A stretch of 64,000 nucleotides of DNA from an uncultured archaeon (GTDB lineage Archaea; Aenigmatarchaeota; Aenigmatarchaeia; CG10238-14): the NCBI GenBank assembly GCA_964392445.1, contig CAYMPD010000001.1:1-64000 (forward strand), given 5' to 3'. Positions 1 to 64,000 of the stretch are shown piece after piece (within the stretch, counting starts at the first letter, position 1; each line of letters opens with the position of its first letter). The notes under the pieces were generated by a model. The model was given only the letters and a program-made list of their open reading frames with translations. It ran no database searches and was not told where the DNA came from. A program made the translations under genes and the position numbers.

Positions 1-15
1 ACGCTCTTCCGATCT
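1..15 (+). other. Illumina TruSeq adapter remnant (technical artefact at contig end)
   Basis: ACGCTCTTCCGATCT is the exact 3' end of the TruSeq universal adapter/Read 1 primer (...CGACGCTCTTCCGATCT) and sits at position 1. Confidence 0.93.
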
Positions 16-3000
16 ATCTCTAATAGAACTGTATCAACTCTTATGTCGTCAGTTATGTTCGCTATAATTGTAGCCTCTTGGCTTCTGTTCACTGGATTTG
101 CGATTATTGATACAAATGACGGTGGGTTAACATCCGTATAATTCACTGAGTCCATTTCTAAATCAGAAACTGTAACCAGATCATAAGTACCATAAACTCT
201 CATATCTTTAAGCCCAGAATCAATTCCAATAGGAGTAGTACAATTAACTATCCAGTAATTATTGTTATAATCAAATGAGGATGAGGTAACTAAACATGTA
301 TTTTCTTGCACATCAGCATCCCAACTCACACCTTGATTTATTAACTCTCCATGCTCTGATGCATTAACATGTATCTCTAATGCATCTCCTGGTGTTAATG
401 TGGTTATATTAGAAGATGTTGGGTTTAATACATCCACTCCAAATGATATCACAGTTAAGTTAACGCTTACATTTCTTTGGGGGGTAGTTCCAGTTGAATC
501 TATAGTTATATTTCCTAAATAATTTCCTAATTCTGATGAATTATATTCCACATTAATTGTTTCTGAAACAGATGCCTCCAAGCTAAGAGTTGAACTATCA
601 AGAGAAATATGATCTGAGATATTCCCATTAACTGTTAAATTAAAATCGAGTAATGTATTTCCACTATTTTCCAAAGTCAATGCCCCAACTACACCAGATA
701 TTCCCAGACCAACTGTGGTTGAAAAGCTTGAGGGAGAAACAGACCAAGTTTTATTTTCAGGAACTGTAACAATAAACGGCATCTCATCACTAATACCTGA
801 CGGAGATCCGGTTATATTTGATATTATATTCATGAAATAAGTAGTAGCAACTGTTCCTCTTGGTATTGAAAGTGATAAGTTTATCTCTCTTGTATTCGGT
901 GGTGTCAACGAACTAATAGTATTTGGATCAAGTGTCACATTAAAAGCTGAACATTTTGCACCTGTACAATTTACCTGAATATCATTCGCTGGAGAGTTTC
1001 CTGTTGATTCTAAAATTATATTTCTAGAAGTACTTTGACCATCATCCAATTCCAAACTCAAAGAACTATTTTTAATTTCTATCACCGGACTAGATTCCAC
1101 CGTTACACCAAGTGTTGTTGAGTTTTGACCTAAAGTATTGTCTGGATTAGTCCAGTTAGAATATATTCCAATCTCATAGTATCCAAGTGATGTTCCATTG
1201 ATTACAGTAATATTTGTCGAGTTCGAAATTGATGTCCCTGAAGTTATATTATTGAAATAAAGAATTGATGGCTCGGCTACTAAAGCCGATGGAAGATCAA
1301 AAGATATATTGGGGCTATAAGCTCCTCCTAGTCTAACATTATCTAATGTTAAATTTAATTCAAAAGATTTATTTGTTGTTTGTGTAACACCATGAACTGT
1401 TTTTGTTGTTGGTGATTTTTCAATTAAAAGACTTGTATTTGTAATAACATTAAAACTATGTTCTGACGACTCGTTTAGTGAATTGGTTGTATCATTAGCG
1501 TAAACTACTATGCTGTGAGTTCCTGATGATGAAGGAGTATAAATCTTTTCCCACCACCCACCCGAATAAACATCACCAGATCTAAGACTCATTGGGAAAC
1601 TTTCACTACCATTATTTGTTATATTAACCCAAACTTTATCAACTTGGATATTGTCAGAAACATAGGCTGATATATTAACTGTACCGTGATTAATATCAAG
1701 TACACTTGGACTAGCAGTAACATTTTCTATTGTTGGTGGAGGTTCAATAACATTCATATAAATCCAAGTATGTTTAACATCCGAAGAATCGTCTGCTCTG
1801 TAAATTTTAATGTCCATGATCGTATTACCGATATAAGGAGTACTATAATAGAAAGTGTTATTGAAGTCTTCTTGTTTTCCAATATCCACTTCTTCAGTGT
1901 AAGTTGAAAGATAAGTACAGTCAGAATCTGGTGTATGGTTGGTACAATCTGGATAAACTGTCGCTCTTACTTTCAAACTCATGTTCATATTTCCTTGGTT
2001 AACCAGCCTTATTACAAAATTATCATATGTTCCCTTTAAAACAGTTAAATTGTAAGTATCTGGAGTTCTATTCCAAGAATAATCAGTAGGTACAGTTATA
2101 TTTAATAGGACATTGTCCCAGCAATTTGATGATGGGGAACAAACAGAACCGGTAGCGTTAGCAGTTACATTAGTCTGATAATTTCCACCATCTTGACCAG
2201 TTGGAACAGAAACATTAACATCAATAACTTCATTGGTCTCTGCTAAAAGTAATGGTATATAACTTCTTGGTGAAAATGTCACCCAGTCAGAACTAATATT
2301 CCCATCATCACTAACATTAATTGTAATCCCATTCAGATTATTACCAGAAGCACGAATAGTGAAATTGCCCGCTTCTCCAGTTACTCCCTCATCTATTGAA
2401 TTGGTTATTGCGTTTTCAAGTATGTTTAAAGAAGCTGGAGGTAATTGAATGTATAATTCGGTCTCATTTTGAATATTATTTAATGTATTATTTGGATTCT
2501 TCCAAGTTCCATTACCATAAACCCAATGTGTAAATGCGGCTGCTTCATCTGTGATATTAACTGTGAAATTATAGTTACATGATGAGTTAGGTTCTATGTT
2601 ACCACAATTATAAGTCTCGGTGTCATCAGCAACAAATCCATATTGCTCGAGTATTATTGTAAGATTTGCATCATACATTGTTGCATTTCCTGTGTTGTTA
2701 AGAGTTAAATTAACAGAGATTTGGGTATTGATTTCTGCATCAATATAGGTTGGTAGTTGATACATAGGTCCGGTTGTTGTTGCTACAGCATTGAATTCAT
2801 CTAACCAGGAAGATTGTATATTGTTAGAAGTATCATTAACAAAAATTGTTATATTATGTATTCCATCTGTAGTCGGCGTGTAATTTAAGGAGTAAGTATT
2901 ACCTGAATGCGAAGTCATTGTAATATTTTGATCGGTTTCATTTGGAAATAATATCCTTGCCCAAACTTTGGAAACATTAATATTATCAGTCACATCTGCT

Positions 3001-5700
3001 GTTATATTTAAAGATTGGTAATTAACATCAAGAAGCGTATCATTCAAACTTGTGTTTTCTATGGTTGGTAAAATGTTATCAATGACATTCAAAATGATTG
3101 TGACATTTCTCTGTGTTGGTTCTAAACTGGAATTAGTTATTGAAACTATTGTATTGTAACTGCCGGGTTGCTTGTTTATTGGTATTGTGTAATTGCTTGT
3201 TATATTGTGGCTGTAATTTGATAATGTTTGATCCTCAAGAGTAATTGTTTCATTTATGTTGGAGATATCTAACATTGTTGTTGTGTTGAAATCGTCTTCT
3301 GTTATATTGAATTTCATCTGAATATTACCGATATTTATTATTGTAAGATTAGTCAATGAACCTGACGTATTAACATAAACATCTTCTGTTATATTTTCGG
3401 GATTCAAAGTCCATGATGTATTTTCAGGGACTGTGACAGTTATGTTCAAATATTTCCAACAACTATCCAAAGGTGAACAAGTGGATGTAGTAGCGTTAAC
3501 TAGATATTCGCTTTCATAAACACCCTGATCATATCCCATTGGTACAGTAACATTAATTGTGACTGATTTGTTCTCCCCTGCACTCACAGAATTAATTGAA
3601 GTTTCTAAAAATCCAACCCAACTATCCGTTAGATTTCCGCTGATTTTGTTTATTTCTATTGCACCGATTTTGTAATTTCCAGTAGAGTTAATATCAAAGT
3701 ATCCCAAATCTTCTGAAGTTCCGTGCTGTATTGAGGACGTGAAACTATTATTAGTTATATTCAAAATAGGATTTCTAGTAACATTAACAACAGTATTATT
3801 TCTGGTGAATGATTTTGTATCATCTAAATTCTTCCACTTACCAGTTCCATTAATTGTGTAATTGCTATCACTGATAGTGGCAGGAACAGTTATGTTGTAA
3901 TATTTGGTACAAATTTCCCCGGCGGATATTGAACCGCACTCTCGTGACTCATCTGGTTCCCTAACCCACCCCGATAAAAGTTCCGTGTCTATTTTTGCAT
4001 TATTAGCTGTTGCGTTTCCTGTGTTTCTCAGTGTTAAATTTAATCTGAAAGTAAATGCGTAATCTTGCGTCACATTTGAAAGTACGAAATATTGAGGTTG
4101 TTCTAGAACAAGTCCTGTTGTGTTACCATAAGTCCTAAAGGTTCCCATCCATGAATCATTCACTTGATTAGATGTATCATTAGCAAAAACAGTAAGATTA
4201 TACAAATCTGACTCTGAAGCATTATAAGTTGTTTGATATGTATTTCCACTCACTAAATCTAAACTAACATTCTCAGGACTTCCATCTGGTTTGGTTATAT
4301 TTACCCATACTTTAGAAATAATATCGACAACATCCACTTGGATAGTTACGTTATCATTCATACCCAAATCACTTGGTGTTATACTCGTATTATCAAAAAA
4401 TGGTGGTTTAGTATCTTCGACAAGAAAAGTTGTTGTATTTGTAGCTGATTGCTGATTAGTGTCATTTGTGAAAACTGAAATATTCCAAGTTCCTACTGAA
4501 GCTGTTTCATATAACATTGATGTTAAATTGGTTTCATATAACCATTGATCTGATATGTTTGAAAGATAGGTCATGTTAACATTTTCAACTTTATTAACAG
4601 ATTGATTATTTGTTATGTTAATTAGAACTGAGTCAATAATATACTCTTCATCTGGTTTGGTTACATTTACCTTCACAATAACGTCATCTCCTAATTCAAA
4701 GGTTGTTACCTCATCTATTGTTGTGTTATATGTCTTTGGAATTTTTATCAGAAGATTAGAATCAAAAGTATCTATCCAACTAGAATTTAAATTATTGGAA
4801 GTATCATTAACATAAATCGTTGCATTGTATGTTCCACTCATGGATAATTTGTAAGAGGTATTGTAAATATCTCCCAAAGGATTAGCTAGTGTGACATTTT
4901 CTTCATCGGAATTTGGTTTTGTTACTAAGACCCAAACACTCGAGATGTTTGTATTATCCGTTATATTCGCTTCTAATGTAATATTATTGTTCACAATTAT
5001 TGAAGATGGACTAACACTTTTGGATATTATTTGTGGTTTAGTTGTATCCTGGACTGTAAAAGTAGTGGAATTTACTCCTAAATTACTCCCAGTATCATTA
5101 GCAGAAATGTTTATTTGCCATTCTCCCAAAGAAAGGGTTAAATTTTCCATTGTTGTGAAATTATACTCATATGTTTTTTGATCCCCTGTTGTTAATTGAA
5201 GACTCATTTCTGTATTCTGGATTTTAATCTCTGGTTCTGGGTTTGTTAAGTTAATCAAAACTTTATCAATATCGTAAGATTGTTCTGGGTCTGTGACATT
5301 AACTCTAACCACTACCGTGTCCCCAACTTCAAAGGTCGTATTTTCATCTATTGATGTGTTATATGTTTTCGGCTGATTAATCACAAAATTGGATGTAACA
5401 GAACCAGCACTTGTAGAATTAATATTGTTGAATGTGTCATTCGCATATATACTAATATCATAATTCCCAGTCATATTTATTCTGTAAACTTTATCGTAAG
5501 TATCTCCTGAAGCATGAGTTAGTGTGATGTTCTCTTCATCAGAATTCGGTTTTGTAATTACAGCCCATACTCTAGAAATATCGGCATTATCAGTAACATT
5601 CGCTTCAATAGTAATATTATTATTAACATTCAATGTGGTAGGATTTATTCCTGTATTTACAACAACTGGGTTTTCTGTATCATTTGATTCAATTTTGAAT
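16..5700 (-). other. Tandem Ig-like / CARDB-like repeats forming the distal part of the giant protein
   Basis: Repeating units such as NITIEANVTDN..ISRVWAVITKPN..YDISIYANDT and LNLTLRNTGNATA...CGSI.AG, LNFTLENSGN. Confidence 0.72.
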
Positions 5701-8700
5701 TGTTGGTTTGAGAGATGGGGTACCAAAATCTTAAAGTAATCTTTTAGACTGTTAGAATCGGTATCATTATAACAAGAGTACCAAATATCTGAGCCGATTG
5801 TTTTAGAAGAGTAATTTTTTTCTGTTTCTGACACTGAATTAGCACACTTATTTGTAATATTTAAATCGACCCAATCACTACCATTATACCATCTCAATTT
5901 TTCAGCCTTAGAAATAAAATTACCATCACTCACATCTATTTCCGCAGTAATATTATAGAACTTATAGTCCCCTGTATCTGGTGATACTGACCCATTTGGG
6001 AAATATCCTGTGATATTGAATAATTTATATTCAACCAAACCTGATGTATGCTGATCACCTTTTTCTCCATATACTTCTATCTCCTGAGCACCTGAATACC
6101 CTCCACCCTCATAGGTTGTGTCTACACTAAAGTTAATTGAAGACGCCCAAATATTTTCTGATAAATTGTATTGGTTCAAATCTGTATTGTCCTCAAGAGT
6201 TAAATTTTGTGAAGAACCATCGTTAAAGTATAAGGTCATATTCTCAATAGAATTTGTAGGCATGTTCGCCCATTTGATGTGTGAAATGTAGTAGGTATCA
6301 TTAAATTGAATTTTTATCCATGGATCGGTATCTGTAGAAATTGAAGACCAAGCATCATCTGTTTCATTTCCAACAACTCCATCAATTGCATTTTCCTTTG
6401 AATAAAGTTCTGAAGATGCTGATATAACTGTTCCACCATTAGTTGATAGAGCTATGTTTTCTGTTTCCGTGAGCTCTACTATTTTTTTAACTGGTTTTCC
6501 AATACTCAGAATATTGGTATTAACAGAATGATTTGCCCATGTTCCATTACCGGATTTATCAAATGTTTCTATGTTATCCAAAGAACAATAAGCATTTCCA
6601 TTCTGGTAAAGAATTGTTTTCGAAGAATCATCTATCTCACAAGATGTTGAAGAATTATTTATCAAAAATCCAGCTAGTTCTAAATCGAATGATGGTGCTG
6701 AGATATTACTATAATAAGTTGCTTTATCGATAACAATATCATTGGTAAAACCGGTATCATTCATCCACCAGTCTTTCCCCAAGATATTTGAAGATTCATC
6801 AGTTTCGTATTTTAAAGTTAAATTATCCAACCTTACTATACCCGAATCTTGAACTGTTATGTTTATGGAAACGTCTCCATCACAAAATCCGTTTATATCT
6901 TGTACACAACTCGATAAATAGGAATTTATTGATGGACTTAAATCAGATGTTTTATTTGTTATCTTAAATTTACCAGTTTGGTTCCACTCCTCTTCTCCAC
7001 CATTAATATTCAATGATACATTAGACGGGAATTGTCCCATTGTGTAAGATATATTGACTTCCTCCAAAGTAGGTGTATTACTCGTATTAGTTGTTGTTAG
7101 ATTAGCTCTCCATTTTATGTACAATGAATCTGAGACACCAGTAAGTTCACTATTATTATTTACAAATACATCTGACCAGGATGACCAAGTTGAATTATCA
7201 TCGGATGTTGTAACTTGAAATGTTACGTTTGTTCCATCTGATATATTCTCGCTCCAAGTTATATTACCCCAATTTGCTGTCATATTAGCTTTGAAGGATT
7301 TTGATTCAAGGAGACCTTCTGTATTATATGCGAAATCAGATCCATCATATATCTGCCAATTATCAGTTACAGAATATTCTCCAGCAGTGTCGTCATAATG
7401 AACTATGTGAGGTTTTAGATCAGATTGACCTGAATCATGGGTTGAATCATAAAGCTGTGTCCATGTACTAGAAGCTGTTTCTTTGTAATAATATGTTGCT
7501 CCAGTGGCTTTTAACACAACTTTAACATCGTACATTGTCCCTAATGTATAATCCTCACCCGTATCACCTCTACTGGATCCATCCTCATAAATGTAAAAAT
7601 TACCATTGCTAAAGTAAATAGCATACGGCATATCAGTATAACTTACACCAGCACCTGTATCCTTCCAGCCAATCATCATTCTTGCTCCAGACATTCCTGT
7701 AGCTCTAGCTTGGAAAGTTCTATCGGCTACAATTGTCCAATCATCATTTGTGTTAAGGTAATTATCCCAACCATTGGCATCATTTAACAAAGTTATGTTC
7801 TCGTTCTGCGTGACCGTCCCTCCTCCATAATCAAATCTTGTTTCGTTTATCGTTGATCCAGCAAAATCTTCTGCAAAAATTACATTATTAGTTAACTCGA
7901 CATCTCCACTTTCAACTGGATATAAAATATCTCCCACTGTTGTTACATTTGTTTTATTTCCAATATCAAAATTGCTTTTTGAGGTCTGTGTCCAAGTATT
8001 TTCTTCTCCACCCCCACCACCTGTATTATCCATTCCAGTTATGTTAAGGTAACAACTAGTTACAACTGCATTTTTAGGTAATCTTAATCTAATAGTTTGA
8101 TTAGAAACAGGTGATGAAAAGTTTATATCCTCTATAACATTATTTGTTGAAAACATATCTGTTGAACTAATTACAAAACCAGTTGAATTCATAGTATTTA
8201 GAGTGTCACTAATATAGATTCCAGATAAAGTGTTTTCTGTTAATTGAATGTTGTTTGAAGAATATCCTCTTGCTGTTAAACTTAAATTTCCAGGGGAATC
8301 TCCTAATTGAACTGTATAATTATACTCCCATAAATCAACCGAACCATCAGTCCCATTTGCCATTTCATAGGTTTTTGTTGATGAATCTGAGAATGTTAGA
8401 GTTATGTTGACAATATTCATGTAATCTTGGTTGGAAGTTTCATTTACTCTTATGTTTATTATGTCTCCTTTTTTGTAGGGGTTTACTTGAGGATAATCTT
8501 CTTCGTCTAAAATATTTATGGCAGCATTATTGCTTAAAGCAGAGACTTTGAATTGCTGATTTGATAGATGTGGTATCAAAATCTTAAAGTAATCTTTTAC
8601 CCCATCCCCATCAGTATCATTATAACAAGAATACCAAACGTCTGAGCCGATTGTTTTTGATGCATAATTATTTTCTGTTTCTGAGACCAGATTAGCACAT

Positions 8701-11700
8701 TGGTTTGTAATGTTTAATTCAATCCAATCAGTTCCATTATACCACTTCAAAGCTTCAGTGCCAGCTGTAAATAAGGTGTCATATGCATCTACTTCTGTAG
8801 TAATATTATAGAACCTATAGTCCCCTGTATCTGGTGATACTGTTCCGTTTGGAAGATAACCTGTGATATTGAACTTCTTTACTATGTTTCCTGTTTCTGT
8901 CACTTGATCTCCTTTTGTCCCATAAACTTCTATCTCTTTAGCACCAGCATATCCAGCACCGTGATAGGTAGTATCTGTAGAGAAATTGATCCAAGAAGTC
9001 CAAACTTTTTCTGATAAGTTGTATTGATTTAAATCCCCATTATTTTGTAATGTTATAGTTTGATTGTACCCATCACTAAACTGAAGAGTGAGATTTTCAA
9101 TAGCTTTCCCTACCCTATTCGCCCATTTTATATGTGAAATGTAGTAGGTATCATTAAATTGAATTTTTATCCATGGATTAGTATCAGTTGAATTTGATTT
9201 CCATGATTCTCCTGCAGAATCACCCACTGTTCCGTCGATAGCGTTTTCTTTTTCATAACTTGACATTTCCGATGAAACTGATAAAGCTGTTCCACCATTT
9301 GTCGACAAAGCTATGTTATCTAGTTGTGTGGTTTCAACACTTTTTTTAACTGGATATCCATTTGCCAGAACACTGCTACCAACCCTGTAATTACCCCACG
9401 TACCACCTGAAGTGTGATCAATCATTTTTATAGTATCCAAAGGACAGTAAGCATTTCCATTCTGGTAAAGAATTATTTTCGAAGAATCATCTATCTCACA
9501 AGATGTTGAAGAATTATCAATTTTAAATCCTGTAATATCCAAATCTACTGAAGGTTTAGTTGAAGTATTTTTATAATAATTTGCTTTATCAATAAGAGTA
9601 CTTGCCGTAAAACCAGTATCATTCATCCACCAATCAATAACTGAAAACACACTGGATTCATCTGTCTCGTATCTTAAATCCAAAGCATTCAAAGAAACTT
9701 TACCAGCTGAAGCAGAAGATATATTTAATGGGATATTTTGATCACAAAATCCATCTCCATCGTCTTCACAGGTTGTTAAATATGAATCTATTGCAGAGCT
9801 AAAATCGGATGTAATGTTAGTATTGGTGAGTTCACCTGTTTGATTCCATTCATATGATTGATATTGGGTTCCGACATCAAGAGTTACATTTGTCGGATAT
9901 TGAGCTTCCTCTTCAGATCCATAAGTTATAAACTGATCTGACATTGAAAGATAAGAAGTATTTATCCAATCTGCGGTTCTTGATGTATTTGAAACTTGAA
10001 CTTCATCTATTGTACCATTGAAAAATTCCTCAAATCTATTAGTTCCCATCTTCAAAGGAAATAAATTACTCAAACTTTCAATCTTTGTATAGCTATCTGA
10101 AACCATATCAATTCCATCTAAAAATAATCTGTGACTTGAGTTTGTTCTGTTTACATCATATGTAACAAAATACCATTTTTGTTCGGAAAGAGGAGTTTCA
10201 ATATATTCCCCTCCTGTTCCGTCATCGAATGATCCCCTTATCAAAGAATTTGTAGAGTTTCTTATTTTCTCAATAATCAACCAATTTTCATTTGCCAGTG
10301 TTTGGGCATCACAATCTGTTCCATTAACCCTCTGTATAAACAACTCCACATAATCTCCTTCATTCAAATGGGTAATGGTTGTCGCATGTGTTGACTCATC
10401 GTCACCGTTACTAATTCCCCTAAGATACGCTCTATTTGCGCTCGGTACTATCTCTGTGTTACCGTTCTTCTTTAACCATGTCCTATATATCTCTCTTGCA
10501 CTTTCTAAACTTGCCTGATGAAACCCAGAAGTGTATGATATTCTGTACCATCCAGTTTCGTTCACATAGACTCTGCTTGGATTGCTACCTGTATTATGAG
10601 TGTAAATTTTATCTGCTTTCGTCTGAGATCCAAATTGAACAGCAGTCGCCCCTCCACTAATATCTAACCCCCCATCAGAATCGTAGACTTGGATTATATA
10701 ATCATCCACCTTTTCAATTAACATCCAATTTTTGTTTGCAAGGGTAACGGTGTCTACACCTTCACCATGATCCATAGCACTCATGAGCTCTATGTAATCA
10801 CCATCTTCTAAATAAACAAGTGATGTGCCTTCATTGGAGTTCATAGCCCCTTCTCCACTCGCATAATCCTGATCTGCGCGATTGTAGTTCCTTGTTTTAC
10901 TTGGATTTATAGTAGTATCACCGTTTTTTCTCAGCCAGTTGGCTACAATATGTCTTTCACTCCCAGAAGAACTAGTACTTTCATAGTTACAAGCATATGA
11001 AACCTTATACCATCCTGTTTTATTCACATAGACTCTGCTTGGATTGCTACCTGTATTATGGGAATATATACTATCCACCCTTGTCTGAGCATTGAAATTT
11101 ATTGCTATTGTTCCATCAGCCACATCCTGTCCTCCATTGGTATCGTAAACCTGTACTACCTTTTCTGTAACTTCTTCTGCTAATATCCAACTTTCATTAA
11201 CAATTAAAATAGAGTCAGCGTCTGGTCCGTCAATCCTCTCGCTAACCAACTCCAGATAATCACCACTCTCTAAACTCAGAATAACAGTTCCCGAAGAACC
11301 TGCCTGATCACCAACATCATCAGAACTCGACACGTAACCTCTAGCATAACTCATGGTGGCGCTGGGTGTTATATTGGTATCGCCATTTTTTCTCAGCCGA
11401 ATCTCTCTAATATTCCTCACATTAGTTGTACCAATTTCATAATTAAGGAAGGATGAGGCATAAGATACCCTATACCATCCTGTTTTATCTATTTGGACTC
11501 GGCTAGGATTGTTTGAATTGTCATGAGTATAGATGTCATCCTTTCTTGTTTCAGCATCAAAATCAATTGGGACTCCACCAGAAACATCCTGTCCACCAGA
11601 ACTATCTTGTGACAATATCTCATTCATTCCATCTACAAATGAAAGTTCAAACCCGACTCCAGTGCTGTTTTTCTTTTCTAAGATTGAACCAGAACCATCA

Positions 11701-14700
11701 GTTGCATTGTTTGGTAATATCCAAGTAGAAAGTAAAAAATTGTTCTTTCCCATATCAAGGCTATTGGAATCACTTACGTTAATATAATCATCAGTGCCAT
11801 CAAAATTATCAGCACCGTCTACTTTTCCAGTAACTTCTTGGTCTAGATTCCCATTTTGTGTTCCATTGTTTCCGTAAATAGTTGAATCATAGTGTGTCCC
11901 ACTTGTTTCGTTTAGATGATGAACCATCACAAAATTGTTATCGTAAGTTCCAGTTTCATTCTCATTATTTGAAGCTCCAGAGTTTCCATAGTAAATCCAA
12001 ATGTAATCCGACGATGAACCAGCATCGATTTGAGGAACTTTAACCCAAATATAAGAATTACCAGAAATATTCCAAAGTTCTACATGATGGTTTAAAACTG
12101 TTGAATTGTCATTATCAATAAACCTTAACTCATCCTGAGAAGAAACTCTGCTGTAATCAAAATTAGAGGAATTGAGTTTCACGAGCGATGTGAAGTTTAT
12201 CATATCTTCGTCTTGTCCACTGTTATCAAAAGTTAAAGATTTTCTATATCTCCAACTAATGTCCCACCATCCAGAACTTCCAGTAGCAGTGGATCCAGTT
12301 ATATTCAAAACACTATAACTTACATCAGCCTCAGTCGGAACTTTCAATCTAACAGAATTATTCGAACTAGCATCAGAAAATGTAATACTTTCCTCTGAAT
12401 TCCCACTCGAGAATGAATAAGTGGAATAAGAAACATAACCACTTGAATTAACAATATTCAAAGTAGAGATAAGATAAAACCCACTTACATCGTTGGTTGT
12501 TAATTCCAATCCGGAGTTATCATAAGCAGTTGCTGTTAAGTTTAATTGCCCTTCAGGATCTGAGGAAAGAACTGTATAATTATACTCCCATAAATCAACC
12601 GAACCATCAGTCCCATTTGCCATTTCATAGGTTTTTGTTGATGAATCTGAGAATGTTAGAGTTATGTTAACGCTTGTTGTTTCTGACTGACCTTCTGTTT
12701 CATTAACCCTTATTTGGACTTTATCTCCCTTTGTATAAACTTGAAGTGAGGGGTAATTGCTTTCATCAAGAATATTTATCGAAGCCCCAACTTCAGCTGA
12801 AGATCGAGTAATGTTTAAAGGATATTCATAATGCTTCGTAGGAGCAGCTATACCCATCCTATTTGTATCAGCTTGTGTAGCTATAGTTGTAAATCCTGAT
12901 GTTTTGAATGAACTATTACCATAACCTTCGTGATAATAACCATATCTGTTGTTATAATCAGTTCTAACTAAATCTAAATTCCCATCATGATCATAATCAA
13001 AGGCATCCCCAGGATTCCAATAGTCTGCAAAATCAGCTAATTGTGTTTCCTCTTGAAACGTTCCATCACCGTTTCCTTTGACAAACCACCATACCCCAGT
13101 ATTACGTCCATCTACCCAAAGATCGTAATGCCCATCTCCATCAAAATCCCCTGAAGCCATTCCATATTGGCTGTCATATCCAGAAGGCATTGTACCAGCA
13201 ATAACCGGCGTTTCAAATGTCCCATCACAATTCCCTTCCCAGAAATAAAAATTAACTTCATTTGTACCAGAGATGAAATCCATACAACCATCTTCATTAA
13301 AATCTCCATCATCCTTTCCTCTTCCATTACTCCCAGGTCCATCAGTTGTTATCGTACTTGATGTGAATGATCCATTACCATAACCAGTAAAGAGTGTATA
13401 CCCGTCAGAATTCCCACTAATAACAAAATCCAAATTACCATCATTGTTAAAATCTGAAGTTGCTATATCCATTCCATAACTTGATGCTTCTATAAAAGAC
13501 CCGATATTTGTACCACTTGCAGAGAAATCTCCATCGTCTTCGTTGTATTCATAATAATAAACATTACCATTACCAGCACCCATTACAACATCATAATCAC
13601 CATCATTATCAAAATCACCTATCCCCAAACCCCAACAATTTGAAGCAGAATGATCCTCAATTAATTGCTGAGAAGCAAAGGTACCATTCTTATAACTATG
13701 GACATAATAAAGTAAACATCCACTACCGCTCAAAGTAACATATTCTTCTGCTGACAATAACTTAAGTTTAGCGTGCATAGTATCAGTGTAATTCGGTGGT
13801 TGTTTAGTTCCTCCATCGGCTGTATCAAAGTAAATATAAAATGTCCTGTTAACGCCTGGAGCAGTTATATTATCCATCACCCAATAAACAGTTCCATTTG
13901 CGTTTGTTTGATTGTCAAATGTTGATGTATTTTGAAAAATAGATGGTAGTTCTGTATTTGTGCCTTCAGTCGAGTTCCATTCAACAACCCTAACAGAATT
14001 ATTATCAAATGTTTTACCGCTGTATCCAAGCTCATTTATTATAATATCTGTGAAGTTCATTCCATAAGTTATTAAACCATTTGTTCTGTTAAAACTGTTA
14101 TTAACCCTTATCTCAGTTCTATATCTCCAAGTATGATTCCACCAAGTATCTCCTGCAAGATTGTACGCATATTCAACATTACCAAAAGTAAACTTTAGAA
14201 TATGTCTACCTTTTTTATGTACATCATAAACAACTTCACCAATTAGATAAGACCATTCCGTTTCTATAGTATTGTTTTCATCTATGTCAACATCAACCAA
14301 AACAGAATCATGATATAAGGAATTGAAAGTAACATCCGAATAATTAAGGTTTTCTATCTTCAGTTTTCCTTCTCCCCAAGTTTCAAATTCAACCTTCCAT
14401 TCCCCACCCACTAAAGGATAAGATTGTATATTCAGAATTCTAATACCAAACTCAAATACCTCTGATTCCTTACCAACATGAAGTTTGAAATAAGGAATTT
14501 CCCCCTCTACTAGGTCAACGTTTAATGTGACATTCTCATTTGCAGATGAAACATTCTGACTAAGCGTATAATTTACATCTCCTTCCACCCATATGGGTAA
14601 TTCAGTATCAGAGTCATGGTAAAAGATAATAACAAAATCCTCTCCCTCTTTATCGACTGATAAAATATATGTCTCGTAATCGGGCTCGTCTTTTATTTTT

Positions 14701-15533
14701 TTGCCAACAGTTTTGTTTTCATTATCTTTTACTTCGTCGTTTATTTCAAGAGCTACTTGCGCTTCAAGATTTTCTTGGATGGTCGTAGTTGTACTTGTAA
14801 AGGTGGTAGAGGTGGTAGTTGTTGTTAATTCTCCCTCTGTTGTTTGAGTTGCTGTAACTTTACTGGTGGTTGTTGTTTCTTGCTCATTTGTTTGAGTGGT
14901 TGTCACACTACTTGTTGTTAATTTTTCAGTTTTAGTAACGGTTGTTTGTATTTCGGTGGATGTTACTTTTTCTGTCGTTGTAGTAACAATTGTGGTTGAA
15001 GTACTTGTATTTATTGTCTCGTTAAATTCTTGAGTTTGATCTGTTTCATCAGTAAAATTAGATTCGGTTGTAGTGGTGGTTTGATTATCAGTTGCTATCG
15101 TCTCGTTGACTTCATCCTCACCGGTAGAATTAGATTCAAATTCAGAAGGACCAGGTTGAGGAATGGAAATGCCCTGGTCTTCTTCTGAAGAAAGAACAAA
15201 GAACATAATCGAATGAGTAAAGTTCGTAGAATTTAACTTAGCAGAATAATTGCCATATTCTGTTAGACCTAAACCGTAATTATATTCGCCCTCACAATTA
15301 AGAGAATCCATCAAAATCGTGGAACTGTTATCAGGATATAAAACAATCAGTGTAAAATTTGTGTTAAGAGTTCCATTAATCGATATTAATGCGGTTTCAT
15401 TGATAGAGTAAAACTTTTTATCAGTTGTAATATTGAGTTCTTGCGAAACTACTAAGTAGGGGAAGAAGAGTGTTGAAAAAAATATTATTATAGCGATAAA
15501 TCTAATATCGAACTTCGGCAGTTGCATTTCCAT
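16..15533 (-). CDS. Giant secreted multidomain surface protein/adhesin, at least ~5,170 aa, 3'-truncated at contig end
   Basis: ATG at 15533 or 15527 (GAGGA lies 6 nt before 15527). Signal peptide MQLPKFDIRFIAIIIFFSTLFFPYLVVS|QE. The same frame is open in every segment I translated (near 18, 4200, 4500, 7680, 10080-11940, 13200, 14600-15533). Its absence from the ORF track fits an ORF with no stop before the window edge. Many N-x-S/T sequons. Confidence 0.93.
6070..6470 (-). other. F5/8 type C (discoidin)-like domain 2 of giant protein
   Basis: NIALSTNGGTVISASS...ENAIDG...AWSS...PWIKIQFNDTYYISHIKW...GAQEIEVYG; paralogous to 8920-9330. Confidence 0.78.
8920..9330 (-). other. F5/8 type C (discoidin)-like domain 1 of giant protein
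   Basis: NIALSTNGGTALSVSS...ENAIDG...SW.S...PWIKIQF...ISHIKW...GAKEIEVYG. Confidence 0.78.
9950..12270 (-). other. DUF2341-like plus LamG (concanavalin A-like) module of giant protein; LamG split by an insertion
   Basis: WWDISWRYRK...YIWVKVPQI...IWIYYGN (DUF2341-like). VHHLNE...YDSTIYGNNGT...FDGTDDYINV...STWI is the LamG N-half. WYFVTYD...LFLDG...FFNGTIDEVQVSN...RTADWI is the LamG C-half. Confidence 0.82.
10265..11615 (-). repeat. Three tandem C1q/TNF-like domains (~150 aa each) inserted within the LamG domain
   Basis: Each repeat has F..(aromatic)..H...PSRV...TGWY.+.Y, L.KNG and L..GDY+EL (LSLESGDYLEL, VYLEDGDYIEL, THLNEGDYVEL). A 38-bp identical tract occurs at 10561-10598 and 11023-11060. 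Confidence 0.75.
12900..13740 (-). other. FG-GAP/VCBS beta-propeller region of giant protein
   Basis: Five Ca-binding DxDxDG-type motifs: GDFDNDGDYD, SDFNNDGNLD, GDFNEDGCMD, GDFDGDGHYD, FDYDHDGNLD. Confidence 0.88.
14770..15110 (-). other. Thr-rich mucin-like low-complexity stalk of giant protein
   Basis: Translation ...DNQTTTTTESNFTDETDQTQEFNETINTSTSTTIVTTTTEKVTSTEIQTTVTK...ELTTTTTSTTFTSTTTTIQE. Confidence 0.85.
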
Positions 15534-15627
15534 TCCTCGTTAAAAGATATAGTAATAATATCTGATTTTTGGTTAAATAATATTTTGCACGCTAAAAGAA
15601 ATCCAAAATTGAAATAAGAAAAAAGAA

Positions 15628-16080
15628 CTAGACCACTCTTATTTTAGACTTCCTTAAATCATCTGTAAACATCTGGTAAATGGGGTGTGTGACTTTTCTC
15701 TTGAATTCATCCTCTAGTTTTAGAATATCATCGAATTTATCAGCTTCCAGTACTCTCTGCATGAGTTCTCTACCATCCTTCCTAACTTTATCCACCTTAA
15801 CAGGATTTGCTTTGGAATATCTATCAACTAGTCCAAGTATCTTATCAATATTACTTACAATCACAGCTTTGTGGCCTTCAAAGAATTTTCTCTGGGTTCT
15901 AAAAGTATTTAATTCCCTTTTAACAAGCTCTAGTTTTCTTTTTAGTCTTGGATCTTCTCCCCTCAATATCAAACCATCACAGTAATTAAGCAAATACCTC
16001 TTGGTGTCAAACAACTCTTGAGTGGCCATACACAATCCTAAAGGTTTAGTGTCATGCATTGTTAAAGCCATATCAATCAC
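15628..16080 (-). CDS. Hypothetical helical protein (likely start at ATG 16068)
   Basis: 150-aa ORF filling the gap between the giant gene and aIF5B; no motif recognised. Confidence 0.75.
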   Translation of the reverse strand: MIDMALTMHDTKPLGLCMATQELFDTKRYLLNYCDGLILRGEDPRLKRKLELVKRELNTFRTQRKFFEGHKAVIVSNIDKILGLVDRYSKANPVKVDKVRKDGRELMQRVLEADKFDDILKLEDEFKRKVTHPIYQMFTDDLRKSKIRVV

Positions 16081-16137
16081 TAATTAAATACTTGTTCTCG
16101 AATAATAAATAGGTGTTTGAGGTAACAATAAACATGA

Positions 16138-17880
16138 GTGATGAAAATGACGATAAGACAACCGATAGTTGCTGTGCTGGGTCATGTAGACCACGGAAAA
16201 ACGACAATATTAGATTCAATTAGAGGTAGTGTTGTACAAACTGGGGAAGCTGGGGGGATTACGCAACACATTGGAGCCAGTTTCATTCCAATTGATGTCA
16301 TAAAGAATTTTTGTGGAAATCTGTTAAAGAAATTAAAAATAGATGTTAAAATTCCTGGTTTGCTTTTTGTTGATACACCCGGTCATGAAGCTTTTACCAC
16401 ACTAAGAAGAAGAGGTGGTTCTGTTGCCGACTTAGCAATCCTGGTTGTAGACGTTAATAAAGGATTCCAACCACAAACCGATGAAAGTCTAGAATATCTA
16501 AAAAGATTCAAAACACCATTTGTAGTTGCTGCTAACAAAATTGATTTGGTACCTGGTTGGTTCCCTAAACCCAAAGCATGTTTTATTGATACTGTGAAAG
16601 AGCAGGCTTATGATGTTAATAGTAAATTAGAAGAGAAAATTTATACCTTAGTTGCTCAATTATCAGAAAGAGGATTTGAGGCTGAAAGATTTGATAGGGT
16701 TGAAAATTTTAAAAACCAAGTTGCTATAGTACCATGTTCAGGAAAAACAGGTGAAGGGATTCCAGAATTACTTATGGTCCTTGCTGGTTTATCGCAACAA
16801 TTTCTTAAGAAAAGATTGGAAGTATCAGAAAAAGCTAAAGGTTCAGTTCTAGAGGTAAAAGAAGTTAAGGGACTTGGTATAACAATAGATGTTATAGTCT
16901 ATGATGGGGTTGTTCATGTAGGTGATCATCTTATCGTTGGGGGAAGAGAACCAGTAGTTACCAAAGTTAAAGCCCTCCTAAGACCACCAGAATTAAAAGA
17001 GTTAAGAGTTGAAAAGAAGTTTGAACATGTCAAAGAAGTAACTGCCGCAGCAGGAATAAAAATATCTGCTCCTGGACTGGATGATGTGATATCAGGTAGT
17101 CCGATAATTGCAACTTCAAACGAAAGTAAAATAGAAGAAATCAAAAAAGAAATACAAAAAGAGGTTGAAGAAGTTGAATTCTCATTAAATGTGGATGGGG
17201 TTGTAGCTAAAGCGGATACACTTGGGAGTTTGGAAGCATTAATCAAAATGTTGAAAGATACTGATATCCCAATTAGAAAAGCGGCAATAGGACCAGTGAC
17301 TAAACAAGATATTGTTGAAGCAGACACAGTTAAAGAGGAAGAAAGGAGAGTGGTAATTGGGTTTAATGTTAATATACTAAAAGAAGCTGAAGGGTTAGCG
17401 AGGGACCTTGAAATAAAAACATTCTTTAATAATATAATCTACCAATTAATCGAGGATTATCAGGACTGGTTTAGTGAGAGTAAAGAACGAAAAAAACAAG
17501 CTAAAATTGCTAAACTTCCAAGACCATGTAAATTAAAAATGCTTCCAGGGTGTGTTTTCCGGAAAAGGGCTCCGGCCGTATTTGGAGTTGAGGTAACCGA
17601 CGGTGTTGTTAAACCAGGGACTCCTATGAAAGTTGAAAAAACTGGGAAAGATGTCGGTAAAGTTGATCAAATCCAAAAAGAAGGAAAAAATGTTGGTAAA
17701 GGTAAAACCGGAGACAAAGTTGCTATATCTATGGGAGAACCTACTGTTGGTAGACAAATAAATGAAGGTGATGTTCTTGTTTCTATTATTACTCGAGGGA
17801 ATCTTCGAGGTTTAAAAGAAGTATGGGATAAATTACAAGATGATGAAAAGTTATTGTTGAAAAAATGGGGGTTAGTGTAA
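16138..17880 (+). CDS. infB: Translation initiation factor aIF5B (IF-2)
   Basis: RQPIVAVLGHVDHGKT, EAGGITQHIGA, DTPGHEAF, NKID, KADTLGSLEAL. Confidence 0.97.
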   Translation: MMKMTIRQPIVAVLGHVDHGKTTILDSIRGSVVQTGEAGGITQHIGASFIPIDVIKNFCGNLLKKLKIDVKIPGLLFVDTPGHEAFTTLRRRGGSVADLAILVVDVNKGFQPQTDESLEYLKRFKTPFVVAANKIDLVPGWFPKPKACFIDTVKEQAYDVNSKLEEKIYTLVAQLSERGFEAERFDRVENFKNQVAIVPCSGKTGEGIPELLMVLAGLSQQFLKKRLEVSEKAKGSVLEVKEVKGLGITIDVIVYDGVVHVGDHLIVGGREPVVTKVKALLRPPELKELRVEKKFEHVKEVTAAAGIKISAPGLDDVISGSPIIATSNESKIEEIKKEIQKEVEEVEFSLNVDGVVAKADTLGSLEALIKMLKDTDIPIRKAAIGPVTKQDIVEADTVKEEERRVVIGFNVNILKEAEGLARDLEIKTFFNNIIYQLIEDYQDWFSESKERKKQAKIAKLPRPCKLKMLPGCVFRKRAPAVFGVEVTDGVVKPGTPMKVEKTGKDVGKVDQIQKEGKNVGKGKTGDKVAISMGEPTVGRQINEGDVLVSIITRGNLRGLKEVWDKLQDDEKLLLKKWGLV

Positions 17881-18624
17881 ATCCTTTAGAGTTCCCAAAA
17901 AAGTCCCATCCAAAAGATAAATCTCGGATTCTCTTAAATCAAAAAGATTGTTTCTGAATATTGGTGAGTTCAATTTCTTGTCTTTATTTATGGGATAACC
18001 TCCGAGGAGTTTGTTGAAGGTTGGTACTAATATTACTTCGATTTCTCCAGACTTTTTTAACTTATATCTATCAGAGAAACTTTCTTTTTTAACTTTAATC
18101 TTGAACCAAATGGGTTTAGTCAACCTGTAATTGAACTTGTCTTTGAACTCGAAAACTGGGTGAACGTGACTTAAAAATAGTTGATCACAATCTAAGAATT
18201 CTTCGGAGGGCCATTCATGTCCGTGGTAGAAGAAGTGATTTCCAATTCTGAATCCACCAGCAGGATGGAGTTTAATTTTCTTAGGTAATATTTTCTCAAG
18301 ATGAGTGTCATGGTTGCCCTTGCATATATGAACCCTAACCTTTTCCGATATTTTTTCCAGAGATTCAGGGAGTTCAAATAATTCAGGATAATTTATTCCA
18401 GGAATTTCATGCTTAACATCACCCAGTATTACTAATGTTTGTGCTTTAGTTTTATCCAATAACTTTTCTATTCTTTCTTCGATTTTTGGTAATCTTTTTG
18501 GTATATTTATTCCTTTTTTCTGAAGATGATAAGCTAATCCTATGTGTAAATCACCGATTATTAGGATTGATTCTTTTTCGATTAATAGTGCGGGGGAGTT
18601 TTTTATGAATTTCAAATACATCAC
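17872..18624 (-). CDS. Metallophosphoesterase (ICC-like, COG1407-type)
   Basis: GDLHIG, GDVKH, GNHD, HGH and HVHP metal-binding motifs. Confidence 0.9.
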   Translation of the reverse strand: MMYLKFIKNSPALLIEKESILIIGDLHIGLAYHLQKKGINIPKRLPKIEERIEKLLDKTKAQTLVILGDVKHEIPGINYPELFELPESLEKISEKVRVHICKGNHDTHLEKILPKKIKLHPAGGFRIGNHFFYHGHEWPSEEFLDCDQLFLSHVHPVFEFKDKFNYRLTKPIWFKIKVKKESFSDRYKLKKSGEIEVILVPTFNKLLGGYPINKDKKLNSPIFRNNLFDLRESEIYLLDGTFLGTLKDLH

Positions 18625-18656
18625 ACTTATCTTTTTTTAGAATAATAATTTAAGTT

Positions 18657-20168
18657 ATGGTCAAACCAATAGGAACAGTAATCTCAAGTTCAGAAGGACC
18701 ATCGACCTACAAGTTCGATTTCGTTATAAAAGAAGATTCAGGGAAGATACCCGTAAATAAAGGACAATTCATTCAATTAAAATCGGAAGAAGGTACATTG
18801 ATTGGGAGGGTAGACGAAGTCTTCAAAACAAACAGGTATTTTATGCAAGCTGAATCTGTGAGGGAATTCGAAAAGACTGGTAGGCCGCTTAATGAGATGT
18901 TTCCTGTAGATAGATGGGAATACTTGGTAGCGAAAACTACGCCTTTAGGAGTCTATGATTCTAAGCGAATAAAAAGAGTCACTTACCCACCATCACCAGG
19001 AACAGTAGTTGAAAAAATAGATAAAAAGATACTTACTAAGTTCTTAGGGTTAGATGAGAATGGACTGAACATAGGAGAAATTACTTTTCACGATCTAGAT
19101 GCAAAATTAAATTTAACAAAGATGTTCCAAAAGCATTTAGCTGTTCTTGCTATAAGTGGTGCGGGTAAATCCTATATGACATCAGTATTATTAGAAGAGC
19201 TTTTAGAAAGATCAGACTGTCTAGGTAAACCAGCAGTGATCGTAATTGATCCGCACGGTGAATATAATGGATTCTCGAAAGATCCTAAATACAAAAATAA
19301 AACAAACCTCTATACCAAAAATGATATCAGCATTGGTATATCCAAAATGTCTCCTTATCGGATAATGGAATTCTTACCACATATGTCATCCGCTCAAAAA
19401 AGAGAATTGACAAAAATTGTTAAAAAACTTATGAAAAAGAAAAAATCTTATGGCTTCAAGGATCTTATATCAGAAATTAAATCAAGCGACACCAAACAAG
19501 TAATCAAAGACACCATGATAAGCTGGTTAGAACAATTAAGAAATTCAAGAATATTCACAAATTACACTCGACCAAATGTTAAATCATTGGCACAACCCGG
19601 AAAATTAAGTATATTGGACATCTCGGATTTTGTTAGTCGGAGGGACAAACAGATGATAGTTACTTATCTTGCAAGAAAATTATTCTGGTTGAGAAGAACA
19701 AATCAAATTCCACCATTCATCCTGGTCATAGAAGAAGCACATCAATTTTGTCCAGAGGGCGTGAAAAAATCGGGATCAATATCAAGAAGTATAATTGAAA
19801 CAATTGCAAGGGAGGGAAGAAAATTTCATGCTTCATTAGTTCTTATCTCACAAAGACCAATTCAATTATCAACCACAGCCCTATCTCAATGCAACACCCA
19901 TATCATCATGCGAGTCACAAATCCTTATGACTTGGATCACATAGGTAAAAGTTCTGAGGGTGTAACCAAAGACGTTTTGAGAACAATCCCTGGTCTTAGA
20001 GTTGGTGAGGCATTAATTGTAGGTGAAGCTGTTAATTATCCGCTCTTGATTCGGGTGAGAGAAAGAAAGAGTAAAGAATCTGATAAGGGAATTAAGTTTG
20101 AAGAGGCTCTAAAAAACTACAGTGGTTCTAATCGGGTTAAAGACAAGGATATAGACGCATTTATGTAA
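18657..20168 (+). CDS. herA: HerA-type DNA double-strand break repair helicase (HAS barrel + ATPase)
   Basis: N-terminal HAS-barrel-like region, Walker A SGAGKS, Walker B IEEAH, GRKF, SQRP; lies near mre11 and rad50. Confidence 0.85.
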   Translation: MVKPIGTVISSSEGPSTYKFDFVIKEDSGKIPVNKGQFIQLKSEEGTLIGRVDEVFKTNRYFMQAESVREFEKTGRPLNEMFPVDRWEYLVAKTTPLGVYDSKRIKRVTYPPSPGTVVEKIDKKILTKFLGLDENGLNIGEITFHDLDAKLNLTKMFQKHLAVLAISGAGKSYMTSVLLEELLERSDCLGKPAVIVIDPHGEYNGFSKDPKYKNKTNLYTKNDISIGISKMSPYRIMEFLPHMSSAQKRELTKIVKKLMKKKKSYGFKDLISEIKSSDTKQVIKDTMISWLEQLRNSRIFTNYTRPNVKSLAQPGKLSILDISDFVSRRDKQMIVTYLARKLFWLRRTNQIPPFILVIEEAHQFCPEGVKKSGSISRSIIETIAREGRKFHASLVLISQRPIQLSTTALSQCNTHIIMRVTNPYDLDHIGKSSEGVTKDVLRTIPGLRVGEALIVGEAVNYPLLIRVRERKSKESDKGIKFEEALKNYSGSNRVKDKDIDAFM

Positions 20169-20201
20169 CGCTTAAAACCTTCCTTGTTCTTAATTATTTA
20201 G

Positions 20202-20861
20202 ATGATTTGTATGAAATTTAAAGCAGCTCTATTTGATATGGATGGAACGATCATAATCAGTGAAGATATGCATACTAAAACTCTACAGGAAGTTGTCAAA
20301 GAAAAAACTGGTATAGAACTATCGGAACAGATAATAGAACAGTATGCTGGATTAGATTATGAACATAAATTAGAAGAGATATTCAAAAATAGAGAAGAAA
20401 ATATTGATCACAATAAACTGGGGAGTATAACTAGGGAAAGAACGCTTAACAATGCTCATCTAGTAAAGCGGGTGGAGAATGCCGAAGATATAATCAAATT
20501 AATGAAAACTATTTTCAAGATAGCAGTAGTAACGGGTTCCTCAAGAGAACAAGCTGATATTTTCCTTGAAGCTGTCGACTTCAAGAAATATTTCGATTTA
20601 ATTGTAACTGCAAGTGATGTGAAAAATAATAAACCAACCCCAGATTCTTATTTATTAGCAACTAAAAAACTAGAAGTTGAGCCCGAAAACTGTTTAGTGA
20701 TCGAAGATTCTGAGCCGGGTATTCAAGCATCGAAGAGTGCAGGTATGATTTGCATAGGAATTCAACATAAATATAACACTAATCAAGATTTCTCAAAGGC
20801 GGATAAAGTTGTTAATGATATTAGTGAAATAGACTTGGAAATGATAAAAAGTCTTCAATAA
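20202..20861 (+). CDS. HAD-superfamily phosphatase (beta-PGM-like)
   Basis: FDMDGT motif I, VTGS, KPTPD, EDSEPG. Confidence 0.92.
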   Translation: MICMKFKAALFDMDGTIIISEDMHTKTLQEVVKEKTGIELSEQIIEQYAGLDYEHKLEEIFKNREENIDHNKLGSITRERTLNNAHLVKRVENAEDIIKLMKTIFKIAVVTGSSREQADIFLEAVDFKKYFDLIVTASDVKNNKPTPDSYLLATKKLEVEPENCLVIEDSEPGIQASKSAGMICIGIQHKYNTNQDFSKADKVVNDISEIDLEMIKSLQ

Positions 20862-20892
20862 ACTTTTTTACTCGGTAAGACTAAACTTAAGT

Positions 20893-22128
20893 ATGCATCA
20901 AAATGTGTTATTACTAAAACTTCTAATATCGGGATCTTTGGGGTTATTGATAGGTATTGAAAGAGAACATATAATCCAAAAAGAAGAAAAAGTAATGGCA
21001 GCAGGAATAAGAACCTTCACATTGATAACACTCCTTGGGACATTATCTTCTCATATATCTACGTACTTTAGTTGGTTCTTACCATTGATGCTATTGGGAG
21101 TAATCTTACTAAACTTAATGAGTTATTTTCAAACTTCCAAAGAAAGTATTGGTTTAACAAGTGAGATAGCTATATTGGTCGCTTTTTTAGTTGGTAGTTT
21201 AGTATATTATGGAGAAGAAAAAATAGCCATAGCATTCACAGTGATAATGGTTACTTTATTATCTTTAAGGAAAATAAGTCACAAATTTGTTAAAAAGATA
21301 AAATATTCTGAATTGTTAGATACTCTAAAATTTGGTATAATTGCATTGGTAATTCTGCCTTTTTTACCTAATCAAAACTTTGGTCCTTTTAATTTTTTCA
21401 ACCCAAAAGAGGTTTGGTTAATGATTGTTTTTGTTTCTGGAGTTAGTTATGTGGGTTATATACTTACTAAAATCTTTGATTCAGATAAAGGACTTAAATT
21501 ATCCGGAATAACAGGAGGGCTGGTGTCTAGTACGGCGGTAACTTCGGCCATGTCAACTAGAAGCAAGAAAAATAAAAAAAATCAAAAAAGCTTTGCTTTT
21601 GCTACAGTTACTGCATTTTCAGTAATGTTTATTAGACTAATGATATTGATATTTTTCGCGAACAAATCTTTCTTTTTTCGGTTATTAATTCCCTTTTCTT
21701 CTATGTTCTTATCAGGATTAATTGGTTCTTTTATATTTCTGAGGAAGAAGGAAGATATTGAAACCGATGTAGATTTGAAAAGTCCATTTAGCTTAGGACC
21801 CGCATTAAAATTCGGGATTATTTTTAGTTTAGTTTTATTCATTTCTAGTGTATCTGAGATTTATTTTGGAGATACAGGTCTATATCTAACTAGTATCTTA
21901 TCGGGATTAGCAGGTAATACAGCAATAACTCTTTCGGTTTCCACAATGGTTGGACAATCTATAAGTAGTCAGGTTGGAATTATATCAGTATTCCTAGCTC
22001 TGTTATCGAACACAGTTTTTAAATTCATGACTGCTTATATGACTGGGGATAAATATTACGCTAAACTAGTCGGGTTAATGTTCTTGATAATATTGGTAAC
22101 AGGGATAATATCAATTTTGTTAATTTAA
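20893..22128 (+). CDS. MgtC/SapB family membrane protein with DUF4010-like C-terminus
   Basis: GLLIGIERE...AGIRTFTLI, WLMIVFVSG, GGLVSSTAVT; multiple TM helices. Confidence 0.88.
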   Translation: MHQNVLLLKLLISGSLGLLIGIEREHIIQKEEKVMAAGIRTFTLITLLGTLSSHISTYFSWFLPLMLLGVILLNLMSYFQTSKESIGLTSEIAILVAFLVGSLVYYGEEKIAIAFTVIMVTLLSLRKISHKFVKKIKYSELLDTLKFGIIALVILPFLPNQNFGPFNFFNPKEVWLMIVFVSGVSYVGYILTKIFDSDKGLKLSGITGGLVSSTAVTSAMSTRSKKNKKNQKSFAFATVTAFSVMFIRLMILIFFANKSFFFRLLIPFSSMFLSGLIGSFIFLRKKEDIETDVDLKSPFSLGPALKFGIIFSLVLFISSVSEIYFGDTGLYLTSILSGLAGNTAITLSVSTMVGQSISSQVGIISVFLALLSNTVFKFMTAYMTGDKYYAKLVGLMFLIILVTGIISILLI

Positions 22129-22166
22129 CACTAGTTAGTATAAGATTCTTATTAACAGTTTGCAAC

Positions 22167-24533
22167 CTAATTAACTCTCTGAACTTTTGTAACGTCTCCA
22201 CTTGATCTATGTCTGGACAATTTGTAAAGGTTACCAGTCACTGCATTTTCTAATCTTTTCTCATGTGTAATCAAGAATAATTGATCAGTAAAATTATCAA
22301 CCCTAGTTCTTAAAGTTTCAGATAAATCCTCTATAGCACGGGAATCTAGATTATGAGTGGGTTCATCTAAAACCAACCATTTGAGTTGTGGTGCAAGTAC
22401 ATTTGAAAATGCTACTCGAAGAACCAATGATGCTATTGACCTCTCTCCTCCAGAAACAATTCCTTCAACATCAATCCATTCACCATCTTCTCTTTGAACT
22501 TGTAAAACATAATCACCCTCCCTAATAGTCAACCTAGAACTGACAAAATCTTCGTAAGGATAAATATTTGACCAGATTTGATCCATAGTATAATTAACGG
22601 TATCAATGAAATTTTCTCGAAGTTGTGATTGGGTTTTCTCTAAGGATTTTTCGAATACTTTTAGATCCTTAATTAACTTTTCTAATTTTTCAATCTCTTG
22701 CTTTTGTTTTTCCATTGATTTGATTTTTTCCTTGTATTCTTCTTTTCTTTGATTTTTCTCTTCAATAACATCTGTTAAACCTTTGACCCTTGTCGCGAGC
22801 TCAGAGATTCTAGAAACTAAATTTGTAAACTCTTCTCGGACTTTTTTAATGTTTTTTCCTTCAAATTTTTTGGAATATTTTGATATTTTTTCTTCTAGTT
22901 TTTCTAGATCTTCTTTTAGATCTCTATTTTTTATTTTTTTCTCGTGAATGTCTTTCATCTTCTCAATCAATGACTCTAATTCTTGTTTATTTTTCTTTGA
23001 TTTTTCTAATTTTTCTTCAATTTCCGAAATTTCATTCTTTGTTTTCTTATACTTCTCTTTTTTTCTTGAAATAATCTCTAAATAAGCTTCGTGTTCCTTT
23101 AATTTTTCTTCTAATTCCTTTTTGCTTTTAGCAAGACCCTTTACTTTTTCTGAATATATTTCAAAATCTCTAGAAACCTTTTCCAGATCACTAACTCTTT
23201 CCTTTCTATTTTCTATTTTTTCCTTATTTTTATCTAAATCTTGGTTAAAAGACTTGATTCTGGCTTCAAAATCTTCTATTAAGTTTTCCTTCTTTTTCTT
23301 GGAAATATCAGATTCACAAGTAGGACATTTCCCTTCAATTCCAGAAATTTTAGTTAGGGGTTCTCTTGTCTGCGATATTTTTGTTTGGAGTTCGGTTATG
23401 GTTTTTTGTATATTCTCTAGATTTTTTCTTTCTTTTTTCAAGATTTCATTTGGTTTATCTCCAAAATCTTTCTTGATTTTAACGAGTTTTTCTTTTATCT
23501 CATTTTTTTCTTTGATATTATCTTTAAGTTCTATTATTTCCTTTTTAAGGAAATCTAGCTTTGTTTCTTTTTCAGAAATTTCTTTTGTTAATTTTTCGTA
23601 GGTCTCTCTATTTTCTTTTAACACTTCTTCATATTTTTTAACAAATTTTGTTATGTCCCTCAATTCCTGTTTATAAATATCTAATTTCTTATCCTTCAAT
23701 AATTCCTGATATTTATCAATTGACTCTTGGATCTCTTTCATCGAACCCTTTATGGAATTCTTTTTTTCCTTTAAGGAATCTAATTTATTTTCTAAATCCT
23801 CAAATTCTCTGATGTCTTTTTTTAATTTTTCCTTTCTAAGCTTCTTAGTTTCTAATTCCTCCGAAAGTTTGGTTTTTGTTTTATTCAAACTTTCTAGGCT
23901 ATATTCAATATCTTCAAGAGATTTTTTTAATTCCTTGGTACTATCTAAATCTACAACAGACTCCTTTGCTGTCTTTCTTTCGATTATTCTGTTTCTCAAA
24001 GTTACCGTACTTGAACGTGCCTCCTCGAATCTATCGATCATAAGTAGATTATCTATTCTTCTCATTCTTTCTCCACGCGGAAGTCTCAGAAAATAATCCA
24101 ATCCATTTTGTTCAGAATAAATCGCACGGGAAAAAAGCTCGTAATCTATCTTCAGAAGTTTTGTAACCAACTCAGTGACCCTTTGAGAATTGGGTGAGTC
24201 TAATAATTTATCACCTTCTCTAATCTCAGAATAAGTAGTCCCCTTATCTCTTTCTATTACCCTCATTACTGAGTAAGTTTTATCACCAACAGTAAAATCA
24301 ACCGTCACTTGAGCTTCATTTTTAACCGAGGGTTTGTTCATTATTATGTCGTCGAGTTTTATCTTCCGAGATTGAATATCAGGAAACGTTCCAAACAAAC
24401 CAAAGCAAACTGCATTCATGACTGACGACTTCCCACTCCCCATCGGCCCCAACAAAGCATTTGTACCTCTATCGAATTCCAATGTTGACTCTGAATGAGA
24501 CCTCCAATTTTTCAAATGAATTTTGTCGATCAT
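22167..24533 (-). CDS. rad50: Rad50 ATPase
   Basis: Walker A GPMGSGKSS, coiled coils, zinc hook CPTC, signature SGGE, LDEPTHNLD, ITH. Confidence 0.95.
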   Translation of the reverse strand: MIDKIHLKNWRSHSESTLEFDRGTNALLGPMGSGKSSVMNAVCFGLFGTFPDIQSRKIKLDDIIMNKPSVKNEAQVTVDFTVGDKTYSVMRVIERDKGTTYSEIREGDKLLDSPNSQRVTELVTKLLKIDYELFSRAIYSEQNGLDYFLRLPRGERMRRIDNLLMIDRFEEARSSTVTLRNRIIERKTAKESVVDLDSTKELKKSLEDIEYSLESLNKTKTKLSEELETKKLRKEKLKKDIREFEDLENKLDSLKEKKNSIKGSMKEIQESIDKYQELLKDKKLDIYKQELRDITKFVKKYEEVLKENRETYEKLTKEISEKETKLDFLKKEIIELKDNIKEKNEIKEKLVKIKKDFGDKPNEILKKERKNLENIQKTITELQTKISQTREPLTKISGIEGKCPTCESDISKKKKENLIEDFEARIKSFNQDLDKNKEKIENRKERVSDLEKVSRDFEIYSEKVKGLAKSKKELEEKLKEHEAYLEIISRKKEKYKKTKNEISEIEEKLEKSKKNKQELESLIEKMKDIHEKKIKNRDLKEDLEKLEEKISKYSKKFEGKNIKKVREEFTNLVSRISELATRVKGLTDVIEEKNQRKEEYKEKIKSMEKQKQEIEKLEKLIKDLKVFEKSLEKTQSQLRENFIDTVNYTMDQIWSNIYPYEDFVSSRLTIREGDYVLQVQREDGEWIDVEGIVSGGERSIASLVLRVAFSNVLAPQLKWLVLDEPTHNLDSRAIEDLSETLRTRVDNFTDQLFLITHEKRLENAVTGNLYKLSRHRSSGDVTKVQRVN

Positions 24534-25769
24534 TTAACCACCAAATTGTTTCAAGGTCTGTTGCTTCTTGGTAATAATATTGTATGCTCTCTCAGTCTGA
24601 CCATCAGATAAAAGTTTGAACAAATCTTCAGGATCAAATTCTTCCTTGAATTTTAACTTATTCAGATTTTCTTTTAGTATCTTCATTCCCATTTCTTCTA
24701 TTGATAATTTTTCTTCTCTCATTTTTTTCAAGAAATCTAGTTTTTTTTCCATTTCCTCTGATTCTAATTTTTTCTGAAATTTCAGTATACATTTTTTATA
24801 ATATTTCTTCTCAATATCTTTCAGATCTTTATCTATCAATTTTGTTTTCTTACCAGTTATTTTGAATTTTATCAAAGGTCTTTTGTTGTATTCTTTTTTA
24901 AGGATTCTTTCTAGTTCACTTTCTAATCTTGTTTTAAGTGATGAGTCGTCCAAATTAACTTCTTTATAGATAAACTTCCTGTTATTTTTCAGTTTAACAA
25001 AATCGAATTTTTTCTCGGGTAATTTCAGCTTATAAAATCCTCTTGGAACTTTCGCCTCTTCTTCCTTTAGTTGAGTAACAATTGTACTTCCAGGAATGAT
25101 GAAATCTGAATCTCCAATTTTAGTCTTTTCGTAATTGTGAATATGTCCGTTAATTATTAAATCAAACCCCTCAGGAAGATTAGACATATTAAGCGTGGGA
25201 GGATCTAAAGGAGAATAAACATAAGGTTCAACACTTTGATGAAACATAAGAATATTATAACATCCTTTAACAGGTTTAGGATTCCATTTATCCATGACTT
25301 TTTTAGCATATCTTTCTGGTACCCCTGACATTCCTTGAATCGCAACTTTTTTACCATCCTTCTCAAGAACTACACCATTGCAATGAAGATGTATCAGGAA
25401 TCCGGCTTCTTCAAGAGCTTGTATCGCGTTAACTTGATCTCTTCCTCTTCTCTCGTGTGTACCGTGCAGAGCAACTACTGGTGTACCTGTAAGTGTTCTA
25501 TGGGATATTTCTTTGACATCTTTGTCTATTGTTTTTACTAATTTTACCTCCTTGTCCTCGGATAAAAGTGGTGCTGATAGAGTTTCTAAGGCTTTATCCC
25601 AGACTTCGGTGTTGGGTATTCGAGAATCAAAGATGTCCCCTATTATTAGGATGAAATCACAGTCCCTTGATTTTTCCAAAGCTTCCTTTGCATTGTCAAA
25701 ACTATCATTTTCTAGTTTACTATTCCAAGCATAACCAAAATGTAAATCTGAAAGGATCGCTATCTTCAT
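24534..25769 (-). CDS. mre11: Mre11 nuclease
   Basis: SDLHFG, GDIFD, GTHE (variant of GNHD), MFHQ, GHIH; directly upstream of rad50. Confidence 0.92.
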   Translation of the reverse strand: MKIAILSDLHFGYAWNSKLENDSFDNAKEALEKSRDCDFILIIGDIFDSRIPNTEVWDKALETLSAPLLSEDKEVKLVKTIDKDVKEISHRTLTGTPVVALHGTHERRGRDQVNAIQALEEAGFLIHLHCNGVVLEKDGKKVAIQGMSGVPERYAKKVMDKWNPKPVKGCYNILMFHQSVEPYVYSPLDPPTLNMSNLPEGFDLIINGHIHNYEKTKIGDSDFIIPGSTIVTQLKEEEAKVPRGFYKLKLPEKKFDFVKLKNNRKFIYKEVNLDDSSLKTRLESELERILKKEYNKRPLIKFKITGKKTKLIDKDLKDIEKKYYKKCILKFQKKLESEEMEKKLDFLKKMREEKLSIEEMGMKILKENLNKLKFKEEFDPEDLFKLLSDGQTERAYNIITKKQQTLKQFGG

Positions 25770-25879
25770 GGTATAGATATGGTTGTTAAATTATTTGTAT
25801 GATTTAATGAAAATCCTAATTTCTGTAAAAATTCAAAATAACGAAACATTTAATACGTAAATATAGATATATTGATTGT

Positions 25880-27124
25880 ATGAGTGGGAAGTATTTAACA
25901 ATCGGAATAATTGTACTAATTTTTGCTGGATTAGTAGTATTTTTTTATGATTACACAACAAAGTCAAAAAAACCTTTAGATGATAGTAAAATTACTACTG
26001 AAGGTTTATCTGATGTTGTCGAAGCAAACAATAGATTTGCCCTTGACCTCTACTCAGAATACAAATCAGAAGAAGCAAATATCTTTTTTTCTCCTTATAG
26101 TATTTCAACAGCTTTAGCAATGACTTATGAAGGAGCAAGAGGGAAAACCGCAGAAGAGATCGAATCTGTCTTCTATTTTCCGGAAAACGAAGAAATAAGG
26201 CGATCGGCTTTTGCTAAAATTTACAATGATATTAACAAAAGAAATAAAAAGTACAAATTATCAACTGCAAATTCTCTATGGCCAAGAATAGATTTCAATC
26301 TGTTAGAAGAATATCAAGACACAATAGAAAACTATTATGGAGGAAAAGTTTTACCCTTAGATTATGCAAAAGAACCTGAAAAATCCAGAAAAACTATTAA
26401 TAATTGGATTGAAGACGAGACTGAAAACAAAATCAAAGATTTAATTCCAAAGGGACTTTTAAACAGTGGTACGGTTTTGGTGCTAACAAACGCGATATAT
26501 TTCAAAGGTACCTGGATAATGCAATTTGATAAAAAAGATACAAGAGAAGAAACATTTACCACGGGTTCAAAAGAAATTGTACAAGTTTCAATGATGCGAT
26601 TAACAGGAGATGATGCAAATTTCAATTATACTGAAACCGAAAATCTCCAGTTGCTTGAACTTCCCTATGAAGGAGGGGATCTATCAATGCTAATTCTCTT
26701 ACCCAAAAATGATCTAAGTGCATTAGAAACCAGTTTAACAGTAGAAAAAATTGATGAACTTAGAAAAGATATGAGAAGAACGAGAGTTGATATTTATATC
26801 CCAAAATTTAAGTTTGAAACCAAATACTTTATGGAAGATACTTTAGCTGATATGGGTATGCCAAACGCTTTTAGCGGGGGTGCTGATTTTTCAGGAATTA
26901 ATGGTGCCGGAGGAATATGGATTGATAAAGTTATACATCAAGCGTTTGTTGAAGTAAATGAAGAAGGAACAGAAGCTGCTGCTGCAACAGCCGTAATCAT
27001 GAAAGAGTCCGCCCCGATGCACAAAATATTCAGAGCAGATCGTCCTTTTATCTTCCTTATACAACAGAAAGATTCTGGAAATATTCTATTTATGGGAAGA
27101 GTGAGTGATCCAACTCAAGAGTAA
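25880..27124 (+). CDS. Serpin with N-terminal membrane anchor/signal
   Basis: NIFFSPYSIS, NAIYFKGTW, IPKFK, hinge VNEEGTEAAAATAV, FRADRPFIFLI, ILFMGRVSDP; N-terminal hydrophobic helix. Confidence 0.96.
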   Translation: MSGKYLTIGIIVLIFAGLVVFFYDYTTKSKKPLDDSKITTEGLSDVVEANNRFALDLYSEYKSEEANIFFSPYSISTALAMTYEGARGKTAEEIESVFYFPENEEIRRSAFAKIYNDINKRNKKYKLSTANSLWPRIDFNLLEEYQDTIENYYGGKVLPLDYAKEPEKSRKTINNWIEDETENKIKDLIPKGLLNSGTVLVLTNAIYFKGTWIMQFDKKDTREETFTTGSKEIVQVSMMRLTGDDANFNYTETENLQLLELPYEGGDLSMLILLPKNDLSALETSLTVEKIDELRKDMRRTRVDIYIPKFKFETKYFMEDTLADMGMPNAFSGGADFSGINGAGGIWIDKVIHQAFVEVNEEGTEAAAATAVIMKESAPMHKIFRADRPFIFLIQQKDSGNILFMGRVSDPTQE

Positions 27125-27267
27125 AATTTATGTCCAAGAAACGGGTTTAAAAGTAACTTATATAAATCTAACCCTCAATAATCTAGTAAAGTGAGAAATA
27201 TGGGTGAATGTTTTCCACTCGGTTAAGTCTTTAATTTTATCTAGTTCTAATTATATTCTATTACTAA

Positions 27268-27342
27268 GGGGGAATGGTCTAGTTTGGTCTAAGATTCCTG
27301 GTTTGGGACCAGGTGGCCTGGGTTCAAATCCCGGTTCCCCCA
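27268..27342 (+). tRNA. tRNA-Pro(TGG), no intron
   Basis: Acceptor GGGGGAA/TTCCCCC, anticodon arm CCTGG-TTTGGGA-CCAGG, T-loop TTCAAAT. Confidence 0.95.
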
Positions 27343-27347
27343 TAAAT

Positions 27348-27354
27348 GAGGTGA
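27348..27354 (+). promoter_or_regulatory. Shine-Dalgarno GAGGTGA of proS
   Basis: GAGGTGA ends 4 nt before ATG 27359; the same motif precedes several other genes. Confidence 0.75.
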
Positions 27355-27358
27355 AAAA

Positions 27359-28795
27359 ATGTCAGAAGAAATGGGAATAATTGTTAAAAAAGATGATGAT
27401 TTTTCAGAATGGTATACACAGGTAGTTCTAAAATCAGAATTAGCTGATTATGCTCCAGTCAAAGGTTTTGTGGTATTCAGACCTTATAGTTATTCAATTT
27501 GGGAGAACATAAAGGAGTTTTTTGATAAAAAAATAAAGAAATTAGGCCATAAAAACGCTTACTTCCCTTGTTTATTCCCGGAAAATTTTCTCAAAAAGGA
27601 AGCTGAACACTTCGAAGGCTTCGCACCAGAAACTTTCATAGTTACAAAAAGTGGTAATAACGAATTAAGTGAACCACTTGTAGTTAGACCTACATCCGAA
27701 ACAATAATGTATCATTCTTATGCCAAATGGGTAAGAAGTTGGAGAGATTTACCAATATTGATCAACCAATGGAACTCGGTTTTAAGGGCGGAGATAAAAG
27801 ATACTAAGCCTTTCATAAGAACCAGTGAATTCCTCTGGCAGGAAGGTCACACCGTTCACGAAACCAAAGGAGAAGCAGACGAAGAAGTAATGACAATATT
27901 AATGATTTACAAAGAATTAATGGAAAAATATCTAGCTATACCTGTACTTGCGGGTAGAAAATCAGAGTTAGAAAAATTTGCGGGGGCTTTTTACACGACT
28001 ACCTTAGAAGCATTAATGCCTGATGGTAAAGCACTTCAAATGGGAACTTCACATAATCTAGGTCAAAACTTTGCTAAAGCATTCGGTATAAAATTCCTAG
28101 ATCAGAACAGTGAAGAAAAATATCCATGGCAAACTTCATGGGGACTAAGTACAAGAACCATAGGGGCATTAATAATGGTTCATGGGGATAACAGAGGGCT
28201 TGTATTACCCCCTAAAATCGCACCAATTCAAATAGTAATAGTTCCGATAAATTTCCATGAAAATAAAGAAATTTTAGAAAAAGCCAAAGATATTAGACAA
28301 AGTTTAAAGAAAAGAGGTTATAATGTAGAGTTAGACGACAGAGAAGAGTACACACCTGGATGGAAGTTTAATCAATGGGAACTTAAAGGTGTACCAATAA
28401 GGATAGAGATAGGTCCAAGGGATATTGAAGACAATCAAGTAGTTCTAGTAAGGAGGGATACTCTGGAAAAGAATGAAATAAAAATAAAAAATCTAGAAGA
28501 AAAAATAACCAATCTATTAGACCAGATACAGGAAAATTTATTCAATAGAGCCAAAAAATATCTTCAAGATAATACAAGAGAAGCTAAAGATAAAGAAGAA
28601 TTCAAAAAAATAATAGAAGAAAATAGGGGTTTTGTTAAAATTAACTGGTGTGGCACTGAATTTTGTGAAGAAATGATAAAAGATGAAACAGGAGCAACAT
28701 CTAGACTTATTCCATTTAAAAGTGAGGTCAAAGGTAAATGTGCTTACTGTGGTGAAGATGCGAAATTTGAAGCCTATTTTGCCAAAGCCTACTAG
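27359..28795 (+). CDS. proS: Prolyl-tRNA synthetase (archaeal/eukaryotic type)
   Basis: FSEWY, RPTSET, PFIRTSEFLWQEGHT, QMGTSHNLGQNF, SWGLSTR; C-terminal Cys zinc motif ending AKAY. Confidence 0.97.
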   Translation: MSEEMGIIVKKDDDFSEWYTQVVLKSELADYAPVKGFVVFRPYSYSIWENIKEFFDKKIKKLGHKNAYFPCLFPENFLKKEAEHFEGFAPETFIVTKSGNNELSEPLVVRPTSETIMYHSYAKWVRSWRDLPILINQWNSVLRAEIKDTKPFIRTSEFLWQEGHTVHETKGEADEEVMTILMIYKELMEKYLAIPVLAGRKSELEKFAGAFYTTTLEALMPDGKALQMGTSHNLGQNFAKAFGIKFLDQNSEEKYPWQTSWGLSTRTIGALIMVHGDNRGLVLPPKIAPIQIVIVPINFHENKEILEKAKDIRQSLKKRGYNVELDDREEYTPGWKFNQWELKGVPIRIEIGPRDIEDNQVVLVRRDTLEKNEIKIKNLEEKITNLLDQIQENLFNRAKKYLQDNTREAKDKEEFKKIIEENRGFVKINWCGTEFCEEMIKDETGATSRLIPFKSEVKGKCAYCGEDAKFEAYFAKAY

Positions 28796-28859
28796 CGAAA
28801 TTAATTTAAATGCTTACATGTGTAAATTATGTATTGAAAAGAAGTTCTGAGGTGTTTTC

Positions 28860-29501
28860 TTGAATAAAATGGAACAAGGTATAAAATCTGGAACAACTAC
28901 GACAGGTTTAATTTGTCGAGATGGTGTTGTATTAGCAGCAGAAAGAAAAGCGACTATGGGATACATGGTAGCTTCAAAAGAGGATTTAAAAATAGTAAAA
29001 ATAGCTCCCCACATTGGAATGACACAAGCAGGAATGGTAGGAGATTTACAAGCATTAGGGAGATACTTGAAGGCAGAGACAAAATTATATGAACTAAAAA
29101 ACAAAAAAAGAATAAAAGTAAAATCTGCAGCATCTTTGATGGCAAATATTCTTTATAGTGGAAGATGGAGTTTCTTTCCCTATATGATTCAGGTTATTCT
29201 AGCAGGTTATGATGAAGAAGGATCGCACCTATTCGTGCTCCATCCAGATGGATCCAAACTAGAAGAAAAGAAATTCTTCTCAACAGGATCGGGTTCACCT
29301 TTCGCTTTTGGTGTTCTTGAAAATGATTACAAGGAAGGTTTGACAGTGGAAGAAGGAATGAAAGTAGCTTTAAAAGCAATAAAAGCAGCAGTAGAAAGAG
29401 ACATAGCATCTGGTGGAAAGGGAATTAATCTTGCTGTAATAAATGAGAAAGGTTTTAGACTTTTAGAGGATTCTGAAGTTGAAGAACTAGCTAAAGATTA
29501 A
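28860..29501 (+). CDS. psmB: Proteasome beta subunit
   Basis: Propeptide followed by G|TTT, AAERKAT, GSGS; upstream of aCPSF1 (conserved archaeal synteny). Confidence 0.95.
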   Translation: MNKMEQGIKSGTTTTGLICRDGVVLAAERKATMGYMVASKEDLKIVKIAPHIGMTQAGMVGDLQALGRYLKAETKLYELKNKKRIKVKSAASLMANILYSGRWSFFPYMIQVILAGYDEEGSHLFVLHPDGSKLEEKKFFSTGSGSPFAFGVLENDYKEGLTVEEGMKVALKAIKAAVERDIASGGKGINLAVINEKGFRLLEDSEVEELAKD

Positions 29502-29518
29502 GATCTCATTCCTACTGA

Positions 29519-31393
29519 GTGAGAATTATGGAAATAATTGAAAAAGTTAAAGATAGTTTACCTGAAGGTGTAGTAGATAGGGTAGATTTGGAAGGGTGTG
29601 AGATAGTAATATACACCAAAGATAAATTCTTCTTCTTAGATGCTGCCAATCAGGTAAGGGATACTGTTAGTCAACTCAAGAAAAGAGTAGAAGTAAGACC
29701 TGACAATAGCCTAAGTCTAGATGAAGAAGAAACAAAGAAAAAGATAAAGGAAATTATACCCGAAGATGCTGGTATCAAGGAAATAAGATTCCAGTCAGAC
29801 AGGAGTATAGTAATCATTAACGCAGAAAAACCAGGCCTAGTGATAGGAAGGGGCGGAGAATCTTTTAAACAAATAAAACAAGAAACACTTTGGGTACCTA
29901 GAATAGAAAGGACCCCAGAGATTAAATCCAAGGTTGTAAAATCAATTCGGCAATTATTACACACGGAAACTTCATGGAGAAAAAAGTTCCTGAGAAAAGT
30001 TGGTGAGAATATATTTTCTGATAAGGAAACTAACAGAGATTGGGTTAGATTAACTTGTTTAGGTGGATACAGGGAAGTGGGGAGATCTTGTACTCTAATA
30101 GAAACACCTAAATCCAAAATTATTATGGATTGCGGGGTTAAGGTGGGTAGTTCGAATAGTGGTGCTTATCCTTATCTTCAAGCTAAAGAATTTGATCCTA
30201 ATGAATTGGATGCTGTAGTTGTTGGGCATTCACATCTTGATCATGTTGGTATGGTCCCTTATTTGTATGAGTATGGCTTTGAAGGACCTGTTTATTTAAC
30301 TCCACCAGCTTTAGATTTAGCAACAATGCTTTGTCTTGATTATATAGATGTAATGAGAAAAAATGGAGAGCAACCACCTTTCACCGCAAAGGGAGTAAAA
30401 GAGATGGTTAAACACTCGATACTGTTGGATTATAATGAAGTTTCAGATGTAGGTCCAGACGTTAGGTTGACTTTTCAACAAGCCGGTCATTTACTTGGAT
30501 CTTCGATTGTGCATCTTCACGTGGGTCAAGGTTTGCATAACATAGTTTATACAGGGGACATTAAATTCTGTCCGACAAGATTATTCGATCCTGCGTTCAC
30601 GAACTTCCAAAGAATAGAAACACTAATTATTGAATCCACATATGGTAACCCAAACGATAAGATGCCATCAAGAAAGGAATCAGAAAGACATTTACTTGAG
30701 ACAGTCAACAAAACAATTGAGAGAAAAGGTAAAGTAATAATTCCCAGTTTTGGTGTAGGGAGAGGTCAAGAGGTCATGTGTCTTTTATCTGAAAGTGGAT
30801 TTGAAAATCCAATTTATATTGACGGAATGATATGGGATGCAACTGCAATACATACGGCCTATCCCGAATATCTCTCAAGAAAACTAGAAAGGAAAATATT
30901 CCAAGGCGACAATCCATTTATGAGTGATATATTCAAAAAATTGACGACTTCAGACGAGAGAAAAAAAGCTTGGGAAGATGAACCTTGTGTAATATTATCA
31001 ACAAGCGGCATGTTAACTGGTGGCCCAGTTATGGAGCACATAAAAGCTTTAGGTGAAGATTCCAAGAATACTCTCATTTTTGTAGGTTATCAGGGAGAAG
31101 GTACACTTGGAAGAAGAATTCAAAAAGGTTGGAAAGAAATTCCCGTTAATGTTAATGGTAAAAAGATTAGTATGAAATTAGAATTAGAAGTTGAAACCGT
31201 GACAGGATTATCGGGTCACTCTGATAGAAATCAGTTATTAAACTTTGTTAGTAAATTAAAGTCCAAACCCGAAAGAATAATAACTTGTCATGGGGATAAT
31301 ACTACCCCTTTAAATCTTGCTAGAGGGTTACATAAAATATTCAGATTAGAAACAATTGCACCTCAAAATTTAGAAACTATCAGACTAAGATAA
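29519..31393 (+). CDS. fttA: aCPSF1 / FttA beta-CASP ribonuclease with KH domains (transcription termination factor)
   Basis: KH KPGLVIG, LGGYREVGRS, HSHLDH, AGHLLGS, ESTYG, SGHSD. Confidence 0.93.
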   Translation: MRIMEIIEKVKDSLPEGVVDRVDLEGCEIVIYTKDKFFFLDAANQVRDTVSQLKKRVEVRPDNSLSLDEEETKKKIKEIIPEDAGIKEIRFQSDRSIVIINAEKPGLVIGRGGESFKQIKQETLWVPRIERTPEIKSKVVKSIRQLLHTETSWRKKFLRKVGENIFSDKETNRDWVRLTCLGGYREVGRSCTLIETPKSKIIMDCGVKVGSSNSGAYPYLQAKEFDPNELDAVVVGHSHLDHVGMVPYLYEYGFEGPVYLTPPALDLATMLCLDYIDVMRKNGEQPPFTAKGVKEMVKHSILLDYNEVSDVGPDVRLTFQQAGHLLGSSIVHLHVGQGLHNIVYTGDIKFCPTRLFDPAFTNFQRIETLIIESTYGNPNDKMPSRKESERHLLETVNKTIERKGKVIIPSFGVGRGQEVMCLLSESGFENPIYIDGMIWDATAIHTAYPEYLSRKLERKIFQGDNPFMSDIFKKLTTSDERKKAWEDEPCVILSTSGMLTGGPVMEHIKALGEDSKNTLIFVGYQGEGTLGRRIQKGWKEIPVNVNGKKISMKLELEVETVTGLSGHSDRNQLLNFVSKLKSKPERIITCHGDNTTPLNLARGLHKIFRLETIAPQNLETIRLR

Positions 31394-31810
31394 TCAGTAA
31401 GGATAACCTAACCCTAACGTAAAACTATAAACATAAAATGTTTCATCAACCACAACCACATCAACCATAGTCTCTTTTTTTGCTTCAGTGAAATAAGGTG
31501 TATCACAACTTACCTCATTCCCATCTATATTGCTAACCTCTTTCCACCATATGTAGGGCTCACTTGAATATTCAGCTGAAAAAATATTATTCATAAAAGT
31601 CTCAAAGTCGCTCCCCTGACAAGAAGCAGTAGCATAATCGTAAGTCTTGTTAAGTCTGTCCGTTGTAGTTAAAGTATCCTTTACAGATATATCAAGAAGC
31701 TCAGAACTCCATTTTGTTTTTATTGAATATTGGGGGAAAAAGTGAGTAAATGCCAGTAAAAGTATTACCCCTGTAATTAAAAGTTCGAGTATACTAACAA
31801 TTCCCTTCAT
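31394..31810 (-). CDS. Minor pilin-like protein (class III signal peptide)
   Basis: MKG|IVSILELLITGVILLL. Confidence 0.8.
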   Translation of the reverse strand: MKGIVSILELLITGVILLLAFTHFFPQYSIKTKWSSELLDISVKDTLTTTDRLNKTYDYATASCQGSDFETFMNNIFSAEYSSEPYIWWKEVSNIDGNEVSCDTPYFTEAKKETMVDVVVVDETFYVYSFTLGLGYPY

Positions 31811-31813
31811 TTT

Positions 31814-32341
31814 TCACACCTCAATTATCAACTCGCTATAATTTATGGATCCCGTAGTATCGTCATAAAAAGATGTTATTCGCCTAACGGTAGCAGTTAT
31901 TTCTGTTTTTTTGATTAAAGCTGATGGGGGGGTGCAATTCAGTAAATTAGTTCTGATACCATTAATTTCATTTATACTATAAAAGTAGATTGAGAAAGGT
32001 TCATCAAATGCTAGTTTATCTTGTACATCCAAATACCCAGACGAGCATAAATTATCAAGATCTTCTATTTTCTCTAAGGACACTAAATTGGTTTTATTTT
32101 CTCCTTCATAAGACAATCCTATTCTTTCCACGGGATTCCCAGGTTCATTCCAATTAGCCAGATGCCCGTTATCATTCAACAACAATTCAGATAATTGAAA
32201 GGCTCTGGATCTACTATCTTCTTTGTCTATTTGTGTGATAAATTGAGGTATATTAGATGTATATTGTAAATAGATGAATACTATAAGTCCTATAAAAGCT
32301 GCAAAAGTTATCATATACTCTATTGTAAGTTGTCCTTTCAA
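31814..32341 (-). CDS. Minor pilin-like protein (class III signal peptide)
   Basis: MKG|QLTIEYMITF. Confidence 0.82.
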   Translation of the reverse strand: MKGQLTIEYMITFAAFIGLIVFIYLQYTSNIPQFITQIDKEDSRSRAFQLSELLLNDNGHLANWNEPGNPVERIGLSYEGENKTNLVSLEKIEDLDNLCSSGYLDVQDKLAFDEPFSIYFYSINEINGIRTNLLNCTPPSALIKKTEITATVRRITSFYDDTTGSINYSELIIEV

Positions 32342-33292
32342 TTAGACACCTATTAATTTAAGTTTTACAAGTATCATGAACGTAGCTACAGAAATAGAAG
32401 TCAAGATAAGACTATGTTTAAATCCAGCCCTTAAGGACCCTTCTCCTATCTGTCCTGCAACCAAACCCCCACAAATAGATTGTATCACAGACATACAAAA
32501 AAATAATCCTAGATAATAACAGGAAATTGATACTGTATTAACACCAAAAATAGAACATATTCCTGAGTAAATATTGCAAGGTAAACATTCCAATGTTAAA
32601 CCATAAATACAAAAAGCACAAGGATTGGTTCCCCCAACTCCCAAGGGACCGCTCGCAATAGGAGCTGAAGTTTCAAATATCGGAACCATAAGCTTGTTTA
32701 TCGCAACTATTATTGCAATAAAAACTAAAGAGATAATATACATAGCTAAAACATATTGTTTCAAAGTACTTTTTCTTTCCTCTCTAGTATCTTGAAGGAT
32801 TATTAATGTATTCGAAAGTGAATCTAAAATTTCCGAAACTCTTCCACCCGATTTATAAGTCTCAATTATTATTCTTATTGTTTTTACAAGCATTGGACTC
32901 CTTCTTAATCTCCTTTTTGATTGTTCCAGAACCTTTATCAAATCCACACTCCATGTTAATTGGTTTGACATCTTTCTAACTTCTCTTGTTAGGGGGCCAT
33001 AATTGTTTTTACCTAAAGATATTATAGCTTTATGTAAAGGTAAACCAGCTTTTGTTGCATCGATCAAGTCTCTTAAAAAATTTGGATAAGCCCGCTCTAT
33101 CTCTCTTAATTTTTTAAAATTCATATAACTGATAATTATTTGTGGTGTAGCTATCAGGAAAATTGAAATGATTATTATATTACCTATAACACCTGTATCT
33201 GCAACTAAAAAACCCACAAGAATTAGAACCCAAGATATCAATATAGTTATAATTAGAATTTTTTTCTCTTTCGTTAAACCTAATCTGAACAT
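32342..33292 (-). CDS. Type IV pilus membrane platform protein (TadC/GspF-like)
   Basis: YPNFLRDL...AGLPL, ETYKSGG; multiple TM helices; in pilus operon. Confidence 0.88.
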   Translation of the reverse strand: MFRLGLTKEKKILIITILISWVLILVGFLVADTGVIGNIIIISIFLIATPQIIISYMNFKKLREIERAYPNFLRDLIDATKAGLPLHKAIISLGKNNYGPLTREVRKMSNQLTWSVDLIKVLEQSKRRLRRSPMLVKTIRIIIETYKSGGRVSEILDSLSNTLIILQDTREERKSTLKQYVLAMYIISLVFIAIIVAINKLMVPIFETSAPIASGPLGVGGTNPCAFCIYGLTLECLPCNIYSGICSIFGVNTVSISCYYLGLFFCMSVIQSICGGLVAGQIGEGSLRAGFKHSLILTSISVATFMILVKLKLIGV

Positions 33293-34165
33293 CTATCCCT
33301 CACCCGGTGAACTTGCCTTAATCAAAATAATAAATCCTGCTGAAACTAACGGAATGAAAATAAAAATCAAGAAAAACTGAATGAATACTATGTTTGATTG
33401 GGTACCACCCCCCATTCCGGACATCAAAGAAGTTAATATTGTGAAGAATATGGCTCCCAGAACTAGGCTTGTTAAATAAATTTCTAAAAATATGGACAAA
33501 GATCTAGCGAATTCTTTTAATTTTCTTTTATAATCATTTAAAAAACTCCTAGATTTTTGGCTTAAAAGAGTCGGCATATCACCTCCAGTCTCCAATATAG
33601 ATAATATAGACCAAAAGAGTTCTCTTAGTTTTTTAGAAGGTGTTCTTTCTATTGATCTCTTAAGACTTTCATTAATATTCAACCCAAATGCCCTCATATC
33701 AGTAACAATATTTTTTGCCTCTTTGGATATTTCACCATACTCATCAAACTTAGAAAATATTTCAAATGTTTTGTGCGGAGGTAGACCTGAACTTGCAATC
33801 GTGGAAAGGTATATCCCGGCAAAAGGTAAAGTGTTATCAATATTTTTAGCCTTGCTTTTCATCAAAAACTTTGGATAATTAAGGAATAATAAAAAAAACA
33901 ATGTGCAAATAGAGAAAGAAACTGTTATTCCTGTAAAAATACTAAAAAATATTCCTAATTTCAAAAGAGAAAATATATAGGAGAATAAGGGTAATTCCAC
34001 CATAAAAAGTATTAGACAAGTTAAGAATGAGACGGAAAGATACTCTTGAATAGATATTTTCATTCTACTCCTTCTCAAATCCTTTTTCAAATCAAAAAAG
34101 AAATGTAGATGAGGCTCAATAGTACTTCCTAAAAACCTCATAGCTATTTTGGTGTAAGTAGACAT
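33293..34165 (-). CDS. Type IV pilus membrane platform protein (TadB/GspF-like)
   Basis: LPFAGIYLSTIASSGLPP, RTPS, ETGGD. Confidence 0.88.
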   Translation of the reverse strand: MSTYTKIAMRFLGSTIEPHLHFFFDLKKDLRRSRMKISIQEYLSVSFLTCLILFMVELPLFSYIFSLLKLGIFFSIFTGITVSFSICTLFFLLFLNYPKFLMKSKAKNIDNTLPFAGIYLSTIASSGLPPHKTFEIFSKFDEYGEISKEAKNIVTDMRAFGLNINESLKRSIERTPSKKLRELFWSILSILETGGDMPTLLSQKSRSFLNDYKRKLKEFARSLSIFLEIYLTSLVLGAIFFTILTSLMSGMGGGTQSNIVFIQFFLIFIFIPLVSAGFIILIKASSPGEG

Positions 34166-35922
34166 TAAATTTCACCAGTAATAACATCCATAATTCTCTC
34201 CGGGTAATTGTAATAAAGATTTATGATTTTAGAGATGGTTTTATAATTCGTTATATTTCTTTCCTTAAGCCAGTAAAGAATTGCCATTCTCCTTTTTAAT
34301 TCCTCCAGAATCTCCTTTTCGTTTATACCAGTTTTTTTCAAAATATTTCTAAACGTTACACTATCACTCTTTATTTTTATTTTATCTACTTCTGCATCCC
34401 ATTCAAATATTTTATTAGTTATCGGGATATCATTCTTTCTATCGAATCCTGTAATCTCATAAATTCCTTGGACCCTTCTTGTAAATCTTCCTTTGTATTT
34501 TAATTTTGTCAGAAATACTATAAGGTCGAGGCTTTCCACTAAACTGGGAGGTAATTTAATTGGTGGTGTTGTTAACCTATCAACAAGCTTTTCCATTGTA
34601 TCTGCATGTATGGTAGCAAAGGATGGGTGACCAGTAGCCATCTGTTGAAATAAAACATAAGCCTCTTTCCCTCTAACCTCTCCGAGAATTATATAATCTG
34701 GTCTTTGTCTCATACTTTCTTTTAAAAGATCAAATAAGTCTACTTGGCCCTTTTCCCCTTCTTTTGAAATTGGGGTTCTAGCAACATGGGGTATCCAATG
34801 AGGATGAGTCAATTTGAGCTCAGCTGTGTCCTCTATACTAACAATCTTCTTATCTTGTTTTATAAATGAAGAAAGTACATTTAAAAGAACAGTTTTACCT
34901 GTTGCCGTCCCGCCAGATATTAGTATACTAGAACCGTAATCAACTGCCAGCCAAAGAAAAGCTAAAGTTTTGATATCTATAGTACCATAATTTAAAAGAT
35001 GAGTTATTGTAAAGGGATATTTCGTGAATTTTCTTATAGTAAAATTAGAACCTTTCCTCGCTATGTCTGTTGCTAATGTTCCCTGAACTCTTGATCCGTC
35101 AGGTAAAGCTCCTTGTAAGAGTGGATCGACAACTGAAACAGCTTGCCCACACAATTGAGCTAATCTGATCAAATAAGAATCTAGCTTTTCTTTATCCTCA
35201 AAAATTATATTTGTTGGGATAGATCCAAGAAAAGGATTTCGGTGGAAAATATAAATGGGTATATTAACTCCATCGCAACTTATGTCCTCTATGTATGGAT
35301 CATACATTAATGGTTCTAATGGGCCCAGACCCAGGAAATCTCTTTCTATATAATACATCAATACTTCTTTCTCATTCTCAGATAATTTAATTCCAAAGTA
35401 ATCAAGAATTTTTAATGCCTCCCTCCTTAGATAATTCTTTGCCTCTTGTTCTTTCAATTTACTGAAATCTATATCTAATTTTTCCTCTAAAATATCTTTT
35501 AATTTTACGATTAACCTCCTCAACTTTGTAGGTAATTTTGGCTGAATAACTTTGTACTCATGTTCATTTTTTTCCTGGTTCCAGTTTATTTTCGCATACG
35601 CCATTACTGTTTCGTCTTTTTTGGGATTTTCCGGTATTAGGGGATAAGTAGTAGAAATAAATTGGCCTCTCTCTTCATGTTTTATTCCAAACTTAGATAT
35701 TCTTTTTGTATCAAATTCCGGTATTTTTATTGCCTCTAATTTTTCAATCCTTTCTTGCTCTTTCTCCTTTTCTTTTTCCTTTATGGATACTTCTCCCGTA
35801 ATCTCTATTGGTTTGTCTGGAAATCCTGTTATAGAACTAATATTAGGTTTATCCTTTTCACCCCATTTAAGTTTGGTTTTATAACCATCTACTAATTTTT
35901 TGAAAATTAACTTTCTCTTCAT
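34165..35922 (-). CDS. Type II/IV secretion ATPase (FlaI/TadA/VirB11-like)
   Basis: IEDISCDG, LPDGSRV, GGTATGKT, SIEDTAEL, RQRPDYIILGEVRG, ATGH. Confidence 0.94.
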   Translation of the reverse strand: MKRKLIFKKLVDGYKTKLKWGEKDKPNISSITGFPDKPIEITGEVSIKEKEKEKEQERIEKLEAIKIPEFDTKRISKFGIKHEERGQFISTTYPLIPENPKKDETVMAYAKINWNQEKNEHEYKVIQPKLPTKLRRLIVKLKDILEEKLDIDFSKLKEQEAKNYLRREALKILDYFGIKLSENEKEVLMYYIERDFLGLGPLEPLMYDPYIEDISCDGVNIPIYIFHRNPFLGSIPTNIIFEDKEKLDSYLIRLAQLCGQAVSVVDPLLQGALPDGSRVQGTLATDIARKGSNFTIRKFTKYPFTITHLLNYGTIDIKTLAFLWLAVDYGSSILISGGTATGKTVLLNVLSSFIKQDKKIVSIEDTAELKLTHPHWIPHVARTPISKEGEKGQVDLFDLLKESMRQRPDYIILGEVRGKEAYVLFQQMATGHPSFATIHADTMEKLVDRLTTPPIKLPPSLVESLDLIVFLTKLKYKGRFTRRVQGIYEITGFDRKNDIPITNKIFEWDAEVDKIKIKSDSVTFRNILKKTGINEKEILEELKRRMAILYWLKERNITNYKTISKIINLYYNYPERIMDVITGEI

Positions 35923-36353
35923 CAGCCAACCTCTATCTCATTATTTACATTATTAATTTGTATTTCTACTATTTTATTTTCGCTCCTTGACTCTGAATCT
36001 TGAAACGTAAAAGTTTTATTTAAATTAAATAATGAACTTTCTCTCGAATATATTTTACTCGATCTTAAGGTTGTGTTTAATCCTTCTTGATCTAGTATAA
36101 TCTCATAATAATAACCACCTATTTTTGAAGGTATTTCTCCTTGGACTTTAAATGAATCGCAGGATTTACAACCGATTCCCCTTATAATATGGTTTACCAC
36201 AAGATCATTAACTATATCTGTGAGTCTATCACCTACTCTTTCCTTGAAAAAATCATTCTGTCTAGTGAAAAAAGAACTAATTACCGCAAATATACTAAAG
36301 GATATCAGGAAAAATAATATGAATTCAATAACAAGGGATTGTCCTTTTTTCAT
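35922..36353 (-). CDS. Minor pilin-like protein
   Basis: MKKG|QSLVIEFILFFLI class III signal. Confidence 0.82.
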   Translation of the reverse strand: MKKGQSLVIEFILFFLISFSIFAVISSFFTRQNDFFKERVGDRLTDIVNDLVVNHIIRGIGCKSCDSFKVQGEIPSKIGGYYYEIILDQEGLNTTLRSSKIYSRESSLFNLNKTFTFQDSESRSENKIVEIQINNVNNEIEVG

Positions 36354-36958
36354 TAAACAATAATATTGACTTGTGTTTTAATATCATTTGTTCCGGTCGA
36401 ACCCAATCTTTGAATCCGCAAGAAACCTTGAGTTGATTCTACATCATTATCCCCAGAAGTTTTAAGGGCTATCTTGTAACTCTTACCCGTGGTTCTGTCC
36501 TCTAATTCCCGGAACCACATTCTATACCACACCGTTATATATTCATCTCCCAATCTTGCTTTACCTGAAATGACACCCGGTTTATCTATACCTAGAGTTG
36601 CAGTTGAATTAGTATTTGGTGTGTTTAAAGGAATCCATTCTGAACTTTCAGCCACATTTGAAACTTTAGATTCAAAGGTAAAAACAATACTATTATTTAA
36701 TTCATCCGTAGAAGACTCTGGGTAAACATATAATTTACCAGGTACATCTAATTCCAAAGATTCTTCTCCACCATTTCTGGCGACATCAACTATTGATTTT
36801 TCCAACTCTCCAAAAAAATTATAGGTATCTTCCATACTTTTTGAATCCTTTTTCTTTTGAATAACAGACTGGGCCCAAGGATAAACAGTCCCAACTATGG
36901 ACAAACCTACAAGAACTATTATTATTGCCGATACTACCTGTGATTGTCCTTTTCTCAT
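36353..36958 (-). CDS. Minor pilin-like protein
   Basis: MRKG|QSQVVSAIIIVLV class III signal. Confidence 0.82.
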   Translation of the reverse strand: MRKGQSQVVSAIIIVLVGLSIVGTVYPWAQSVIQKKKDSKSMEDTYNFFGELEKSIVDVARNGGEESLELDVPGKLYVYPESSTDELNNSIVFTFESKVSNVAESSEWIPLNTPNTNSTATLGIDKPGVISGKARLGDEYITVWYRMWFRELEDRTTGKSYKIALKTSGDNDVESTQGFLRIQRLGSTGTNDIKTQVNIIV

Positions 36959-37004
36959 ATATATCTAATCATAATTAACATAAACAAAAGAAATAATTAA
37001 CCCA

Positions 37005-37373
37005 TTAACAATATACTACCTGTCTTACTGCGTTACTTGGAGATACTACCAGGACTGTATTAGCCCCAGAAGTCCCCGTGACATCTGTGACGGCTGTATT
37101 GTGAGGTTCAATTGTACTAAGACTAAAAGCTGTGTTTTCAACATTTTCAACAAAAATTTTGATATCACTACTCGTCACGTCAACTGTCCCATCATTCGAA
37201 ATAACCAAAGTTATGATGTTACTACTACATGAAGCGTCTAACACGGAAATAGTTTTAGATGTTCTCCCTGAAATCATCCCAGACATGTAAATATAAGCAG
37301 TTCCTGCCAATGCAATAGTAATCATAAGTAATAAAATAGTTGCTATTATTGCAGAAACGCCTTTATCCTTCAT
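37005..37373 (-). CDS. Archaeal type IV major pilin (DUF1628-like N-terminus)
   Basis: MKDKG|VSAIIATILLLMITIALAGTAYIYM. Confidence 0.9.
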   Translation of the reverse strand: MKDKGVSAIIATILLLMITIALAGTAYIYMSGMISGRTSKTISVLDASCSSNIITLVISNDGTVDVTSSDIKIFVENVENTAFSLSTIEPHNTAVTDVTGTSGANTVLVVSPSNAVRQVVYC

Positions 37374-37384
37374 CCCATCCTCTC

Positions 37385-37885
37385 TTACAACTTCAATGGT
37401 AATGGTTTTTGTTGTTGTGCTGGTGGTCTCGGTCTCGGTCTTGATCTTGATCTCCTCAATTTTTTCCCAACATCATCAAGTAATTCAAGCATTGTATCAT
37501 TTTTACTAGTTATTTTTTTGTTTTCCTGTACTAATTCCTCAAGTTTATCAACAACGGGCTTCATAGTTTCTGGACCTAAACCTGAAACCTCCTGCTCACC
37601 AGTAGCTTTTATAAATGAAACTAATTCTTTCATATTTGTTATTAAATCGTCCATTCTTCCAGGTAATTTTGAAATTTCTATTCTTAAAGCATCATTTGAC
37701 TTTGCTAATTCATCGACAAGCATTTGATTCATTCTAACAATATCAACAATATCGTCCAAAAGATCTTTAGGATAATTCCCAGGACCAGAAGTCTTCTCCA
37801 CCCTATCAAGCCTTCTTTCAATCCTTCTTATAGGAGACATAGGGACAAGTTCATATTCTCCTCTGTCATCTTCGGTAATTACCAT
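37385..37885 (-). CDS. Hypothetical coiled-coil protein with Arg/Pro-rich tail
   Basis: 166-aa ORF with GGTGA SD, YELVPMSPIRRIERRL N-terminus and RSRSRPRPRPP tail. Confidence 0.75.
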   Translation of the reverse strand: MVITEDDRGEYELVPMSPIRRIERRLDRVEKTSGPGNYPKDLLDDIVDIVRMNQMLVDELAKSNDALRIEISKLPGRMDDLITNMKELVSFIKATGEQEVSGLGPETMKPVVDKLEELVQENKKITSKNDTMLELLDDVGKKLRRSRSRPRPRPPAQQQKPLPLKL

Positions 37886-37980
37886 TTCTTCACCTAAGAT
37901 AATTGTATCGTTCTATGCTTAAATTATTTTGTTTTGAGTATTAAAAAATTTGCTTTGAGAAAAAGTAATGTTCTAATAAT

Positions 37981-38000
37981 AAAAAAGAAGAAAAAAAGAA
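37981..38000 (-). terminator. Oligo-T terminator after thermosome gene
   Basis: The minus strand reads TTCTTTTTTTCTTCTTTTTT about 10 nt after the stop. Confidence 0.6.
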
Positions 38001-38009
38001 TTTATATGA

Positions 38010-39683
38010 CTACATTCCTGGCATTCCACCCATTCCTCCTGGTGGCATTCCACCCATTCCTCCTGGTGGCATTCCTGCTCCTCCGCCTTTATTGAGCTTT
38101 GATGCGGATATCACATCGTCTATTCTTAGAATCATTTCTGCTGCTTCTGTTGCTGATTTAATTGCTTGTGTTTTAACTTTTACTGGTTCAAGTACTCCCT
38201 GTTTAACCATATCTGTAATTCCTCCATTCAAAACATTCACACCAACTTCTAGTTTGTTTTTATCGTGTTCTGATCTTAACGAAACTAATATATCTATTGG
38301 ATCTAAACCACCGTTCTCTGCAAGGCTTCTAGGTATTACTTCCATCGCATCTGCAAATGCAATAATAGCGAGCTGTTCTCTTCCTGAAAATCCTTCTGAA
38401 TATTTTCTGAGTTCTTTTGCAACTGCTGCTTCTGGTGATCCCCCTCCAGGTACCATCTTTCCTACTTCTATTGCTGATGAAACTGCCCCGATTGCATCTT
38501 CAATCGCACGATCTATTTCATCAACTACATGTTCTGTTCCTCCTCTTACAAGGATCGTTACTGCTTTTGGGTTTTTACAATCTCTGACAAAGACCATTTC
38601 CTCGTCTCCTATTCTCTGCTCTTCAACTAATTTGGCATTTCCCAAATCCTCTTTAGATAAATCACTCAAATTTGTAACCACTTTCCCATCTGTTGCCTTT
38701 GCTAGTTTTTTCATGTCTGATTTCTTTACTCTCCTCACTGCAAGAACTCCTTTCTTTGAAAGATAATGTTGAGCCATGTCATCAATTCCTTTTTGACAGA
38801 ACAAAACATTTGCTCCTGATTTAACGACTTTATCAACCATCTTTTTGAGTTCTTTTTCTTCTTGTTCAACAAAAGCTTGAAGTTTACTTGGGTCTGTAAT
38901 TTGAATTTGAGTATCTGTCTCTGCTGATTTCACTTCTAATGCTGTATCAAGCAAAGCTATCTTTGCTTTCTCAATATTTCTTGGCATTCCTGAATGAACT
39001 ACTTCTTTATCCACAACTATTCCTCTGATCAATTCTGTGTCTTCGGATGAACCACCTTGTTTTTTTTCTCTTTTGATGTTTTCTATATCAACCACTACTT
39101 TGTTACCTTTTTTCTCGGCAACTTGAGTTACTGCTTCAACTACTATATCTGCAAGTTTATCTCCAAACCCATATCCAGATTTTCCACTCATACTTGTTAA
39201 TGCAATCTTTTTTAGATCTCCCTTATCTTTCACTGAAACATTTTTGGAAATCTTATCAAGAACCTTTAAACTCTCATTTCTCGCAAGGTTATATCCATTT
39301 ATAATTACTGTGGGATGTATATCCTGTTCCAAAAGATCATTCGCTTTTTTGAGAAGTTCGCCTGCTATTACCACTGCTGTTGTTGTTCCATCACCTACTT
39401 CCTCGTTCTGTGTTTTTGAAATCTCAACCATCATTTTTGCGGCTGGATGTTCTATCTCCATTTCTTCAAGAATTGTTACTCCATCATTTGTAACAACTAT
39501 ATCTCCTATTGAGTCAACCAACATTTTATCCATTCCTTTTGGTCCAAGGGTTGTTCTTACTGCATCTGCTACAGCTCTTGCTGCGGCTATGTTGTTTTCC
39601 TGCGCATTTCTTCCTCTATTTCTTAATGTACCTTCGGGAAGGATTAAAACTGGTTGTCCTCCTATTTGTCCTACACTTACCAT
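38010..39683 (-). CDS. ths: Thermosome (group II chaperonin) subunit
   Basis: [35 protein letters not shown]; GGM-rich tail. Confidence 0.97.
38019..38075. repeat. 24-bp tandem repeat encoding the thermosome PPGGMGGM tail
   Basis: TGGCATTCCACCCATTCCTCCTGG x2.4. Confidence 0.85.
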
Positions 39684-39780
39684 AATTCTACACCTCCGTT
39701 TTTAATTAGAATTCATCATAATGTTTGTTATTGAAATTTAAATATGTATACCCGCATGCACATGTTAGAATAAGGGTACT

Positions 39781-40689
39781 TTAAGTTTTTCTTTCCTTAA
39801 TCAACCCAGAAAAATCTCTATAATTATCTAACTCATCAATCTCACTATCAAAAATAACTGGTATACCGTCAATATTTTGATCCTTAGAATCTTTGGTAAT
39901 AAAAACAGAAATTGTATTTGTTAAAGAAGATATGTTCTTGAGAACTTCGGATTTTTTATCAATATTTTCTCTACACTCAGACAGTCCAGTCAAAAATACT
40001 TCTTTTTTTCTCCCAACTATCTCAAAAGGTGAAGATGACAAACAACTGGATTTTATTTTTAACTCGGAAAATTTGGTTTTTATCCTATCCTGAAATTTTG
40101 TTTTCGGGGCTATCTCATCATATTCTCTGGTCATAGTTATCTCATAATTTTTTGAAATTTTTATCCCAAAGAAATCTTCTAATTTCTCGACAGCTTCCTC
40201 TGTTGGATTTACTCTTTCATTTTCTATTTCATACAATGACTTTTTTGAAACATCTATCCTTTTACCTAATTCTTCTAAAGATAAATTCGTCCTCTCCCGA
40301 GATTTCCTTAGCAATTTTGCATCTATGTCAACCACATGCTTACCTTTTATCGCAAAAACAGAAGGCATCCAATCATTAGTAACAATATTCTCAAATGATC
40401 CAATTGTCATGGTTGGTACCCCAAACCTGGAATAGATAACATTATCAGAAAGTTTCCCTCTATTACACCTCACAGAAATAGTCAAAGTTTTACTTGAAAG
40501 AAAATCAGACATAATTTTCAGGTTGTTGGCATGTTCTCTGGAAAGTGAATCTATGTTTGTAAGTACTTTTATCAGTAAGGTATCATCTCTCCTTGTTAAA
40601 ACGTCAAAACATCCCCTAAAAACAACAGTACGAAACTCATTTAAATCTAAAATTTCTAAAACTTCATTCAATAAGTCAGCTTTAAACAT
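39781..40689 (-). CDS. Predicted archaeal HTH transcriptional regulator (COG1395-type, XRE HTH)
   Basis: FDVLTRR..LLIKVLTNIDSLS N-domain; LRKSRERTNLSLEELGKRIDVSKKSLYEIE HTH. Confidence 0.85.
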   Translation of the reverse strand: MFKADLLNEVLEILDLNEFRTVVFRGCFDVLTRRDDTLLIKVLTNIDSLSREHANNLKIMSDFLSSKTLTISVRCNRGKLSDNVIYSRFGVPTMTIGSFENIVTNDWMPSVFAIKGKHVVDIDAKLLRKSRERTNLSLEELGKRIDVSKKSLYEIENERVNPTEEAVEKLEDFFGIKISKNYEITMTREYDEIAPKTKFQDRIKTKFSELKIKSSCLSSSPFEIVGRKKEVFLTGLSECRENIDKKSEVLKNISSLTNTISVFITKDSKDQNIDGIPVIFDSEIDELDNYRDFSGLIKERKT

Positions 40690-40730
40690 AAATTATATTT
40701 GAGTACGAAAAACTTAATAAGTTAATGGTG

Positions 40731-40840
40731 GGGCCCGTAGCTCAGCCTGGTTAGACCCTTTTTGGGGACTGAAGCGCTTGTCTTATAAGGCAACTGAGCG
40801 TAAAAGCAAGTGGTCCTGGGTTCAAATCCCAGCGGGCCCA
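40731..40840 (+). tRNA. tRNA-Ile(TAT) with two introns (40755-40772 at 22/23; 17 nt at 38/39, 40789-40805, with the same mature product if placed at 37/38)
   Basis: Acceptor GGGCCCG/CGGGCCC-A. After removing the introns: D-stem GCTC/GAGC, anticodon arm CTTGT-CTTATAA-GCAAG, T-arm CTGGG-TTCAAAT-CCCAG. Intron 1 forms a BHB (GGTT/GACT helix, AG|A and GA|A bulges). Confidence 0.88.
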
Positions 40841-40847
40841 TTAATTT

Positions 40848-41077
40848 TTACTTTCTCGGCTTTTCAACACCATACACAATAAGAAGAATCCCTATTAGAA
40901 TTACAATAATCCTGCCTACTAAATGCGAACTTAACCATAAAATAATTCCATCCAAAACCAAAACTCTAGAACTAGTTATTAAAAAGAACATTATTACCCA
41001 CCAAGTAAGAGATAAAGAGAGATTCAAAATTTTACTTAACCGAAAATAATTTTAATATACTGGTCACTAAATACCAT
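40848..41077 (-). pseudogene. Small membrane protein, either frameshifted at the A4 tract 41043-41046 or starting at a downstream TTG/ATG
   Basis: The frame ...LSLSLTWWVIMFFLITSSRVLVLDGIILWLSSHLVGRIIVILIGILLIVYGVEKPRK* ends at 40848. The upstream ATG 41077 (MVFSDQYIKIIF) is one base out of frame. Confidence 0.45.
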
Positions 41078-41103
41078 TAATTATTATTTTTGAAAAACGA
41101 TAA

Positions 41104-41748
41104 GTGATTGGTATGAGAAGAGTTGTTTTTGGTCATCGAAGGAGAAGAAGTTTTTGGGATACTATTACCGCTAAAATATTAGCTATAAATATAGTTGTTT
41201 TTCTTCTGACTAGTTTTAGTCAATCGACGTTTGATCTTCTCGCATTAACCCCTACTATCGCTGTTCAGGAAGGAATGTTCTGGCAATTCTTTACGTTTAT
41301 GTTTGTACATGCTAACTTTGCTCATATATTCTTTAACATGTTCTCGTTACTGATGTTTGGTCCGACTATTGAAGAAAGAATGGGTACTAAGAATTATTTG
41401 ATATTTTACCTACTCTGCGGGCTTGGGTCAGGTGTATTCCATATTTTAATCACCGGTTTAGGTATTATTCCTCTTGTTGGTGCTTCTGGTGCGATATTCG
41501 GTGTGGTCACTGCTTATGGTTTATTTTTCCCAAGACATGTTATATATGTTTATTTTATCCCTATGCCTGCAATTGTCGCGATTGGGTTGTTTGCGATGAT
41601 TGAGTTGTTCTCTGGAATATCGGGTGTTCAGTCAGGAGTAGCTAATTTCGGACATCTTGGTGGAATGATTGTTGGTTTTATTCTAGTGAAATTTTTTGGG
41701 TTTGGGAAAAAGAAGAACCATGTTTATTTTTGGGAAAGCGATTGGTAA
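41104..41748 (+). CDS. Rhomboid family intramembrane serine protease
   Basis: WQFFTFMFVH, HIFFNM, VGASG, AN-FGHLGG. Confidence 0.94.
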   Translation: MIGMRRVVFGHRRRRSFWDTITAKILAINIVVFLLTSFSQSTFDLLALTPTIAVQEGMFWQFFTFMFVHANFAHIFFNMFSLLMFGPTIEERMGTKNYLIFYLLCGLGSGVFHILITGLGIIPLVGASGAIFGVVTAYGLFFPRHVIYVYFIPMPAIVAIGLFAMIELFSGISGVQSGVANFGHLGGMIVGFILVKFFGFGKKKNHVYFWESDW

Positions 41749-42993
41749 TTAATTTGGAGTGGTCAAAACTACATCAACTATATCTTCTTGTAAAGGTCGG
41801 GTAAGATTTCTTGTATTGGTTCCAAAATCAACTGATGCATTTATCTCCGCAACATAAAAAGACATATTTTCTCTAAGATAAGTACTAATTCTTCTTTGAA
41901 GTTCTTTATATTCTTCACTTGACCTATATTCTCCAAAAATCCTATCGAGATTTGCTAGGTCTCCCTCAAATTTTTCATCATATAAAATACCCAATAAATC
42001 AGTACCAAATCTCTCTACACGTGAATCTAATGTCGCCCTCATCTTATCTTTAGCCCCTTCAATCTCTGAATCCTTATAATCCGATACTCCTCTCACAACT
42101 TCATAAATTCCTCTTCTGACCTCTAAATCGTCACAAACAGGTATTATATCCACTCCTACTATTAAAGGACCTTGATCATTTTCTATATAGGAAAGCATTG
42201 CTCTTACAGAACTTAAGGATATGTCCTCTACTATTTGTGGAGAATCTATGCCGCCCACAGGAATTGCTCCAAGTGCTGTATTTTTAGCTTCCTCTTCATC
42301 ACTTCTACCAACTCTAGCCAGACACCCTAAATATTCAGGTTTTCTCCCCCTTTTCATAGAAACTAGACATCTTAAATCAAGTGGATGAGGTAAAAATTCT
42401 TCAAGAAAAAGTCCCCCCGGATTTATACTATTTCTATAGAATGCACTAGGGACTTCTCCTCTTGGTTTACCCCGCTGAGAACTACAAAAATCAATGAAGT
42501 CTTCTTTTCCGTTTACTTTAATTATAGATTTTCCTCTGCTCCCAGAAGTCGGTTTTACTGCTACCGGAAAACCTAACTCTTCCTGTATAGAATCTGCTAT
42601 TTCTTCTATATTTTCTTCATTTCCTCTAATTGTTCCACCAACAATTTTCAAAGGATGTTTTGTTAAGTGATAAGGAGCAGTTGGTATTTCTTGATCCTTA
42701 AATACTTCTTTCATGGCCGGTTTATATCTACAAAACCCTTCCACCGAATAAGAACTTAAAACTGTTATTCCAGACTCTTCCAACTCTTGAGCGAAATTAA
42801 CTCTTCCTCTCCTATGCACCAATCTATTCACGACTTTATCTAGATCTTCTAGAAACTCTTTCTCTATTCCCGTTCTATGAGAATAATGCATTATAGTAGG
42901 TATAACTCCCCTATTTAGAAAAGCTTGGAGTATTAAAATTTCATCTACATAAAGTTCTGTATCAAGATAATCAACGGCAAGTCCTATTGTCAT
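41749..42993 (-). CDS. ATP-grasp ligase, RimK/LysX-like, with ~90-aa insertion
   Basis: YKPAMKEVF..IPT, PVAVKPTSGSRG, FLEEFL, DLRCLV, KNTALG, GVDII...AEIN. Confidence 0.75.
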   Translation of the reverse strand: MTIGLAVDYLDTELYVDEILILQAFLNRGVIPTIMHYSHRTGIEKEFLEDLDKVVNRLVHRRGRVNFAQELEESGITVLSSYSVEGFCRYKPAMKEVFKDQEIPTAPYHLTKHPLKIVGGTIRGNEENIEEIADSIQEELGFPVAVKPTSGSRGKSIIKVNGKEDFIDFCSSQRGKPRGEVPSAFYRNSINPGGLFLEEFLPHPLDLRCLVSMKRGRKPEYLGCLARVGRSDEEEAKNTALGAIPVGGIDSPQIVEDISLSSVRAMLSYIENDQGPLIVGVDIIPVCDDLEVRRGIYEVVRGVSDYKDSEIEGAKDKMRATLDSRVERFGTDLLGILYDEKFEGDLANLDRIFGEYRSSEEYKELQRRISTYLRENMSFYVAEINASVDFGTNTRNLTRPLQEDIVDVVLTTPN

Positions 42994-43015
42994 ATCAAAA
43001 CAAATTAAAATATAA

Positions 43016-43025
43016 CTTTTAAATA
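43016..43025. promoter_or_regulatory. Candidate bidirectional TATA box
   Basis: TTTTAAATA lies ~30 nt from the lysX-like ATG (42993, leaderless) on the minus strand and ~25-30 nt from the AAGGTG SD (43047) of the leader ORF on the plus strand. Confidence 0.5.
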
Positions 43026-43058
43026 TCTGACCCTATAAATTGTGTAAAGGTGTAATAA

Positions 43059-43145
43059 ATGAATGAACTAGACTTTTTTTGTGTTTTCCGAGTTTTATCT
43101 AGTTCGATCACTGTTTCTAAGAAGAAGTTAAAGAAGAGACGATAA
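43059..43145 (+). CDS. Candidate Lys/Arg-rich leader peptide MNELDFFCVFRVLSSSITVSKKKLKKRR
   Basis: ATG 43059 preceded by AAGGTG; 28 codons ending AAG AAG AAG TTA AAG AAG AGA CGA TAA; lies upstream of a lys-like operon. Confidence 0.45.
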   Translation: MNELDFFCVFRVLSSSITVSKKKLKKRR

Positions 43146-43161
43146 TCGGTCATTGTTTTTT

Positions 43162-43208
43162 GGACTGTGCGTCTCATGGGCTATCAGGTTCGAATCCTAA
43201 CAGTTCTT
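43162..43208 (+). ncRNA. tRNA-like minihelix element, copy 1
   Basis: GGACTG-(16 nt)-TCAGG TTCGAAT CCTAA-CAGTTC: 6-bp acceptor-like stem plus T-arm (one C.A mismatch). Confidence 0.55.
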
Positions 43209-43213
43209 TCTAG

Positions 43214-43807
43214 ATGGATGATAAAATGGCACCAAGAATAATACTAATAGATAATAATACTCAATACTTGAGTGAATTGACTGGATATTTAAATGATCTC
43301 GGGACAGAAGTAGATTTAACAAGCCCATTGTGTAATTTCCAGATCGATGAGTACGATGGTGCAATTGTTTCTGGAGGAAGAATGCCTCCAGGTAATCATA
43401 AACCTATTTATGACTGGTATTCTGAACTCTTTGAAGAAGCCGGGAAAAGTGGGATTCCTGTACTTGCAATATGTTTTGGTCACTTGATCTTTGGATTAAC
43501 ACAAGGAGGTAGTATTAAAAGGATGGATCTAGGAGAAGAAGGTATTATAGAGGTAAATTTTGAAGAAGGTTATCCTCTAGCACCTGACGGACACAGATTA
43601 AGAGTTTTCGTATCCCGTGATAGAATATTGCAAAGAGTACCTCCTTCTTCAAATGTATGGGGGGTTTCTTCTAAGTCTAGTGCTGAGGCGTTGAGTTATG
43701 GGTCTATATTTACTGTAGGTTTTCACCCAGAAGTACGCGAATCTAGGAATCAAGGTCAGATGATACTAGATGGATTTTATCAAATATGTGGAGGAAGTGA
43801 AAGATAA
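43214..43807 (+). CDS. Class I glutamine amidotransferase (GuaA/TrpG-like)
   Basis: IILIDN, SGG, nucleophile AICFGH, FHPEV (Cys-His-Glu triad intact). Confidence 0.88.
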   Translation: MDDKMAPRIILIDNNTQYLSELTGYLNDLGTEVDLTSPLCNFQIDEYDGAIVSGGRMPPGNHKPIYDWYSELFEEAGKSGIPVLAICFGHLIFGLTQGGSIKRMDLGEEGIIEVNFEEGYPLAPDGHRLRVFVSRDRILQRVPPSSNVWGVSSKSSAEALSYGSIFTVGFHPEVRESRNQGQMILDGFYQICGGSER

Positions 43808-44646
43808 TGTATGAGAGGCCCTTATTAGTAGTAAAAATAGGTGGGAGTTTAATTCCCCCATGTGGTGAGTTACAAGACACTGAACAACTCAGAGGTATCG
43901 CGAAAGATATAGCGGGGTTGTATCCAAGGAACGATTTCGTAATTTTACATGGTGGTGGAAATAGGGTTACTTATAGAATGAAAGAAATGGGTAAAGAACC
44001 TCAATTTATAACATCTAGAAATGGTATGAGAAGTAGATACACTGACAGAGGAACTATGGATATTTTCGCTGACGTGATGGGAGATATAAACCAAGAGTTA
44101 GTCGATTTACTAACTACCCAAGGTCTAAGTTCAAGGGGGTTTTATAATGGTAGTAGCCCATTAATGGGTAGAAGAAAAAAGGCCCTTAGAGATTACCGTG
44201 ATGGTAAGGTCCTTCTAGTTAGAGATGATTACAGTGGTAGATTATATGGTTTAGATAGAAATTGTTTGTTAGATTCTCTTGAAAGGGAAGAAATGCCGGT
44301 TATCTCGCCTGTGGCTGTTGGTGAAGAAGAAGAATTTTTAAATGTAGATGGGGATACTGCTGCTGCATATACAGCCTCTGAACTTGGAGCAAGAACATTA
44401 ATTCTTATTACTGATGTTACAGGCGTTTTAGATGGTGATAATGAGTTAGTAAGAAGAGTACCATATCAGGATTTAGATAGTTGGATTAGTAGAGTTGATG
44501 GTGGTATGAAAAGAAAATTAATGGCGAGCAAAGAGGCTATAGAAAGGGGCTTAGAGAAAGTTTTAATTTGTGGTGGACGGGAGGATCGTCCTTTATCAAG
44601 AGCTTTGAGATATGAAAATGGTACTGTAATAAAAGGTGATAATTAA
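43807..44646 (+). CDS. [LysW]-aminoadipate/glutamate kinase-like (LysZ/ArgB)
   Basis: VVKIGG, HGGG, GMRSRYT, RKK, YSGR, PVISPVA, LNVDGD, TDVTGVL, GGMKRKL; resembles archaeal LysZ throughout. Confidence 0.88.
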   Translation: MYERPLLVVKIGGSLIPPCGELQDTEQLRGIAKDIAGLYPRNDFVILHGGGNRVTYRMKEMGKEPQFITSRNGMRSRYTDRGTMDIFADVMGDINQELVDLLTTQGLSSRGFYNGSSPLMGRRKKALRDYRDGKVLLVRDDYSGRLYGLDRNCLLDSLEREEMPVISPVAVGEEEEFLNVDGDTAAAYTASELGARTLILITDVTGVLDGDNELVRRVPYQDLDSWISRVDGGMKRKLMASKEAIERGLEKVLICGGREDRPLSRALRYENGTVIKGDN

Positions 44647-44652
44647 TGTTAG

Positions 44653-45894
44653 GTGAACATCAAAAGATATGATAATTTGAGGGGTAGAGAAGTACCTATA
44701 TCAATAGTATTAAGAGAGTTCACTCAAGGTTATCCATTATATTTTGGTTATAGAGGGGATAAATCTTTCCAAGAACTTCTCTCTTTATTATTTGCAACAG
44801 GTGTCCATTCAATAGAGATAGACAATCCTTATCAGGGGGACTTTTCCGATGGCCATGTACCGATTAAAACAGGACATGTACAATTAGCAGGAAAATTGTA
44901 TGGTGACAGAGTATTATCACATCTTAGGTTAGGGCCAGGTATACCTGATATAAAATACTACTTAGAATATATGGAAGAGATTCAGAAAACTGGTGTTGGA
45001 TTATTCACAACACTTGACTACGAAAAAATAGGTTATGAATCTCAAGAAGATCAATTGAAAGATGTGGAGAACGGAATAGGAAGGTTAATAGAATCCGGAG
45101 TTCAAACAGTTAGATTTAGTGTTGAAAATGGTGTTTACTATTTCCAAAACGGTGAAAGAAATGAGATAGAAAATCTAATAAGAGTAGCAATTGAAGCCGG
45201 CGCCAATACTATAGGACTCCCTAAAACCAATGGAAAAAATAGTGTTGATATGTACAGATTTGGTCAAGAAGTAGGGACTTTGGTCCCAGACGATATTAGT
45301 ATTCGCTTACACTGTCATGGAACCCCCCCCTATCTTTTTGTTCTGAATGGATTGGCAGGGTTGTTAACTTCAGGCCATGAAAATGTAGTTGTAGAGACCA
45401 CACTTGAAAGATCTTCCCATCCTAATAGCGTTGAGATACCAGGTATAGTTGAAATGAATGATAGATTGAGAGAAGGAGGTGTAAAAACTGGGGTAGAACC
45501 TAATTTTCTTGTAAGAATCGTTAGTGATGCTTTAGATATGATTTATCGACCGTCTCATTTACCACCTTATGAATTGGCAATTGGAGGACACGCAGCGAAA
45601 AAAATGAATGGTTCTAAAGACTATGATGGTCAAATTCAAAGAAATAATCATAAGAGAATTTTTTCTCACACGACAGGAAAAAATATCTTAAGAGATTTAC
45701 TAGAACAGTATGGTATACAGGTACATCCTAAGAATATCCCAAAAGTAGCAACTGAAATCAGAAGGCTTATGTCAGGGGATTATCCAGATATTAATCCTAG
45801 GATATATTTAGATGAAGATGGGGTTCCTAGATTGGATAATATTCTAACGAAAATTTCAGAATTAAGGGGTATCCCAATCAATGGGGGTGATTAA
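44653..45894 (+). CDS. Divergent DRE-TIM metallolyase, homocitrate synthase-like
   Basis: SIVLREFTQ (compare DSTLREGEQ), IEI, HCHG metal motif, GGH...Y, HTTGK; many other positions degenerate. Confidence 0.6.
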   Translation: MNIKRYDNLRGREVPISIVLREFTQGYPLYFGYRGDKSFQELLSLLFATGVHSIEIDNPYQGDFSDGHVPIKTGHVQLAGKLYGDRVLSHLRLGPGIPDIKYYLEYMEEIQKTGVGLFTTLDYEKIGYESQEDQLKDVENGIGRLIESGVQTVRFSVENGVYYFQNGERNEIENLIRVAIEAGANTIGLPKTNGKNSVDMYRFGQEVGTLVPDDISIRLHCHGTPPYLFVLNGLAGLLTSGHENVVVETTLERSSHPNSVEIPGIVEMNDRLREGGVKTGVEPNFLVRIVSDALDMIYRPSHLPPYELAIGGHAAKKMNGSKDYDGQIQRNNHKRIFSHTTGKNILRDLLEQYGIQVHPKNIPKVATEIRRLMSGDYPDINPRIYLDEDGVPRLDNILTKISELRGIPINGGD

Positions 45895-45918
45895 AATACC
45901 ATAAATTCAGTTGACTGT

Positions 45919-45968
45919 AGAATTGTGCATTATTTGTGGCCTATCAGGTTCAAATCCTGACAATTCTT
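45919..45968 (+). ncRNA. tRNA-like minihelix element, copy 2
   Basis: AGAATTG-(18 nt)-TCAGG TTCAAAT CCTGA-CAATTCT: perfect 7-bp acceptor-like stem plus perfect 5-bp T-arm. Confidence 0.62.
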
Positions 45969-45981
45969 TCAAAAATTAGAG

Positions 45982-46278
45982 GTGGAGAAAATGGAAGATA
46001 TCTATGAAAATAATGGATTATCTATATCAGTGGTTGATTTAGATGGTTTTAGAAATTCATTAAGGACTTTAGGGAATAGAACAACGTTAGAAAGAGTAAT
46101 AATAGAAAGTTTTCTTATCTACGGATATCAACCACAAATTGAAATTACTGGGATCCGAGTCGGTGATAGATACTTTTGGGGAGAAGAAACCCCAAAAGCA
46201 GAACCTATCTATCACGGAGTAGTACAAGGGTGTAGTTTATATGGACAAGAAATTGTAGTGGAGGGGGGGTTGGTATGA
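45982..46278 (+). CDS. Hypothetical protein (likely start at ATG 45991)
   Basis: 98-aa ORF with GAGGTGG SD; no motif recognised. Confidence 0.65.
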   Translation: MEKMEDIYENNGLSISVVDLDGFRNSLRTLGNRTTLERVIIESFLIYGYQPQIEITGIRVGDRYFWGEETPKAEPIYHGVVQGCSLYGQEIVVEGGLV

Positions 46279-46334
46279 AAATACTAGTAGGAATATGCTT
46301 AATTTACTCCAAAGAAAAGGTGATTATATCTTAG

Positions 46335-46655
46335 GTGTTGACCGGAAGGATTGTTAGTGGATTAGACTGTAGTGGATATTACAGGGGATTCTTAGTTTAT
46401 ACCTTAGGGACCAATTGCGAAGAAATATTACACCTTCATTGTATCCCAGAACAGGAAATTAAAGAGGGAATTGATGAAAAGAAAGTTATAGATCGATTGG
46501 GCTACGAAAAGGAAGTTACAGAATTCGAGGGTAGTTACACATTAACTCTCTCTGGTAAAAAAATTGGTGCCCTACATGTAGATACCCCGTCAAATTTAAC
46601 CAGCAAATCCGATGTTCAAACTTTATTAAGAAAAAGTGGATATCAGTTCAGCTAA
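46335..46655 (+). CDS. Hypothetical protein; possibly extends to ATG 46275 through an in-frame TAG
   Basis: 106-aa ORF; in-frame ATG 46275 overlaps the previous stop (ATGA), with TAG at 46332-46334. Confidence 0.6.
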   Translation: MLTGRIVSGLDCSGYYRGFLVYTLGTNCEEILHLHCIPEQEIKEGIDEKKVIDRLGYEKEVTEFEGSYTLTLSGKKIGALHVDTPSNLTSKSDVQTLLRKSGYQFS

Positions 46656-46670
46656 ACCATAAAAACTTGG

Positions 46671-48368
46671 GTGACTAAAATGAGAAGTATGAAAGAAGAT
46701 GAGACTATGTTCTGGTCAGACAGAATTGCGAATTTATTGATAGAAAGAAAAAAATATAACTACATAGACAAAAACACTCAAAAACCAGAGAAATTTCAAG
46801 TAAAAAGTAGTACTTCTATATCAGGTGTTCCACACATAGGTAATGCTTCTGATGTGATAAGACATGATGCCGTGGTCAGATCTCTAAAAGAAATGGGAGA
46901 GAAAGTACATTTTATCTGGGTATCTGAGGATATGGATCCTTTAAGGAAAGTACCTGCCGGAATTCCTAAAGAATTTAGTAAATATTTGGGTATGCCTGTA
47001 TCAGATTTACCTTGCCCAGAGGGTTGTTGTGAGAGTTATGTCAAGCACTTCACTAGATTATTCATAGAAAGTCTTCATAAGCATTTTGGAACTGAACCGG
47101 AATTAATTTCAACCACAGATGCTTACAAAAATGGGAAATTTTATCCTTATGTTAAATTGTCTTTGGAAAAGATTGATATAATAAAAAAGATACTTAACAA
47201 ACATAGAACCAATCCTCTACCTAAAGTTTGGAGTCCCTTAAAACCAGTTTGTGATAATTGCGGGAAGATAATAACTACCAAGATAGATGATGTAAATAAA
47301 GATGTTGTTAGTTACAGATGTGAAGATTACTCCTTTAAAGAATTTGGTCAGAAAGCCTACACTAAAGTTGAGGGTTGTGAACATAAAGGCGGATGTGACA
47401 TTACTAAAGGTAATTATAAATTGTTATGGAAGATCGAATGGGCAGCTGAGTGGCCTTTGTGGAAGATTAATTTCGAAGGTGCGGGAAAAGAACACTATAT
47501 GCCAGGTGGTTCCTTCTGGAATGCTGGCGAAATTTGTGAAAAAGTGTTTGATTGGCCTGAACCTTATCCTGGAGAAAATGAAATCCAGCCTTATGAGTAC
47601 ATTTTAGTAGACGGAGAAAAAATGTCTGCATCTAAAGGTAATGTGGTCGCAACATGGGAATGGCCTGAATTTGCTCCGCCTGAAATACTTAGAATGCTCC
47701 TTTTAAAGAGACCAAATAAGACAAGAGGATTCTCCTATGAAAAAATACCCGAAATGGTTGATGAATTTGATGAATTAAAGGAAATCTATTATGGCCATAA
47801 AAAGATTGAAAATGAAAAGGAATTAAGAAATTTGAAAAAACTTTACGAAGTTTCTAGGATCGAAGAAAAATATCATTATACCCCTAGCGTTTCGTTCAGT
47901 TACTTGGCTTTAATAAGTCAGATGATTCCTGAATCTACTACAAGTAATTTTGATAGAGTAATTCAAGTTCTCAAAAAAACCGAACATATTACAGAAGATA
48001 ATGAAGAGATTAGAACTCATGTAAAGAAGAGACTGGAAATGGCTGGAGAGTGGATGAAAAGATATGGTCCCGAAGAGGATAGGATAAAATTATTGAAAAA
48101 GGTACCAAAAGAAATAGTTGGGAAATTGAGTGAAGAACAGAAATCGTCCTTGAAAGAACTTTCGGGATTTATCCAAAAAGACTTTACAAGAAAAGAAATG
48201 TGGGATGAAATAAAATCAACAGCGGAAAAGTACGGAATAAAACCCGGAAAAATATTCCAAGCAGCTTATCTAGTTCTAATTGGAAGAAAAAGAGGACCAA
48301 GAATGATACCTTTTATTCAACTATTGGATAGAGATTTCGTGATTAAGAGATTTAGTTTGGAAGATTAA
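46671..48368 (+). CDS. lysS: Class I lysyl-tRNA synthetase
   Basis: STSISGVPHIGN, DMDPLRKVP, KLLWKIEW, EGAGKEH, PYEYI, KMSASKGN. Confidence 0.95.
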   Translation: MTKMRSMKEDETMFWSDRIANLLIERKKYNYIDKNTQKPEKFQVKSSTSISGVPHIGNASDVIRHDAVVRSLKEMGEKVHFIWVSEDMDPLRKVPAGIPKEFSKYLGMPVSDLPCPEGCCESYVKHFTRLFIESLHKHFGTEPELISTTDAYKNGKFYPYVKLSLEKIDIIKKILNKHRTNPLPKVWSPLKPVCDNCGKIITTKIDDVNKDVVSYRCEDYSFKEFGQKAYTKVEGCEHKGGCDITKGNYKLLWKIEWAAEWPLWKINFEGAGKEHYMPGGSFWNAGEICEKVFDWPEPYPGENEIQPYEYILVDGEKMSASKGNVVATWEWPEFAPPEILRMLLLKRPNKTRGFSYEKIPEMVDEFDELKEIYYGHKKIENEKELRNLKKLYEVSRIEEKYHYTPSVSFSYLALISQMIPESTTSNFDRVIQVLKKTEHITEDNEEIRTHVKKRLEMAGEWMKRYGPEEDRIKLLKKVPKEIVGKLSEEQKSSLKELSGFIQKDFTRKEMWDEIKSTAEKYGIKPGKIFQAAYLVLIGRKRGPRMIPFIQLLDRDFVIKRFSLED

Positions 48369-48405
48369 ATAAAACGTTAAGTAAATTAATTCATAATCTA
48401 TTGTC

Positions 48406-49497
48406 ATGAGTGTCTTTGAAAATCTTCAACAATCCAGAATCTACAAAAACGAGGAAGCATTATCAACAGAATTCTTGCCAAATTTTCTTCCGCATAGAGA
48501 AACACAAATACAAGAGATAGCAAGGAATTTAAACCCGCTCACAAAAGGTAGAAAACCACAAAACACATTCATCTTCGGACCACCAGGAATAGGTAAGACT
48601 TGTGTGACCAGATTCGTACTTAGAGAATTACAAGATTTTGCAAGCGATAATGTAGATACTGTTTTTATCAACACTTGGGATTATAATACTGCTCCCGCGT
48701 TACTGACCAAGATTGTGGTTGAGTTAGGTTACCCTTTACCAAGGCGAGGACTATCAAAAGATGAAATAATGGAAAAATTAATTGAAGTTTTAAAAAGAAA
48801 GAACAAAAGCTTGGTTGTTGGCCTGGATGAAATTGATCAATTAGTGAAAAAAGATGATTCTGCACTTTATGATTTACTAAGGATTAATCAGTATGTTAAG
48901 ACACCTGTAGGTCTTGTAATGATTTCAAACTATGGTAATATTTTTGCTAAAGTTGAACCAAGGATTAAGAGTAGTTTAGACACCCAACAAATAGAATTTA
49001 AAGGTTATTCGATTCAAGAAATGAAGGATATTATCAAGGAAAGATGTAAAGAAGCTTTTAGAACAGGGATTGTTCAAGAAGGGGTAACACTACTATGTGC
49101 TAATCATGCTGTTAACCGGGGAGGAGATGTTAGAGTAGGACTGGAATGTCTTAGAAAGGCTGCAAGAGCTTGTGAACAAGAAGACGGGGAAAAGATTCTC
49201 GTAAAACACGTGAAACAAATACTTCCTAGCGTTAAAACAGTTAAATTAAGATTGATGAGAGATAGGCTAGAAGGAGTTGACAAAAATATTGTTGAATTAC
49301 TAAAAACCAAGAAGAAGATAATCTTTTCCAAATTTATGAAGGATTACAATAAGAATTATGAAGCATTGTCAGATACTTCTCTTAAACAACATCTGGATTA
49401 CCTTGAAGGAGCAGGATTAGTAAGAACAGAGGAAACGAGAAGTGGTGGAAGAGGAAGAAAGTGTTACATTAGTTTGGTTAAGAGGAAGAAGTTCTAG
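48406..49497 (+). CDS. cdc6: Cdc6/Orc1 family replication initiator AAA+ ATPase
   Basis: LPHRE, GPPGIGKT, LDEID, LYDL, GGDVRVGL; C-terminal winged helix. Confidence 0.92.
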   Translation: MSVFENLQQSRIYKNEEALSTEFLPNFLPHRETQIQEIARNLNPLTKGRKPQNTFIFGPPGIGKTCVTRFVLRELQDFASDNVDTVFINTWDYNTAPALLTKIVVELGYPLPRRGLSKDEIMEKLIEVLKRKNKSLVVGLDEIDQLVKKDDSALYDLLRINQYVKTPVGLVMISNYGNIFAKVEPRIKSSLDTQQIEFKGYSIQEMKDIIKERCKEAFRTGIVQEGVTLLCANHAVNRGGDVRVGLECLRKAARACEQEDGEKILVKHVKQILPSVKTVKLRLMRDRLEGVDKNIVELLKTKKKIIFSKFMKDYNKNYEALSDTSLKQHLDYLEGAGLVRTEETRSGGRGRKCYISLVKRKKF

Positions 49498-49562
49498 GTT
49501 AAAATTTATATGTGTGATTCTAACATAATAAGTTAGCGAGGTTAAATCTTAAAGGTTTTAAG

Positions 49563-49637
49563 AGCGAGATGGAGCAGCCTGGAGTGCTCGCGGGGCTCAT
49601 AACCCCGAGGTCGGAAGTTCAAATCTTCCTCTCGCTA
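49563..49637 (+). tRNA. Initiator tRNA-Met(CAT)
   Basis: A1-T72 acceptor AGCGAGA/TCTCGCT, three consecutive G-C pairs in the anticodon stem CGGGG-CTCATAA-CCCCG. Confidence 0.93.
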
Positions 49638-49648
49638 TCGGCCTATGC

Positions 49649-49655
49649 TTTTTTT
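49649..49655 (+). terminator. Oligo-T terminator after tRNA-iMet
   Basis: T7 run 11 nt after the discriminator. Confidence 0.55.
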
Positions 49656-49698
49656 CTGAATTCATTAATTATTTCACTACAAATCCCAAACTATAACC

Positions 49699-50538
49699 AT
49701 GTGGTTCATCTACGCACTACTATCAGCATTACTTCTTTCATCTTATGCCTTGTTAATGAGAAAGACTCTCAAGGATAAAGGTAATCCAATAGTGTTCACG
49801 GTAATTCTACAGTTTGTCATTTCCTTAGTTCTAATCTCACTCCTCCCTTTTGAAAATATTAGTTATCTCTTCACTACCAATAACCTCATCGTCTTAGTTT
49901 TAGTAATCATAGGGACCGCTATTCTCGCGATATTATTCACCAAAGGTAGACAACTTGAAGAAGCTTCGAATGTTTCTATTGGCGTTCAAGTAGGACGTGT
50001 TTGGAATCTGATTGGGGCAGCATTAATACTGGGAGAAGATGTAACTGGTTACAAGATAATTGGTGTGGGATTGATTATTCTTGGAAATATTTTGATTTCG
50101 TGGAAAGGCCAAAAACTGAAATTGACTAGAGGTATGATATTCATAATTACTGGAGCTTTATTATTTGCAACTGTTAATTTTGGTGATAAGTTCCTTTTAA
50201 AAACATTTTCTACAGCCTTTTATAACCTCCTACTTTATTCCATTTCTTCAATTATCTTATTCGGATTTATTGGATTCAACTTCAAAAAACTAAAGAAAGA
50301 GTTAAAATTACATGGGTCAGTGGTGTTTCTAATCGGAATTGTTTTTGGACTAGGAATGTATTTTTTTGAATTAGCTCTTAAATTAGGAGAGGTTTCCAGG
50401 GTTTCTCCCGTCCATAGTTCTTCAATGGTTTTCACAATATTAGCGGGTATAATCTTTCTAGGAGAAAGGGATCATCTGTTAAAGAAACTAGTAGCTGGTA
50501 TAATCGTCTTTCTAGGAGTCTACTTACTTATTATCTGA
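49699..50538 (+). CDS. EamA/DMT family transporter
   Basis: About 10 TM helices in two repeats, LILGE, GEVSRVSPV, IFLGE. Confidence 0.9.
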   Translation: MWFIYALLSALLLSSYALLMRKTLKDKGNPIVFTVILQFVISLVLISLLPFENISYLFTTNNLIVLVLVIIGTAILAILFTKGRQLEEASNVSIGVQVGRVWNLIGAALILGEDVTGYKIIGVGLIILGNILISWKGQKLKLTRGMIFIITGALLFATVNFGDKFLLKTFSTAFYNLLLYSISSIILFGFIGFNFKKLKKELKLHGSVVFLIGIVFGLGMYFFELALKLGEVSRVSPVHSSSMVFTILAGIIFLGERDHLLKKLVAGIIVFLGVYLLII

Positions 50539-50865
50539 TCAAATAGCCTGTGTTCTATCATCAGCCAAATCCACATCAGGAGAAACTATTTCTAAATGAT
50601 CAATCTTCTTTTTTAAAAAATTAATTCTTCCTTCGATATCATCAAGTGTTTTGTCGTAAGTCATCGCATCATCAATTGTTTTATCGAACTTCTGGGAAAG
50701 ATAAGAAAGATATTTTGAAATTAGATTGATTTGACTGGTAATTGTATTGACTTTCTCAATTATCTCTTCCATTTCGGGTAGCCCTTTAGGGATTTCTTTC
50801 ACTTTTTTTTCTTTCTTTGGTAAAAAGTCGAATGTTTCTTCTTGTTTTCTACTATTTCCGAACAT
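50539..50865 (-). CDS. Hypothetical coiled-coil protein
   Basis: 108-aa ORF with heptad pattern. Confidence 0.7.
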   Translation of the reverse strand: MFGNSRKQEETFDFLPKKEKKVKEIPKGLPEMEEIIEKVNTITSQINLISKYLSYLSQKFDKTIDDAMTYDKTLDDIEGRINFLKKKIDHLEIVSPDVDLADDRTQAI

Positions 50866-50939
50866 AATAAGATTATTGTTGGTTAAAGATTTAAATGGAA
50901 ATGAAGCAAATTAAATGAAATCTAAATTAAATCCTGAAA

Positions 50940-52343
50940 TTATGTAAATGGATCATCCAAATCAGGGGACTCTTCGAAAAGAAATAATCCACTCTTTTTA
51001 TCCATCCAAACATTTCGGTATTTATTCGTTCCTAATATTTGTCTGAACAGGGTAGTAGAGGCAACTCTAAACCCTCTTCTAAGATTAACAGGTGGTAAAA
51101 TGAATCCATTACCAACTACCGAAAATGGCTCTAATGTAGATACATTATCACCTTCGCGCTCAACAAAAGAACTATAGCCAATAACCGCAGCTTCCATCCT
51201 ACCACCAAAAACACCGGAATTGTTCAAAATAACTGAAGGATATAATATATCATCATCTCTTAATCCAGTAATTTCAGTATCTTGACCTATAGAAACTCCA
51301 TGGCCTATAATTGAATTGCTTATGTAGATATCTCCATCACCTCTCCCAGGATTAAAATCTGATCCTATCAGAACATGGCCACCAAATTGGATTTTAGCTC
51401 TCTCTACCTCTTCTAATGATTTTTCGTGAACTAAAACTCTCCCAGACGAAGTATCAAGTCTTTCATAATCATCAAAATCCAACCAATCATAATCACCAGT
51501 AATCGCTTTACCATTAGCACGTAAATAAGCCTTGATAGTTCCAAAGTCCTCCCAATCTTCAATCCTTCCTACCCCTTGTTGCCTTTGACCATAAGCATAC
51601 ATTGAAACACCCTGATCAAGGAAATAAGGGAATATATCTCCTCCCATATCATCAAGTTTTACTCCATCCTCAATACCCTCTTCTAATATGTCTAAAATAG
51701 TTGGAGAGAACATTACAATAGCTGTATTTATATAATCTGATGCGGGATCGGGTGATTTTTCTCTGAAATCCAATATACGGCCAGATTCATCGAATTTAAC
51801 TGTTCCAAATTGATCTATCCCTGGCATTGAACCCCAATAAGTTACGCCTATGGTTACTCCTGGTGCATCTTCGTGTACTCTTTGATGGTATTTAGCCATA
51901 TCAATTGGATCAAAATTTGCAAAATTATCAGCATTTAATACCAGAATCAAATTATCCTGGATTTTTTCTCTATTGTTTCTTAAAAAATGGATAAAAGCGT
52001 CACCACTGCCTTCTGTTACACTTCTTCTCTCAAGAGATTTTTCTGGATCATAATAAGTTGAATATCTAATAGATAAATTATCTGCAATATTTCTACCGTC
52101 CTTCAAATCAGCAGGTACAAAAATATCATTAGCTAATCCATGTGTTGTAATATAACCTCTAAGTTCCTCCTGGTGATCCTGGAGAGATAGATATAACATT
52201 TCAACTACAGCCCTTAAGGGTGTTCTATTAGCTATATCTAACCAACCCTTTGATATTCCCATCTCAACTCCACCTATGGTCAGAGGATATAATCTAGTAG
52301 CTTCTCCACCTACAGGCACATAAAATACTAATTCTTTAAGCAT
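50940..52343 (-). CDS. Sugar-phosphate nucleotidyltransferase (GlgC/mannose-1-P guanylyltransferase-like) with beta-helix tail
   Basis: VGGEATRLYPLT, GSGDA, LNAD, FGTV..DESGRILDFREK, DMGGDIFP, WEDFGT. Confidence 0.85.
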   Translation of the reverse strand: MLKELVFYVPVGGEATRLYPLTIGGVEMGISKGWLDIANRTPLRAVVEMLYLSLQDHQEELRGYITTHGLANDIFVPADLKDGRNIADNLSIRYSTYYDPEKSLERRSVTEGSGDAFIHFLRNNREKIQDNLILVLNADNFANFDPIDMAKYHQRVHEDAPGVTIGVTYWGSMPGIDQFGTVKFDESGRILDFREKSPDPASDYINTAIVMFSPTILDILEEGIEDGVKLDDMGGDIFPYFLDQGVSMYAYGQRQQGVGRIEDWEDFGTIKAYLRANGKAITGDYDWLDFDDYERLDTSSGRVLVHEKSLEEVERAKIQFGGHVLIGSDFNPGRGDGDIYISNSIIGHGVSIGQDTEITGLRDDDILYPSVILNNSGVFGGRMEAAVIGYSSFVEREGDNVSTLEPFSVVGNGFILPPVNLRRGFRVASTTLFRQILGTNKYRNVWMDKKSGLFLFEESPDLDDPFT

Positions 52344-52440
52344 ATTAACTCCTAATTTTTCATTTTAATGGATGTATAGGTGGTTATTCTTTTATAGTGA
52401 TATCCTCTTCTTTTTTATAAGAAATGAAAAAACAGAAAAG

Positions 52441-52545
52441 TGGGCCGACCCAGAATCGAACTGAGCTTTTCGCCTATCCTGGTCATACCTGTAAGGGTTC
52501 CGCGATCAAAAGACCTCGACGTCCTAACCGATAGACTATCGGCCC
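52441..52545 (-). tRNA. tRNA-Val(TAC) with two introns (52498-52516 at 29/30; 52476-52489 at 37/38)
   Basis: Acceptor GGGCCGA/TCGGCCC-A. The spliced anticodon arm is TCGCC-CTTACAA-GGCGA and the mature length is 72 nt. Both introns form relaxed BHB motifs. Confidence 0.85.
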
Positions 52546-52628
52546 TCAGTTAATTAATTGGATAAATTAGATTTAAAAATATATTGATAACGAAAGAAAT
52601 CAAAATTAATAAAAGAAAAAAACCTGAA

Positions 52629-53357
52629 TCAGGAAGGAAAAGTATTCCTAACATTCATCATCATATCAATGAATTGCTTTATCTCTTCTCTTGGTTTACC
52701 TCTGTATGAACCATCGTACATCTTAATCGTTCCTCTTTCTCCATCAAAGGTTACTGTGTATTTGCTTCCATTAACCCAATCAATCTTGGGAATTACTGAG
52801 ACTAATCTTAAGGAATTCGGGTTTGAAGAAATGTACTCAAGATATTTTTGATTCTTTTCTAATCTTTTTCCTCTCAAGATCTGATACCACATCCCATGGA
52901 TATACTTGAACATTGCTTTCTTGACCTCCTCACTGTTCTTGTTGACTATTGTTAGTAATTGTTGGGAAGTAAGGTCCACTTGTTCTAATCTCACTTTTAA
53001 CAGTCCTTCGAAAAATTTCTTTATTTTTGCTGTTATGTGATCTTTTCCACGATATATCTCTAGTATTCCTGAAACCGTATTCAAATAACATAGGATATCC
53101 CTACTAATCTTTTCCTCACCATTTTCTCTTAGATAATTCGCTAATTTCTCAGCTCTATCTGAAAATACTCTCTTCATCCCCGTTTCCAAGTCTTCCTCAT
53201 AAGTCACTACTATCTCAATTTCCTTATCATTTTCTCTGGATCTTGTTGCTTCAAACTTACATTTTCCTAGATCTACCCCAGTCAAATTATAGAGTATATC
53301 TAATCTTTTAGGTATATGCGCCAATTTAAATACCGACACCGTTACCATTCTAATCAC
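52629..53357 (-). CDS. Hypothetical protein
   Basis: 242-aa ORF with GAGGTGA SD near the start; no motif recognised. Confidence 0.75.
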   Translation of the reverse strand: MIRMVTVSVFKLAHIPKRLDILYNLTGVDLGKCKFEATRSRENDKEIEIVVTYEEDLETGMKRVFSDRAEKLANYLRENGEEKISRDILCYLNTVSGILEIYRGKDHITAKIKKFFEGLLKVRLEQVDLTSQQLLTIVNKNSEEVKKAMFKYIHGMWYQILRGKRLEKNQKYLEYISSNPNSLRLVSVIPKIDWVNGSKYTVTFDGERGTIKMYDGSYRGKPREEIKQFIDMMMNVRNTFPS

Positions 53358-53449
53358 CTCGTTTCTATTCTCCAGTGTCTATACATTATATTGTAATAAA
53401 TATTTTTATATTAGTAGTATTTAAATAATACTGGAGGGGTGATGTTGGA

Positions 53450-53920
53450 ATGAACAAGAAAAAAACGTCCAAATCAGAGGAATACGATACCAAAAACACC
53501 AGGAGAATACTCAAAACTTTGGCTGAGAATCCTAGAGGTCTTACAATAACTGATGTAGCCTCAAAACTGGATTTAAACAGGCATACTGTTACCAAAATCC
53601 TTGATAGGTTGTTAATAGAGAAGAGAGTGGATTATGACGAAAAAGGGCCTGCTAAAATCTTTTATTCCACAGGTACTAGTAGGTTTGTTGGGAGAGTCGA
53701 TCAAGGTAAGTTTGATAAATTATGGATAGATGTGTTTAAGCCTAAGTATGAGGGTGAACAAGAATTTATAAGAATCAACCAGACCAAACATGATCACTTG
53801 ATTAGAACTCCAAGTAAGTTCAGAAGTGTTGGTGCAGTGGCTGTTAAGAGGAAGAATGTGATTAATCTGATTAGGATATTGAAGGATGTTGCAAGGGACG
53901 AGTTGAATTTGAAGGTCTGA
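53450..53920 (+). CDS. Winged-HTH protein with C-terminal PUR/PC4-like domain
   Basis: ILKTLAENPRGLTITDVASKLDLNRHTVTKILDRL HTH; C-terminus LWIDV...EFIRINQ...VAVKRKNVINLIRIL. Confidence 0.7.
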   Translation: MNKKKTSKSEEYDTKNTRRILKTLAENPRGLTITDVASKLDLNRHTVTKILDRLLIEKRVDYDEKGPAKIFYSTGTSRFVGRVDQGKFDKLWIDVFKPKYEGEQEFIRINQTKHDHLIRTPSKFRSVGAVAVKRKNVINLIRILKDVARDELNLKV

Positions 53921-53974
53921 TGATTATAGGGACTTAAAACGATAGATATTTAAAGCTTAGGATAGAATTAGGGC

Positions 53975-54247
53975 TTGAGAAACATGTATGGCGTTCATAT
54001 ATCCAGCACATTTAGTAGAGAATATGTAGGAAGGACTGCGATAGTACCTGCTCCTTCAGATAACGGAGCTCTTTTTCATTGTTATGAAATAGGTTTTGAT
54101 GGGGGATTACGTCCTAGAAACTCGAGTCTACCCATAGGACTAAGTGATGTACTAACCAAATATCCAAATTCTGATTTGACAGAAACTGGACTAAAAGTAG
54201 CATGGCAAAAACGTGAAAAAATAATAATCAAACAAAGTCCTAACTAA
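53975..54247 (+). CDS. Hypothetical protein
   Basis: 90-aa ORF (ATG alternative at 53985) filling the gap before pfdA. Confidence 0.5.
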   Translation: MRNMYGVHISSTFSREYVGRTAIVPAPSDNGALFHCYEIGFDGGLRPRNSSLPIGLSDVLTKYPNSDLTETGLKVAWQKREKIIIKQSPN

Positions 54248-54302
54248 TTTCTAAATTACAATCAAATTTAAACATTAACCTACCAATAATAAAGGAGATT
54301 AT

Positions 54303-54725
54303 ATGCCACAAAAACAATTACAAGAAAAAATGCTTCAGTATCAGACTCTAGAAGAAACACTCAAACAATTGAATGAACGTCGAGAGTTATTTGGAAATAG
54401 ATTAATGGAAATAGATCAAACCAAACAAGCAATTCAAGAAGTAGAAAAATCAAAAGAAGATGATGTTTTTGTTCCTCTGGGATCAAGTGTGTTCTTACCA
54501 GGAAAATTAAATAAAAAAGAAAAGATGATTGTAGGTTTAGGAGCAGATGTTGCATTAGAAAAGGATCCCGATGAGGTTAGAAAGATACTCGATGAAAGGA
54601 AAAAAATACTTGAAAAAGGAATTGAAGACTTGCAAAATAAAATGATTGAAGTTGTAGGTCAAATAAGAGAACTAGAACCAGAAATCCAAAAATTACTCTC
54701 AGAATCACAATTAAAAACGGGTTAA
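54303..54725 (+). CDS. pfdA: Prefoldin alpha subunit
   Basis: Coiled coil, FVPLGSSVF, IVGLGADV, coiled coil. Confidence 0.92.
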   Translation: MPQKQLQEKMLQYQTLEETLKQLNERRELFGNRLMEIDQTKQAIQEVEKSKEDDVFVPLGSSVFLPGKLNKKEKMIVGLGADVALEKDPDEVRKILDERKKILEKGIEDLQNKMIEVVGQIRELEPEIQKLLSESQLKTG

Positions 54726-54728
54726 AGT

Positions 54729-55649
54729 ATGTTTGGTATTCTGAAAAAGAAATTACAAAACGTAGTTCAATCAGTGACAAAGACTGCGGAAAAGGCCCCA
54801 AAGAAAATTATTAAAAAAAAGATTTCCGAAAAAGATTTATCGCAAGTTCTGGAAGATTTAGAACTGAGTTTACTCCAGGCGGATGTAGCTTTTGAAGTTT
54901 CTGAAAAGATAAAAAAAGACCTTAAAGATGCTCTAGTCGGAAAGCAGGTTAAAAGGGGAAAAGTAAAGAAAATAGTGGAAAAAACTATTAGAAAGAGTTT
55001 ACTTGAAATCTTGGATGTCCCTAAACTTGATCTGGAAAAGAAAATTAAAGGAAATAAACCTTACCTTGTTTTGTTTCTAGGATTTAATGGTTCAGGGAAG
55101 ACTACTACACTCGCTAAAATTGGTCATAGATTAAAAAAGAAGGGGTATTCATGTGTATTTGCGGCCGGAGATTCTTTTAGGGCAGCGGCAATAGAACAAT
55201 TAGAAGAGCACGGAGAGAAATTAGGGATAAAAACAATCAAACATAAGATGGGGGCAGACTCTGCGGCAGTTATTTACGATGCAGTTGAACATGCTAAATC
55301 AAAGGGAATAGATGTTGTTCTTGCTGACAGTGCGGGAAGAATGCATACCAATCAAAATCTTATGGATGAACTCAAAAAAATAGTTAGAGTTAATAAACCT
55401 GATTTGAAAATACTTGTTATTGATTCTTTAACTGGGAATGATGCTATTGAGCAGGCTAAGAGATTTGATGAGGTTGTCGGGATTGATGGGGCAATTTTGA
55501 CTAAGGTTGATGTTAATCCTAAGGGCGGTGCTATACTTAGTGTTTGTAAGATTCTTGGTAAACCTGTTGTTGGACTGGGTATGGGTCAGAATTATGAGGA
55601 CTTGAAAAAGTTTGATAGAGAAGAGTTTGTTGGGAATTTGTTGGGTTAA
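54729..55649 (+). CDS. ftsY: SRP receptor FtsY
   Basis: GFNGSGKTTTLAK, AAGDSFRAAA, DSAGR, TGND, TKVD...KGG, GQNYEDL. Confidence 0.95.
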   Translation: MFGILKKKLQNVVQSVTKTAEKAPKKIIKKKISEKDLSQVLEDLELSLLQADVAFEVSEKIKKDLKDALVGKQVKRGKVKKIVEKTIRKSLLEILDVPKLDLEKKIKGNKPYLVLFLGFNGSGKTTTLAKIGHRLKKKGYSCVFAAGDSFRAAAIEQLEEHGEKLGIKTIKHKMGADSAAVIYDAVEHAKSKGIDVVLADSAGRMHTNQNLMDELKKIVRVNKPDLKILVIDSLTGNDAIEQAKRFDEVVGIDGAILTKVDVNPKGGAILSVCKILGKPVVGLGMGQNYEDLKKFDREEFVGNLLG

Positions 55650-55653
55650 ATTT

Positions 55654-55921
55654 CTAACGATCGAATAATTCCCCATAAACTTGGTCGAATTTGTCTGAAG
55701 AAGTTATATCAGTCGGTCTTAAAATTATATTATCATGAACATCAAAAAGCACTAAAGATATCCTTCCACCAAAAGCGTATTCTATAAGGCTTCCATAAAT
55801 TTTACAACAGTCTGAAGGGTCAACGATTTTTCCGTTGGATAATTTTAAAAGAGTATGTCCCTCGAATCTGCCCCCTCCATTTCTATATCTAAAATTGATT
55901 CACAATATATCTTTGAGCCAT
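55654..55921 (-). pseudogene. 88-aa ORF interrupted by a +1 frameshift at CAA TTT TAG
   Basis: ATG 55921 gives MAQRYIVNQF then TAG. The +1 frame continues RYRNGGGRFEGHTLLKLSNGKIVDPS...ELFDR to TAG 55654 and fills an otherwise empty gap. Confidence 0.5.
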
Positions 55922-56057
55922 ATTTATTCACTGCTTTTTAATAATAATTACTATATAAACATTTCTATATTTTACTCACTAAATTGTAGTAACTTATTCG
56001 ACCAAAAATCAATTTAAGTCTACATCCTTCTAATTAACTAATACTAGGTGGATAATC

Positions 56058-57383
56058 ATGGCACTCAAAGACATGGGAAAGAGTATAAGCGACTTAATGA
56101 GGAGAGTACTAACCAAAACAACGGTTGACAGGGACTCTGTAGAGGCTTTAGTAAAGGGTCTTCAAAAAATCCTTCTAAAAGCGGATGTTGACCTTAAACT
56201 AGTTTATGATCTCTCCCAAAGAATAAGAGACAGATCACTCAAGGAAAAACCACCAGAAGGGTTAACACTCAGAGAACATGTAAGTAAGGTAATCTACGAG
56301 GAACTGGTAAACTTGCTCGGAGAAAGTCAAGAAACACTGATTGGAAAGAAAAGGATAATGCTTGTCGGTCTCTTCGGATCGGGGAAAACTACTAGTTCAG
56401 CTAAAATAGCAAAACACCTGAAAAAACAAGGTTTAAGAGTAGGAATGATCGCTGCAGATTATCACCGTCCCGCTGCCCCACAACAATTACAACAATTAGG
56501 AAATAAAATAGATGTTCCTGTTTATTACTCAGATACTAAAAGCCCTTTGGAGGCTTTAAGGTCGGGATTAGCCAAATTTCATAAATTAGATAGTATTATA
56601 ATCGACACTGCAGGTAGAGATGCTTTAGACGAAGAACTAGCCGAAGAGCTAAAAAAAATGTACGAAATTGTTAAACCAGACGAAGTTCTATTAGTTATAC
56701 CTGCGGATATAGGGCGTATAGCAGGAAAACAGGCTAGAGAGTTCCATAAGCTCGCTAAAATAACCGGGATTATTGTTACTAAAACAGATGGTACTGCAAA
56801 AGGAGGAGGCGCACTCTCGGCTTGTTCTAACACGGCGGCAAAGGTTAAGTTTATTGGTACTGGGGAGAAGTTGGATGATTTTGAACCTTATGATCCTGTT
56901 AGGTTTGTTTCCCGACTTTTAGGTATGGGGGACCTTGAAGGGCTTCTGGAAAAAGCAAAGGATGCTGAATTTAAAGAAGAAGATATGCAAAAAATACTCT
57001 CTGGTAAGTTCAGTCTTCAAGATTTCTATGACCAAATATCGGGAATGGACAAGATGGGACCACTGGATCAAGTGATGGACATGATTCCTGGAATGGGGCA
57101 CATGGTACCGGATGATATGATAAAAACTCAGAAAAAAAAGATGAAGAAGTGGAAATATATTATGGATTCTATGACTAAGAAAGAAAGAGAGGGTGAAGAT
57201 GATATTCATGCATCGAGGATTAAAAGGATCGCTAAAGGTTCTGGAACACAAGAAAGTGATGTTAGGGAATTATTAAAACAGTATAGACAAAGTAAGAAAA
57301 TGATTAAAAAACTTGGTGGGATGAAAGGTATGAAAAGAGGTAATCTTGCTAAGATGGCTAAGAAATTGGGTATGAAGTTATGA
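56058..57383 (+). CDS. srp54: Signal recognition particle 54 kDa protein
   Basis: GLFGSGKTT, DYHRPAA, DTAGR, TKTDGTAKGGGALS; Met-rich M domain, SRIKRIAKGSG. Confidence 0.96.
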   Translation: MALKDMGKSISDLMRRVLTKTTVDRDSVEALVKGLQKILLKADVDLKLVYDLSQRIRDRSLKEKPPEGLTLREHVSKVIYEELVNLLGESQETLIGKKRIMLVGLFGSGKTTSSAKIAKHLKKQGLRVGMIAADYHRPAAPQQLQQLGNKIDVPVYYSDTKSPLEALRSGLAKFHKLDSIIIDTAGRDALDEELAEELKKMYEIVKPDEVLLVIPADIGRIAGKQAREFHKLAKITGIIVTKTDGTAKGGGALSACSNTAAKVKFIGTGEKLDDFEPYDPVRFVSRLLGMGDLEGLLEKAKDAEFKEEDMQKILSGKFSLQDFYDQISGMDKMGPLDQVMDMIPGMGHMVPDDMIKTQKKKMKKWKYIMDSMTKKEREGEDDIHASRIKRIAKGSGTQESDVRELLKQYRQSKKMIKKLGGMKGMKRGNLAKMAKKLGMKL

Positions 57384-58597
57384 AAGTAAAAGAAAAACTA
57401 ATCAAAGTCCTGGAAGATGAATACGTCTGCAATAGATGTTTAGGAAGACAGTTTGCTAATCTACTTTCAGGCTACACAAACGAAGAAAGGGGTGAAATAC
57501 TCAGACAATACCTAGCCATGCTAATCGACTCAGGAGAGAAAATAGAGATTAACAAAACCAATTTCTACGAAATAAAATTTCATCTAAAGACTATAAAACC
57601 CAAAAAACCAGGAAAATGTTCTGTTTGCGGGGATTTATTCCCGAAACTTAAAAAAAAAGTGAAAAAAATAGTTAAGAAATTGGGAAATTACGATTATGGT
57701 ACATTTCTAGTAGGTTCTAGGCCTTCTTCTGAATTGCTCAATAAAGAACAAAGACTCTGGGAAAAAGTAGGCATAGAATGGTGCGAAACCATAAAATCAG
57801 AGATTAATCGGGTAATTGGAAAGGAAATTGAATCATCTACAGGAAAAGTTATGAAAAGAAAGCTTCCGGATATAACCATACTTTATGACATGACTACAGA
57901 CGAAATAAAACTCAACGTCCGCTCAATCTTTGTTTACGGAAAGTATCAAAAACTGGTTAGAGATATGCCTCAAACAACCTGGAAAACAAGAATTTACCCT
58001 GTTGCTGTTGAAGATATTGTAGCAGAGCCTTTTATGAAGCAAACTAAAGCCGAAGATCATACGCTTCACGGCTGTGGGAGGGAAGACGTAGATGTTAAAT
58101 GTCTGGGTTGGAGGCCTTTTGTTTTGGAACTACATAATCCTCAAAAAAGAGAGATTGATCTTAAGAAAGCAGAAAAAAAGGTAAACAAGTCCAAAAAAGT
58201 GAATGTAAAAGACTTAGAAATAACCAATCACAGGAGAGTGACCAGAATCAAATCAATGAGACCGGACAAAACTTATCTAGCAGAAGTAGAATTCAAAGAA
58301 CCATTAAAAAACCTGGAAGAATTAGAAGCTCTCAATGGAACAGTAATATCCCAGAAAACACCTACAAGAGTGATGACAAGAAGAGCAAACAAGACCCGAA
58401 AAAGACGGGTAAAGGATATAAAATATAAATCCCTAAACAAAAAGAAGTTGGAATTGACGGTAAAAACAGAAGCAGGAACATATATCAAAGAACTGATTCA
58501 TGGAGACGAGGGTAGAACCCAACCCAACATATCAGAATTAATAAACAATAAAGTTAAAAGTATAAAGTTAGATGTAATAAAAGTACATTGTGATTGA
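57380..58597 (+). CDS. pus10: tRNA pseudouridine(54/55) synthase Pus10
   Basis: N-terminal C..CLGRQF, GKYQKLVRDMPQT, HGCGREDVDV, RPFV, QKTPTRV, GTYIKELIHGD.GRT. Confidence 0.93.
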   Translation: MKVKEKLIKVLEDEYVCNRCLGRQFANLLSGYTNEERGEILRQYLAMLIDSGEKIEINKTNFYEIKFHLKTIKPKKPGKCSVCGDLFPKLKKKVKKIVKKLGNYDYGTFLVGSRPSSELLNKEQRLWEKVGIEWCETIKSEINRVIGKEIESSTGKVMKRKLPDITILYDMTTDEIKLNVRSIFVYGKYQKLVRDMPQTTWKTRIYPVAVEDIVAEPFMKQTKAEDHTLHGCGREDVDVKCLGWRPFVLELHNPQKREIDLKKAEKKVNKSKKVNVKDLEITNHRRVTRIKSMRPDKTYLAEVEFKEPLKNLEELEALNGTVISQKTPTRVMTRRANKTRKRRVKDIKYKSLNKKKLELTVKTEAGTYIKELIHGDEGRTQPNISELINNKVKSIKLDVIKVHCD

Positions 58598-58883
58598 AAT
58601 GACACATAAAGCAAGAGGACCAAGGAGCAAAACAAGAAAATTGCTAAGGAGAGGTATTAGGGATAAAACTAGTGTTAATAAGAGACTCAAAGAATTCAAG
58701 ATAGGTTCCAAAGTGGTGATTAAACCAGACCCTTCTATAAGTAAAGGAAGACCATTTAAAAGATTCTATGGCAAAGCAGGAGTAGTTACCGATAAAAGGG
58801 GAAGATCCTATATAATTAAAATAAAAGATGGTGGAAAGGAAAAAGAAATAATAACCCCTCCAGTTCATCTAAAAGGTGTTTAA
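58590..58883 (+). CDS. rpl21e: 50S ribosomal protein L21e
   Basis: GPRSKTRKLL, GRPFKRFYGKAG, PVHLK. Confidence 0.93.
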   Translation: MIEMTHKARGPRSKTRKLLRRGIRDKTSVNKRLKEFKIGSKVVIKPDPSISKGRPFKRFYGKAGVVTDKRGRSYIIKIKDGGKEKEIITPPVHLKGV

Positions 58884-59216
58884 ATGCAAGAAATAGTTAC
58901 AGAAAAAATAATTACAAATACAAGAGCAAAGGAAATACTGAAAAAGAGAGATAAAGAAATAGAACTGGGTTATGATCAAAAAAACTCACTGGATTATCTG
59001 AAGAAATACGATCAATTGACCAAAACAAAAGCAAAAAAAATGATGGAAGAACTGAGTGAGAAGATCCCAAAATTAAGAAACAGACAGATAATATCAATTG
59101 TAAATGTTCTACCTCAAGATTTGGATGATCTAAGAGTAGTTATGGAAAAAAATTACACTAGTTTAGATGAAGATGAAAAGAAACTTATTCTTAAAACTGT
59201 AAAAGATAATATGTAA
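58884..59216 (+). CDS. rpoF: RNA polymerase subunit Rpo4 (RpoF)
   Basis: ELGYDQKNSLDYL, IVNVLPQDLDDLR; synteny rpl21e-rpoF-DUF655. Confidence 0.88.
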   Translation: MQEIVTEKIITNTRAKEILKKRDKEIELGYDQKNSLDYLKKYDQLTKTKAKKMMEELSEKIPKLRNRQIISIVNVLPQDLDDLRVVMEKNYTSLDEDEKKLILKTVKDNM

Positions 59217-59223
59217 GGAGAGG

Positions 59224-59766
59224 GTGATTCTGATGAAAGATGAATATGTAGTAGTGCTAGATTTCTTAGCCAGAGGTCACTCTCACAGTCGAAAGTCAGA
59301 ACCTGTTGCTCAAGGCGTAGGAGAGAAGTTCTTAAACCTTCTAGAAGTGGTTATAAAAGATGGTGTTGAAGTAAAAAGTGGGGATAGATTGTACATTGGT
59401 GAAAAGGAAAGGGACAAAGTCAAGTATATCAAAGGAAGGATGAAATACGATGAATTAACAAGTTATGCGAAAAAGGAATTAGAGTATGTTCTTGAAAAAA
59501 TAATTGAAGATCATGAGGAGAATTTTGTGAAATTCTTTAACAAGGCTAGACCCGTTTCTACGAGATTACATAGTCTAGAATTACTTCAGGGTATAGGAAA
59601 AAAGCATATGTGGGCGATAATTAGGGGGAGAAGAAGGAAGAAATTTGAAAGTTTGAAAGAATTGAAGGATAGGGTTGATATGCTACCTGAACCCAAAAGA
59701 ATGATCAAGAAAAGAATTATTGATGAACTGAAAGGGAAAGATAGGCATAAATTGTTCGTGAGATAG
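59224..59766 (+). CDS. DUF655 family predicted RNA-binding protein
   Basis: VLDFL..G, QGVGE..LLEV, RLHSLELLQGIGKK. Confidence 0.9.
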   Translation: MILMKDEYVVVLDFLARGHSHSRKSEPVAQGVGEKFLNLLEVVIKDGVEVKSGDRLYIGEKERDKVKYIKGRMKYDELTSYAKKELEYVLEKIIEDHEENFVKFFNKARPVSTRLHSLELLQGIGKKHMWAIIRGRRRKKFESLKELKDRVDMLPEPKRMIKKRIIDELKGKDRHKLFVR

Positions 59767-60030
59767 TTACCAACTTCTAGCAACATTAGTTACTTCTACT
59801 TCTTTAACACCAGAAATTGATCTTATTTGCTTTTCTACTCTTTCCATTTCTCCGTCTTTTTCCGGGATTACTTTAACTATTACTAATGATTTGAGCCCAA
59901 ATGCTATTGGGATTATTTGTGACTTGGATGGGTTGACTTTTTCTTTTACTTTTTCTTGAAGTGCTTCCATATCTGTTTCTACGCCCTCAGGCATGATTTT
60001 GAATGTTACCATAACTGATCCTTCACCCAT
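59767..60030 (-). CDS. ef1b: Elongation factor 1-beta
   Basis: VTFKIMPE, PIAFGLKSL. Confidence 0.92.
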   Translation of the reverse strand: MGEGSVMVTFKIMPEGVETDMEALQEKVKEKVNPSKSQIIPIAFGLKSLVIVKVIPEKDGEMERVEKQIRSISGVKEVEVTNVARSW

Positions 60031-60039
60031 TTAATCACC

Positions 60040-60210
60040 TCAAGGTCCTACAAAACCACATTTACTGCAAGTGTAATCGTTGGAAAGTCTTCTGCACTTA
60101 GAACATCTGAAAATTGTTTCCTCTCCACAATTAGGACATTTAAACTGAACAAAATTGTCATCTCCTAACAAGTTTACACCGCAACTGTTACATTTCATTT
60201 TCTTTGCCAT
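60040..60210 (-). CDS. Small zinc-finger protein (DUF1610/HVO_2753-like), missed by the ORF track
   Basis: MAKKMKCNSCGVNLLGDDNFVQFKCPNCGEETIFRCSKCRRLSNDYTCSKCGFVGP; four CxxC motifs; directly upstream of ef1b. Confidence 0.92.
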   Translation of the reverse strand: MAKKMKCNSCGVNLLGDDNFVQFKCPNCGEETIFRCSKCRRLSNDYTCSKCGFVGP

Positions 60211-60268
60211 GATTACCACTTACTTTCTTATTGATTAAGTATGTTAATATTTATAACTGTTGCTGTAA

Positions 60269-60340
60269 GCCCTTGTAGTTTAATGGATAGAATATCTCCC
60301 TGCGGAGGAGGCGATCCGAGTTCGAATCTCGGCAAGGGCA
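60269..60340 (+). tRNA. tRNA-Arg(GCG)
   Basis: Acceptor GCCCTTG/CAAGGGC, anticodon arm TCTCC-CTGCGGA-GGAGG, T-arm CCGAG-TTCGAAT-CTCGG. Confidence 0.92.
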
Positions 60341-60363
60341 TTGCTAGCGAATTTATTTTTTCC

Positions 60364-60666
60364 TTACTCCAATACATAAAACATATTCTTCAACATTCTA
60401 ACTGCTTTCTCACAGACCTCTTTTCCTTTTTCTGTTATCCTGTAAACCTTTCTCTTTCTTTTACCTTGAAATTCCTCGTAAAATTCAACCAATCCCTTCT
60501 CTTCCATCCTAGCTAACAAGGGATAAATCTGTCCTGGACTTAATTTCTTTTCTAGTCTGCGCATGAACTCTTCCATTATCTCGTATCCATGCATGTCTCT
60601 TTCGAAGAGCAAAAGTAGTGTGAATAGCTTGGTTGGATTAGTTATGGTATCTTCTTCTGTTTTCAT
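60364..60666 (-). CDS. PadR family transcriptional regulator
   Basis: MHGYEIM, SPGQIYPLLARMEEKGLV, RKVYRITEKG. Confidence 0.93.
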   Translation of the reverse strand: MKTEEDTITNPTKLFTLLLLFERDMHGYEIMEEFMRRLEKKLSPGQIYPLLARMEEKGLVEFYEEFQGKRKRKVYRITEKGKEVCEKAVRMLKNMFYVLE

Positions 60667-60746
60667 AGGTCATTATTTGATAGTTATAATATATATATAT
60701 TATTGATATATTAATAGAAAATAAAAAGCTAGTATTTTATCAACTT

Positions 60747-61187
60747 CTATTGGGAAGCATTGTATCTAATTGCGTCAGTTATTAACTCAGCTAAAATTGC
60801 ACTTCCTCCACCTAAAACCATCGATCTTTCATCCCCACTAAGAGCATAAGCAGTCAATGCTGTGACAACTGGAGAAAATATATAATCCCTAAAAAAGGGC
60901 TCACTCCATAGTCCTCTTCCTATAGGAGTATCAGAAAGATTATAATTTAAAGCGTCATGAAGTATAGATGAACCCATTCTTCCTATTGCTGCACCTCTAA
61001 CGCTAGGGTCCAGACCTTGATCTTGTTGGGTAAGGGTATCTAAAGCCCAGTCACCTGAGAAAGCCGCTAAATAAGTAAATATTGGATCCATAAACCATCT
61101 ATTTAAAAATCCGTCTTTCTTTCCCATTATTTTTTTAATAGGTCTTCCTAAAGTTCTTTTTTGAGTACTGTATCCTTCTGATTCCAT
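60747..61187 (-). CDS. Hypothetical, probably membrane-associated protein
   Basis: 146-aa ORF with several hydrophobic/amphipathic helices. Confidence 0.65.
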   Translation of the reverse strand: MESEGYSTQKRTLGRPIKKIMGKKDGFLNRWFMDPIFTYLAAFSGDWALDTLTQQDQGLDPSVRGAAIGRMGSSILHDALNYNLSDTPIGRGLWSEPFFRDYIFSPVVTALTAYALSGDERSMVLGGGSAILAELITDAIRYNASQ

Positions 61188-61351
61188 TGAATTTACCTCT
61201 TTCTATTAAATTAAATTTTTTTCTTAGTTAATATGGTAAGTTAAAAAATATAAATATTACTATTAATAAGTGAGAAATTCTAATTTATATTTAATCCTTA
61301 ATTTTACTTATAAGAAAAAAGGAGGGTCTCTAATAAATATATTTATTGAAA

Positions 61352-63454
61352 TTACTCATCCACAAATTCCACAGAGCAAGTACTAAGATTTTCCCCTATT
61401 TCTTTAGGTCCTAACACATAAACCATGAAATTTATCTCAGTTTCATAACTATACTTTCCCAAAGATTGTATCAATTTCCTCTTAACACGTTTTGAAGAAC
61501 AAACAAAAACTAAATCCCCATCAACTTTTTCCAAGTACTTATCAATATCATATCCAATAACCGATGTTTTGAATACAACCCTATTCCTCAAATCTTTCTT
61601 CTGGAAAACCAAATCATCTTTATCTTCAACTAATTCCCATCCTCTAGATCCATAATCCTCCTTAACCATCTCCTTCAAGTTCTCAACCGATTCCTCATCC
61701 TCTCTGTTAATTATCTCCCCATACTTTGAAATGTAAACCAACCTTCCCTTCTTAGTCAAAAAGTAGTAATAAGCATAATTTCTATGCAACTTGACCTTTT
61801 TCCGGTTTATTATACCCTTATCCATTAACTCCTCAGCCCTATTCCTAAAAGTAGTCCCAGAAACACCCAGTCTTCTCTGTATTTGAGAGCTAGATATCCC
61901 CTTTCCTGGAGCAAGAATTTTCAAAACATTCCAAAGAGACCTGTCCAAACTTTTAGCCATAGAAGCTATATCCTGTTTTTTGTGAAGCATATCTATAGCC
62001 TTTTCTGGGTCTTTTGGGATTTTAATATCCAATTCATCCTTCTTTTTCTCTTTATAGAGCTTTACTATCCTCTTTCCCATTATATCTCTAACTAAATCGT
62101 CTTTAATCACTGAATTATCAATTCTAAGAAGTGGAAACTTAACCAAGAAAGGATTTCTGAAATCCATTCTCCTGGCAACAATATAACCATGTCCTGTTGG
62201 TAACTTCCTAATATATTCTATTTCCTCATTTGTTTTTAAACCAAGCATGTGTGATGCATCCATAATATCTGAAGAGGATTTAGTATCCAAACCCAGATTC
62301 ATGTAAATATGAGTACTAGTATTACCCAAAGCAGGATAACTTATCAAAGAAGGGTGCTGATCTAAATAAACCAAACCTACTCCTAACTCACGAACCTCAC
62401 GAAATATAAGATCAACCACACCTTCCATTCCCGACCTAATCGTCTTCTCCCTATTCAGAATATTATGAGCTTCTTCAATGATTATTACACCATTCAATTC
62501 GTTCCTCTTATCACTTACAAGCAACCAATCTCTTATCCACTGGAGCATTATTTCAATCATAAAAGTCTTGTCAGCGGTCGCAAGAGGGTCCAGTTCCAGA
62601 ATCGTTATCTTTCCTTTTTCAAAGAATTTATCTGGAGTTATACCTTCTTCTGTATCAAATATATGTCCAACCTCACGAAATGTCAATGATTCCAATGGTC
62701 TTTGTGCGGTTGCAATCCAGTTTTTCTCTCTTGATGTCTTAGTTGATTTCAATGCTTCTTCAACACCTTTTTTCAGGTCTTTGATCTTTGGATATCCAGC
62801 TCCATCATCATAAACCTTATCCAGGGCTTTAAGTATAACGTGCCTACCTCCACCCAGCAACCAATAGGCGTGATCGAATATCTCTGCAAATTCCTTAGCC
62901 CATTGAGAAATTGGTATATTTTCAGGAGGTTTTAATGGATTGAATCTGAAGGGTGATACACTTCTACCAACCGTGTAAATACTAACTTTGTCTTTTAACT
63001 CAGGATCTTTTAACAAATTCCTATAGTTTCTCTTTGAGAAGTCGAATATTAGAACCGGGATATCTTTCTCCGATAGTTTTTTCGTGAGCGATCTCGCCAG
63101 ATTAGTTTTACCAGAACCCGAAGAACCAAATATTCCTATATGTGTCAAAAAATCTTCCTCGCTGAGCATTAGTGGATACAAACCTTGTTTATCATAAAGT
63201 ACCGTTCCTAATTCCACGTTTCCTTTTAATGCAGCATGTTCTGAAGGAGGTTCCATAACTGGTATATTTTCAAATCTATCCTCTGAGAAAACTGCAGCCT
63301 TGATTGCGTCTATGGTTTCCTGGATTCTTTGTCTTGTTAATTCATCTCCGAGAAGATAAGCTGCTCTGATTTTTTTTGTGGACTTTTTCCCAACTATAGG
63401 TGCTAGTCTATTGATATCATCAACTATCAATTCTTCATCAGTCCTGTAAACCAT
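61352..63454 (-). CDS. HerA/FtsK/VirB4-like (DUF87) ATPase with C-terminal winged-HTH and extra domain
   Basis: THIGIFGSSGSGKT, FRFNPL, IIIEEAH, REVRELG, DQHP; HTH SSSQIQRRLGVSGTTFRNRAEELMDKG. Confidence 0.85.
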   Translation of the reverse strand: MVYRTDEELIVDDINRLAPIVGKKSTKKIRAAYLLGDELTRQRIQETIDAIKAAVFSEDRFENIPVMEPPSEHAALKGNVELGTVLYDKQGLYPLMLSEEDFLTHIGIFGSSGSGKTNLARSLTKKLSEKDIPVLIFDFSKRNYRNLLKDPELKDKVSIYTVGRSVSPFRFNPLKPPENIPISQWAKEFAEIFDHAYWLLGGGRHVILKALDKVYDDGAGYPKIKDLKKGVEEALKSTKTSREKNWIATAQRPLESLTFREVGHIFDTEEGITPDKFFEKGKITILELDPLATADKTFMIEIMLQWIRDWLLVSDKRNELNGVIIIEEAHNILNREKTIRSGMEGVVDLIFREVRELGVGLVYLDQHPSLISYPALGNTSTHIYMNLGLDTKSSSDIMDASHMLGLKTNEEIEYIRKLPTGHGYIVARRMDFRNPFLVKFPLLRIDNSVIKDDLVRDIMGKRIVKLYKEKKKDELDIKIPKDPEKAIDMLHKKQDIASMAKSLDRSLWNVLKILAPGKGISSSQIQRRLGVSGTTFRNRAEELMDKGIINRKKVKLHRNYAYYYFLTKKGRLVYISKYGEIINREDEESVENLKEMVKEDYGSRGWELVEDKDDLVFQKKDLRNRVVFKTSVIGYDIDKYLEKVDGDLVFVCSSKRVKRKLIQSLGKYSYETEINFMVYVLGPKEIGENLSTCSVEFVDE

Positions 63455-63998
63455 CTTCTCTCAACTCCTCGAATAATTCAGCTACTTTACTCTCTATAGC
63501 CAACTGTTCTTCTAATTGGTGAAGCTCTCTTTGGACTTCAAGTCTATCCTTCCAGAACAAAAGATTCTCTCTTCTCCTTTCCATCTTAAGATTAGTTAGA
63601 TCTAATTGTAAGTCTCGGATTCTTTCAGGATCATTCAAAGTTTTTATTTGACTTTCTTTTTCATCAATGTCTTGTGTTATTTCAGCTATTGAGTTTTTAT
63701 TAATGGTTTGTCTTGCTTGAGCTGCTAATTTCAAATCAGATACTCTAATCTCTAAGAACTTGACTCTTTCAAAAATATTACCTATTAATTCCCCACCAAG
63801 TAATCTTAATGACCTCAGTCTTTCTTCCTTTATTTTTTGCCATCTTTTTTCTTGTTTTGTAACTACTTCTCTAACTATCCTTTCTCTTTCTTCGTACAAT
63901 TCTTGTCTTTCAAAACCTGGCGAAAGTCTCTCATCCTCTTCGTAAGGTCTTCTATCTCTAGGCGTTATATAAGGTGCACGTGGTACTCCGTCTTTCAT
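63438..63998 (-). CDS. Hypothetical coiled-coil protein (5' end may extend beyond the window)
   Basis: 186-aa Glu/Arg-rich heptad ORF overlapping the start of the ATPase gene. Confidence 0.7.
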   Translation of the reverse strand: MKDGVPRAPYITPRDRRPYEEDERLSPGFERQELYEERERIVREVVTKQEKRWQKIKEERLRSLRLLGGELIGNIFERVKFLEIRVSDLKLAAQARQTINKNSIAEITQDIDEKESQIKTLNDPERIRDLQLDLTNLKMERRRENLLFWKDRLEVQRELHQLEEQLAIESKVAELFEELREDGLQD

Positions 63999-64000
63999 CC

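Follow-up and report, generated by a model that had tools for sequence, protein, structure and literature searches.

Two tRNA-like minihelices upstream of lysine-related genes

The window analysed here is a 64,000-nt stretch of DNA from an uncultured archaeon of the Aenigmatarchaeota (genome G000), and within it lie two copies of a minihelix composed of an acceptor-like stem and a T-arm, each followed by genes on the same strand. The features of the locus are as follows, with the genes between the copies assigned by Pfam and NCBIfam matches.

41749..42993, minus strand: divergent ATP-grasp gene (weakly RimK/LysX-like), between a rhomboid gene and the leader
43018..43025, plus strand: TATA-like box TTTAAATA, putative promoter of the leader transcript
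43049..43161, plus strand: leader, with a 5′ motif, a 28-codon mini-ORF (43059-43145) with a Lys-rich tail, and a T6 run (43156-43161)
43162-43207, plus strand: minihelix copy 1, with a 6-bp acceptor-like stem, UG, a 14-nt connector and a T-arm (T-loop TTCGAAT)
43162-43167, 43168-43169 and 43170-43183, plus strand: 5′ strand, UG and connector of copy 1
43184-43200, 43201-43206 and 43207, plus strand: T-arm, 3′ strand and trailing T (at the discriminator position) of copy 1
43214..45894, plus strand: three genes between the copies
43214/43226-43807, plus strand: GATase
43807-44646, plus strand: LysZ-like amino-acid kinase
44653-45894, plus strand: divergent HCS/IPMS-like DRE-TIM protein
45919-45967, plus strand: minihelix copy 2, with a 7-bp acceptor-like stem, UG, a 16-nt connector and a T-arm (T-loop TTCAAAT)
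45920-45925 (plus A45919, pairing with T45967), 45926-45927 and 45928-45943, plus strand: 5′ strand, UG and connector of copy 2
45944-45960 and 45961-45966, plus strand: T-arm (all pairs formed) and 3′ strand of copy 2
45991..48368, plus strand: cistrons 3′ of copy 2, namely orf98 (45991-46278), orf106 (46335-46655) and LysRS (46671-48368)

Both copies lie where a preliminary description of this DNA had placed them, and the compensatory difference that it reported in the acceptor-like stem, C-G in copy 1 versus T-A in copy 2, is real. Its stems were corrected to 6 bp (7 bp in copy 2), and the T-stem pair 50:64 is mismatched in eight of the nine known family members and forms a C-G pair only in copy 2. 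Since the acceptor-like stem has 6 bp, the stack with the T-stem amounts to 11 bp, compared with 12 in tRNA. The distance to the start codon, given as 6-20 nt, was revised as well, because the likely ATGs (43226 after copy 1 and 45991 after copy 2) are located approximately 19-24 nt downstream. The copies differ from each other at several positions and by one indel, with the fold preserved in both; copy 2 has no leader.

A 24-nt degenerate pattern spanning the T-arm and 3′ strand matched the window twice, at the two copies (0.00 matches expected from 100 shuffles), and these were also its sole matches in the whole 1.2-Mb genome. Copy 1 scored 74-78 bits against the covariance model (CM) of the family. 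Neither copy was called by ARAGORN or by the Rfam tRNA model RF00005, even at E up to 10, and only 14-23 nt separate the UG from the T-stem across the family, which lacks the D-arm and anticodon arm of a functional tRNA gene. In single-sequence MFE folding, whose z-scores were only −0.6 to −2.7, the outer stem was kept and the T-arm lost; thermodynamics by itself is uninformative for the minihelix. As had been claimed, the copies do not correspond to the 3′ end of any host tRNA and possess a 5′ acceptor strand, and no host tRNA has the acceptor or T-arm sequence of the minihelix.

Conservation and distribution of the minihelix

A narrow group of Aenigmatarchaeota has homologues at this locus, which brings the set to nine distinct sequences (the two G000 copies and seven others), all in one family among the 118 genomes of the order searched. 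Pattern scans of the whole collection likewise confined the minihelix to Aenigmatarchaeota contigs; the other matches were real tRNA-His genes, an artefact of the TGTG in the search pattern, and unrelated sequences. Homologues of the HCS-like protein formed only three clusters and therefore supplied no additional loci, an order-wide search with the purine-rich leader pattern was swamped by chance coding matches, and protein-atlas look-ups with orf106 and a 143-aa ORF returned nothing usable.

All nine sequences scored 59-83 bits against the CM and share the fold by which t-elements are recognized, an acceptor-like stem with a T-arm carrying GGTTCRANYCC. Of their stem cells 90.9% are paired, compared with 30-57% in slid controls. 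Three stem pairs have changed on both sides, and the covariation score was reached by 3 of 500 shuffles, a value to be read in the light of a small sample of nine sequences from related lineages, for which the shuffle control overstates significance. The comparison supports the preliminary description to the extent that the minihelix is tRNA-like, structured, conserved and covarying. Mean pairwise identity is complete (1.0) in the UG and reaches 0.91 in the T-arm and 0.81-0.84 in the acceptor strands, but drops to 0.53 in the connector, 0.54-0.64 in the sequence immediately beside the minihelix and 0.36 downstream.

The minihelix has been retained at loci whose LysRS is 35-78% identical to that of G000, as well as in G008, which has a class II LysRS. 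In the window's own genus it is present in every genome in which the locus is assembled; G001 has its LysRS at the end of a contig, and searches of G003 for class I and class II LysRS found neither. It is absent from L104, L106, L108-L113, G012 and G019, and G017 has only a decayed remnant. Because the leader 5′ motif precedes LysRS in L106, L109 and G012 with the minihelix missing, and because that of G017 has decayed, the minihelix is dispensable in sister lineages. Its acceptor stem contains one U.U mismatch in L102.

Origin from a tRNA-Lys(UUU) gene

The relative G016 carries the same conserved leader, followed by an intron-containing tRNA-Lys(UUU), a Shine-Dalgarno sequence (SD) and a class I LysRS. 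This leader-linked tRNA, a paralogue of the main tRNA-Lys(UUU) of G016, scored 60.1 bits on the Rfam tRNA model and has the anticodon loop CUUUUA and an intron of 25-26 nt. Its T-loop is TTCGAAT, as in the minihelix, its acceptor stem is close to those of G004 and L068, and it can be aligned with the minihelix from the variable-loop remnant through the 3′ end. Since a tRNA-Lys occupies this place in G016, flanked by the same leader and by LysRS, the minihelix is an in-place internal deletion product of that tRNA. Positions 1-9 of the tRNA-Lys(UUU) were joined to roughly exon 2, and the intron, the D-arm and the 5′ side of the anticodon arm were lost; the parts retained are the acceptor 5′ strand with U8 and G9, remnants of the anticodon-stem 3′ strand and of the variable loop, the latter with a conserved UGG, and then T-arm and acceptor 3′ strand. 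The undescribed system suspected in the preliminary description thus becomes a truncated tRNA-Lys(UUU) that stands intact at the same place in G016, and comparison of the loci indicates that the minihelix is not an att scar and not a novel type of system.

A split-tRNA half of the Nanoarchaeum type was considered and rejected. In that type, a GC-rich stretch ahead of the 3′ half is complementary to a 5′ half encoded elsewhere; the minihelix has its own 5′ acceptor strand, paired in cis with the 3′ strand, and the sequence upstream of it is rich in T rather than in GC. The acceptor/T-arm "top half" of tRNA has long been discussed in models of tRNA origin and in minihelix work in vitro. The minihelix is a natural example of it: a tRNA gene caught becoming a two-arm minihelix maintained by selection, its intact parent surviving in a sister lineage at the orthologous position.

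Gene context of the minihelix

At every locus the minihelix heads an operon that includes LysRS, LysW-pathway genes or both. The LysRS is of class I, except in G008 (class II); the other genes include LysW-LysX in L068 and the LysZ-like and HCS-like genes in G000. An SD and start codon come approximately 10-25 nt after the minihelix on the strand of the flanking genes, an arrangement also seen behind the intact tRNA of G016. The genes immediately 3′ of it differ in nearly every relative. The class I LysRS of the window (46671-48368) matches TIGR00467 with 390 bits, and the order small ORFs, LysRS, Cdc6 is syntenic in G002, G004, L078 and L102. L102, L078 and G004 have no ATP-grasp gene here, and their rhomboid gene adjoins the leader.

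Three roles had been proposed for the minihelix, and that of an mRNA-maturation signal analogous to t-elements fits best. A scaffold on which the cassette enzymes would use an aminoacyl acceptor is unsupported, because most minihelix loci (G004, G008, L069 and L102) are without those enzymes. For a LysRS decoy the constant linkage to LysRS held up; the anticodon arm is missing, however, and the acceptor stem is unlike those of the host tRNA-Lys. A tRNA-Lys mimic by sequence was also rejected.

A possible mRNA-processing signal

An acceptor/T-arm minihelix is the minimal substrate for RNase P, tRNase Z and the CCA-adding enzyme. The tRNA-like domain of tmRNA and the MALAT1 mascRNA likewise consist of an acceptor stem and a T-arm with no normal anticodon arm, and both are recognized by tRNA enzymes; they share these arms with the minihelix and have no sequence or positional homology to it, tmRNA being aminoacylated and acting in trans and mascRNA being eukaryotic. 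G000 encodes an RNase Z (C1:64870-65760; 309 bits, above the cut-off) and an archaeal CCA-adding enzyme (460 bits), and has an RNase P RNA candidate (68 bits, E 3e-19) that is short (209 nt) and under the Rfam gathering threshold.

On the observed structure, conservation, covariation, origin, gene context and enzyme complement, we predict that the minihelix is transcribed and cleaved and that the cleavage is of benefit; it would most likely persist as a t-element-like RNase P/tRNase Z processing signal in mRNA, a reading that we favour tentatively. Transcription would start at the conserved TATA box approximately 140 nt upstream and cross the leader with its Lys-rich mini-ORF. The minihelix would then be cut at its 5′ boundary by RNase P and right after its 3′ strand by tRNase Z, which would free the leader and leave the first cistron with a short 5′ UTR bearing its SD, much as excision of the real tRNA-Lys must do in G016. 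Among the sequencing runs listed as containing this DNA, all from one microbial-mat study, none is recorded as RNA. Points counted against processing are the 11-bp stack, the 50:64 mismatch, the U.U of L102 and the loss in sister lineages.

Plant mitochondrial t-elements were found through the GGTTCRANYCC motif, with ends that coincide with mRNA ends, and they are thought or shown to direct the RNase P/RNase Z cuts that form those ends, as real tRNAs do elsewhere (Forner et al., 2007; PMC1920247). They resemble the minihelix in being degenerate, tRNA-derived elements with this T-arm motif and an acceptor-like stem, adjoining coding regions (PMC1920247). The minihelix, unlike them, belongs to a DPANN archaeon, is smaller, with neither D-arm nor anticodon arm, stands in the leader of an aminoacyl-tRNA synthetase/lysine operon and has a parent tRNA visible at the orthologous site of a relative; its cleavage is predicted. 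In Haloferax volcanii, a tRNA-like element before 5S rRNA, along with other Haloferax t-elements, was reported by Hoelzle et al. (2008, 2012), as cited in PMC4326828, where t-elements were set between a promoter and a reporter in this host. This archaeal tRNA-like structure lies within a longer transcript, as the minihelix would, and processing by tRNase Z and RNase P was shown experimentally to set the 5′ end of the downstream RNA; the Haloferax element thus described precedes rRNA, whereas the minihelix precedes mRNA, has two arms, is linked to LysRS and is known from sequence. If the processing reading is right, t-elements and mRNA processing in the style of tRNA punctuation would extend to DPANN archaea, and there to an operon that codes for proteins.

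The minihelix could instead be a relic without function, a tRNA-Lys pseudogene in slow decay after losing its middle part, with an apparent conservation due only to short divergence time; this we regard as unlikely, and it would reduce the element to a minor curiosity. The patchy presence outlined above, the 50:64 mismatch, the U.U pair of L102 and the restriction to a single family are what such a relic would show. However, adjacent intergenic sequence is only 36-64% identical, against 91% for the T-arm and 100% for the UG, three stem pairs were altered on both sides with pairing kept, and the minihelix outlasted the replacement of class I by class II LysRS in G008 and its own duplication in G000, besides being present in every assembled locus of the genus. 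Neutral decay of a tRNA-Lys relic, tested against flank identity and compensatory pairs, did not account for the pattern in this small sample.

The leader and possible lysine-responsive control

The G000 leader can be aligned with those of G002, G004, G008, L068, L078, L069, L102 and G016, and a TATA-like box lies approximately 23-26 nt 5′ of the conserved leader 5′ motif in 7 of 7 leader-bearing loci. The leader before the minihelix usually contains a Lys-codon-rich mini-ORF, whose tail has 4-5 Lys codons located approximately 16-25 nt 5′ of the minihelix, and the Leu codon within the Lys run varies synonymously among relatives (TTA/CTG/TTG). Several relatives have no clean start codon for the Lys-rich frame (none is usable in G002), and in others the frame is interrupted. 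The Lys-codon run and the pyrimidine-rich connector are complementary to each other, significantly so in three of seven loci: copy 1 of G000 (p 0.012) and G004 and L069 (0 of 500 shuffles each).

Rfam searches over 42900-46200, at E up to 10, matched neither a T-box nor a lysine riboswitch and gave chance matches only (CRISPR-DR, Spd-sr37 and a weak C/D snoRNA). By eye, the leader was also considered as a C/D-box RNA and set aside, since no D box is conserved. The Lys-codon motif is unlikely to be the TATA box of a tRNA promoter, because G004 and L069 have CTG for TTA, and the connector UGG was rejected as a T-box-like NCCA-binding site because the next base does not covary with the fixed discriminator. 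An antisense 52-aa ORF (43019-43177) was also discarded, its similarity being no more than nucleotide conservation predicts.

The minihelix may alternatively be a regulatory RNA of a lysine regulon, working as the downstream structure of a Lys-codon leader-peptide attenuator, as a translational switch next to the SD, or as a tRNA mimic bound in feedback by LysRS or another tRNA-binding protein; we judge this to be as doubtful as the relic. Its constant place at the head of lysine-related operons argues for regulation, as do the Lys codons that end the mini-ORF, the synonymous change of the Leu codon among them and the complementarity of run and connector. That complementarity, though, is non-significant in four of the seven loci, the Lys-rich frame has no usable start in G002 and is broken elsewhere, and copy 2 has no leader at all; a mimic would lack the anticodon arm and have an AT-rich acceptor stem and a U discriminator unlike host tRNA-Lys, a simple alternative hairpin would not need an invariant canonical T-loop, and neither known riboswitch class was matched.

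Leader-peptide attenuation is found in E. coli pheM-pheST and in the lysine cluster of Thermus thermophilus. There, too, a short upstream ORF rich in cognate codons and then a structured RNA precede synthetase or biosynthesis genes; those attenuators are bacterial and use terminator/antiterminator hairpins, whereas here there is a tRNA relic, no consistent terminator and an ORF that is not intact in all relatives. Amino-acid-responsive leaders are, to our knowledge, essentially unknown in Archaea, and the fixed position between a Lys-codon-rich leader and LysRS/lysine-pathway genes makes the minihelix a concrete candidate for such control. A distinctly improbable elaboration is that leader and minihelix together form an archaeal lysine sensor, in which stalling or advance of a ribosome on the Lys run would set the pairing of run and connector, and hence the tRNA-like fold and the RNase P/tRNase Z cut. 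If true, charging of tRNA-Lys would be coupled to maturation of LysRS/LysW-pathway mRNA, and this would be the first leader-peptide attenuation-like control described in Archaea, with a tRNA relic as the output domain.

A stand-alone small RNA, that is, an excised and perhaps CCA-tailed minihelix that acts in trans, for instance to titrate a factor that binds tRNA, is very unlikely. A CCA-adding enzyme is encoded, a TATA-like sequence, TTAAAATA at 45891-45898, lies 22-29 nt 5′ of the first base of copy 2, and plant t-elements can accumulate stably with non-encoded C residues (PMC1920247); against this, the minihelix occurs at a single locus, always directly before an SD and in 1-2 copies per genome.

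A gene block inserted between the two copies

In the closest relative, L102, there is a single minihelix, and the GATase, LysZ-like and HCS-like genes are missing at this position. Upstream of copy 1, the flank is an orthologue of the L102 and G002 leaders; downstream of copy 2, the flank with its SD is almost the same as that of the single L102 minihelix. This arrangement indicates that the second G000 copy arose upon insertion of the GATase-LysZ-HCS-like genes.

Least probable of all is an att-like recombination site for gene cassettes with the G000 copies as attL and attR, for although direct copies surround a 2.7-kb three-gene block missing in L102, with the ancestral upstream flank at copy 1, the ancestral downstream flank at copy 2 and variable gene content 3′ of the minihelix in nearly every relative, integrase and recombinase genes are missing both within and next to the block, each copy has a 5′ acceptor strand and pairs with itself, the copies differ at several positions and an indel, the cargo is functionally coherent with the operon, and the minihelix derives in place from a tRNA gene and not from a duplicated host tRNA 3′ end. 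An integron attC-like reading was likewise rejected, both integrase and array being missing. On the processing reading, the block would have been inserted along with a duplicated minihelix, so that copy 2 would serve as a second cut site, or as the 5′ end of a second transcript, before orf98-orf106-LysRS.

Two minihelices in the window

Both elements claimed in the preliminary description, as tRNA mimics directly upstream of genes, were located in the window exactly as it had given them:

43162-43206 plus T 43207, + strand: minihelix copy 1, connector of 14 nt
45920-45966, with A45919 pairing with T45967, + strand: minihelix copy 2, connector of 16 nt

Each copy combines an acceptor-like stem of 6 bp with an invariant UG, the connector and a 17-nt T-arm; the 3′ strands of T-arm and outer stem adjoin without a gap. 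A 24-nt degenerate pattern (T-arm plus 3′ strand) matched the window only at the two copies, with 0.00 matches expected by chance, and the whole genome of the window (G000; 1.2 Mb, 54 contigs, 34% GC) again only there. The real tRNAs of the window were called by ARAGORN and the Rfam tRNA model, but neither detected the minihelices, with E values allowed up to 10. The claimed mismatch to the tRNAs present was likewise confirmed, as the AT-rich acceptor stem and T-arm were shared by none of the 48 ARAGORN-called tRNAs of G000, and no additional element with the canonical motif and a cis acceptor stem emerged when G000 was scanned for T-arm-like motifs beyond its tRNA genes. At about 15250-15390 (+) of G000 contig C13, a complementary 7-nt acceptor pair with a good T-arm, missed by ARAGORN, is probably an intron-containing tRNA.

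The element is conserved in structure and linked to LysRS

BLAST and two covariance models, the latter suggested in the preliminary description, found homologues in two genomes of the same genus (G002, G004) and one of a different genus of the same family (G008), and the element is also present on the metagenome contigs L068, L069, L078/L087 and L102/L103. Beyond these, none was found among 118 genomes of the order, nor by exact-pattern search of the whole genome and metagenome collections. A recurring tRNA-3′-half-like sequence on freshwater metagenome contigs (L064, L065, L072, L073, L084), with a canonical T-arm, a CCA end and a preceding hairpin, matched the search pattern only and is unrelated. 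Every element locus heads a same-strand gene string terminating in LysRS and Cdc6/Orc1, usually with a rhomboid protease gene upstream. Two genomes of the window's genus gave no match, G001, whose LysRS lies at a contig end, and G003, in which no LysRS of either class was found; neither is a counter-example.

Among nine distinct element sequences, 90.9% of stem cells were paired, compared with 30-57% in a control with a slid partner. Changes on both sides with pairing kept were found at three pairs (acceptor positions 2 and 4, T-stem 51:63), and the covariation score was reached by only 3 of 500 column shuffles. In mean pairwise identity the UG reached 1.0, the T-arm 0.91, the acceptor strands 0.81-0.84 and the connector 0.53, with 0.54-0.64 in the immediate flanks and 0.36 downstream. 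Pair 50:64 is mismatched in eight of the nine sequences, and L102 carries a U.U mismatch within the acceptor stem. Since the sequences are few and mutually related, these statistics are suggestive rather than conclusive of the selection on structure that had been claimed.

The element derives from a tRNA-Lys gene

In G016, a genome of the same family, the leader is clearly a homologue of the one in G008, and 19 nt beyond it lies a real tRNA, which scored 60.1 bits on the Rfam tRNA model. Its anticodon loop CUUUUA and its 25-26-nt intron at the canonical place identify it as tRNA-Lys(UUU), and a Shine-Dalgarno sequence (SD) and class I LysRS lie immediately 3′. When this locus is aligned with the minihelix loci, its leader and the tRNA's 3′ part are in register: what is left of the anticodon-stem 3′ strand, the UGG-bearing variable loop, the T-arm and the acceptor 3′ strand, followed by an A-rich spacer and the SD. 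The minihelices have neither the D-arm nor the 5′ half of the anticodon arm nor the intron. A second tRNA-Lys(UUU) elsewhere in G016 is ordinary and intron-less, and what sets the LysRS-linked paralogue apart from it is exactly what that paralogue has in common with the minihelix, namely the T-loop TTCGAAT and an acceptor stem resembling those of G004 and L068. The intact tRNA-Lys(UUU) of G000 lies on a contig separate from the window. The simplest reading of these sequences is that a redundant tRNA-Lys gene before LysRS was shortened by positions 10 to about 37 and by one acceptor base pair, and that the leftover acceptor/T-arm half has since been maintained. In sister lineages the tRNA-like part has decayed further to a remnant (G017) or is absent altogether, with the leader 5′ motif still standing before LysRS (G012, L106, L109).

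A conserved leader with a Lys-rich frame

All single-copy loci and G000 copy 1 carry a conserved leader 5′ of the element, which is missing upstream of copy 2. Its parts are, in order, a TTTAAATA box; a conserved 5′ motif some 23-26 nt further on; a variable stretch rich in AT; a purine-rich run with the reading K-(K)-L-K-K-K-R-stop; and a short conserved motif ahead of a T-rich tract. In G000 it contains the following frame:

43059-43145: mini-ORF of 28 codons with the tail K-K-K-L-K-K-R-R

Relatives share the conserved Lys-rich tail, which in G016 lies upstream of the real tRNA-Lys. The Leu codon within the run varies synonymously (TTA, CTG, TTG), which favours translation of the frame, but the frame has no start codon in several relatives. 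The 5′ motif (window 43049-43090; L145:1500-1632; L094, of genome G017; L106; L109) precedes LysRS of either class across the family, whether or not a tRNA-like part is present, and may be a LysRS-specific regulatory site or 5′ UTR element.

A possible processing signal and its alternatives

We tentatively read the element as a t-element-like processing signal, with tRNA-like counterparts known from plant mitochondria (PMC1920247) and from an archaeon (PMC4326828). In G016, excision of the real tRNA-Lys by RNase P and tRNase Z would necessarily split the leader from the LysRS message, leaving the latter a 5′ UTR of roughly 15 nt, SD included. The minihelix keeps just what these enzymes need, namely an acceptor stem stacked on the T-arm, U8 and a canonical T-loop, together with a G-rich loop remnant that could substitute for the D-loop; its spacing to the SD is also that of G016. 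That the element is transcribed and cleaved, and that either is of benefit, is what we infer. Genes for RNase Z and a CCA-adding enzyme are present in G000, as is a candidate for the RNase P RNA. The candidate (C17:25027-25235, +) is only 209 nt long, spans the whole archaeal model and looks like a reduced form, its 68 bits falling short of the 84 of the Rfam gathering score.

A regulatory structure that responds to lysine, or a mimic bound by LysRS, is unlikely: the Lys-codon run is complementary to the connector, significantly so in three of seven loci, but copy 2 is leaderless and the anticodon arm is missing from the element. A relic free of constraint is equally unlikely. A stand-alone small RNA is very improbable.

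The preliminary description thus stood in its observation and in part only in its interpretation. The candidate undescribed system was not borne out: the element is tRNA-derived, with its parent tRNA-Lys visible in G016, and would add a new, minimal archaeal form to the known tRNA-derived t-elements, without being a new system. It stands out by its unusually visible ancestry and by being tied throughout to LysRS and, as a rule, to a Lys-rich leader.

Duplication in G000

The nearest relative of G000, L102 (LysRS 78% identical), has a single element, the upstream leader of which matches the flank of copy 1, and the downstream spacer, SD and first small ORF of which match the flank of copy 2. 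Therefore, G000 gained GATase-LysZ-like-HCS-like genes plus a duplicate element; the ATP-grasp gene upstream of its leader is a separate gain. The elements had been claimed not to be att remnants, and a classical att scar is indeed unlikely, because no recombinase was found at the G000 locus and each copy pairs within itself. A role as recombination site is the least credible of the readings, although recombination at or between elements may explain the frequent rearrangement of this spot.

Gene content of the element loci

Genes between the element and LysRS, or behind the element (L068)
G000: LysZ-like kinase and HCS/IPMS-like protein
G002, L078: HCS-like protein and a small ORF
G004, G008, L069, L102: small ORFs only
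L068:1789-2104: canonical LysW (zinc ribbon, C-terminal EDWGE), then a LysX-like gene, directly after leader plus minihelix

The gene upstream in L068 encodes an HTH regulator rather than the rhomboid protease, and L068 may represent a second locus type with the same leader. LysRS is of class I in most element loci and of class II in G008. In some genera of the family a bacterial-type class II enzyme replaces class I at the leader-linked locus, as in G008 (L045:3-1043, -) and G012 (L145:1633-3066), the latter matching NCBIfam lysS_bact above the cut-off. The class I LysRS of G004 (L042:6991-9507, -) carries a fused AlaX-like editing domain, made up of the C-terminal part of tRNA-synt_2c and tRNA_SAD, and several relatives carry a separate AlaX-like gene directly 3′ of LysRS (L106 6762-7463; L109 2423-3115; L113 6522-7223).
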